From contig NW_027272118.1 in the NCBI RefSeq assembly GCF_040938485.1, forward strand, positions 620,001 through 684,000: a DNA stretch of 64,000 nucleotides, given 5' to 3'. This document shows, one piece after another, positions 1-64,000 of this stretch; position 1 is the first letter of the stretch; each line of letters begins with the position of its first letter. This DNA comes from Diadema antillarum (Eukaryota). The translations under genes were made by a program, and so were the position numbers. Under the pieces are notes generated by a model. It saw only the letters and a program-made list of their open reading frames with translations, ran no database searches and was not told the DNA's origin.

Positions 1-44
1 GTGCGTTTTTTTAATTACTAAGCATCTGTCGCAAATCTCATTTG

Positions 45-50
45 TTTATT
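45..50 (-). terminator. Candidate polyadenylation signal AATAAA for the NKCC gene
   Basis: TTTATT on the + strand about 820 nt past the stop codon; no transcript support. Confidence 0.25.
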
Positions 51-117
51 GTCAAGTTGTATTGGAAAAATAAAACAAACAAACTCAGAATACTGGACAC
101 ATGCTCTGTATTCCCGT

Positions 118-119
118 AG

Positions 120-162
<43 letters not shown>

Positions 163-216
163 CGTCGTTGTTGTCGCCATCGTCGTCGTCATCATCGTCA
201 TCATCATCGTTGTTGT
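118..216. repeat. Compound (GTT)n/(GTC,CAT)n microsatellite in the probable 3' UTR
   Basis: Direct reading. Confidence 0.95.
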
Positions 217-873
217 TTAAAATTGGGTGTACAGACTACTACAGAGTACTGCACCAGCACACTGTCTATATCAAAACAACCTTGCCTGGTACTTTCATCA
301 GAACGTGGCATACTACTGGTACACCTCACAGGATTGAAAAGATTGCTCTGCACGCAGCCACACAATGTTTCAGCTCACCCTTCCACTCAATCCACTGCTC
401 AATTTCTTTGAATCAACTGTACCCTGTAGATTGGAATTTGTTTAGCTTTAGCGATACATGCGCTTTACATAATCTAAACCACAAATAAAAAAATAAAAAC
501 AAAGGACAAAAGTCCTAGGTATGCTCAAACAGCTACAGACTGTAGCTGTCTGCTAGCCAAGTTGTACCCTGTACCAAATAATTATACTAAGATACTCTTC
601 GTTGCTACAACATTCATCTCACCACAAATTTGATGATCAGAAAACTTATAAGGTAAGCAGAAACAAGCAATTTGTGCATGATAGGTAGCAAGAAATCTAA
701 GTTGCTCTGTGAATGCTGTCACAGTAGACACACAGGAGACATCTTGCCATGCAGGTATCTCAGTTGTTTTGGTCCTCTAATTGCAATGCCAGGCATTTAT
801 GCCTATGAAGCCTGATGATAGGGTAGAGCGGTGGTACAATCAATCGGCATTCTCCTGGGGCATAGGTTGGCCA

Positions 874-1009
874 CTATGAGTAATAGGTCAGCACACTGGT
901 CTGGTTGCCACGCATCAGCAGCATGGGGGGGAGGTCGTCGGAGAGCACTTCCAGCCAGCTCATGTACATGATGGGCGGACAGAGCTCCTTGCGAGGCATC
1001 GGCAGGGAC
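874..1009 (-). CDS. SLC12A2: NKCC last coding exon 24 (136 nt including TAG)
   Basis: TCTTCAG|[44 protein letters not shown]. Confidence 0.95.
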
Positions 1010-4000
1010 CTGAAGAGGGGTGGGCGGGGGAGGAGCAAGCATTGCTTCATGAGGAACAATATTACACTTCTGTCACTTCAAAAGAGCACAATAGGTAATG
1101 TTACATTGTAAGGCAAAACCTATGAAAACAATGATCGAATCATTACAGTCATGGTGACGATTATTGTATCATTTCATTAAAGCCAAAAAGAAATAGGAAA
1201 GGAAAAGAGAGACAACAAAAAAATCAAAAGAAGCAAAGCAGCAAAGGCAAATAAAAAAGAGAAAAATCCAAACACAACACTTATCTTATCGTACTGCTTG
1301 GAGATTTACTCAACACATTTGGAACATTTCACAGGGACAGGTGATTATCATTGCATTGGCCTTACAAAGATAAAACATTTAAGTTTTTCACATGAATTGT
1401 GTGGTGGCATATCAGACACAGAAATATTTTGGCCCTGTGCCATGAGGCTCTGTGCAATAATCTGCAGCTTCATATTACTGCACACACCATGGCAACAGGT
1501 GGGCGTAAGGTCTGTGACCACTGCAGACACTGCCATGGTGAGCGTAAGGTCTGCATGTTTGCAAGTGCTTTATTGATAGAGAAACCTCATCTGCTAATTG
1601 CAAGTAATGTTTAATATATCTGCACAGCATTGCATGATAGATCAATGGAGAGTCATTGTAAAGCTGATATAACAGAAGTTATTATAATCAAGAAAACGGC
1701 AACAATGTATACAGCAATGCTGCACACTGGCACTGGTCCGACGATCCCTGACCAGTATAAAATCACTGTCGGACCAGTAACTTTTTCAGGAATGGACCAG
1801 TAAAAAAATAGAAAACCTGGATACCTACTGGTCCGACAGACAGGTTGGACCAGTAGAAAAAAAGGGTTAAGTGTGCAGCGCTGTAATACAGATATTCACC
1901 CTTAATTTAATCAAGGTCAGAGTGTTTCAGATTTTCATCAAAGACAAGGCACTAACTATCTAGATCTAATTTTTATCACCTCTTCACTTTGTTTCAAAGA
2001 ATTTGGATCTGTTATTGTTGCTAAAACTGAACATTACGCAGGGCTCAACACCAACCTTTTTCTCTGGTGGCCCCTTCGGCTACTAAAATCTTATAAAGTT
2101 GCAAATTTGGTGGCCTGAAAAAAAGAAATGCAATGGCATGAAATAAAAGGAACACAGCAAATCATTTTGAAATGTAGTTTCCCGATCGGGCCACCAGGCC
2201 ACTGCTAATGCTAGTGGTGGTTTATCCATCTCAGAAAGCATCCCCAAACAGACCCCAGAGTATCAATGCTACAAGCTTTTTTCAGAGCACACATGCAACT
2301 GTAATGAATGGGTGAATATGTTTGAACTCACATGACAATCAGCGAGGCATTCCTGGAGTGTTCTTCCAGCAGTTCCCTCAGCCGGATCTGCCTCATGGTC
2401 TGCAGGACAAAAGAGGATGTAGATTCTGTAACTACTAGGGCAGCACAAGGCGTGATTCAGCAGGATGTGGCTCGTAAATGTAAATATTACCCCCCCCCNN
2501 NNNNNNNNNNNNNNNNNNNNNNNNNNNNNNNNNNNNNNNNNNNNNNNNNNNNNNNNNNNNNNNNNNNNNNNNNNNNNNNNNNNNNNNNNNNNNNNNNNNN
2601 NNNNNNNNNNNNNNNNNNNNNNNNNNNNNNNNNNNNNNNNNNNNNCTTCAGAGCAACAAACTCAAATCCACTGATCTCACAACAAACAAATCACCTTTGC
2701 TATGCCTTCCTTTAACACTTTAGTACTCTCTGGCATAGCTGTTTCACCAGTGAATAAAAAATGAATTTGTTATGAAGTTATTTCAAATGGAGAGACCAAA
2801 ATTGGGAAGTTGTGAGGCATTGACATCATCATCTAATTTGCATATGTGACTCTGATTGGCACCTATACTCCTGTAGAAATCACAATAAATTTTCTTTAAC
2901 ATTCTAATTTCTTATTTCTTGTTCAATTTAAAAAAAAAAAATTCTCAAAATCTTTTTCTTTAATTTCACTCAATTTATTATACACTGACTAGAACTCCAG
3001 GTCTGCTAACATTCCCACATCCAAATCAGGAAGATTCCACACAGCAATCAGGGAGATATCTGTGTGTTACATGCATTTCAATGGGCGAAAATAATCCCAA
3101 ATCAGGGAGATTTTAATATTCTCTTATTCAGACATGAACAGATTTTGATATTTTCAGGGAGAATCCTGCAGAATCAGCGAAACTTGGCAACTCTGGAACA
3201 GAGGGAAGAGTTTTCTCTTTACTGTAGTGAAATCCTTGCATCCTTTCCCTGTGGATCTCACCTTCTCCTTCAAAGATTCCACGTTGGCCTCTGTGATCTT
3301 CCAGGGATGCGACTTAGGGTCTTCGTCATCTTTCAACAGCCATGGTCTGATGAGGTTGTTGAACTTCTCTATACTGTAGAGATCAAGCAAAATGTAACAC
3401 ATAGACAGAACACATACTTACATTTTGTTATATTCCTTCTCTTGTTTTGTTTTATTTGTTTTTCTTTTTGTTTTTTCCACACAGGAAACTCCCAGTATGT
3501 GACAATGTCACACACACACTAGCAGCCTACTTTAATAGCGATCATTTGATGTTCCAGCATATTAGCAATTCATAGTAGCATTTGGCAGAGTAAATGGAAA
3601 TATATAAGTGTAAGAGCTACAGATTGTACACTATACTTCAGGATATTGTGTAGTCAATTTGTATTAAAGACTTGCTGTCGTGGTGAATTACATTAGCAGC
3701 AACTACTATGGCAAAGAGTAAAAATCCTCAAATCTGATCAGTATGTTGCAATGGCAGCTGACATTACAGTAAATGACCATGGCAAGAAGTCGTACTGGCA
3801 ATAATGGCCTCTGGCTATGGGTGCATTTGAGCACTCTCCTAAAGATGTACCATACCGCACCGAATCCTCGCCAAAGGAGCATTCAAATGCTCCCAAAGTG
3901 TATCATACTATACCATACGGAACCAAAAGTGGACCACTTTCTAATGTGCTCCAAAAGTGTACCATACCATGCCATGCCATGCCAGAGAGCGCTCAAAACA

Positions 4001-7000
4001 AAGTAGTCCAAAATATATGTTGATATGAGAAGAATGTGTGTACAATAATAATACAAAGAGTCAATTCTCTATGTTACGGACACCTGTATGTAGCCTACAT
4101 TGTAATCACGCTACCACGTACGTGACTATGCTGGTTGCTACAAAACCTGTTACCCATCTGACCGGAGTCCAAAAATAGCTCATGAGGTACGCTTTTTTCA
4201 CAGAGCACTAGAATGCTCCCAATCTGGCATGGTATGGTACAGTAAAGGTATGGATCAGTTTGCTTCAGCTCTGTTCATGGAGCGCTCAAATGCGGCCTAA
4301 GAAGGAGGCCCTTAAGGGTACCTTGCTGCCGAAGGCTTCTTGCTGATGTCTGGGATGATTGTCACGCTGTCATGAGGAATGCGGAACTTGCTCAGCATGT
4401 TGGCCATACTGTAGAAAAACAAACACACAGACACAAATGTCATCAAAGACAGACACGCAATGTGGCTTCATTTTGTACATTCCTGACTGATGAACCCCCT
4501 GAAAACGAAAAGAAAAGAAATATGCCCCAAAGTTAAAAACTGTCTTCTATCATTTGGCACATTGTAAAATACATCAATCAGCATTACACTTTTTTTTTTT
4601 TGTCTATTAAAGGTACTGGTTTAGATCCATTTAAATATTCTAGTTCTAGGTAATCACTGTCTATTATCTAGTCAAGAAAGTAAAGATCACGTCTTGAGGA
4701 TATAAGGCAAAACTTTCAGGTGACTTAATGATCATGTTAATTTCATAAATTCACTTGTACAGAATAGCACAGCAATTCTCTCTGATTATTATCTCCAAGA
4801 TATGCTGTACTGATCAAATATCATTTGTCATCATCCTTCATTGTGTAATAAAGCTGCCAAATTGATTATTATCCTAATGGCCTACACAAAGGCTCCATGT
4901 AACCACCCCCTCCTGAATAGTTAAAAAAAAAAAAAAAAACTTTGTTCAATAGTATTTCACAAAAGAAGTAAAAACAACAAAAACAACAAACCATTCACAA
5001 TGCTCTATTTTGATACCCTGTCATTCAATGACACCAGTATCAACAATCATAGAGAAACAGGAAACAATAATTGGAAAGCATTAAACCTTCCTTTCGGTGG
5101 TAACAAAAAGTGGTCTGGGGATGGACTTACTTGCGTTTCTCATGGTCCATCCGCTCTTTCTTGCCACTGGCAAACACCCTCATCTTGCACTTCTGCCAGT
5201 TGGACTTCTGGGTCAGTAGATGGGGCAGCAGGAGGGTCAAACCTGGTCAGTGGCACAAATGGAGGGGTCAGTGAATGTGTGAGTCTTTCATTAATCTCAT
5301 ACTGCACACTATTTTCTGTGAAGCAGCACATGCACACAACTATCCATTTCATTCTTCTATGGACCCATCCACTATCCTACACTATCTACCAGCAACTATC
5401 TATCCATACATCAATCTGGCTATTTTTAGTTTAACTTTCATAGATCCACCCATTCAGCCTGTTGTCCATCAATACACTATCATCCATTCATCCAATCTTT
5501 CATGCATCCTTCAATTTATCCAATCATTCATTATCCTGCCAACACTAAATCTAATCAACAATCTATTTACCCATCCACTCATAATACATCATCATCATCA
5601 TTATCACCATCGTCGTCATCATCATCATCATCATCATCATCGTCATCGTCATCATTATCATCGTCATCATCATCATCCATGAATTCCCATCACCCCAAGA
5701 ACCCACCTCCATCGTCAAAGAGCCACCAGACGTCGATGGTCCCCTTTGGCTGCTTGCCCAGGAACTTCTGCGTGGTCTTGATGACGGGGTCAATCTGCAT
5801 GTTTCGCACCAGCTTCTCGCTGGTCAGCAGGGGTCGCGTCTGGTCCGGCTGGCCATTCATGTCAGCGTCCGAGTTCTGGACCAGTGCGGACGACTCTCGA
5901 GCCTCTTTCTCTGTCACCCCTCCCACTGCCCCGTCCTGCTCGGCTTTGTCTCTTTCGGTCTCATCAGTTACCGTGATGGTCGGGGTGGTGACGTCATTCT
6001 CACCTGGTTTATGTGAGATGGAACAAGTTACAAGGTGTGATCACATGCTTGAGGTGTCATCAGCATGAGACTGGGATGTGTTTGCTACAACTGTCTAAAT
6101 ATATATGATATATAAAATATATCATATCAATTCATTTTGAATGTCATAAAATTTCACTTAAGTAAGACTTTCAGCACAATTTTAGTTCATCTTTGTAATC
6201 ATGCAGTGGCTATTTTCCCAAATTTAAATCAGCTATTCTCACAAGCCATTCCTACAGAGCCGATGAAACAAGAATATCGACATTAAAATTTCAGGTATAT
6301 TACAAACATATTGATAATAGAAAAACAAGAAATAGACAAATGAAAGTCATTTAAACCTGCTAAGGACGGGCTGATTTTGCTACAACACGCATTTCCCATA
6401 GACTCCTGCCCGAGTATACTCGGGACTCGTCCTCAACGGGTAAAGTATGACATGCCTTTAAAGATCCCCAACCATCACTGAGGGTTTGTAAAGAATCATG
6501 GTCAGTTTTGACAAATAAAATTCACAAAAAAATAATAAAATCGCTGCACTCATATGCTACACAAGTTTACATAATTTTCCTACAGTGTTGGGCGCAGATT
6601 CACTCAGACCTGATAGTCCTGAATTTTGTGACATAACAGACTTTTAAATAATTTCTTGAATTTTATGCACTGCGTGCTAGGGATGGGAGCAATCCTTCAT
6701 ACAGCACAATTGGATTTTGAATACCAGAAGTCTCATCTTGACCCATGAAATTTGACTTATGGCTGCACTACAACGCTGATAGATATAATCTACAGCATCC
6801 ATCAAATAATTAATTTTTTTTAAAGCATCTCCAAGATGAAGTATGCTGTTTTTGTTTGTTGTTGTTTTTTTTTGAAAGAAAACATTACACAGCAACATCA
6901 AAATGCACATTTTCTTGTTTTCAAACCAAACCTATTTATTATACCTGACCTGCTCATGAAAACATCTACTATATTAAAATTCTGAGGTTTCAAAAAGCAG

Positions 7001-10000
7001 CACTTCTTCTTCTGCACAACTGGTATAGAATTATTTTACAGGTATCCCCACTTATCCAGAATTGCTTTGAATTGAACTACAATCAGCGTTTAATGGTCTA
7101 CATTGCTACAGTACTTGAGAACGATGATTCACTAACCTTTGACCTCTTCCTTTGTGGCACTGGGATCTTCTTTTTCAAAGTTGAGGGCAGCAGACACATC
7201 GACTCCCTCCTTCAGTCTCAGAATGCACACACCCAGCTCTAGGTCAAAGGCATCGCTAGAAAGATACAAGGAGCATCATACATTTGTGCTGGTGCATATA
7301 GGTCCTCACTAACCTGCTGAAGCTTAGACCCAAGTGTACTATTAAGGCAGGTGTCCACGATATACACATATCATAGGAAAATCAGCTCGTCCTCAACGGA
7401 TCAATGTTTGCTGGTAAGGAAGTTCCTTAAAATTTTGTTTTCTGCCTCTAGCCAGCCATTCTGGTCTCCCATTGCATCCTTGTAAACAGATCCTGCCTAT
7501 GACAATTGCAAGAGCTGAAGACCTCAATTCCCACTTGATTTACAGCTCTGGCTACTAGGTCCAAAAGCCATTATCACTCACCTTATGACCAGGGGAAATG
7601 CAACACTGTTTTTCTGTCATTACAATCACGCAAGACTCGAATGTGATGCAATATGTAATACTACGTGCTTATCTACATTTTTATGACAAAGTCACGGTGT
7701 GGTGAGTGTTGGTGCAATTCAATATCTGACACATCAAAAATTTTTATCATTTTATTTCAGCACTTAATCAACATAATTAATGCACATTAATGCATATTGC
7801 ATATTAGAATACATCTGGGAATAAGGCCCTGTTTCATAAAGCTGTTCATAAAGTTACGCACGACTTTACGGACGACTTAAATATGGCAAGCCAAGCGGGT
7901 TTCCTAATCATTGTTGATTTCAATAGCTAAAGTTGAAATCTGCAGATGATAGTGATTATTCAAATATTTTAACACACATTTTTAGTTGAAAGTGTATTTT
8001 TGCCCCAATGTGCAATGTAAATGAAATATTGACATACAGTCGTACTTTGCTAAAACGTAAGGGGAAAAAAATGGGCACATGTATTAGCACTTCATATTTC
8101 AGTCGTTCATAAAGTCATGCGTAACTTTACGAACAGCTTTATGAAACAGGGTCCAGGAATGAAATAGACTCACTGTATAATACCCTGATAGTCCAAGACA
8201 TCCTCGATCTTACATGTTTTCCAGTCCCTCTTGAAGCCCATGAAGATCGTATTTGGACGAATCTTGCCCAGGCCTCCAAGCTTCGGTGAGAACAAAGGCA
8301 AAACCAGGATATCAATAAGCTTCCAACTGGGATTTTACAATTTAATCTTTATCATCATAATCATCATTACAATCAAAATTTTGTTACATCATATCAATAG
8401 ACAAGCAACCCAGTACTGTAAAAGTGGTTTCTTTCGCGTACAGATACTTTCGTGGTTTCCATCGGTGCCGACTTTTTCGCATGTGTTTAAATTCACGGTC
8501 GGCAAAATCTGTCTTATTTTGCACATGAAAACCCAAACTATAATCCAATTATTCTTTTATTTATTAAATAGAAATGGAAATTAAAGGGGAAGGCTAGTAA
8601 CTGATCAGTGGGAATCAGTGGAAATGCTGGGAGATGATTGTTCCAATCCTTATGGGATTCATTCAAGAGTACATTGTATATCTATTGTTGTGTGAAAATT
8701 ATTTGCTTCAGAATGGTCTCATATTCAAGTGATGTGCAGTTGAATGCCCCGTCACTGACCAGGGACGCTTACCTAGAAACATTAAACTGCACATTACTTG
8801 AATATGAGACCATTCTGAAGAAAATAATTTTCACACAACAATAGATATAATAATGTACTCTTGAATGAATCCCATAAGGATTGGAACAATCATCTCCCAG
8901 CATTTCCACTGATTCCCACTGATCAGTTACTAGCCTTCCCCTTTAAATGCAGGCTTACCTGAAATCCCGTCTCTCGAGTACTTTATAACATGCTTGTAAA
9001 GCTGTAATATCCATAATGCACGGAATCTTCATGTGTGCATGCGCGCAGTTTAGCGTTGCAACAAGCGGCGAATTCAAAACATTTCCCTGCGTGGTTGATT
9101 TCGCACAACTTTTCAAAACATTTTCGCGTGATGTTAAATTTGCGGTTCAACCTCAAAGCGCGAAAAGCGCGAAAATAAAACCACCACGAAAGAAACCACT
9201 TTTACAGTACCTCCTGTAATACAGATTAGTGCTTGAAATGCAAAGATCTATGGTAACAGATCAGCCACAAATACAGTATGTAAATTCACACTGTAATACC
9301 AAATTTATGGCTGATCACTACTAGCAACTGCCACTTCGCCATTTGATGCGACTTGCAAAGGGCCAGCCGTGAAGGTTCTGGTGGTTCTGTTGTGGTAATC
9401 TCTTTTACAATAGATGCCAGACCTGTCACAAATAAGAGGACAAGTCTATAATTTGTCTTGACGTCGCTGATATTAATAAAATGACTAACTTATTCCATCT
9501 TACAAAATGATGAAGACACATGTATGTACATATTGGTAGAATCGTTGAGACATTTGGAATTTCTGAAATATTGATATCACAAAACATTATACAAGAAGAA
9601 AACATATAAGAGTGCAGAATTTGATGCTAAAAATCTGTGCTCATTTGAAAACTAGAATTCTGCCCCTAAAAACCATTTCACCACAACCAAAATAAAATCT
9701 TCCGTGGTCATTCAGAAGTAACCTCACCTGCATAAGTTGCTGGGCTCCTTTTCTCAGTGTTGGTGCAGTGGTGAAGGCGAGGAATGCCTTGATTTTCTTG
9801 TAATTCAACCACTGCTCATACTCCGCAGTCCGTAGCTGTCTGAACACTTGAGACTGCTCTCCCTGGGGGAAAGGACACAAGCAAAAATCACTTTCAGAAT
9901 AACGTATAAAGTTAAAGTATAAAACTTTGTGTCAAATTTGAGAATCTGGAAATTCCTGCTGAAAGGTAGATGAATACCTTATAACGAAGAAAGGTTACAG

Positions 10001-13000
10001 AATATAAAATAAGAAAGTGAAAGATATTGGTTTATGGTTTCTTTATTTCTAGGGAAAGATTGCAATATGTGTAGAAACAGAAAATGACCTTTAATGGTTT
10101 GAAAGTGCCCAATGATGAGAAGTTAGTTATAAACAATGTTCAATGACATAGAGTGGATAAAAATGTATGACAAGGAGTGGTTAGAAATGTAGACAGAAAA
10201 GGAATGGTTGGAAATGTACAGGTGAGAGGACTAGTTAACCTGTTAAGGACGAATCCCGAGTATACTCGGGCAAGCGTCTATGGGAAATGCGTGTTGTAGC
10301 AACATTACACCGTCCTCGATGGGTTAAGAATGTCAAATGAAAATGACAAGTTAAAGAGACAGGATTGTCTGGATTATCTAAAAAAGTATGACATTCAAGC
10401 ACTGCTTAACCGACAAAAAAAATAAATGAATAAAAAATAAGAGAATAATGACCAGGATTAACTAAAGAATGTAAAGTGACAAGAAAGGCTTAAACCACAT
10501 GATGACAAGCATTAGCTGAAGAGGTTGACGAATGTACATTGTCCCAGAGAGACCAAAGACTGTGGAGTGACCTCAAAAAGAGATTTTGACAGAATGCTTT
10601 CTTACCAGTATGACATTGCCACAGAGCAGCAGACTGGTGTTCTTGGTGATGTGGGAGACAAGATGGAGCATAGCTGGTCTGCAGTTTGGTGGTCCACAGA
10701 GGAGTAGGATCTGAGGTCTGGCAAAAAGACAAAAACCATAGGGAAAACACAAAAAGTGGAGAAATAATAACCACATTAGGACAAAGAAGTCACACCATAG
10801 TAAAGTCAATTGATACATTGTATCATAATGTGGGATCCCCCCTCCCAATTTAAAAAGAAAAAGAAAAAAGGATACAATGCTTCTTCTTCGTCTTCAAATT
10901 CTATTTCTTAGTTGGAGATATTGCTAAGATGCCCAATTACATAGATGCCAAAGATGTCCATGGATTATCTAAGCACATCTGGTGGTTACAATAATCTCGT
11001 AATTATTTCTTCAACTTGTTTTGGTTCCTAATGTTTCGGGAAATACAATTGTATATAATCTGGAACACAGCACTAGCATGAGCAGACTCAATGACACACA
11101 AAAGATGTGATGAAAATAATAAGTTTTCATTATTCACACCTCAGAAGTTCTGACAACAAGGCTGATTTGTACATCACATATATTCTGAATGCATGAATTA
11201 TATCTACGAAGGGGTAAACTCCAGTGTAATTCACCTGTGTCATAGGTATGCTAGTTTGGTCTCAACCCACATGGTCTTATCGTTTTTCATCTACAAAATT
11301 ATTGTGCATAACCACCATCACTTGGTTGAATTACCATTTCATCTAGTTTACCAGTTAGGCTATGCCAATTTTATCTAATATCTAATTGGTCCATTATCAC
11401 CAAGTCTATATTTTAACAGAAAAATGAGGTGGCAATTAGACCATTAGGTGAATGACAATCTGCCAAAGTGACTATTAGACCAAATAGTCATTACATGAAA
11501 TTGAGAGTAAACCAAATGAATTTAGCTGCATTGGTGTTCAGACAATCTGGGAATTAAGCCAACTTGTATGAAACAAAGTGACTACATTGTATAAACCTAT
11601 GAAGGGTATCTTTAGGGGCTAAGCCTAGAAAGAATAACAATACCCACCTGAATGTCTTCACATGTTCTGGCACATTGCCAAGTTTAATAGTCGTCTGCAG
11701 AGCTCGCTTGTACAAAAAGGCTTGGTTGGAAGATCCCCAGTTAATTTCTGTTGGTTAAAAGGATAAAACATTGTCACTTTTTTGTTTGACTCTTGCCATC
11801 TCAACACTTATATTCCTTCCCTTTCACGACGGCACATGTCCTTGGGGAATTACTCTTTATACAGTTCAGCAGGTGATACACAGGGCTAACAACCTTTGCA
11901 GACTGACTAGGTGACTGACTGACTGAATACTGTAAAACGAGGAATATTCACGTGCATTTTAATTTCGCGAATTTCGCGAGAGCCAAGATTTGCGAAATTA
12001 AAATGCACATGATGGTTTTTGTCTACACTATATGCATTGAATGTTAGAGGCAACTCACGAAAATTTCATGGCGAGAAAAAGGCTGTCGGCTCCAATTGGC
12101 GAAAATTTCATGCCACGAAAATGTTGTGTTTTACAGTAACTAGATGATTCATTCACTGACAAACTGGATGACTAACTATGGGTGCGTTTATGCTCAATTT
12201 GTGAAAGCACAATCAGCATTTTGGAATGCTGATTCAAAACGTCGTTCACGGGAGCACAGTTTACGTGTATGCTCACTTTTTTCAAGCATGGGAGAGAACG
12301 TTTGCGATTGCTCTGTCAAATTGAGGTGTGCACTTTCTCAGAAGTTCTGGACTGAGCGCGTGCAATGTTCATGTTTCAACTAGCTTCATGTTTAGCATGT
12401 CTAATACAGTATAATATCATTTTGATTATTTACTGGTACACACACGTAGGCTGTATGTAGACAATGATAGGAAATATGAGTATTTATTTTATCAGCAAAT
12501 TGTTGACAAAATCGTATTGTATTGTAGTGAGGTCTTTATGCATTAACATGTCTGTGTACGTACAGTATGTACCAACAGGGAGCTCAAGCTAAAAAGCACA
12601 GCACCTGCAAATTATACATTTCGCAGCAATCAAAAGGGCGGCACGCCTGGCTTTCACATGAACCGGAAAGGCATTGAGCTGACGTCACTTAAGCACGCAG
12701 GGCCTATATATGTGATTTTGCGTTTATGCTTCCCAATGAAATGTGATTTAATAGGCAGAATTGCTGATCGTAAACGCACCTTTTTGTGTGTTTTGAAACT
12801 GCGTTTTGAAATGGCGCTTATATCAAAATGAGCATGGACGCAACTGTGTTTTGCACTAATCACATTTCAAAACGCGTATTATGGCCCCCAAAAGTTGAGC
12901 ATTACTGCACCCTTATTGACTGATTAGCTGACTGACAGGATGAGAGACTGACAACTGAATAACTGACTGACAAACCACGTGATCAAGTGACATAACAATT

Positions 13001-16000
13001 GACTGATAATTGACTAAATTGATTCTACATTACTCTTCCTTCCCCTGTAAATGAATGAATGAGATGGGCAGACCTGGTTTAGTGCTATGCACATAGAGGT
13101 AGAGTCCAGAAACGATGCCGATGGTCAGGAGAGCTGCCCACCAGTTGATGAGGAACATGACCCCCACACAGATGACTGAGGCCACGAGGGCCACCCACAT
13201 GTTGTAGTACTTGAATGCAGGCCTCCAGCCTGGATGGACAGAAGGAAGGATGTGGGGAAAGAGAGAACGAAAGATGGACAAAAGGGAAACAGGTGGTGTC
13301 ACTGCTGTGTACTTCACACAAACTTACTGCTGGTAGGCAGCTACCATTTTTTTTTTTCTTTTTCTAATGAGTGAAGTGCTTTTGGAAATATTTGGTGCAG
13401 CTGTGTTGCAGATTTTCCTACAAGTTGCAGTACAGAACCAGAATGGCAGAGTGGTACAGTGAGTTACATAAATCAAAATTATATTTTTTGTTTCACAGTA
13501 ACTGGAAATATGAGGAGGGTCTGCTGTGGCCCAGTGGATCATGTTACAGACTATCAATCATGAGGTCTGGGGTTCAAGTCTCCTCCCTGCAGCAGTCATG
13601 CCCCGCAGCAAGGTACAGTACTTTGTCCTCATTGCTTAGTTTTTCAAAGGGAACTCAAAGCAGACCGTTCCGTGTTGCCTCTTCAGCGGTCGCGGAAACA
13701 CAAATTCACCAATTCAATCCAAAACAACCAGTTTTGTCTGTCCTTGTTCATTCAAACCACTGATTGTCATGGAAACAGATGACATACCAGGTGACTTGGC
13801 CAAGGATGCGGAGAAACAGGAGAAGTTGATGAGTGCGTAGGAGGCCAGGAAGAAGTTTGAGATGAGTGGTGCAATAGTATTAAGATCACCTGCAAGTGGA
13901 GATGGCAGATTAGTTACAGTCAATACGGCTTGCTGATATTTAAAATGTATAAGTATTCTAGTTTTCTAAAAAAACAACAACAACAATACTGTAGTACTTA
14001 AAGGGGGTGGCTAGTAACTGATCAGTGGGAATCAGTGGGAATGCTTGGGGATGATTGTTCCAATCCTTGTTGGATTCATTTAAGAGTACATTATATATCT
14101 ATTGTTGTGTGAAAATTATTTGCTTCAGAATGGTCTCATATTCAAGTAATGTGCAATTTAATGTTTCCAAGTTAGCATGCCTGTACAGTGACAGGGCGAT
14201 CGTTAACGGGCCGTTAACATTAAACTGCACATTATTTGAATATGAGACCGTTCTGAAGCAAATCATTTTCACACAACAATAGATATACAATGAACTCTTG
14301 AATGAATCCCATAAGGACTGGAACAATCATCCCCCAGCATTCCCACTGATCCCACTGATCAATTACTAGCCATCCCCTTTAAAATCGTGTTAGTTATGTT
14401 CATCTGAAGAAGGTCAGGAAATCATCTTTTGTCCTTGTGGCCAACTGTAGACAAGATCAAGACCAAACCATTACAATATGACAAGCCCTTCTGAAGCTGC
14501 TCTTCAAAAATCAACGGTTCTTGAGTACGCATCAAGGCAGACACAGACAATTCTTTTGCCAGAATATTGAGATTTAATTTNNNNNNNNNNNNNNNNNNNN
14601 NNNNNNNNNNNNNNNNNNNNNNNNNNNNNNNNNNNNNNNNNNNNNNNNNNNNNNNNNNNNNNNNNNNNNNNNNNNNNNNNNNNNNNNNNNNNNNNNNNNN
14701 NNNNNNNNNNNNNNNNNGACACGAAGTAAATGAACATTATATACAACATGCATGGTTACATTCATCTTCCTTTTGATTCATTTCCCATCATTTCTTACCA
14801 ATAGCGATGAATGCAGCTGCAATGAAGAAAGTGAGGACGTACGCCCTCTTGGGTTCATCCCCCGGTCCAACACCGACAGCGAAGAACTCAATTTTGGGGA
14901 AGATCTTGTCCTTACACACAGCCTGCAATGAAAAGTAGAAGAACATCGAGGATACATGCTAGGAGGGAAAGCACTCCAACGATCTAACTTTTAACAATAA
15001 CAATTGCACAGTTTACACGTTTACTTGGCCTTATGACATATTGTGGTTGAGAAGCAGAAAGGCCTAAAAGCCACAGACATATCATAACTGTGCTAACACC
15101 CATCTAGCTCTCAGCTGATGTCATTCTCTTCTTCTGGTGCGAGGAGTGACACTCCTCAACTCACTGTGACTTATTCCATGGGTTGGGTTACTGTACCAGC
15201 TAAACTTTTCGTGTACAGATATTTTCACAAATTGCTAGTAAGTGGGACATTTTGGCATGTTGTCAAATCTGCAGTTGCAAGGGTCTAGTATGATTGTTAC
15301 TTCACCTTTCAAAAAGTAAAGTAAGAATGAGTAGCAAGTGACAATACGGGCCACCACTAAATGTTTTTACTCGTTGATTCCATGTACAGACAAACTCAAA
15401 TTGGAGTATGTTTTGCATTTGAAGTATTGTACTAGTATGATGTAATATGCCCAAGAGGTATCGCTACGTCATGACCCATGCAACATGTTAGACCTACAAG
15501 TGTACAGTAGTTACATGCTGAGAGCGATCCAGCTCTGTCACAGCCTGATTACATGTTTTTATATTCACATGTTACTTTCATGGTCCAAACACGATTTGCA
15601 AAATTTGTGAAAATGAAACCACAGCAAAACTTTCAGCTTAAACAGGATTTCAGCCCCTATTAAAAAAGGGTTGCACGCTGCTCCTCACCTGGAACACCTT
15701 AGGTGCACTGACCAAACTTGCAAGGGCTGAGGAGAGGGAAGCAGCGAAGATGCCTGCCAGTACCAAGGGCATCCAAGCTGAGATCACCTTGGCTGCCTGG
15801 AATTTAACAAAACCAAAAAACAAACAAACAAGAGTAACAATGTTTGACAGCAGTACAGAAACAATAATGGAAAATGCACATATTCATGGAATGTGCCTCT
15901 TTGTCAAGAAGGAGAAAATACCCCAAACATATACACCTGTATGTGTAGATTTTGTGAGGCCGAAACATTAGCCGAAACACATCAGCGCAGGCCGAGGAAA

Positions 16001-19000
16001 ATCAGACAATCCATTCTCAAGCTATAATTTTTTTGAGCAATGAAATTGATTGAGAAATTCACAATTTGAAGATTTTATTATTAACAGTTAGTTGACCCAC
16101 TGGCAGTTTCTATCAAGGTACACAAAGCATGATGCTTTCTCTATCTCTCCTGCATCACTAAAGAATAATTCAAAGAGAACAAGACAGAGCTGAACAGTTT
16201 ACTGAACTCATCACATGTCACACAGGTACAGCTGTATGAACAGACCCTCTAACATTTAATATCTGCTCCACTTGGCTAAAAACATAAAGTAATAGCAGTG
16301 GTTCTATGAAGTTTCGGGTACTGCCACTCACTGTAGGCAATGGTTAACCATCCAATGTATTTAACAGTCTAGTCTAGTAAACACCAACCAATTTTAGTAT
16401 AACTTATTGTCAAAACAATCTCTTCAATCCTCAACAGTATTAATTGATCAAGAGTATACGTCCCTATATCAATCTTCCGACACAATCTGTTTACAACATA
16501 ATAATTATTTTTGCATTTTTCATCTCTCCTTAAATTTTCCCAAAATTTTGTTACTCACAGCGAGGTCGTTGATGATGCCGTATTGACAATCCATCGTGCC
16601 ATTGAAGCACACAGAGGAGACGTTTCCAAAAGCGACATCCTTGACGATGCCGGACGCCTCGCGGATCATACAGCCGCCGATCAACCAGGAGAGGCCCACG
16701 TAGATAATGGATGATATTAAGATGGCTAGGAGGGTGCCCTTTGGAATGGCTTTTTGAGCATCCTAGAAGGAAAACATCAAAGGATCATCAGTCAAAAAAA
16801 CAAGAATGATTTCAACTTTAAAGACTTTGTACTGTGGTCATGTAAACTACACTTTTTTCCTCTTTTTTTTTCTTTTCATTCATTGTGTGTCAGTAATATG
16901 TTGTTATACTTAACACCACTTTCTTCAAAACTCAAGATGTAGAGATGAAGTGTGATGTAAACACATCCTCTGCTGCAATGGTAGTTGATTTCCTCTGACA
17001 AAGTCATGGAAAGTATAAGCTTGGTCATTCAGTAGGCATGAAAACAATGAAGGTTCGTATGAGAATGAATTGGTGGTTATGGGACCCAAGATGGATGTTT
17101 CACATTGCTCAGGAGGCAGGGTTCAAATTTTCCAAAATCTGTAGCTTCCTTTTTTTTTTTTACATCAATTTCCTTTAATTCAAAATTTGGTATTTCCCAC
17201 GGCGGCATTTGAAACCCACTGCAAATGTACAAAATCCTGTGGTCAGTGATAATCAATACATTTGCAATAAACATGCTATTTATTCTTTTCTTCTCTGTAT
17301 GGCAGGCAATGATTGATGTAAAAGGCTGTTAAAGGTCAAGGGTCAAATTTGACCAACTACTAGATATGCTATATTTAATGGTGAGTCTAAGTTTGTGTGA
17401 AACAGGACTTTCCCACAATTTTGCAAGTGGTTAAATTCACGATCGTGGAGTACAGTAATGAACAGAGAAATGTTTATGAGAATGTTGGATTTATGTTGGG
17501 ATCTGAGTTAATATTTTCAAATGTTGTTAAACTCAGAAAAAGCAAGCGACTTGTGAAATTCACAAAAATACCCCCCTCCCGTAATATATGGCATTTATAG
17601 ATGATTACCTGATACTCTTTCCCAATCCCTGCAACCGCAACCAACCTCCCTGTATGCACACACACACACACACACTCACACACACACACAGACAAATCTC
17701 GTAACACAAATATACAGAATACATGTCAAGCTGTGCTCTAAACCTCAGGGCCAGCTTCAACTGCTGTGACTATTGAAATATTTAACCTCTTCTACATTTG
17801 TTTCAATTCCACATTGTTTTACATCACTTTTTTACTGGCACAATATCAGGTAAATAAATTTCTTCTGACATGCTATAAAAATGTCATGAGTGTAGAATGA
17901 ACCATCTGAAACACATTAACTAGATAACTAGCTGACCCCTAGACACCCATTATCATTGCAGGCAGCCTACAGGAAAGAGCCTTCTCGTACCCACTCCACA
18001 TTTTCAGAATGTATGGTCGGTTGCCAAATGGTCCAGTTCACCTCAAGTGAGCTTTGGGCATTACAAAATCATCGGGGGCCTGTCGCATTTATAAAACTTT
18101 TTACCTGAGGAAAACTCGGGTTGATTCTTAACAAAGTTAATTTCCTGTGTAAAGTGAATGGAGGAATCAGTAACGTAATCAATTTCATCTCACTCTTCAT
18201 AGAAATCTTATTAGTTTTAGATCAATCTCTGTAAAAATCTCATTAACATTAAATCACTCTCTATACAAATCTCGATAATTTTAGATCACTCTCTATATAT
18301 TCTATAGTAATCTCATTAGCTTTATAGTTCCACTCCCAACCGTAATCTCATTCCTTTCAAGTCACTCCATGATGTAATCTCTTCTGTCATTCCCTTCCAG
18401 AGGTTGCTAAAAGACAAGTACATGTCCACATCATAAAATAAATAGAAACATGAGCTCTGAAAACCGAGTACTGTTAAAGCTGCTTTGTTCGTGTACAGAT
18501 ATTTTTGCAAACGCAGGGGTTACAGACATTTTCACAAAATATTGTTTATCACGATTTGACACTGGAGCTTGTCGCAAGCGCATTAATTCCAGTCTGCTCA
18601 CAAATATCTTCGCCTGTGGATAAATTCGCGGCCCAATAGTGTATTGCAAAGTTCACAAAAATTGAACTCTCACGAACCGCTTTTACAGTATACCGGTACA
18701 CTAGAAGTGCAATTGGCTAACATTGTAAACTAAGTTGGTATGTACACATAATAAGGTCCAGGATAACCTCTCTGCACTTCGGTATCTCTCCTTCATCTCT
18801 TCCTGACTATAATCATACCATTGTGCTCACTCCATTGTGCTTTGTGCATACATGCCACCAGCACTCTGTACAATCCAGACATATACCCGCTGATATTTCC
18901 TCAAGCCACCTGCATGCACACCCAGTTGGAATACAGCCAATGGTTGGCCCATTCTATCTACCATCGCCAGACTATTGCCCGCTTCCTATTGTAACACCCG

Positions 19001-22000
19001 TCCGCCCAATCTGCCCAATCTCTTTCCCCTATTACTTCCTAACATTAACAGTAGGGCGACAATAGAAGGACTGACATATGTCAGGACAAACCTTGCTGTT
19101 CATATACACTTTCACTATACCCATTCAGGTCACAGAAATTATGTACCGCTCAAACTCTGGCCAAAAAGAGAATAATAATAATAAAAAAAAAAGGAATAAA
19201 AAAAAAAAACTATTAGAAAATTGCAAGAAGCTCCACAAGTCGTGATAAGACAATGACAACTAAAATCACTTGTAATGCATAAGAATAAATAGACCAACAA
19301 CAAAACTGAAAAGGTACTAAAAATCAAAAAGTAATAAAACAAAGGATAAATGCAATGATTAGAAGAGAGTTCCTGCATACAAGCATATTAAATATGGTAC
19401 GCAACTTTAAGCCTCAGAAATCAAGCACGAAGGGACATGGGGGAATACTGTAATATGGTTGGGGCTAGTCAATTCCTTCATTTTTGTGTTAGGCCTGCCT
19501 AGCTGTTACACACTTAACATTAAAACGTTGTTAGACATTTCACTGTAATCTGTCAAGCTATTTCATGTATCCTTGGCTAATCCACCCAAACTTGATATGA
19601 AAAGTTAGATAACCCACTCAGGTTTTAAAGATGTCATAGTACAAGAGGTAATCCAATCGGGTTTAGGGGGATTAGATAATCCCTGTCCATTGACACTTAG
19701 GGTGGCATTCTGAAAATCTTCCTAAGTTTCTTCCTAAGTTTCTTCCTAAGTCAGAAACTTAGGAAGTGCCTAGGAAAGACAGAATTGGCATTCTGAAATT
19801 TCTTCCTAGGCACTTCTTAATGCAAATTAGGCCATCCTTATCCCATATCCATACGATGTATATTTTCTTAAGCCAAAACAATATGCCGTATCATAAGGAA
19901 ACAACCAATTACAATCGCATATTACTATGACGTAGGGTCAAATACACGAGTGCGCGGCATGTTCCCTTTCTCACGCCCATTTCACGCATCAAAGTACATG
20001 TTGCGCGCAGTGATTGACAAGCACTCCTATCACGATGTTTTGCATCTCGCTATTCTTAACAACGTACTTAGGACAGGGGTGGAGCTTTCCTGAATATATT
20101 CCTAAACTTCTTTCCGAAGTGAATTCTGGAATACCAACTTCTTCCTAAATCAGAAATTTGCATATTCCCGCCCCCTTCCTAAGTTTCTTTTTAAGTTTAC
20201 TTAAGAAGAAACTTAGGAAGATTTTCAGACCACCACTTAGGAAAAATCCTGACTTAGGAAGAAATTTTTCCTAGGAAGGATTTCAGAATACCACCCTTAG
20301 TTTCCAGACTTAGGAAAAATCCTGACTTAGGAAGAAATTTTTCCTAGGAAGGATTTCAGAATACCACCCTTAAGTTTCCAGACATCTGTGCCAAAGAGCT
20401 TGAAACATACCCCAGCGGATATGACAACTGGGGCCTGTTTCATAAAGATTGAGCGTAAGTTGCAATCAATCGCAAATTGCGTTTCATAAACAGCTTTGCG
20501 ATTGATCGCGAGTAACGCTCAATCTACTGAAAGTTCTGCTTGATTTTTCTTGAAATCAAGCGTGAGTGCCTTTATGAAACAGGGCTTATGCTCAATATTG
20601 AACTTATGCTCAATTCAACAAGTTAGGCTCCATAAATCGAGCGTAAGGTCAAACATAGAAAGAGTTTGGCATGCACAGTGAGTTCACTTGGAAAGACAAG
20701 CCCTTCACTTGAAGCGATTCTTACTTTGAGGTCGCCGGAGATGTTGGCACCAGCCAGAATACCGGTGGCAGCTGGGAAGAAGATGGAGAAAACGGAGAAG
20801 AAGGACTCTCCGTCCTGAAAGCCTGGCTTGAGATTCTCCACAAACACATCAGCTGCATAGAGGTGGCGGTGGTGGTGATAGATAGATAGATATTGGTTTA
20901 TTTCATCAAAAGGAAAATACATAGCAGCCCAGAGGCTGAATTGCGGGTTCTTGATATAAATACATAATACAAACGAAACAAAACAATACGATACAATAAT
21001 CATTCACTTTAAACAGTGTATCAAAAAATTGAGCCTTATTACATATTCAGATACCACAAATACAATTCTCTTTCAAAATACAATATTCCATTAACAACTA
21101 ATTACACATAGATAATTGCAGCAGAAAATAAAAACAATTGATTTACAGTATCAAAAGATACAGTGTAGACCTGCAGTTGTATATGGCTGTACATGTACAA
21201 TAACATACATGTGCCCCATTGATGGCAGGGAATGCATGTTTGTGAATGTATAAATTGTGTTGCGTTGAGTTGGGTGTGTGTGTGAATGTATGTTTGTTGT
21301 GTTGTGTAAATGTTTGAGTGTGTGCATGTTTGCATGCATGTTCATAATGGGGAGGAAAAGGTGTATAAAAAAAAAGAATACATGTAAGTACAGTATTCAA
21401 ATGGATATCAGAAATGTCAAATTTGCCACGGAAAGGACGATTTCAATTTCAATTCAAATGGAATTTCATTTTCAGTGACACATGTTTGTTATCAATACAG
21501 ATTAAAAGAAAACAAAATGAAAACAAAACAATTTAGCCTATCAAACATGCTATTCTAAACAAATAACAATTCAATGATTTTACCAGGGGAGCTACAGCAA
21601 CCACTATAATTTCTCCCATACCCCTTGACATATTTTCATATTTTTCATCCTACATTGGTAGAAGAGGAAGAGGATGAAGAAAGGCTACTGATGATGACAA
21701 AAGAATTGGATTTTGATTCTCATTGTTCTTCTAAATGAAAAACAAACAAGTACTAACAAGCATCACCTATCGATGGTGAGCACATACACTGTGACTACCT
21801 CACAGCACTTTAATGATGGCATGATGCATGCAATTTTTCTTTCCCCTTCCTCAATGCCAAGTGACAAAGCTAACTTGCACAAAAGATTGCGCTATTAATA
21901 GAACCTTACCCAAACTGCATGATGTCACAATAATTGTTGAGTCAGTTTTTTCGGGGGGAAAAAATCACTGCAGACCTGCCGACCTGGGGGGTATTTCATG

Positions 22001-22116
22001 AAGCATTTTGTAAGATTTTTTTTTTCTGACAGACTGTTAGCTACTGACATCCTTGCATCTGAGTGGCTGAATGCAAATTCGTCCGACAAATTTGACAGAC
22101 AAAATGATTCATGAAA

Positions 22117-22148
<32 letters not shown>

Positions 22149-22534
22149 GATGGCAAGGCCTGTGACACCCTCTTGGCAATTACTGCCATTCTAGCTATCA
22201 TGGCATTTCCAAATCCCAGCCATGGATACATCCATTGTGCTGGTCAGCATCCATGCAAATTATTGGTTGAATAATCACAGCATTTCCTAACCCCGCCCAT
22301 GGATACATCACATTGTGCTGGTCAGCATCTATGCAAATCATTGGTTGGATGCTGCAGCAGAGGAGAAGGGGACCAGTGGAGAGAAATCCAGCTCACCTTG
22401 GTACCCAGTAAAGCCTCTCGCTGCCTTTGCCGCTGTGGGAGGAAGGAAGCTTCCAATCACCATGTTGAAGATGGCGATGCTGAGCACTACCAGCAAAACT
22501 AGCTGAATCTGAATGAAAAAGAGAAAGAGATAGG

Positions 22535-22573
<39 letters not shown>

Positions 22574-25500
22574 ATGAACCAACGAACAAACAAACGACCG
22601 AACGAATAAATAAATAAATAAACAAATAAACAAACAAACAACTTACCAAATAAATAAACAATAAACTGGAATGCAGTGAAATATACTTCATTCATTACCA
22701 GTGAATATCATCACCACCAGTAGCAAGCAATGAAACTTCCCCTGACAGACAAACCATGTGAATACAAAATTCATAATCGAATGTCATATTAAAATACATG
22801 ACTTTATGAAATATGAAAGGCAGGCAATATCAACAATGCATAAAATGAGATGCTAAAACTTTTGGTAATACATTGCCACATGGGAACAAATACAATGCAG
22901 TTAATGAGTCAGAGCGTATGAAACAACATAGTCACATTTGAGGAGGACATTACACATTACATCTATATATCATAGTGAATTTTTTTTTTTTAAATCAAGA
23001 AGAGCACCCCTATTCCTCCCCTACCCCTCCATCTCCTCAAAAACAAACAATGATTTCTGCAATCACATGCTACAAGTGTTCTATGTAAAATGCACAATTT
23101 TTGACTACCACCATTTCAAATTTCTAATCAAAATGAGACAATTCATAAGGTATATGATTTACCTTAGCCTCCCAGGCCATGCCGATGAAGACGATCACCA
23201 GCAGAATGACGACAGTGATTTCCCCAATGATTCTCACATCATTTATGAGGTCCACCATTTGTGCATCATAGTCCTGTGTTTGCAGAGAGAGAGAAATACA
23301 GATAGGAATATATGATTGGGTGAAAAAAACATACAGAGAGGGATAGGAATACATTATGTATGAGTGAAAAACAATATATGCAGTGTTACAGGGAGAAGAT
23401 ATATATATTCAATACAAAGTACAGCCGGGTGGGCTTTTGTAGCAAGGTCGGTTGTGTATCTACAATGTAGGTACATGCCTCCTTGCTATCAAATCGCTCC
23501 AGTTTTGGCACAGGTTCGAATCTCATTGAGTTTTGCTGGTAACAGCAAATCATGTATTGTGCGGTCATGCCATCCCCTAAAGAGGCAAAACACTCTGTCC
23601 CTTTGATGGGCCAATACAATAGAGGTCCCATGTGTGGGAGAGTTGCAACCGACACACGTAAAACATTTTTTAAATGGCATGAAGGAGTTTTGAAATCATT
23701 ATGATGGGGAATAAACTATAATTACAAACAACTATTACAAGAGGTATGGATGTTCATTGCCTTGAGAAATATTTGTGCCTTTATGAAATCAGAAGGAATG
23801 AATCATAGACTAAAAATTTTGCAAATATGCCCCATTTTGTAAGGCACCAATATTTCTCAGGGGTACTTGATTGCTTTTTAAAGGAAACCTGGGGTGTTTG
23901 TTTTTTTTCGTTTGTGTGTTTGTTTGTTTTTTGTTTGTTGTTTTTTTACATACGGGATATAAGAAAATTTTCGGTTGGGAAGTCATTGGGTAATAAGGCT
24001 ATACTGTATATTCTACTACATTTCCAGTTTGGCTCTGTGCTGGCACAGAGTTTGTTTCGCAAAAGTTGGCCCTGGTTGAAGGGGAAGGGGAAGGGGAGGG
24101 GAGATTTATATTTTCTCTCATATAGTCGCATTCACACAGACAAAATAGCAGGATAATGATCGTGATCCAAATGTCAAAGAGTTTTTGCAATAGTTCAGAC
24201 TGACAGACATATCCCACTAATTGCTGACTGCGATAATTTGTCAACCAAACTGTGCACCCTGTATATGAAATTCACCAAAACTTAATGTTGACCCTTGCCC
24301 TTGAGTTTGTGAGCTGTTTAATCATGTGTGTTCAGAATGACAGGACAAAAAAAAAAATTATCGAGAATTCTTTGCTATAGCATCCACACACATGTCGCAG
24401 TGCGAATTATCGCAGTAATTCCAAAATAATCGCAAGATTTCTTAGGATTTGGATCATGATGCTAATCACGTCATTCAGTGGGATTGTCCACACTGGCAAA
24501 AATCGCAAATCTCGAGATCTGTATGCCACACATTTGCGTCAGTGTGAATCCCACTATTGACAGGGTCTTGTGGTTGCAAAGGTGGTTGTGGGGGGGTGGG
24601 GGAAGGGATCAAAACTCAGTTTTGAAAAAAAATCAAAAGTCGAGGTCAGGTGACAAAATTCACAGTATTGATGGTGTGGTTGTCAAACTGAAGGCCACAC
24701 CCTTGTCATATGAAGCCATTTTACACTTCTATACAAGTATTATTACATTCTATGAATAAATTACAGCTGCTCTGACCCTGAAAAGCATTAAAATTGATGT
24801 GTCTTCAACATTCTACAGGAAAGTCATTCTTTACTGAGTCAGAAAACAGCAATAAATTGCACTCCCTGTACGACTGCCTGCTACATTTCAACAAGACAAA
24901 GTAGAATATGGTTCTGTGGTGAGCAAATTAGCAATATGGAAGCAAACTTGCAATTTGGAAACAAAACTTGATAAGGGAAGACTATAGCTGCCAAGATAGA
25001 GAGATACACAAACCACAGTTAAAGTTATTTCAGTTTCACAAAGCAGTTTTGGAAATGTCAGTAGTAATCTCTTCATCATGCACTGTAAACCTAATCCACT
25101 GATATAGAAGTAATAGTAGACATTCTATCTCTCTTTTCTTTCCTGTTTTGAAACATGTTGTGCTCCTCCAATAGAAGTAAAAGAAAAGATAAATGGTGAC
25201 AGAGGCTTTTGTAGTGTTTCCGTCGATATTAAAGCTTCTTTTGAAATCTTTCAATCTGAAGCTACATGAGATACTCGATGTACTAGATGTAGTCTATGCA
25301 TGCAGTATCTTGGGGTGGGGGTGACGTTTGTGTGGCATATCAGTTAAAATCCCATATTACAGTGAGAAAGTGACTTTCTGCTCAGATCCAAGCACCCCCT
25401 TATTTCCCCCTCCCCCCCCCCCCCCCCCCTGTTGTACTAGGTATTACCTCTGGCTGTTTATTACACTTCCTGCCTACTTCATTTTGATAAGAGAGTATCG

Positions 25501-28500
25501 TGTGGGTTCCACGCGCTGAGATTGAAAGAAATAATATCTTCACTATCTATGTCATCTTGTGATACTTTGCCTTGGCATTTTGATAACAATGTGCGAGCTG
25601 GAGCAGACTGTCACCAGTTTGAACCAAGCAGACACTTGACACCATATCTATGTGCAGGCATTTCAAGCAGTAAACTGTTGAGTAAGATATGGACGGATTA
25701 TCCAAGATATCTGACAAGCACAGACATAATATTTCACATTAGATCTATTCAAAATGGCTGTATTACAACAGAGGTTTTAATTGCAGATGGTGATGTTAGA
25801 CAAGGGTTAGTGATGTTGGCCTCTGGGCGAGGGCAAGGTAAACCTTGCATGATATGCTCCCTTAAAGCCTGAAGCGGTTAGGGATGAGACCCTCAATCAG
25901 CGGTGGGCTGACTCACGCAGCTCTCATCACTAGTTCCTGCCCAAATTACGGCTCGCTAATGCGTCACCTAGACAAGGTATCCCCTCTTCGTAGTGCCCTA
26001 GACTCCCCCTTGAGAACCTTTCACGCTTGCAATCGATGCTATCTTTACAAGAGATCATGTGACTCCATCACAAAAATTCCCGTTGCCATGGCAAACTCGG
26101 CAAACAGAGTCAAGCGCCAGTTACTGTACTACCGAGCTCTGTTGACACAGAATACCTGCCTCACTTGGTTGATTGTCCTTGCAAAAATTGGTTAATTAAC
26201 CCTTGAGGACGAGTCCCGAGTATATTCGGGCAAGTTTCTATGGAAATACGTGTTCGTAGCAAAATTAGCCCGTCCTCAACAAGTTAAAGGTATGTCACAA
26301 TTCTACACGTTGTGTATTGCTACTTTTGTCTTATGTCAAACATGTGTCTGGGAACAAGAGTGCAATATTTATAGGGTGCATTTTTAGTAAATGTTTCTGG
26401 CTAGAAATACAAGTTTTCAAACCATGTTTTGTGGTTTACATTTTACCATAAATGGTAGCCATGGTTAAAAACATGGTTTTGAAATGCACTGTGGATGTGC
26501 GATTCAAAACCATGTTTCACTATCAAAAGACAAAGTTTTGAAATCTCAAACACAGTTAAAATGTTGTCATAGTTAGGCACCATATTTGACCAAATGCCAA
26601 AGGACAAGATGGGCAAAAAGGAAATCTGAGTCCAAGTGAGCCTCGCCAGAAACATCTTCAGGAAAAAATCGTATAAACGCTCCTATGTCAAACCATGTGT
26701 CAAAACCATGTTTCAAAATCATGTTTTAAAACCATGTTTCTTGGCACGCAAAATCTTACAAACGCAGCCCTAGACTCATGAAGAAGACGTTAGTGAGAGT
26801 ATCACCACAGGGAAGGGGCTGTGCACTGAATTACAAATACTGTACATGGTGTCTAGGTTTAGTCACTAAAGTTAGATGGGAGGGGGTGGGGTTTATTTCC
26901 TTGGATCAGAGGAGGACAGAATACAGATTCCCATCGCACTCCTTGCTCAGTAATCTCATAATTTGAGGTGAATTAGTCTCAAGCTTCTCTATCTTGGCAT
27001 GGCTGCTCGCGACAAAGTCCCCCTCCGGTGAAAACCCCTCATTAAATCATGTATCACTTCAACATGTGTCACAAGCTATGAGTCCCAATTTTTCCAAACC
27101 ACAGAAAATGATGAATGAAGATGAATGACACTGTGATAGAAAATGAACTTCAAAATCTAATTGCCAACACAATGAGGTAGGAGAATTTGAGTTCAGCCAG
27201 AAAAGTGTCTATTCATCTTACAATTTAGAAAATGCAACAAGTACACACATTTAGCAGAGTCATTTAATTGGCTTACTACTAATTCAATTAATCAACCACT
27301 CATTAATTTTTTGCGAACTCAGTACAGGTGGCTTATGGGAAGTGACAACCATGAAATGTATTTTCCATTGTCCTCTTGTTTGATGAGCAAAACTTTAATG
27401 TTGTAATTTAGTACAGCACTGTATCATACAGAAAGATCAGAAGGTATTTAAAAGCAGGGACAACATACACATTGCCAATGATAACCACTACTGCAACTCC
27501 CACAAATACTTGATGCTACATGTACATGACAATCAAACTGCTACAGGTAACCACTACTAAAACAACTACTACTGCTACTTCTACTTCTATCACTCCACTG
27601 CTACAACTACTGAACTACTTTTTCTCGAACAACTCCTACTTACTGTAAATGGGGAAACGTTCACATAGTAACACTACAGTGTTACTCTACACTGCAGGAC
27701 ATCACAGAAATGCATATCTGGGGACTTTACTGGATTAGTTTGACATTCTTATGACACTTCACCTTCCCTCAAAAAAGAAAGAGAAAGGTGACAAATATTA
27801 AGACATGGTTACAGTGTGAGTGGAAAGAGCATCAACTGGAAAGCAGTTTATCATGAACAAACCTGCAATCAACATTTATGAGAGTTTTCTCACCTGGAGG
27901 AGGAGGGCAACCGTCTCTGCAAAGCCCACCACGTACATGGCGATGGCGATCGTGTTGGCGACCGAAAAGATCAGGCCGATGGCGCCGCCAAACTCCGGTC
28001 CCAGGCTGCGTGATATCATGTAGTACGCACCACCTTGGTGTGTGAAAGAGAAACGGTGTGACAGATTGTTCAACATATGATCCTGGTGAATATAAGGTAG
28101 AACGTTTCTCACATATATTAAAATACATGGATGCAGATGTTTCTACTAAAGGCGATTTTTGTGTGTATGCGTTGTTTGTTTGTTTGTTGTTGTTTTTTTG
28201 GGGGGGTCTGCATTTTCTGTCTTGTAAAATGTACCAGTGCTGGTTGATTGGATCTACATATTCTGCACATTAAATGAATAACTACACATTCTGGATAAAT
28301 AGCAAAGCCAACAAGATTGCGTCACTGTATTAAGAAGTAGGATCTGCTAATTCTGACAATCTATATATAACCATGATTTTATATAATTCAACAAAATATT
28401 AAGAGAACTCTACAAAATTTCTTTTTAATTAATAATGAAAAAAAAATTTCTTCCACAAGTTACTAACATATGCTATGGGTAATACTGTTCCCCAAAAGCC

Positions 28501-31500
28501 TTCTGAAATAGGTTATGATATAAAGTCAAGTGTTATCTCATTATGCTAAAAATATAATAATATATAATATGTTGATCCTTTTCTATATCTTTGTCCTATA
28601 GTGACACTACAAATTGTTGTAAGTCTTCTTATCCAGTGACGGCGGTACCAAAACTTATAAAGATTCAAAACTTTTGAACAGATTGTCTGTTTTCCTTCAA
28701 ACTTCACTGATTTAGATGTACAGGTATTATGATACAACTTGTATCTCTGCATTTTTATGCCATTTACATACATATGTAATTTGGGTTTCCTTCCCTTTTA
28801 TATTACAGAACATGCAAACTAGACAAAGGTTTCTAGCGACAAATAAAGTCATGGAGGATCTTTGCTGTTGTACATCACCCCTGTTTTAGACCACTTTATC
28901 ATGCACTGATTTTTATAGCTTTGTGTAAGATACCAAAGTACAGGTGTAAAGCTCTTGAGCTGGCAAACTCAAACTGAACACTAATCACTGACTGAAAGCA
29001 CACAGCCATTGCACCGTAAGTAGGACTTTAAAGCGTCAGTGACAATAATGCTGTGTTGGCTTGCTGAAATCGCTTAATTGGACCTTCGCGGTGCTCGACT
29101 TGTATGCTAATCAAATCCTGACAGAGTCCACTGCTTGTTAAATACACTCTCTCTACACTAGCTTCAGAATCTGCAGTTGCTTGCTCGCTCCGCAGATCTA
29201 GTTCAGACACAAATTATAGAATGCATTGTGGCTAATTGCTCAGCGAGCGTTCCCTAATAACGCTTAATTTGATACTACTCTCTTTTAATACTACTCAGTC
29301 TGATGTTTTGGTTTGAAATCTGACAAATCGTGAATTTGCCGATATTCAATCAATGCCCTGGGTCAGGTAATAGTGAAGTGATGGAGAGTCAGAGCTGAAA
29401 CCTTTCTAAAAACTATATTACTGTATATTGACATACACCGTACGTAGAAACATCAAAAGAGAGAATACGGAAGAGACAGACAGAGAGACAGACATAAACA
29501 GATAGACGGGTAGAAAGAAAAAGACAGTTCAAGGGCAGTCAGGGAAAGAGAAATATACAGACAGAAACAGAAAGACACACAGACAGAAAGAGAAAGACAG
29601 ACAGACAGGCAGATTTACAATGTAACTGATGTTCAGAGTCTCCTGCCTTTAACTTTCTGGAGGTATCATATTCTATCCTTACTACTAAAATATGCATTCA
29701 ACATACACAGGCTGTACATCAAACATAAACTGCTATATAGATTTTTTTTTTTTTTTTTTTTTTGGGGGGGGGGCAGGTATGAAGTATTTTGCCATTAGAA
29801 TCTTGCATCCTGCAGAAAACTTCTTCATCATCACGCACTGAGCTACACAGATCACTGCATACGGTAAAGAAACCCATTTTTCCACTATCGATACATGCAG
29901 TGTGTGCACAAAAGCCCCACGCACTCTCCGTAGATGAATATCTTTGTCACAGAGCTGTCGTCAGAGCATATCAGGCAGGGCTTATGTAATCAGTGATGTC
30001 ACACGGGGGGAAAACTATTTAACATTTAGGCTTGCCCCTGGCAAACATCTGTATTAAATTGAATTGTCTACATCCATTACACCCTCTTCAGGACTCCAGA
30101 AGTTGAAGCACAGTTTGTGACAATGTATCGCTCCAACAAGAAATGTTTCAGTGTTTGTCCGTCTATCGGTGTGTGTTGTACACGTGATACGTTTCGACAA
30201 ATTGAGAGCTGAATTAAATCTAATTGCGACAGTCAGGAAGGTTTAACCTTGATGAAATTAAGCATAAATTTATCTCTGCTGCTTTTCGGAATTCAACAAA
30301 ACAGCTGCTCCTCAGCTTCAATATTGAGTTAATGTTTCAGAACTCATTGGCAATCAAGCATCTAATTCATTAAAGAGGGGCAGTAAACAGCTCTCACTCA
30401 GAAATAAGCAAGCATTGGATTATGCTCCTTACAGGCACAAATAAGCTGTCCAATTACAAGCATATCTCCACACTCAAATTATGGATGCAGTGTAACACTT
30501 TCACTATTTAAAACACCTAACATTTTTCAAAGGTGAAATAATAGAAATATAGAATCAAAGAAACATTTTGTTTCATGCTGCTAAAAGTGGATTTTTGATA
30601 CGATTTCCTTTACTATAGATGATTTTAAAGGGATGGTACAGTATTGGTGGAGATGAGAACTGGGCTTTTAACTTTTTGCGAGATACCAAGAAAACACTAC
30701 AGTAGATGATATAGTAGAGAGCATACCATTTTAAGAGAAATTCAAAGTTTACTTGATGAAAATTGGGTTGGAATGACTGAAACATCTAAAAACAAAGTAA
30801 AACAAAGCGATCGTAATAAAGTGTGGGTCCCACACTTTATTAGAATCGCTCTTTTGGATATCTCAGCCATTTCAAAACCAATTTTCATCAAATAAACGTT
30901 GAATTCCTCATAGAATTACATGCTCTTTCATATTTCATGAGAGGTTTCTCATTATCTCACCAAAAATGTTAGAAACCTGAAATTAGGTCTCAACCAAAAC
31001 TATACTATCCCTTTAAAATAAATCAGTACGTCTAATCATACAGGGCTGCTATTTTTCTATGAATATGTAAATGGCTGCAAAACTTCTTTTCCTTAATGTG
31101 ATCCTGATAAAAGGTGAGATCAACCTTTTATTAAAGAAGATGGTTTTGTTTTACTTTGTTTTTGGATGTCTCTGCCATTTCAAAACAGATTTTCATCAAC
31201 TAAACTTTGACCTCTTCTTAGAATTGTATGCTCTTTAACATTTCATAAAGTGGTTCTCAAGTACTGCATGTATTTCGCGAGTCTAATTTTTCGCGAATCG
31301 GGACTTCCCGACAATTTCGTGAGTGGTTAAATTCGCGATCATGGAGCTCTGTACTGAATGCACGTAATCCTATATGCAGGGCTCGACACTAACTTTTCTT
31401 TTTGGTGGCCCGATCGGGCCACCAAAATCATGAATATGTATTTTTTGGTTGCCCGAAAGTAATATCTGGTGGCCCAAAAAAAAAATCAAGAAAAACATGA

Positions 31501-34500
31501 AAAAACTAAATCGGTCCTACTAAACATAGAAACATAAATATTAAGCATTACTGAAGTAATACAGGTACCCATGTCCAACATTAGTGAATAGAAAATTCAA
31601 TCATCTTACTGTTATTCTGAGTTCTAAGATTTAGCAAATAGGCTTATAGATTATATTTAAATTTTATGCTATTTTCGTGGTCAAAACTTTTGTTTGAAAT
31701 GCGAAAGTGGGAGCATTTACAGACATTTGTAAACATCCGACTTTTGTTTTAGCATTGTAAAGAGCCGCAAGTTACCGTTATTCATTTCTGATTGTAAAAG
31801 CAATCATCCAACACTTACTAGTATTTTAGCACCTTACAGAGCCGATTGTTACCGTGAATCATTTTTAAATGTAAAAGAAAACAACCGACATTCATTTTAG
31901 CATCTTCAATACGAAGCTGAATGTTATCCCTATTCATTTCCAAACATGAAAGCAAATACCGTAAAGTTCCGTGTATAAGACGCACTAATTTTTCGTCGGA
32001 AAACATTGAAAATCGGGGGTGCGTCGTATACACGGGTACAGTCGAATCACGGAAAAAAATCCGTCATGTACACCCAATTTTATAAGGCCAACTTGGGGCC
32101 ATGTATGCCCATCGACGTTTGGAAGGTAAGCAATCACTAAAACTTACGGATAAATGAGCGATCTTTCAATCTGGACACACACAAAAGCTGCAAATACGAG
32201 ATAAACTTACATCGGCCTTGTGCAGTAACGATGTATCAATCTGGCCATAGACAACAGCTGTAACAGCACTGCTGTATGCTACCGATGTCAGTCTACCAAG
32301 CTACCAACAGCCAACCTAGTAGCTGGAATACGCGATGTACAGGTATCATTACTAAATTACCGATACTGTAAAACTTATCAATGTACTAGTATCAATATGG
32401 CCTTAGACAAAAGCTGTAAAATACGGAGTAGGATCGACACTATGTCACCGTAAATATGAACGATGTGTGAAGCATGCATGCATAATATCCATGTCGTTCG
32501 TTTGCTCTTCATTTCACGAGGCCAGCTAGGATAGCATAGCTACACTGTAGCTAGCTAGCTAGCTGGCATTTCCAAGCCTTTGGCAAAGGCAGCAGCTGTG
32601 CAGAGAGGCTTTTGCAATGGACTCGCGTGCACACAGCGATCGGATCGTAGCGCGCTTGCCCGTTGCGCGCTGTGTGTGCAAGTCCATTGCTCTCTGTGAG
32701 CGTGTGCTGAAATTATAGCGAGCTGCCTTTTGCAAAAGGCTAGCACTGTGCATACAAGCATGGTACAAGAGACACATGTTACTGGTAATCCTAAACAACA
32801 GTGAGTGTAATTACCGTACGCACCGTACGTCTCACCGTATGATCCCTCTGCTACACTTGTTGATGTTTTTCTTATTTTTCGTAATGAACCTTCCAGTCTG
32901 ACATGCGTCAATATGCGAGACACCCTCTGCTATATATGACAGCAAAGATCGTACTGTACACTCATGAGTACGATATGCATGACACATGTACCACGATTGA
33001 AAGGTGAAACAATAGCAAGTGAGTACTGAGACAAGTCTCGCATTTTGCGTTTTCCATATTTTGCCGATGTCCGATGAATACCGTTAAAAGAAAGTATAAA
33101 AGAAAATGAAAAATAGAGCAAATACATGCTGCATTCTAGGGAAATTTTGAGCTGAAATAACATGTATGACACACGCAATATTTGCGTGGAAATTTTAGGT
33201 TTTTTTTTTTTTTTAATTTTAGGTCCGAAAGTAGTGGTGCGTCTTATACACGGGTGCGTCTTATACACGGAACTTTACGGTATGCGCTATTCATTTCAGC
33301 ATCTAACTGAACCGATTGAAACCGTTAATCATTTCCAAATGTAAAAGCAACAATCTGTTATTCATTTCCAAATTTAAAAGCAAACATCCGGCATTTATTT
33401 CATCATCGTACGGAGCCGAATGTTACTGCTGTCCACTTCCGAAAGTGAAATGAATCATCTGACAATTATTCTAGCATCATACGGAGCTGAATGTTACCGT
33501 TTTTCATTTTTAAACGTCAAGGCAGACATCAGACATTTATTTTACCATCAAACGCAGCTGAATGTTACTGCTATTCATTCCGAAATGTAAAAGCAAATAT
33601 CCGACATTTATTTTAGCATCGTATGGAGCATAGTGTTACTGGTATTCACTTCCAAACGTAAAAGCAACAATCTGACATTTATTTTGCCATCTTCTGGAGC
33701 CGAGTGTTATTGCTATTTACTTTCAAAAGTAAGAGCAAACATCCAACATTATTTTGTTTAATCATCGTACGGAGTTGAATATTATTGTTATTCATTTCCG
33801 AACGTCAAAGGGATCATTCGATGTTTATTTTAGCATCTTCCGAAGCTGAATGTTGTTGCTATTTACTTTCGAAAGTAAAAGCAAACATCCGGCATTTATT
33901 TTCTCATCTTACGGAGTTGATATTATTATCATTCACTTCCGAATGTCAAAGCAAACATTCGACATTCATTCCAGCCGCGGAGCCGAATGTTATCCCTATT
34001 CATTTCCGAAAGCAAAATCAAATATCTGACATTAAATTTAGCACTGTACAGAACTGAATGTTACCGTTATTCATTTCCAAAAGTATAAGCAAACATCCGA
34101 CATTTATCTTAGTATTATACGGAGTCGAATATTACCGTTATTCATTTCTAAAATAAAAGCAAACATTGACATTTATTTTAGCATCTTACGCAGCCAATTG
34201 TTACCACCGTTCATTTCCAAAATTAAAGGCAAACATCCGACTTTTTTGGTGGCCCAATCGGGCCACAAAAATCAAGTTCATTTCTGATATTTTGGTGGCC
34301 CGACGTGCGTTTTTGGTGGCCCTGGGCCACCGGGCCACCGTTAGTGTCGAGCCCTGCTATATGTGTGTGTCACATTCATATCAGGATGAGAGTCATTATT
34401 TTGCGTGTCTTTAATTTCGCAAATAGCACCTGACTCGCGAAATTCGCGAAAATAAAAACCTCACGAAATATTCGGCGTATACAGTATCTCGCAAAAAGTT

Positions 34501-37500
34501 AAAAGCTGAATCCTCACCTCAACCAATACTATATCCTCCCTTTAAGCCTTTTTCTTTTGCTTTTTTTGTGGGAGGGGATGTTTCTAGAAAATTGTTGAAG
34601 GAGCACCTCTTTTCTCTTTCTTTCTGTCTCTGTCAAACTGCACTTCTCTTTCACTTAATAATTCTGATTTCACTATTAGTAATTTACAATAATGAATAAA
34701 ATAACACTTGTGAAAAATATGGAAAACATGAAAACATTTGACAGACTGGGCAGATCAAACTGTTTGACTGCACAGGAAGCATAATCTCCAGGCCACTGGC
34801 TTTCACGTAGTCACGCGTACTCAGTATTTAGTGCTTGATAAAATCAATACACTAAATTGAATTGAGTTGCATTGAATTGAATTGAATTAAATTTAAATGA
34901 ATTGAATTGAATTGAATCGAATTGAATTAAATTCACTTGAATTGAACTGGAATGATCTGAACCAATATTACCCAACTCATGGCATGCCTGATTCATGGAT
35001 AATTCTGTCATTAATTCTGTGTAATTCTTTTGCCCGCTTAACAGCATTTTATAAGTGAGTCGAATGTTTCAGATAAACCCGAGACATAAACGAATAGTTG
35101 CTAGGTAGGAAAAACTTTCCTGTTGTCAAGGAACATTCATTGTTCTCGGGTTGTGCGTAACAGTAGAGTACATTGCAAACCCCCCTTTATCAAATCAATA
35201 TATCAATATTGAATCGAGTGGTATGGCGTGGAATGGAATTGAGATGAATTGCATGGAATTCATTTGCAACTGAAATTGAAATGAATCAAATGGCGCTGAA
35301 GCTGTTTAGCCCTTACTTTGCTTCGGTCGCTATTTGGTATGGGTGTCTGAAAACTAATATTGTCAGTGAATAGAGATCACCTAGTCTGTACATTTGCTTC
35401 ATCCATTTTGCGTCACCATGGCCTTCCTGTTGGCCTGAGGCACATTGCTACATCTGAGTAGGCTTCAAGCTAATCTACAACAAGGTGAAGTTTGGATGGA
35501 CTACTGAATGATGATTGAAAACGCTTGGCAAGTTTTACCCTACATGCCTGGGAATACAAAGGATTGATTATTGTGAAAGGTATCCAGGGGGATAAAAAGA
35601 CCGATGAAAAGGGATGGATGAAGGGCAGCGGAAATGTGGTGTTCACTCACCCCCTTTGACCTCTCCGTTGGTGCAGATGGCCGACATGGAGAGAGTGGTC
35701 AGTGTGGTGACCATTGCTGACAGCAGGACAATGATGCTTGCATACACTGTGGGAGGCACAGAAGCAAAATAATCGAAGTGGTTTAACATTGATGCAAGAT
35801 GGGCATGTAATACTACAATTTTTTGTCACAAACAACCTCAAGTGGAGATTTTCTAGGTATTTTCACTTGCACGTTTGTACAATGTTCCTCAGAAGCTATC
35901 TGTGAAGAACATTTTTTTTTCTTTCTCCTTTAATAATCCATTGAGCCCTAGATCCCATATTGTTGCGGTTTGGTGCTGCATCTTATTCTTTGTATCTACT
36001 AGGAATTCATAATTGGTATTTCATAGGTTAGATAACAAAATATTTGTCTTTTATTTGAGCCATATGTTGGAAATTGTTTGGGGTTTTTTTCTGTTGCTAA
36101 ATCATCCCAAGCCTCTAAATCTCATAAACTCAAAAGTCACCCTTTTTGCAATATTAATACTCTAAAAAATTGTTTATTTTCTTTTCTCATTTTGTGCAGA
36201 TAAAATGAATCTTACAGTTCTATTCAATCTTTGTCAAATACATCCAATGTACATTTAAAAGTTAATTCAATGTTGCCAAGGACTACATAATAACAGCAGC
36301 AAAAGACTTAGTTTGGGGTAAAAAACATGCTTTTCATTTCCTTCTATTTCTTCTGACTCTATACACGATTCAATGTGGCTGCATGTCTTTATAGAGGAGA
36401 AATATTATACCATACTATCACACACTGCCACCAAATTTTGTGGTTACATAAATATCACACAGTATTATAACACACAATGGCATGAGCACACACACACACA
36501 CACACACACATTGTTTAAAAAAACTAAACATACTGATAGATGACTGTGTGCATTTAATTATCCACATTTCTATTTTTCTTCTTTGTTTTTAACCTGTGGA
36601 ACATGGACATAATAAGGCTTAGTTGGTAGTGTACCTACATGTACGCTCTTTATTAAAATGTAATCAAAGTATTGCAAGTACTTTATCAGAGCAACACATA
36701 GAATGATTACAGTACTGCAGTGGAAAGCACAAGTATGATTACTTTTAAACACTCTCTCCATCACATGTACAGTAAACTATTGGCAACGACGCGTCGGCAA
36801 CCAGGTCCTTGTACAGGCAAGGTGAATTCCTGCCTATATCCAACTGATCATTGATTCATTACCACCCCTGGCATGCTAACTCAGTCCACACTGTGACTGC
36901 ATAGATTACATGCTTATCCCAGACAAGGCCACGTTACGCTGTGATGATGAGGTTAGTCTACTAAAATTGCACGGGGCTTTTAAAAAGCAGTCAAGCAGGT
37001 CTTCACACACATTTGTCCATCAGAACATAGTAACTATGACTACACAAATACATGTTATCATCAGTTATCCTGCATCCCTCACAAACCTTCTCAATACTGC
37101 CTCTTGTGTCACTTTTTTCAAATTGTGAATATTCTATGTAAAATTTGAAAAAAAAAAGAAAAAAACTTTCCCCCACATTTATCATTTATAAACAGAACAC
37201 AGGGTCCCTCTTATACTACATTATGTAGCTTCTGGACACTAGCTGTTCTAAATGCATAGAAGCAAACATTGTTTCAGCATTAAAAAAAAGAAAGATATTT
37301 TTTACACCTGTACAAACATTCTATGGATTTGTCCACTATGGGTATCTTTTACCTTCAATTGGTCAACTCTGAGGTCAAAAATTACTACTGGCATGTCCAT
37401 CACTCCAAGCACCTATTGTATACAATGTACATTATCCACCAACAAAGTGAGCCCTGCCTTATCTCTACAAAAGCAGGCCCCTTTCAAAAATGGTGTGTAA

Positions 37501-40500
37501 ATTTATCCAAGGCCTTTCGCACCTATTCAGCAACCATGGATAGCCATAGTCAGTTGTTCAAATGTAGGCAGGTACTGTACGTGCAGTTATGGACCAGTAC
37601 ATGTTCAAGCTAAGGTGTAGTAGCCTAATTAACAAATTGCATCGAAGCTATACATGGGATTGCATAGAACACATACAATATGCATACATGTACATGATGT
37701 TGAACTGTACCTGGTAAGCAGTACCTGCTGGTAAGTGCTCTCTAAAAGTCATCCCAATCAGATATTTACACCAAGTGCATATGTAAAGAGCACATCTTCT
37801 GTTTTGATATTTATGAAAATCCTCCAAAATGTCTAGCTACATGTACGTATCCCAGAATAATGAGTGAAACTTGGTACATGTACTTACATACACCAGCTTG
37901 CCCAACAATCCAAGTCAGACGAAGGAACAGCATAACACCCCAGATGTTGAGAATACATCTTACCTGGAAATGATGAAATCATTTCTTCATTGAGATGCTT
38001 TGAATAGATACTATACAAATATGACTTTATAAATATGTATCACTCCTCTGGCAATCGAAGTACTTTATACGTAACTGTAACATTTGTGGTTGAAAATCCA
38101 CTGTTTGTCTCTACAGTTTTGGTTTACATATTTTTGCTTACAAAAATAATGCCTCCGCGACACTTTGTGGTGGAGGCATAAAAAAGACTTGAAAATAGCC
38201 AAGGCATTTAATCATACATATATACACTGGAAAACTTCCTATGACATTTGAATCAGTGATTTGTGTGATTTGAAAGTGCAATTCTACCACATGCTTATGT
38301 TGACTTTAAGAAGCAGAGTAAAATCATATAGACAGTATATCAGAGAATGGTAGAAGTTTCAGCAAATAATCAATCACTATTTTGGAAGCTTCATATTTTC
38401 ACAAAGCAATGATACTGGTTATATACCACTTTTGCCATTAATTACATGAGGGCAATGATAGTATCATCTCCTAACAATTCCTCCAATGGTGCCATATTTG
38501 GTTTTTTTTTTCCTGTTATGCCAGTGGAGGGTGAGTTAATTTTTGTATTCATTATAACAGACAATAAAATACCTTGTATCCTTGCTGACGATATATATCA
38601 AAATTCATACACTGGGTCTACATTGTATGACTATTAATAAGCAACTACACCTCCATCATAATGGTTGTGTTTCACGATCACAAATGTTTGATTCAGAGAT
38701 TTGTCAATGGGAGACTTGTACAGCATTGGCACATCAAACATAAGTCAGAAAATCAAACATAAAGTCTATGAATACTCAATTCTGATTGGCTGATAGTAAA
38801 CTCATGTTTAAATTTTCTGACTCACAGTATGCTTGATTGCATCGATTTTATACAAGAGGTCCTGGATGCGTCTGTCTCATCTTAAATATATTGTATCTAC
38901 AAGTATGGTTACAAAATTGTAATATTACAGCTCTTTTGAAGATATACAATTGTATGAGAAACTGTGAAGACACTTTAACTCTCTTATTTTATGTCCGATT
39001 TTAATCTGTCCATCAACGCAAACTTGAATGCGAAGAGGAATCATACAACAAAAATACACCGTATCAGCGTACACTGTAGATTTGCCTTGAATAACTGCTG
39101 CAGTTCCTATCAAACCAACACAACAAACAATGTGGAAAGCTAAATGAATGACTTGGCATTCCAGTGTATGTGTTCATTTTTAACAAATCATCTAAAACAC
39201 ATGATTTGATATGACAGCAATGGAGGCCGACGGTAGTGAGAAGCCAATAATGCTAGCCTGAAATAGTGAGGTTTAAACACTTGCACATTCCTGAGGGAGA
39301 TTCATGGTAACTTTAATAAATCTGAGACAAACATTTCAAAAGGTTGTTTTTTGTTGTTTTTCTACATGAAATGAGCGATTTTCCACATAATTTCAGATCA
39401 CCTTCTGTAATGGATTTTATTGTTGTTGTTGTTGCATGGGGATAAATTTCATATAGGTCTGTAAAAACTCAGCAGCTAATGGCAATCTTTTTGCATCTAT
39501 TACAACACCACAATACAAACCAGTACGCCCTTGATCCAGCCGAACTTCATTGAGTTTGCTGCCCTCTGGTGCTGGGTCTCAGTATCTTCGGGGACATTTT
39601 CCATTGGAGAAGGCATCTGATGCAAAAACATAAATTTATTAAATGCAAATATTTGAAGACATACAGATTGTACAACACACACAAGTGCGATCTCAGGGGT
39701 TACAGGAATTTCAAGGAGCACTGTACAATCTGATGAAAATTAATACAATTGCCACCATCATGGGCACAAACACACTGTACTTGATATCTGTCATTGAGAT
39801 TTTATTGAATTAAATATCAAATTTTAGAATTACTTACTCCCACAGAAATGATATTTGGCCAGCAAAGAATTTGTCAAGAAAAATAACCTTCAATTAGTTG
39901 TTTGTCTTCTCACTGAATTCCTACATACAACATGTAGCTGTGTATAATGATGGGAAAATAGCAACAAAGTTGCCAAAGTCTGTGATACAGTAATTTCAAG
40001 ATCATAGTTTTGAATAGCAAATACATGTATTCTCCCTCATGCAAACGAAAGGAAGATGCACGGTATAATTGGAATATTACATCGATAGTCCTTTTCATGT
40101 TTACTCTATCTACAGTAAATCACCCTGCTGCTTTCACAGTTCATACAAATATTGACTTTGAATAAAGACGACAAGAAGTCATACATCACACAATGTAATG
40201 TACATTGTATCTGTATGTCCTCCTGCTACAGTTTACCCAATATGTGGCAGGTAGATACATTTAGTGTATTTTACATGTTTCATCCCACAGACAAATACAT
40301 GTATGTGTACAACAGATACTGTACATGTGAATCTTCAAACGAAATTTGACACTGCCTAAAGGTGCTGCATTTCAAGTGCGCGCAAAGTACCAACACCAGA
40401 TCACCATGCCACTCACGAAAGACAAAAAAACAATGCAAGACACACTAAGCCTCAATGGGTAATCGATAGCCACCCATCTGCCTTGCTATATTTTATGCGA

Positions 40501-43500
40501 AAGTAAAGGGGCACACAGCTAATGATATGTTGAAAGCAAACAAAAGTAAAGGTAAGCGAGTAGGAATTAATAATTTTGGAAGTGACAGTAAATCTCTCTC
40601 TCTCAGGACTTGATAAAAATCTCCACCATCCATACTGAAAATTTTACATTTCATTATTGCACAGATTCTTTTTCCTATACATGCAGCAATACATTACTGT
40701 ATGCATTAAAAAAACACACACACACAGAAGGGCAAACTTCAATGCAAAACAATGCTGTGCGTACTGTGCAAGAACATGAAGCCAAATGTAAAAAAAAAAA
40801 AAAGAGTCCAAAGCTTCCACAATAGCTTGAAAACATGCCACACCATGTCAATACAATACAAATGTTCTCACATAAATGCAAATAAATTCACTGGGAACCC
40901 AGCAAGAATCAACACAAATCTTATAACCTGCATATAAAGCAAATAATATCTAAATGAATTCATTTCCACCTACAGGATCCAAACTGTGGTCCAGATCACT
41001 ACAAAAATATAATCATCCATTCCTCGCATCATTATCAACTTTTTCCTGAAAATTTCATCCAAATCCTTCTATAACTTTTGAGATACTTGGCAAACAGACA
41101 GACAGACAAACAAACAGACAAACAACAAACAAACAGACAAACAAACAAAGCAATGCCTGCAAAAACATACCACTGCTACCTATTGTAAAGCAAACCCCGC
41201 AAGTGACAAGTTTGCAGATCGCATTTATATCACGGTTTACACAATACTTTAAAATCAATGAAGTAATGCCAGTTTTGTATAAACTGTAACTGTCATTTGA
41301 GCACACCAGCCCCATTCCCTTTGCTATCAACTTGCAAGCTGTGCTACCAACCCCCCCCCCCCCCCATCACACACCCAAACTTCCAGTCAGCATTAAATTA
41401 TAAGTAAATTTGTTTGCACATGGAAGCTACGTTTGTAGCATTGATGCAATGGCAAAGGTGCCTCCGAATGACGCATGGTAGCTGCTCACACAGAATAGAA
41501 TAACAAGGATTCCTGATTTTGGAGGGACACCCCTTGCTACCCTCACTACGAACACATGGTCCTCAAGAGTCAGTCCCTAAAATAAACCTTAATCTTCCCT
41601 GTATAGTACACAGACTCTGCAACTCAAAGAGATGCAGACCTGTACAATGTCATGTATTCTCAATCAGCCTACTCAACACCGATCACAGTTGACCAAGAGA
41701 CTGCCAGTTCCTTCCATATGTTACATTCATGATTCACAACTTGGTCTGGGCATCCACAAATTTTGGTGGATAAAAATTAACGACGCTACAGCAAAACTGT
41801 TCTTGTATAATAGTGTCGTTTAACTAATTTCTTGCAATCAGTGGGATAAACATAAGGAGCACTAACTGTACACTGCTCTGGTTCTCAAAGTTTTTCACAT
41901 TGCTTGTTGTTGTTGGCAATATTCAATTTCACTCCTATAGACATAAATTTGTTTTCATGCATAATATCACAAAACGGAATTTCAAAACTACTGGCAGGCT
42001 TTTTTGTTTTACTCCCAAATTTTGCTTTTAAATCAAATCAAATTGAATTCAATTGATTTATTTCATTCTCATTTTTCTTCCAAAAATCATAACACAAAGT
42101 AACATGAACAAATGTATTGCATCATACCAACATACAATGTAAATTACATATTGTATAGGTAATATATAAAGAAATTGTTTTCCCCAGCATTAACAAAAAC
42201 AAGGAAAAATATCAATATCATCCTACCAGATGTGTGTGCACAAGTGATGTGGATTGTATGGACTGTACATGTAGCTTTAATAGATCTGTGTTGTTAGATC
42301 TGTGTTGTTCCGGTTGGAGTTTTATGCAACCGTCATCTGATGACGGTTGCATAAAACTCCAACTGGATTTTTTTCCGGTTGAAATCACAAAATTCCGGTT
42401 GGAAGCTCCCAACCAGAGTTTTCATGCAACGGATTTTACATTCTTATGTTAGCAACCTTAAAAAGTTTTACAAAACTTGTATGCAACGGGACCTGAAGTC
42501 CTACATGCATTAACTTCCCCTCTGGCATGAGTCTGTGTCTTGTATTGTATCAATATCCAACTTTATATTTCTTTAATTGCAGACATCTCTTGAAGTGATG
42601 TAATTCAAATCCTAAACTCAGGTCACCGTACAAGTGTATTGTGCAACAAGGAAGCAGTACTTGCAATGAGCGGACCATACAAAGTGTACAATCTTTGTAC
42701 AAGGAACTGTTCCAACTCCAAAGCTAAATCAGAATTACCTTTATACCTACAATGTACAATCGTCTTACAATTTACCTTTACACAGCATGCCTTGTCAAAA
42801 CACAACACTGGCACGGTGATTATACATACTGGATAATGTTTGTTCTTTTAACTACTGTAGCGGTTCAGCAGATACATGTGGCCCCCTGCAATAAAAGCAA
42901 TTTTATGTAAACTTGTTATTAAAAAAAACACCTAAACGTAAACCTGTGCACTCTGAAGTAATGCAACGTACCAGGGAATAGTCAGTTATTATATTCAGAT
43001 GGGACTGAAGGTTAATGTATTACAGATTCTTATCTGAGCAACTGTGTCATCATGCTATAAAGTAAGAAAGACAGAAAATGAGTAATTTCTGACATCCATT
43101 AGGATTACTATCTCTGCTATTCTACAGAGGTAATGGCTTTTAGAGATAACATGGGATGACGAGGAATTTAAACACTTAAACGGTCAATAGGCTTATCTGT
43201 CAAATTTATGGCAGTATCAAATTACAATGTTTGCATTCTTGTGAAGGTACAAGTACACTGTAGAATAAATGATGGCAGACTGCTATAACATGTCTTTCTT
43301 CCTCACTCTGTTTTCTTCCGGGTATTTCAGAATGTCTATTTGGCATGGACATAGGCATTTATTCAAATTAATCAATGTCTGAATGAATGTCTGAATTAAT
43401 CAATATCTGAATGTATTTACAATGTATGATTCTAAGAGGATGTGAGGCTGAATCCTGAACCTTGAGCTCAATTCCACATTATATCTACATGTAACATGTA

Positions 43501-46500
43501 GACCATGTACATGTATGTTTATACACTGTAGATGCATAGAATGATATAATTTATCAAATAGTGTGTGAGGGTTCATCAAAACCAGACTTTCAGTATTGTA
43601 TTTTCACAACATGGAGATGTGTAGCAACTGGTTCCATGATGATTGTTAATGTGACAATTGCTCCCATTACAATGTACATTGTACATATCTGCACACCAAG
43701 CCAAACATTATTTCTACCAAAAAACATAAACCCTTACCCTAATCCTAATCCTCATATATCAAACTGAACCTAAAACCCTATCACAACCCTTACCCTAACC
43801 TAATAAAAGTCCTTGGAGAAAATAAGACTGGAGCAATTGTCGCAGAGGCAAATGTTGTGTCACGGTACGTAGCAACCACATTATGCAAATCATATGAGGT
43901 GATGTCATTGCTTTACATATTTCTCAGAGGTTGTGCTAGACTCACGCAAGGCTGTTCAGCACAATCTTTACCTCAGAGCATGGACCTATAACGTTGTAGG
44001 TCCATGCTCAGAGTCACCCCAGACACTTTGTGCCATAACCTTTCAGTCCCCATTGTCTGGGATGAACAATGAACATCTCTTGGAGGTTGTGCTGTGTGTT
44101 AGGGGACTCTAAATGGTGGAATTAGATAAATCTCTCTTTTGAATTCTTAAAATTACCTGAAAGTCTGATGCCACTTGATGTATGACAACGATTTGACACA
44201 ATAATCATATTTACTGGACTGGATGTGAAAATATTGTAAATATATGCTTTTTCATAGAAAACATATCGTGTAGATTGTACAGTTAAACTATTTTGCAATG
44301 TTCAGGTCAATTGATGGATACTGCCAGCTCACTGAACAGATTTACAAACATGAGCTGTTCATTTCCATTGAATTCCAACATAATATCTACCAACACTTGT
44401 ATGTTTACCACATGTACTTGTATAAAGTAATGTTGACTATCACTCTTGATATCGAAAATCAAATCCATCAGAAGTTTCTTGAAAATGTGAAAAGTTGTTG
44501 TTAGTATTTAAAAGCAGAGATATAATATGCAAAAAAAAAAGGCAATTGATAAGCATGTTAGGACAATCACAGACATTAACAAAACATGTACTGTAACATG
44601 AGACAGGAACATACAATGTACAATGTACGGTAAGTATTTTGTACCCCACACATCTGGCTGCTTGAAACACAGACTGTACATTACAGTAGTCCATGAGGAA
44701 GGAACCATTCCATATGACATGTAATAGCAAGGTTTAGTAGGCCAGAGCAAGAAAACGTAGTAACTTTATAGTAGACCAGAGCAAGAAAAGGAGTAAAAAA
44801 GAGTAAAAACAAAAAAGAAACACATCATTGTAGTACAGATTTATATCAAAAACCCATGTACATGTAATGCCTGTTCTGCAAAGTTCCCCTGAAATTAACA
44901 CTCTCTGCTCCAGTGTGTGTACAGCGCTATGGCGTTTTCTCTGCGAATCAACACTCACAGCACACAAAGGGTTAAAATGATGCATACTCTACACTATCTG
45001 GAAGTTATCAACACCACAAGCAGAGGACACTGCTCTGTGTTGAGGGATCTGTCACAATGCGGTGAGGCCAAGCCGGTCCAGATGCGTCATTTTGCCATAC
45101 ACTTGTACATCTAAAAAGAAAAAAACCTTATAACTAAAACATCTCCTTTCTGACATGGTGTGTTACCATGACTCATGATCGACCAGCTTAAAAGGAAACA
45201 TTCATTAAAACTGAGACTCTTTATCTAACATCAAATCTCATACCATTACATAGCTACCTCCAATGTGTATGATGGCATCATGCTCTTACAATCCGAGGGA
45301 ATGTATTAAAAGTGGACAGACACGCAACAACAAAGAAGCCCTGAATTTTACAGAGACTCCAACTCTCCCGTTTTCAACGGGAGATCTCCCGCCGAAAACC
45401 CATTTTTGCAAAATCTCCCGTTCTTCTGCTTGAGATTTCATTTCTCCCGCCCTGGCTCTTTGACTCCCATTGGACAGGATTTCTTACTTACTGAGTATTT
45501 CTATCATATGTTGAAGAAAATAAGCCTTAAATAGCACCAGAGAACATCTGGAACCCTAGGAACTTTGCGCTTCGCACCCATCAACTTGGAGTCTCCCGTT
45601 TGCTGGGGGTTTCAGGCGGGAGAATCTCCAGATCAGAAGGTGCTTTGGGTTGGAGTCTCTGAATTTACCTCATCAAGCCCACTACAATGTCACACTGAAT
45701 CTCATGGAAGGGTCTGAATCCAATTCCAGCAATACTGAATTTACATAATTGTACAATATACTGTACTTTTGGCTGTATGAATTCTGAATACCTGTAAACA
45801 GTGCAGGGCCCCATTTCATAAAAAGATGTTAGGATGGCAACTCTTGGTGGAATGACAACTTCCAATAGCAACAGCCAATCAGGAAGATGGATTCTTGTCG
45901 TTACTATGACAATTGTCATCCCAGCAAGAGTTGCTATCATATCAACTTTTTATGAAATGGGGCCCAGGACGCTTTTATATTTCATCCTTTTCCACTGATT
46001 TGTCTAAACAGCTTTTACTACCTGGTAAGCTGCATTTGTGAGCCTGACAGCTGCATGAAACTACAAAGTATACTTTAATATTCGGTAAAAGTACTTCTCA
46101 ATACTGAAAGCGTACAATCAGTATTTCGGCGCAAGTTTGTGATTTTTGTTCCCCCCTGGTCATCTATGTGTGTCTCTTATATCCATCAAAACCCAGAATT
46201 ACTATATAAAGTGAATTATACATTTTTTTTTTCAAACATAAAGTCAAAATGTAATCTATGAATCTTCCTTTTATGACATAATCTGCATGTAAATTGAACA
46301 TTAACCATGTGCACTCACATTTTGTAGAGTACACACAAATTCAATAAACAATTGTGGACAAGGTGACTCATGCTCAGAAGCACAACAATTAAAAGTCAAA
46401 CAATATGGATTGGTTTCCACTTTGAAATATCAAACAGTATAATTCACAGGTGTTGAACACCCAATGAGGTACGCACCATATTTTTTGAACCACAATGCTA

Positions 46501-49500
46501 GATTCATATCATTTGACTAGTATGATACCAGACTTCCCAACCTTTCTGACTGAAGATTTCACTCAGAAGTGGGAAAGAAAGAGCAGTTCCCATTATAGTA
46601 AAATTGTCAAGAAAAAAGAGGAAACTCATATTGAAACATGAGCTGGGAATAGTTGAAAATTCAGATTCTTTTCTCCAAATTCAGAATGGTTGGGAGGTCT
46701 GTGATACAGTACCAGTTGAATTGCTTCTTATGCATGCAGCTATGGGCCAGCAGTGAATACCAGAGACTCCAACTCTCCCGTTTTCGACGGGAGATCTCCC
46801 GCCGAAAACCCATTTTTGCAGAATCTCCCGTTCTCCCGCTTGAGATTTAATTTCTCCCACCCTGGCTCTGTGTCTCCCGTTGGAAATGATTTCTTACTTT
46901 TATATCGCTATCGTATGTCAGGCCTTGAATTAACCGACGGCCACCGACGGCCATGGCCGTCGGTGCCCCTCTCGTTGGCCGCAATGCCTTTCTTTCCTTG
47001 ATCAAAGTTACGGCCAAAAAAAAATGTGCCCTTTTTCTTGAGGCAGTGGTGCCCCTTTTAGAATGAAAGTTATTATTTATGACGTATAATATGCCCTTTC
47101 TCAAATGCTACTCAAATATCATACCTTCAGTTCACTCTGATTCAATATATCTGATTCAAACTCAAAGTATCTTTCCGAGATACAAGACAACGTGTACACG
47201 TGTACATGTGTCTGCACCCGACCGGCTTTTACCGTCCCGACTGCCTCCGCAGCAGCGCAGCGGCCATAGAGTTACTAGTACTAGCTAGGCAGCGGCGAAC
47301 CGGGGCAAGTGGTCGCAAACTATGCTAAAAAATGCCAGGCCTGTCGGACGGCTGCGAGCATTGCCATCTCTCTCGCTCTGCATTCATGCCCGCCCGACCC
47401 GCGCCGCATGCTCAAAGCAAAATGGCGCCTGAAGTGCTCCAAGGCGAGCGCGGTGTGTGCGTTGAGAACGTACTGTATTACAGAACCTACATCGTATTGC
47501 GTATGGCCTACTGCCTAACGTCGTCTGCTGCGGAGAGATCTTATGCGTGCGTGCGCTGCTGGAGTGTAGCAGCACGGTCGATAGCGTACAGCTCTATGGG
47601 GCATTCACATCACGTATAAACACCCAACATGCCCTTTCGAATGTGGCCTTGGTGCCCCTCTGACTGACCCAAGTGCCCTGGCCTCTTGGAAAAAGTGCCC
47701 TTTTCTAAATGGCCGTGCCCCTCCAAAATCCTATTTCGAGGCCTGGTATGTTGAAAAAATAAGCCTTAGATAGCACAGTGAGCATCTAGAACCCTAGGAA
47801 CTTCGCGCTTTGCACACATGAACTTGGAGTCTCCCGTTTGCTAGGGGTTTCGGGCGGGAGAATCTCCAGATCAGAAGGTGCTTGGGGTTGGAGTCTCTGG
47901 AATACAGTGTTTCCAGTACCATTTGTACTAGTTCCAAGCGCGATGAACTGAATTACTGGATCCTTTTAGCTCAGCATTGGGGTAGTAGGAGTGAAGACTA
48001 CTCGTGAGGAGAGCAGTTGGTGGGGCGAGGGCAAGATGTATTGGTCCCTGTCACAAACCAATTATGAATGCACCTGACACCATTTTGAGTATTAACAAGT
48101 CCACTGGACAGCATTATTTCCCAACCATCAAAGGAGCATATGGATGGATTAAAATGCATGAAATAAACAATTTACTATTAAAATTCATAGCTAATTCCAC
48201 CTAAAATGTAACACTCTCATCAATAGGAAGTTTTAGATTTGCGATGTTGATACAGACATTTAGACAATGATTGCATCCAGATTGGCCGTTTTCCTCTCTT
48301 GCTGCATCACATTGCAAAATAGTTTTAGATTATACTCTCGAGGACGCAGCGTACACAAAATAAAATGGGGCCCCAATATTGGTCTCTACTCTAGTGTTCA
48401 CGTAATTGCTCTCAGCCAATCATTTGATACTTCATACTTGGATCCATATTAACCATCTTAATATAAAACTTCATAGATTTCAGTCAGAACCCGTAACATG
48501 AGTTCCTGAACCCTAATAATACCATACATTTATGTAAAATTTGAAGGTTTAAAGCCCTTGTGATACAAAACTGTACCATATACAGCATAGTTTCATGTAC
48601 AACATATCATACAGTAAGGTATAAAAATACACTTTCTACTGATATGCAGTAGTTATGTGACACAAATGTTAAAGGTCAAAGAGGCACAAACTCCCCTAAG
48701 AGAAGAGTGCACACTATAATCTGGACCTGTGCATCATATCCCTGACATTATAATCAGACACCCAAAGAAACTTTCGCATGCAGCATAGTTACAATTGTAC
48801 ACGTGTATGTGAATGGAATGCACACTGCAGTGATTGATTTTGATAGCATACTACATGTGTACATGTGCCTCCAGCTAAACAAGCACCGTTAGCAACAGGC
48901 CGGCAATGTGAATTACTGCAGAGACAGATGACAATTTCAATTCATTCAATCATACTGTCACATGCACTGGTCCCCTTGACAACCTTATTGAGAAAAACAA
49001 AATAGATCGGAAAAAAAAAGTAACTAGAGAAGCACTCAGAGAGCGCAGACCTCCGCCAAGCATGCAGCTCATTTCCACCACTGATCTTGTTCTTCCATAG
49101 AGGTATCAGCATTTTGATTTCCACCCACGTATTTATAACATTGTGTGCTGAAGTTGCCTGATTTCCCAATATAGAAGTCTTTGTTACGTCATAAACCCTC
49201 AGCTGCACGGCGCGTCTCACCCCAGCGGAAACTAGAGCACGCACTTCAGTGCGCGCAGGCAAACCTCAAATACGCGCAGCCTGAACTCCAAAGTTCATTG
49301 ACCCTACCTGCCAAAATATCAAAAATCCTTCATAAATTCTTCAAAAATTCTCGGATCTCTACCAAAAGTTAATCGTTTGTTACTTGTGTCATTCTCAACC
49401 TTTCCTGCAAGTTTCATCCCAATCCGTTAACTACTTTTTGAGTTATTTTGCACATGGACAAACTAACTAACGAACTAACTAACAAACAAAGCAACGCCCA

Positions 49501-52500
49501 CACGGTAATGAAAACATAACCTCCTCCCTTGGCGGAGGTAATTAAAAGGCATTGTTGTCAATGCCATTTTCAGATCTATGGAACACTACAATGTAAATCC
49601 TGGAGAGTGTAGCATACGTTATGTTGTACAAGGTTAGGACAAAATTCACTTTACCATTCCATGGTGAGATATTTAAAAAAAAAATCAAATGCAAAGTCTT
49701 GTTCAATGTATACCAAATATGACGACTTTAATAACAATTCCTGTTCAAAAAAGTCTGACATTATTAAAAGGAGTACTATACAAAGTACAAAATAGAATTG
49801 TACAGCTGTAACAGGTTTTTACTCTTTTTTTTTTGTTGTTGAAGTGCATACACAAGTATATTCAAAAGAAATACCTGTAGGAAAATGTATACGTCTTACT
49901 AAAATATTTGAATCAAATTGTCTTTATTTTGTTTCAGGTTTTTTTTTTCTGTTTTTGTTGTGTGGTCTGCATTTAATTTTTATCATATTTTTTTTTACTG
50001 TTTAGAAGTAGCTCTGTTGCACATTGTAGTTTTGTGAGTTCTGCGAATTACAGTACATGTTGTAGGACCGCAAAGTTAACAACACACAAAAACATTGCCA
50101 CATACAGTATGCTACTACGGTAATAGCGCATTTACAACAGCCTTGGTCTAAATTCGCAAAAACAACATCTCGCGAAAATGTCTGTGACCTCCCAATTTGT
50201 GAAAACATATCTGTACGCAAAAATAACAGAGTTATACAGTTACATTTTCCATTTTCCATAACATCACAAATGTGTACATTTAGCCTCATATAGTCTTCTC
50301 ATCCAGCCGTGTAACTCCTTGGTAAAACCGACACTAAATTCCTAAAATTTCAATGGATTGTTTGATTTTCTGTGAACTTTCACTGATGTGTTCTATGAAG
50401 ACTGCTGCATGGGTATACTCAATCCACAATATTTGGGTTTCATTCCCCTTTACGAGAGAATCAACAAAGATGGCAATACTGAATATGTGAATTGTGACAT
50501 TATGAATGTTACAATCAGTGTAACTTCAAATCAAACTGAGAACACGTAAATGTACTCTCATTTGATTTCAAAGCAGAATATGTTTTCTAATCTGCATGTC
50601 AATGTGTTATACATGCTGGTACACTTGTACATCCGGAACTTTCAGTGACCCTAATCATTGCAAGTTCATTCACTGACAAATATTTTGTATACAATGTGCA
50701 CAAATCATACTTAAATGCACTGCAGAATAGAGGGTGGATATCACGAAAGTCACAAAGTAATACTGCATGCTATAGAAAATAATTTGTGCACAGATATACA
50801 TGTAACTGCAGCTCATATCTTCTCAACAAGATATCAGATATATTGCTTGAGAGACTGGTACTGCAATGATGTCAAGCTTGGTGATCAAACTTTCTCCAGG
50901 CACACACAGGGAAACAGAGCACACCAAGCAACTTCAAACACAGAAACAAGAACACAAAAAAAACATTAAAAAAAAGAAATGTCCTATCCCATCCCGCTCT
51001 GAGCAACCTGACATTATGGAGCCTGATAATTTGATAGCAGATCAGGATGTTCTCTATTAGCATCGTTTTACGCTAAGATCTAGAAGATTTTCTCTAGCAG
51101 GAACTGCGGATTTACTGCACGAGACAATTTGGCTTAGGTTTACAACGTGTTGTGGGGCATCAGGTCAGACAAATGCCATCTTAAATTCCCATTGACGGCA
51201 GCTGCCAAAAAATCAGCCGAGCAGATAAACTGTAATCATGTCTAATCATCTCAATAGATCTGAGATCTCTGAGACTTCATGGCAAGCAGATTTTTACCTA
51301 CCACCATAATTAGCATTGGCTCTCTAAACATATAAAATGTATAATATCCATTCAATTATCTCCATACAATGACTTACTCTGACTATATCAGGAGAAGGGG
51401 TAAAGTCAAGCTTGCAAATGAAAACAAAAAATCAACAACAAATGATTACCGTCAACGCAGAAGTGAAACTTCTTTGCACAGCTGTTAAATTGTTCATTCA
51501 TTCCATGAACTCTCATAATTGCTCTGTGTGCTCATCTTTCACCAATTACATTTCATTGAAACTTTACATCATGACTCAGACTTGGTTGTGCGGCAAATAC
51601 GAAAGTACAGATCTATAATAACATTATCTCTGCTTTAATACATTAATTACATGCAAAAGAAACAAAGATTACCTGTGATCGTTTCCTGTCTGTTGTTTTA
51701 TTTTACTGACATTCAGTGACTTTAATACAATTTAAGCCTGTCTTCTTTTTTGGCCATGGGAAGATTGATCCTTTTAAGAATGAAGGTTAGAGCACGTCAG
51801 TCCAATATGATGAGACATCATGGTGGCAAATTATAGTACCGTTAGTCGTGTCTTGGATAAGGATAACATGAGACCTTGATGTGTTTTGCAGGGCACTCTT
51901 TAATAGGGGTTGGTATGTCAGAAATGCAATACAGAATTCATTGCACTTTATGAGGGGTCTACTGAGGTGCAATCAAGACAGCATATTAGATGACTGTGAT
52001 GTTCAAACAGGCTTCTCTTCCTGCACTCATCCATTTTTAAAAAAACTTTCAATATGTACACAATGTGTAGGCTTATTGTGCATATTGTAGATGATAGTAC
52101 ATACAGTGCATTTCAGATATTTCACTCTTTGATTTTTTACCTTTTAGACATTACAAGTTTAATAGAATGTAATGTACAAGTTTGGCTTTTTTGACTAACA
52201 TGGGAAAATCATAATTTGTGAGAGGAGAAGTTGTGAATATTATTGGGACATTGTTCTCATATATCTAATATTTTTATCTAATTGCTCACAAATTTCCACA
52301 ATGATTTTGAATATTTCGCTAAGCATAGGAAACAACATGCAGCATAGAATGTAATTTCGACAGTTATTTTTTTCTTATACTTTGATTATTCCAAACAGCT
52401 GTCCATACTAAACCCATATTGAACAAGAAAGATTGAAACTTAAAGATCCTTACTTTTTAAATCATGTACAATATGAAGTATATTAATACCATGGTTTTAT

Positions 52501-52916
52501 GACTCAAATACCTTGATTGGTTCATGAAGCTCGTGCAATGTGGGTCTCTGCTTGGCACTTGCAGATGTAGAGAAAAGATTGCGATAGTAGTCCAGTGACG
52601 GCACCACCTCAATGGTATTCTGGCCAAAGGTCTGCATGGCCATGGAGTGGTCAAAGTCCTCATTGCCAGAGGGGCTGGACGGGCCATCTGAGTTGAGACC
52701 ACTACTGCTCTCCGGAGAACCCTTCTCCTTGTCCACCTTAGAGGCTGACTGAGGCTTTTCACTGACGATATTGACCTGGAAGCGGCCCGGCCTCGGCGAG
52801 CTTTTCGTTCCGCCTCCCTCCTGGGCCAGGCCCGCCTCCTGGCGGTTGCTGTCCTCCTGTTTATTGAGATCCTCCATCTCGACCTCACTCTTCAAGACGC
52901 CCACATCACCACTCAT
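874..52916 (-). CDS. SLC12A2: Whole gene: Na-K-2Cl cotransporter (SLC12 cation-chloride cotransporter, NKCC/NCC branch), 24 coding exons, 1080 aa
   Basis: Manually spliced exons give one continuous frame of 3243 nt. Diagnostic motifs: [105 protein letters not shown]. The symbol denotes the closest vertebrate family name; 1:1 orthology to SLC12A2 versus SLC12A1/3 was not tested. Confidence 0.96.
1715..1883. mobile_element. hAT-like MITE with degenerate 8-bp TSD
   Basis: TIR CAATGCTGCACACT / AGTGTGCAGCGCTG; internal GGACCAGTA repeats; flanks gtatacag / taatacag. Confidence 0.6.
2039..2215 (+). mobile_element. Short decayed relative of the 31377-34356 CAGGGCTCGACAC element
   Basis: Starts CAGGGCTCAACACCAAC and shares GGTGGCCC / CCCGATCGGGCCACC subterminal motifs. 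Confidence 0.6.
2332..2399 (-). CDS. SLC12A2: NKCC coding exon 23 (68 nt)
   Basis: CTGCAG|[22 protein letters not shown](M)|GTGAGT; phase 0-2. Confidence 0.94.
2499..2645. other. Assembly gap (N run) following a poly-C tract
   Basis: Ns in intron 22. Confidence 0.99.
3262..3373 (-). CDS. SLC12A2: NKCC coding exon 22 (112 nt)
   Basis: CTACAG|[37 protein letters not shown]|GTGAGA; phase 2-0. Confidence 0.93.
3819..4297. mobile_element. PIF/Harbinger-like MITE
   Basis: Imperfect TIR GGGTGCATTTGAGCACTC / GAGCGCTCAAATGCGGCC followed by TAA; internal CCATA/CCATG repeats. Confidence 0.55.
4322..4408 (-). CDS. SLC12A2: NKCC coding exon 21 (87 nt)
   Basis: CTACAG|[28 protein letters not shown](S)|GTACCC; phase 2-2. 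Confidence 0.93.
5131..5242 (-). CDS. SLC12A2: NKCC coding exon 20 (112 nt)
   Basis: GACCAG|[37 protein letters not shown](N)|GTAAGT; phase 1-2. Confidence 0.95.
5587..5676. repeat. (CAT)n microsatellite, preceded by degenerate (ATCC)n
   Basis: Direct reading; ends about 30 nt from the exon 19 donor. Confidence 0.95.
5707..6003 (-). CDS. SLC12A2: NKCC coding exon 19 (297 nt; variable acidic linker plus [12 protein letters not shown])
   Basis: AAACCAG|[12 protein letters not shown]...[20 protein letters not shown]|GTGGGT; phase 1-1. Confidence 0.9.
6351..6444 (-). mobile_element. About 90-bp TTAA-flanked piggyBac-like MITE, copy 1
   Basis: Reverse-complement match to copies at 10235 and 26196 (CCCGAGTATACTCGGG core, CGTCCTCAACGGG end). 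Confidence 0.75.
7137..7255 (-). CDS. SLC12A2: NKCC coding exon 18 (119 nt)
   Basis: TTTCTAG|[39 protein letters not shown]|GTTAGT; phase 2-1. Confidence 0.93.
7825..8154. mobile_element. PIF/Harbinger-like MITE
   Basis: About 50-bp TIR GGCCCTGTTTCATAAAGCTGTTCATAAAGTTACGCACGACTTT / AAAGTCATGCGTAACTTTACGAACAGCTTTATGAAACAGGGTCC. Confidence 0.8.
8174..8280 (-). CDS. SLC12A2: NKCC coding exon 17 (107 nt)
   Basis: ACCGAAG|[35 protein letters not shown](H)|GTGAGT; phase 0-2. Confidence 0.94.
8416..9207. mobile_element. TA-flanked MITE (CTGTAAA...TTTACAG family) interrupted by a Kolobok MITE
   Basis: Perfect 21-bp TIR CTGTAAAAGTGGTTTCTTTCG / CGAAAGAAACCACTTTTACAG with TA on both sides. Confidence 0.85.
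8585..8942. mobile_element. Kolobok/T2-type palindromic MITE, copy A
   Basis: TTAA|AGGGGAAGGCTAG...CTAGCCTTCCCCT|TTAA; near-perfect inverted arms of about 160 bp. Confidence 0.9.
9728..9862 (-). CDS. SLC12A2: NKCC coding exon 16 (135 nt)
   Basis: CCCCAG|[45 protein letters not shown]|GTGAGG; phase 0-0. Confidence 0.95.
10235..10327 (+). mobile_element. About 90-bp piggyBac-like MITE, copy 2
   Basis: TTAA-CCTGTTAAGGACG...CGTCCTCGATGGG-TTAA. Confidence 0.8.
10606..10717 (-). CDS. SLC12A2: NKCC coding exon 15 (112 nt)
   Basis: TTGCCAG|(R)[37 protein letters not shown]|GTAAGA; phase 2-0. Confidence 0.95.
11648..11747 (-). CDS. SLC12A2: NKCC coding exon 14 (100 nt)
   Basis: CCAACAG|[33 protein letters not shown](R)|GTGGGT; phase 1-2. 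Confidence 0.95.
11930..12136. mobile_element. TA-flanked MITE (CTGTAAA family)
   Basis: TA|CTGTAAAAC...GTTTTACAG|TA with TTCGCGAA subterminal motifs. Confidence 0.75.
12180..12912. mobile_element. PIF/Harbinger-like non-autonomous element
   Basis: TIR GGGTGCGTTTATGCTCAA / TTGAGCATTACTGCACCC followed by TTA. Confidence 0.55.
13074..13229 (-). CDS. SLC12A2: NKCC coding exon 13 (156 nt, TM11-12)
   Basis: ATCCAG|[52 protein letters not shown]|GTCTGC; phase 1-1. Confidence 0.94.
13515..13730 (+). mobile_element. tRNA-derived SINE with CORE/V-like central segment
   Basis: Pol III A box TGGCCCAGTGG (13527-13537), B box GGTTCAAGTC (13571-13580), then GCCCCGCAGCAAGG...CCTCATTGC. Confidence 0.7.
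13788..13889 (-). CDS. SLC12A2: NKCC coding exon 12 (102 nt)
   Basis: TTGCAG|[34 protein letters not shown]|GTATGT; phase 1-1. Confidence 0.95.
14002..14378. mobile_element. Kolobok/T2-type palindromic MITE, copy B (same family, spacer inverted relative to copy A)
   Basis: TTAA|AGGGGGTGGCTAG...CTAGCCATCCCCT|TTAA. Confidence 0.9.
14581..14717. other. Assembly gap (N run)
   Basis: Ns in intron 11. Confidence 0.99.
14799..14922 (-). CDS. SLC12A2: NKCC coding exon 11 (124 nt)
   Basis: TTGCAG|[41 protein letters not shown]|GTAAGA; phase 0-1. Confidence 0.95.
15689..15796 (-). CDS. SLC12A2: NKCC coding exon 10 (108 nt)
   Basis: TTCCAG|[36 protein letters not shown]|GTGAGG; phase 0-0. Confidence 0.95.
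16559..16762 (-). CDS. SLC12A2: NKCC coding exon 9 (204 nt, TM7 plus glycosylated extracellular loop)
   Basis: TTCTAG|[38 protein letters not shown]...[23 protein letters not shown]|GTGAGT; N-glycosylation sequons NVS and NGT; phase 0-0. Confidence 0.95.
17656..17692. repeat. (CA)n microsatellite
   Basis: Direct reading. Confidence 0.9.
18471..18688. mobile_element. TA-flanked MITE (CTGT family), diverged
   Basis: TA|CTGTTAAAGC...GCTTTTACAG|TA; shares TTCGTGTACAGATATTTT with 8416 and a decayed copy near 15191-15645. Confidence 0.7.
19700..20369. mobile_element. PIF/Harbinger MITE with TTA TSD and duplicated right end
   Basis: TTA|GGGTGGCATTCTGAAA...TTTCAGAATACCACCC|TTA; internal CTTAGGAAG/CTTCCTAAG repeats. 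Confidence 0.85.
20430..20585. mobile_element. PIF/Harbinger-like MITE
   Basis: GGGCCTGTTTCATAAAG / CTTTATGAAACAGGGC termini, related to the 7825 element. Confidence 0.7.
20725..20852 (-). CDS. SLC12A2: NKCC coding exon 8 (128 nt, TM6)
   Basis: ATGCAG|[43 protein letters not shown]|GTAAGA; phase 1-0. Confidence 0.95.
20877..20990 (-). mobile_element. 3' end of a LINE (same sense as the gene) with (TATC)n tail
   Basis: Minus strand GAACCCGCAATTCAGCCTCTGGGCTGC...GAAATAAACCAATATCTATCTATC, resembling CR1/Crack-type 3' stem-loop plus tail. Confidence 0.5.
21987..22146. mobile_element. PIF/Harbinger MITE with CTG TSD, right TIR expanded into poly-C
   Basis: CTG|GGGGGTATTTCATGAA...TTCATGAAATG(C)n|CTG; related to the 59778 element. 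Confidence 0.75.
22397..22508 (-). CDS. SLC12A2: NKCC coding exon 7 (112 nt)
   Basis: TTCATTCAG|[37 protein letters not shown]|GTGAGC; phase 0-1. Confidence 0.92.
22535..22660. repeat. (TAAA)n/(AAAC)n microsatellite just upstream of the exon 7 acceptor
   Basis: Direct reading. Confidence 0.9.
23163..23273 (-). CDS. SLC12A2: NKCC coding exon 6 (111 nt)
   Basis: ACACAG|[37 protein letters not shown]|GTAAAT; phase 0-0. Confidence 0.95.
23424..23665 (+). mobile_element. tRNA-derived SINE with a possible MetaSINE-like central domain
   Basis: A-box-like TAGCAAGGTCGG, B box GGTTCGAATC (23513-23522), and CCCTTTGATGGG...GAGGTCCCATGTGT...CACGTAAAA (resemblance judged from memory). Confidence 0.5.
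26196..26287 (+). mobile_element. About 90-bp piggyBac-like MITE, copy 3
   Basis: TTAA-CCCTTGAGGACG...CGTCCTCAACAAG-TTAA. Confidence 0.8.
26374..26770. mobile_element. Harbinger-like MITE with AAACCATGTTT subterminal repeats
   Basis: Imperfect termini GGGTGCATTTT / AAACGCAGCCC; many AAACCATG/CATGGTT copies. Confidence 0.5.
27894..28033 (-). CDS. SLC12A2: NKCC coding exon 5 (140 nt)
   Basis: ACCAAG|[47 protein letters not shown]|GTGAGA; phase 1-0. Confidence 0.96.
30629..31012. mobile_element. Kolobok/T2-type MITE (second family)
   Basis: TTAA|AGGGATGGTACAGTATTGG...CCAAAACTATACTATCCCT|TTAA. Confidence 0.85.
31730..34240. repeat. About 70-71-bp tandem array (roughly 17 diverged units) split by the pogo-like insertion
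   Basis: Recurring AAACATCCGACATTTATTTTAGCATC..GGAGCCGAATGTTACCGTTATTCATTTCC at 31730-31956 and 33283-34240. Confidence 0.85.
31959..33280. mobile_element. Tc1/mariner (pogo-like) non-autonomous element
   Basis: TA|CCGTAAAGTTCCGTGTATAAGACGCAC ... GTGCGTCTTATACACGGAACTTTACGG|TA; perfect 27-bp TIR; no transposase ORF. Confidence 0.9.
34855..34946. repeat. (ATTGA)n pentanucleotide repeat
   Basis: Direct reading. Confidence 0.9.
35651..35746 (-). CDS. SLC12A2: NKCC coding exon 4 (96 nt, TM2)
   Basis: CCCACAG|(L)[31 protein letters not shown]|GTGAGT; phase 1-1. Confidence 0.95.
37888..37963 (-). CDS. SLC12A2: NKCC coding exon 3 (76 nt, TM1)
   Basis: TTTCCAG|[25 protein letters not shown]|GTAAGT; phase 0-1; absent from the ORF track. 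Confidence 0.95.
39521..39616 (-). CDS. SLC12A2: NKCC coding exon 2 (96 nt)
   Basis: TTGCATCAG|ATG...[10 protein letters not shown]|GTTTGT; phase 0-0. Confidence 0.92.
40960..41175 (-). mobile_element. Fragment of a HINE-like element related to 49022
   Basis: TCAACTTTTTCCTGAAAATTTCATCCAAATCC...(CAAA/CAGA)n resembles the 49022 element interior. Confidence 0.5.
42310..42495. mobile_element. Harbinger-like MITE remnant containing a 51-bp perfect palindrome
   Basis: Palindrome 42313-42363; right terminus TTGTATGCAACGGGACCTG. Confidence 0.55.
43651..43863. repeat. Short inverted-repeat element enclosing telomere-like (TAACCC) degenerate repeats
   Basis: GTGACAATTGCTCC / GGAGCAATTGTCGC inverted pair; AACCCTTACCCTAATCCTAATCC interior. 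Confidence 0.6.
43979..44006. mobile_element. 28-bp palindromic micro-element with 7-bp TSD
   Basis: CTCAGAG|CATGGACCTATAACGTTGTAGGTCCATG|CTCAGAG. Confidence 0.8.
45351..45661. mobile_element. CAGAGACTCCAAC MITE, copy 1 (uninterrupted)
   Basis: TIR CAGAGACTCCAAC / GTTGGAGTCTCTG; CTCCCG/CGGGAG subterminal repeats; flanks atttta / aattta. Confidence 0.85.
45807..45964. mobile_element. PIF/Harbinger MITE with CAG TSD
   Basis: CAG|GGCCCCATTTCATAAAA...TTTTATGAAATGGGGCC|CAG. Confidence 0.85.
46761..47899. mobile_element. CAGAGACTCCAAC MITE, copy 2 (6-bp TSD), interrupted
   Basis: GAATAC|CAGAGACTCC...GGAGTCTCTG|GAATAC; aligns to copy 1 once 46919-47751 is removed. Confidence 0.88.
46919..47745. 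mobile_element. CAGGCC non-autonomous DNA element with 6-bp TSD and GC-rich core
   Basis: GTATGT|CAGGCCTTGAATTA...TATTTCGAGGCCTG|GTATGT; GTGCCC subterminal repeats. Confidence 0.85.
49022..49544 (-). mobile_element. Helentron-associated non-autonomous element (HINE/DINE-1-like)
   Basis: Subterminal inverted repeats ACCTCCGCCAAG (49049-49060) / CTTGGCGGAGGT (49528-49539), internal (AACT/AAAC)n, and short terminal stem-loop GCACTCAGAGAGCGC. Confidence 0.75.
49998..50239. mobile_element. Diverged TA-flanked MITE (CTGT family)
   Basis: TA|CTGTTTAG...GTTATACAG|T; ATATCTGTACGCAAAA motif shared with the 8416/18471 family. Confidence 0.55.
52512..52916 (-). CDS. SLC12A2: NKCC coding exon 1 (N-terminal regulatory domain); the exon extends as 5' UTR to an acceptor at 52989
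   Basis: ATG at 52916 with an in-frame TAA five codons upstream. Encodes MSGDVG...PGRFQVNIV...[20 protein letters not shown]...[12 protein letters not shown]. Donor AAG|GTATTT; upstream acceptor GATCAG|GTTAAC. Confidence 0.9.
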
Positions 52917-53201
52917 CTCAGAGTGGCCTTAGGGTCTGCCCAACTTAGAACCTGTCCTTGTTCCAGTCTCAGCAAAAGTCTCTGTTAACCTGATCATAAT
53001 GTATAAAGAGAAAAAAGAATATGTATGATGATGAACAAAAAAACAAAAAAACAAAAAAACAAAAACAGTGATATCAGTGATTTCACAATTTATAACTTTC
53101 GCTGGATAAAACAGGACCCAGATCTACCATATTGATTATTAAAGGCAGCCTAACAGTATTGCCAGGTAAGAAATATCTCCAATTGCTATACATTTCAATT
53201 A

Positions 53202-53896
53202 CAGTTGAACCTCTCGTATCCGGACAAGTCCGGACCGGGGCTCATCCGGATAAGGGATTTGGCCGGATACGGGAGACTCAATGCTTTATACATGTACATA
53301 TACATACACATGCACTGATGTAGCCCATTGTAGTACCACATGTAGTAATGCGTATACTGCAACCTTTTCATTGTTACACTCAGTAACAGACAGCTACATT
53401 ACCTAATACCGTACCGGTCCCAAGGTAAAAAGTGATAGCGCATTGCGATTGGGTTAAGCTCTCTTCCCCACACTCTCTCTCCCTCTTTGTGTGTGTACTG
53501 TGTGTGAACAATTTTTGAGAGTTCAATATCATTCGTTGCTCAGCCAATGACTCGAAACAATGCATGTCTATCTAGTCATATCGACGGCTGTGTATGGTCC
53601 TATATGTGGCAATGCGATATGAGAGGATTCGAGCGCATAATCTGTCCATGTTCTTGCGATGATTTGGGGATGTTTGGGGATGTTAAAATGTCTGAAGGTA
53701 AGCAATTTGGAAGGAAATTTGATGTAATATATATGTTAATCATGTTGGAAGTAATATGTAATTCATGTGTGTTTGTGTAGGAGTTCTCAAGGAGTTGGGA
53801 ATCCCCCTTTAAAAAAAAAAAAAAATCACGGCGAGATTGCGTCCGTATAATAGAGAGATCCGGATAAAGGGAGGCCGGATAAGAGAGGTTCAACTG
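53202..53896. mobile_element. Tc1/mariner (pogo/Tigger-like) MITE
   Basis: TA|CAGTTGAACCTCTCGTATCCGG ... CCGGATAAGAGAGGTTCAACTG|TA; CCGGATA subterminal repeats. Confidence 0.88.
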
Positions 53897-54939
53897 TATA
53901 CGTTCATCACTAACATTATGAATGTTACAGTACATTTTTTTCCTTGTTATTCCACACAAAGGACAATCTTGGGCAATATTTTGCCACGTTGTAACAGTAC
54001 ACATACATCACTCGATGCAAAGGTCTAAAACAGAGAGCAATATAACACTAGTTTAGCCCCTGCATGCGCCCAGTCAAAGCCACTGTGTGTGTGTGTGTGT
54101 GCGTGTGTAACGATATAGATGAAATTACCTACTTTACATGCATATAATGTGTGCTACTGATATTTGAAGGACTTGCTTCTCCAACATTATCCCATTTCTT
54201 GGCAGCAGTCTTCACTGCACTGGCTACCAGTGTCCAAACAGGATGGAGTTTAAATTCGGCTCCACACATGGAAAGCAGTACATTCTTCGACTTCGTCTTC
54301 AAATGTTTGCAAACTCTGGTTTTAGAATATGTTCCTGGCCGAAATCTCCATATTTTTATAATTATCACTGGTAAACAGCAGTCCAAAGAACAATCTCAAC
54401 TTGTTGGAGAAAAAGCTTTTATTTGTGCATCTCCCTCTCTCCATCTCTCTTTGACTCTGGAATGCTCAGCATTAATTGACTCCATGTAGGGCCTACAGTA
54501 GATCATCTCTACTCGGCCTGGTGCAGAGCAGAAATACTAAGAGTAGCCTCACTAGTCACACAATGCACACACGTACAGTTGAGTTAGTCGTACACCAGTG
54601 CCACCAGGTGCTTGTTTCACAAAGAATTTGAGAAGCTAAGTCAATCTTACAATTTAGAATTGGTTGTTTAATAGCCTGTCACCATCCACTTCAAATTTTT
54701 GACATTGGGATTTCATTTCAAGAAATTTTAGGCCTACAGTGCACTGCATGCAATGGCTAATGTTACAGAATAATTCATTTATTTGGAATTTATGGACACT
54801 AAATCTGGGTTGTAAGTTGCATTATCAATGATGTCTCCAAAAATTTTCATTAGAAAGTCGAACAAAATTGAAGACACACACAACATCAACATATACACCG
54901 CATTCAGTTTAGTCAATCTTGATTTTAAGATCGACTTGG

Positions 54940-64000: not shown

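What the first reader, a model, noticed from the sequence alone, without database searches (positions are those of the whole stretch)
43972..44013. 28-bp palindromic micro-transposon with a perfect 7-bp target-site duplication and CATG termini
Seen: CTCAGAG|CATGGACCTATAAC-GTTGTAGGTCCATG|CTCAGAG, i.e. two 14-bp arms (one mismatch) with no spacer and an exact 7-bp direct repeat on both sides. Known: P-superfamily elements make 7-8 bp TSDs, and the Drosophila P element begins CATG. Inference: this is a transposition product made of little more than two fused TIRs, far below normal MITE size. It implies a transposase able to move a 28-bp substrate, or collapse of a larger element after insertion.
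Basis: partly seen in the sequence, partly recalled or inferred. Interest (0 to 1): 0.72.

Follow-up and report, generated by a model that had tools for sequence, protein, structure and literature searches.

The report
Excision scar of a P-like transposon
The 28-base palindrome between two copies of CTCAGAG is most likely the scar left when a P-element-like jumping gene cut itself out; hundreds of such scars in this genome suggest the enzyme cuts 17 bases inside each end, as the fruit-fly P element does.

Summary
Window 43972-44013 holds a 7-bp direct repeat, a 28-bp palindrome with one mismatch, and the same 7-bp repeat.

It is not chance. The palindrome recurs at 39 places in the genome (reversed control 0), and 14 of 15 fetched copies have their own 7-bp duplication. 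Other copies of the old repeat that hosts the window's copy carry one CTCAGAG and no palindrome, so the duplication is real.

The "28-bp mobile micro-transposon" reading is not supported. The two arms are the outermost bases of a cut-and-paste family whose ends begin CATGGACCTACAAC. That family includes a ~730-bp non-autonomous member (more than 2,000 candidates, 7-bp duplications) and a decayed copy encoding a P-type transposase.

At 364 places, short remnants of both ends are joined in many ways: trimmed, with filler, or at microhomology. Retention stops sharply at 17 nt, which is the staggered cut known for Drosophila P transposase.

The 28-mer is what two 17-nt overhangs ending ...CAACGAA give when they pair at the CG of positions 14-15.

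This is a known mechanism in a new host. No allele still holding the full element was found.

The parts
43972..43978 (.). Left copy of the 7-bp target-site duplication CTCAGAG
   Evidence: Other copies of the host repeat carry a single copy at this point. It fits the family's target motif, T at position 2 and A at position 6.
43979..43993 (+). Remnant of the left transposon end (first 14-15 nt of the terminal inverted repeat). T at 43989 is a later C-to-T change.
   Evidence: It is identical to the termini of full elements L058-L069 and L073. Because of the CG overlap, the boundary with the right remnant cannot be placed more exactly than 43992/43993/43994.
43993..44006 (-). Remnant of the right transposon end (13-15 nt), read on the minus strand as CATGGACCTACAAC
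44007..44013 (.). Right copy of the 7-bp target-site duplication CTCAGAG
43911..44120 (.). Older interspersed repeat that was the insertion target. Its other copies provide the empty site.
   Evidence: One search gives 40-odd matches at 67-90% identity. Many alignments stop at the left duplication or start at the right one. One search finds the empty-site sequence in 14 copies.

Best explanation
The 28-bp palindrome is a fossil excision footprint. An element of a P-superfamily cut-and-paste family, with both ends beginning CATGGACCTACAACGAA, inserted into an old repeat at CTCAGAG and duplicated those 7 bp. That step is shown. The element was later cut out. That step is inferred. The transposase cut the transferred strand at the element boundary and the other strand 17 nt inside. 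Each flank was therefore left with a 17-nt 3' overhang of identical sequence. This is inferred from the genome-wide retention limit and from the known Drosophila P mechanism. The two overhangs paired at the self-complementary CG of positions 14-15, the two-base AA flaps were removed, and the gaps were filled and ligated. The product is 15 + 13 = 28 bp, a perfect palindrome between the two duplication copies. One C-to-T change followed. The scar has no function of its own and cannot move.
For: (1) The 28-mer recurs: 39 places, control 0. Of 15 fetched, 14 have a 7-bp flank duplication that differs from site to site.
(2) Full elements have the same ends and the same duplication length. A ~730-bp family has more than 2,113 candidate copies at about 90% identity, and 7 of 8 checked have perfect 7-bp duplications.
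(3) Junctions are heterogeneous. The first 10 nt of one end, 0-30 nt, then the last 10 nt of the other end occur at 364 places, control 0. Junctions run 20-43 bp, with ends trimmed from the inside, filler bases and recurrent microhomology forms. Most of the 30 loci show this together with a 7-bp duplication.
(4) Retention has a 17-nt limit. The terminus followed by GAA or AAA and then a base that is not the element's T occurs at 99 places (55 + 44, control 2). It continues with T at only 25. All GAA cases examined are footprints with duplications (L019, L023/24, L032, L044/45). One 17+4+17 junction is deduced from paired hits at C382 (duplicated at C644).
(5) The arms co-vary. Some 28-mers have the same change in both arms, for example G at position 7. 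A sister subfamily with that terminus exists at 309 places.
(6) There is a link to P transposase. In L073 the exact terminus lies 2.9 kb upstream, on the same strand, of a TNP-like RNase H N domain (E 1.9e-19). The broken frame there and in L074, the duplicate of the same locus, aligns to residues 22-627 of a 642-aa P-type protein. That protein's gene also has the GTP-binding insertion domain, and its element end is similar in sequence.
(7) Empty sites exist: paralogous ones for the window, and exact empty partner sequences for two other 28-mers.
(8) The 17-nt staggered cleavage is the distinguishing feature of P transposase (PMC7776569, PMC10983969). 7-bp duplications with a GTANTAC-like target are known for the P-superfamily member Galileo (PMC4168063).
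Against: No allele or paralogue with the full element still at a footprint site was found. Of four partner loci tested, two were empty and two carried the same scar. Reads from two runs show the window's scar unchanged, and the second species' contigs do not cover the site. The right end of the transposase-bearing copy was not found, so its symmetric ends are inferred only from footprints that retain 15 nt of each end. Five AAA-type loci (L025, L029, L037, L041, L043) show no right-end remnant and may be something else. Counts include near-identical duplicate contigs, probably haplotigs, so independent events are fewer than the raw numbers. A 28-mer cannot by itself reveal how many bases came from each side.
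Confidence: 0.85

Rival explanations
1. The 28-mer is a minimal mobile element: two fused terminal repeats that a transposase excises and reinserts, each insertion making a new 7-bp duplication.
For: The same 28-mer sits at about 25 or more independent sites with site-specific duplications. Two sites are polymorphic, empty versus 28-mer, with no full-length allele seen; one event would explain this where the footprint model needs two.
Against: The 28-mer is only one of many junction forms at 364 or more places, and those forms cannot all be copies of one mobile unit. The sharp 17-nt limit points to cleavage products. With 17-nt staggered cuts, a 28-bp unit would release two non-complementary 11-nt strands and no duplex. 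It lacks subterminal sequence where P-type transposases bind (established knowledge; PMC7776569). The 28-mers with matching changes in both arms correspond to termini of existing subfamilies. A few hopping elements are expected to leave many scars.
Confidence: 0.05
2. An inserted element collapsed without transposase cleavage. The cause would be an internal deletion from aborted gap repair copying from both ends, or replication slippage or hairpin removal between the inverted ends.
For: Aborted repair synthesis is how internally deleted P elements arise in Drosophila (established knowledge). The outcome would again be two ends between intact duplications.
Against: Breakpoints from such processes should be spread along the element. 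Here the retained length has a hard limit at 17 nt in the GAA and AAA end variants of this subfamily, and apparently in the ACA type of the sister subfamily. Filler bases and trimmed ends are typical of end joining.
Confidence: 0.08
3. It is a chance palindrome, or a structural or regulatory hairpin unrelated to transposons.
For: None beyond the palindromic shape.
Against: The arms are identical to transposon termini. There are 39 copies against 0 in the control. The duplications are site-specific, and the empty site is present in paralogues.
Confidence: 0.01

Closest known systems
Excision footprints of the Drosophila P element (17-nt staggered donor cleavage, end joining)
   Same: The target duplication is kept on both sides. 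Up to 17 nt of each inverted repeat is retained. Junctions show trimming, filler and microhomology. The termini start CATG. The 17-nt figure is taken from PMC7776569 and PMC10983969; the footprint spectrum of P is from my own knowledge.
   Different: Here the duplication is 7 bp, not 8. The scars are old genomic fossils, not laboratory revertants. The transposase family appears to have a different N-terminal region.
Galileo and 1360, P-superfamily transposons of Drosophila
   Same: Both make 7-bp target-site duplications with a palindromic target preference, T at position 2 and A at position 6: Galileo GTANTAC (PMC4168063), here NTYWRAN from 27 sites.
   Different: Galileo has very long foldback-like inverted repeats. 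The family here has short ones, about 17-20 bp. No sequence relationship was tested.
Zebrafish Pdre2 / THAP9
   Same: It is a deuterostome P-like element with short inverted repeats that start CAT and end CAAC (13-bp repeat quoted in PMC10983969), and it has internally deleted relatives.
   Different: Pdre2 has 8-bp duplications. The resemblance of the termini is only by eye.
MITEs and other very short non-autonomous DNA transposons
   Same: They have inverted ends and target-site duplications at many sites.
   Different: A MITE keeps the subterminal transposase-binding sequences and amplifies as a unit. The 28-mer is only the cleavage remnant, one of many junction variants, and nothing shows it moves.

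Membership tests
Transposon excision footprint (donor-site scar) | Target-site duplication retained on both sides, and a single copy at the empty site | tested here: met
   The empty site is present in 14 paralogous repeat copies. Exact empty partners exist for two other 28-mers.
Transposon excision footprint (donor-site scar) | Inner sequence equals the outermost bases of both ends of a full-length family in the same genome | tested here: met
   Termini of L058-L069 and L073 match.
Transposon excision footprint (donor-site scar) | Heterogeneous junctions across sites (trimming, filler, microhomology), with retention bounded by the cleavage stagger | tested here: met
   364 places with variable junctions. 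The limit is 17 nt: 99 places stop there and 25 continue.
Transposon excision footprint (donor-site scar) | An allele or orthologue with the full element at the same site | tested here: not met
   Four partner loci and two read sets were examined and no filled site was seen. The sample is small, so this absence is weak evidence.
P superfamily of DNA transposons | 7-8 bp target-site duplication | tested here: met
   The duplication is 7 bp at footprints and at full elements.
P superfamily of DNA transposons | Transposase with a split RNase H fold and a GTP-binding insertion domain | tested here: inconclusive
   The copy with the exact terminus (L073) has the RNase H N domain only, in a broken frame. 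The same locus (L073 and its duplicate L074) aligns over about 600 residues to a protein whose gene has both the RNase H N domain and the GTP-binding domain. The right end and the rest of the gene could not be fetched.
P superfamily of DNA transposons | 17-nt staggered cleavage at the ends | tested here: met
   This is inferred from the retention limit in fossil footprints. It is not a biochemical test.
P superfamily of DNA transposons | [quoted passage not shown] | tested here: not met
   The 642-aa frame of the related intact family shows no THAP match. It matches RAG1_imp_bd (E 2.2e-8) and, weakly, zf-AD. The catalytic-domain evidence still places it in the superfamily.
Mobile miniature element (MITE-like micro-transposon) | The unit itself is amplified as one sequence, and its diagnostic mutations are inherited between sites | tested here: not met
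   Shared variants are either duplicates of one locus (L009-L011) or changes in both arms that match subfamily termini.
Mobile miniature element (MITE-like micro-transposon) | The unit can be excised and integrated by a transposase | not testable with these tools
   This needs an excision and integration assay. The geometry of 17-nt staggered cuts argues against it.

The most novel reading that the evidence does not exclude
The 28-mer, two fused end remnants, is still recognised by the family's transposase and is itself mobile. That would make it the smallest eukaryotic DNA transposon known. The two sites that are polymorphic for empty versus 28-mer would then be direct insertions and not insertion followed by excision.
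Probability: 0.05. Interest if true: 0.75.

Novelty: new member of a known kind. Interest (0 to 1): 0.4.

Why it matters
It turns an apparent oddity into a readable record. Several hundred fossil donor-site scars let the cleavage geometry of a non-insect P-type transposase be read from the genome sequence alone. The answer is a 17-nt stagger, the same as in Drosophila. This suggests the unusual long staggered cut is an old, conserved property of the superfamily.

It also shows that a small number of hopping elements can leave many more scars than copies. The other "hairpin micro-transposons" noted in this genome should be tested as footprints before being treated as a new class.

The finding has no bearing on gene function at this locus.

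Tried and rejected
- **P-type genes found with PF12017 (L046-L057, plus the extra flanks L070-L072).** None has the terminus or any clear inverted ends within reach. They belong to other families or are domesticated, and were dropped as sources.
- **Other fetched terminus loci.** tblastn of P-type proteins against them found nothing, and they have no long frames.
- **Candidate long-element ends (L025, L037, L041).** They share no internal sequence with each other and no matching right end or duplication within 1.5 kb. They remain unresolved.
- **L073 versus L074.** These proved to be the same locus duplicated, not two insertions. Their similarity ends without a terminus.
- **14-nt stagger.** This was my first idea. 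I rejected it once the element sequence beyond position 14 was known and the GAA/AAA counts came in.
- **Reads.** The two same-species runs show no difference at the site (one stray X1 joint is listed under things noticed), and the second species does not cover it.

Full report
**Observation.** There is CTCAGAG, a 28-bp palindrome made of two 14-nt arms with one mismatch (T at 43989) and no spacer, then CTCAGAG again. Within the window the terminus occurs only there.

The genome is 1.75 Gb in 2,963 contigs. In it, the 28-mer with up to two mismatches occurs at 39 places, and the reversed control at none.

I fetched 15 of those places. Fourteen have a 7-bp direct repeat on both sides, 12 perfect and 2 with one mismatch, and the repeat differs from site to site. 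Some places are near-identical duplicates of one locus at about 99.3% over 3 kb, probably uncollapsed haplotypes. The window's own partner is on contig C688. Independent sites are therefore fewer than 39.

**The duplication is real.** The sequence around the window's copy belongs to an older interspersed repeat. Many alignments to other copies stop at the left CTCAGAG or begin at the right one. The predicted empty site (left flank, a single CTCAGAG, right flank) is found in 14 other copies, 2 exact and 8 with one mismatch.

For two other 28-mers, the partner contig carries the exact empty site with a single copy of the 7-mer (68, 71, 72). Two further partners carry the same scar, one of them with a later 6-bp indel.

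**What the arms are.** The same 14-mer followed by other sequence occurs at 297 places, against 7 for the control.
- Forty-nine of these begin a ~730-bp non-coding element. It has an imperfect matching right end and perfect 7-bp duplications in 7 of 8 cases. This family has more than 2,113 candidate copies at about 90% identity.
- Most of the other fetched places are short junctions. They consist of the left end, 0-5 or more filler bases, and a right end trimmed from the inside to 5-14 nt, between 7-bp duplications.
- Anchoring on only the outer 10 nt of each end finds 364 such places, control 0. Junctions are 20-43 bp, and sister subfamilies contribute other recurrent palindromes.
- A subfamily with G at position 7 of the terminus has 309 places of the same kind. 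This explains the 28-mers in which both arms carry the same change.
- Symmetrised over 27 independent sites, the duplications have T at position 2 and A at position 6 in 81%. Footprints and full elements share this motif, and it resembles the GTANTAC target of Galileo (PMC4168063).

**Superfamily.** The genome has many P-type transposase remnants: 79 matches to the TNP-like RNase H N domain.
- On contig C166 the exact terminus, continuing GAATGG, lies 2.9 kb upstream of such a domain on the same strand. C189 is a duplicate of that locus. On C1327 a third such terminus lies 7.6-10 kb upstream of further hits.
- The broken frame aligns over residues 90-627 in L073, and 22-627 in its duplicate L074, of a 642-aa frame from an intact multi-copy family. 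That family has at least 11 copies, two of which are 99.8% identical over 5.8 kb.
- The intact family's frame has the RNase H N domain, and the GTP-binding insertion domain in a downstream exon. Its element begins with a visibly similar terminus.

**Mechanism.** P transposase is distinguished by a 17-nt staggered cut (PMC7776569, PMC10983969). This leaves 17 nt of each end as a 3' overhang on the donor flanks. Here the terminus of the transposase-bearing type reads ...CAAC GAA T..., and a variant reads ...CAAC AAA T....
- Genome-wide, the 17-mer followed by a base other than T occurs at 99 places (55 GAA, 44 AAA; control 2).
- The 17-mer followed by T occurs at 25 places.
- Of the 16 GAA-type places that continue with T, at least 13 run on as element ends.
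- By chance, GAA after the 14-mer would be expected only a few times.
- Every GAA case I could read is a footprint with a duplication (L019, L023/24, L032, L044/45).
- Paired hits at C382 and C644 imply a 17+4+17 junction.

Retention thus has a hard limit at 17 nt, with trimming below it. Two identical overhangs ending ...CAACGAA can pair only at the self-complementary CG of positions 14-15. Removing the AA flaps and filling in gives exactly the 28-bp palindrome. This explains why that form is among the commonest single products. The steps shown are insertion with duplication, membership of the arms in the family termini, junction heterogeneity and the 17-nt limit. The steps inferred are the excision event at this site, the overhang pairing and the repair pathway.

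**Rivals.** A self-mobile 28-mer is not excluded by the empty-versus-28-mer polymorphisms, but four points count against it.
- The spectrum of junction forms cannot be copies of one mobile unit.
- The matching changes in both arms correspond to the termini of existing subfamilies.
- The unit lacks subterminal sequence.
- Cuts staggered by 17 nt cannot release a 28-bp duplex.

Internal deletion by aborted repair would not give a sharp 17-nt limit. Chance is excluded.

**Reads.** Contigs from two runs of the same species span 43817-44600 with the scar unchanged. Contigs of a second organism do not cover 43892-44055. No filled or empty allele of the window's site was seen.

**Verdict.** The micro-transposon reading is not supported, and the "collapse of a larger element" option is supported in the form of excision. 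This is a known kind of product in a new host. The modest added value is a genome-derived estimate of the cleavage stagger of a non-insect P-type transposase.

Noticed in passing
L075:1456-3381 (G000:C224) and at least 10 near-identical copies listed: An apparently recently active P-type transposon family, two copies 99.8% identical over 5.8 kb. Its 642-aa first frame matches the RAG1 importin-binding / zinc-finger region (E 2.2e-8) where a THAP domain would be expected, upstream of the TNP-like RNase H N domain. The GTP-binding insertion domain lies in a separate downstream frame.
   Followed up: partly
window 43728-43891: A very high-copy short repeat with telomere-like CCCTAA-type units lies just upstream of the finding. 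Summed contig depth is thousands of times that of the flanks in both same-species runs. It may be the telomeric-repeat MITE noted elsewhere in this scan.
   Followed up: no
L001/L007, L002/L006, L009-L011, L058/L059, L049/L050: Many loci occur twice at about 99.2-99.8% identity over 3 kb, flanks included. The assembly probably keeps both haplotypes for much of the genome, so raw copy counts are inflated.
   Followed up: partly
G000:C37:2266791, 3167419, 4389905 and other places: A sister subfamily whose ends continue ...CTAACAG leaves its own recurrent palindromic scars of 25, 29 and 32 bp. The 32-bp form fits two 17-nt overhangs paired at a terminal AT, if that subfamily's end continues as assumed (not checked).
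   Followed up: no
window 31370-34363: An element with ends beginning CAGGGCTCGACACTAAC and a 7-bp duplication CTATATG. It could be another family of the same superfamily.
   Followed up: partly
same genome, other windows (earlier notes s1-215124, s1-215318): First-stage notes describe hairpin 'micro-transposons' of about 27-30 bp with 5-bp and 8-bp duplications. They may be excision footprints of other families and not mobile units.
   Followed up: no
L013:1494-1535 versus L079 (G000:C94): Two copies of one scar differ by a 6-bp indel and a 1-bp deletion inside the palindrome, so scars keep mutating after they form.
   Followed up: partly
window 43977 to 44082: One contig of run X1 joins these two points, skipping 104 bases. 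It probably comes from another copy of the host repeat, or from misplacement at the repeated motif GAGGTTGTGCT.
   Followed up: no
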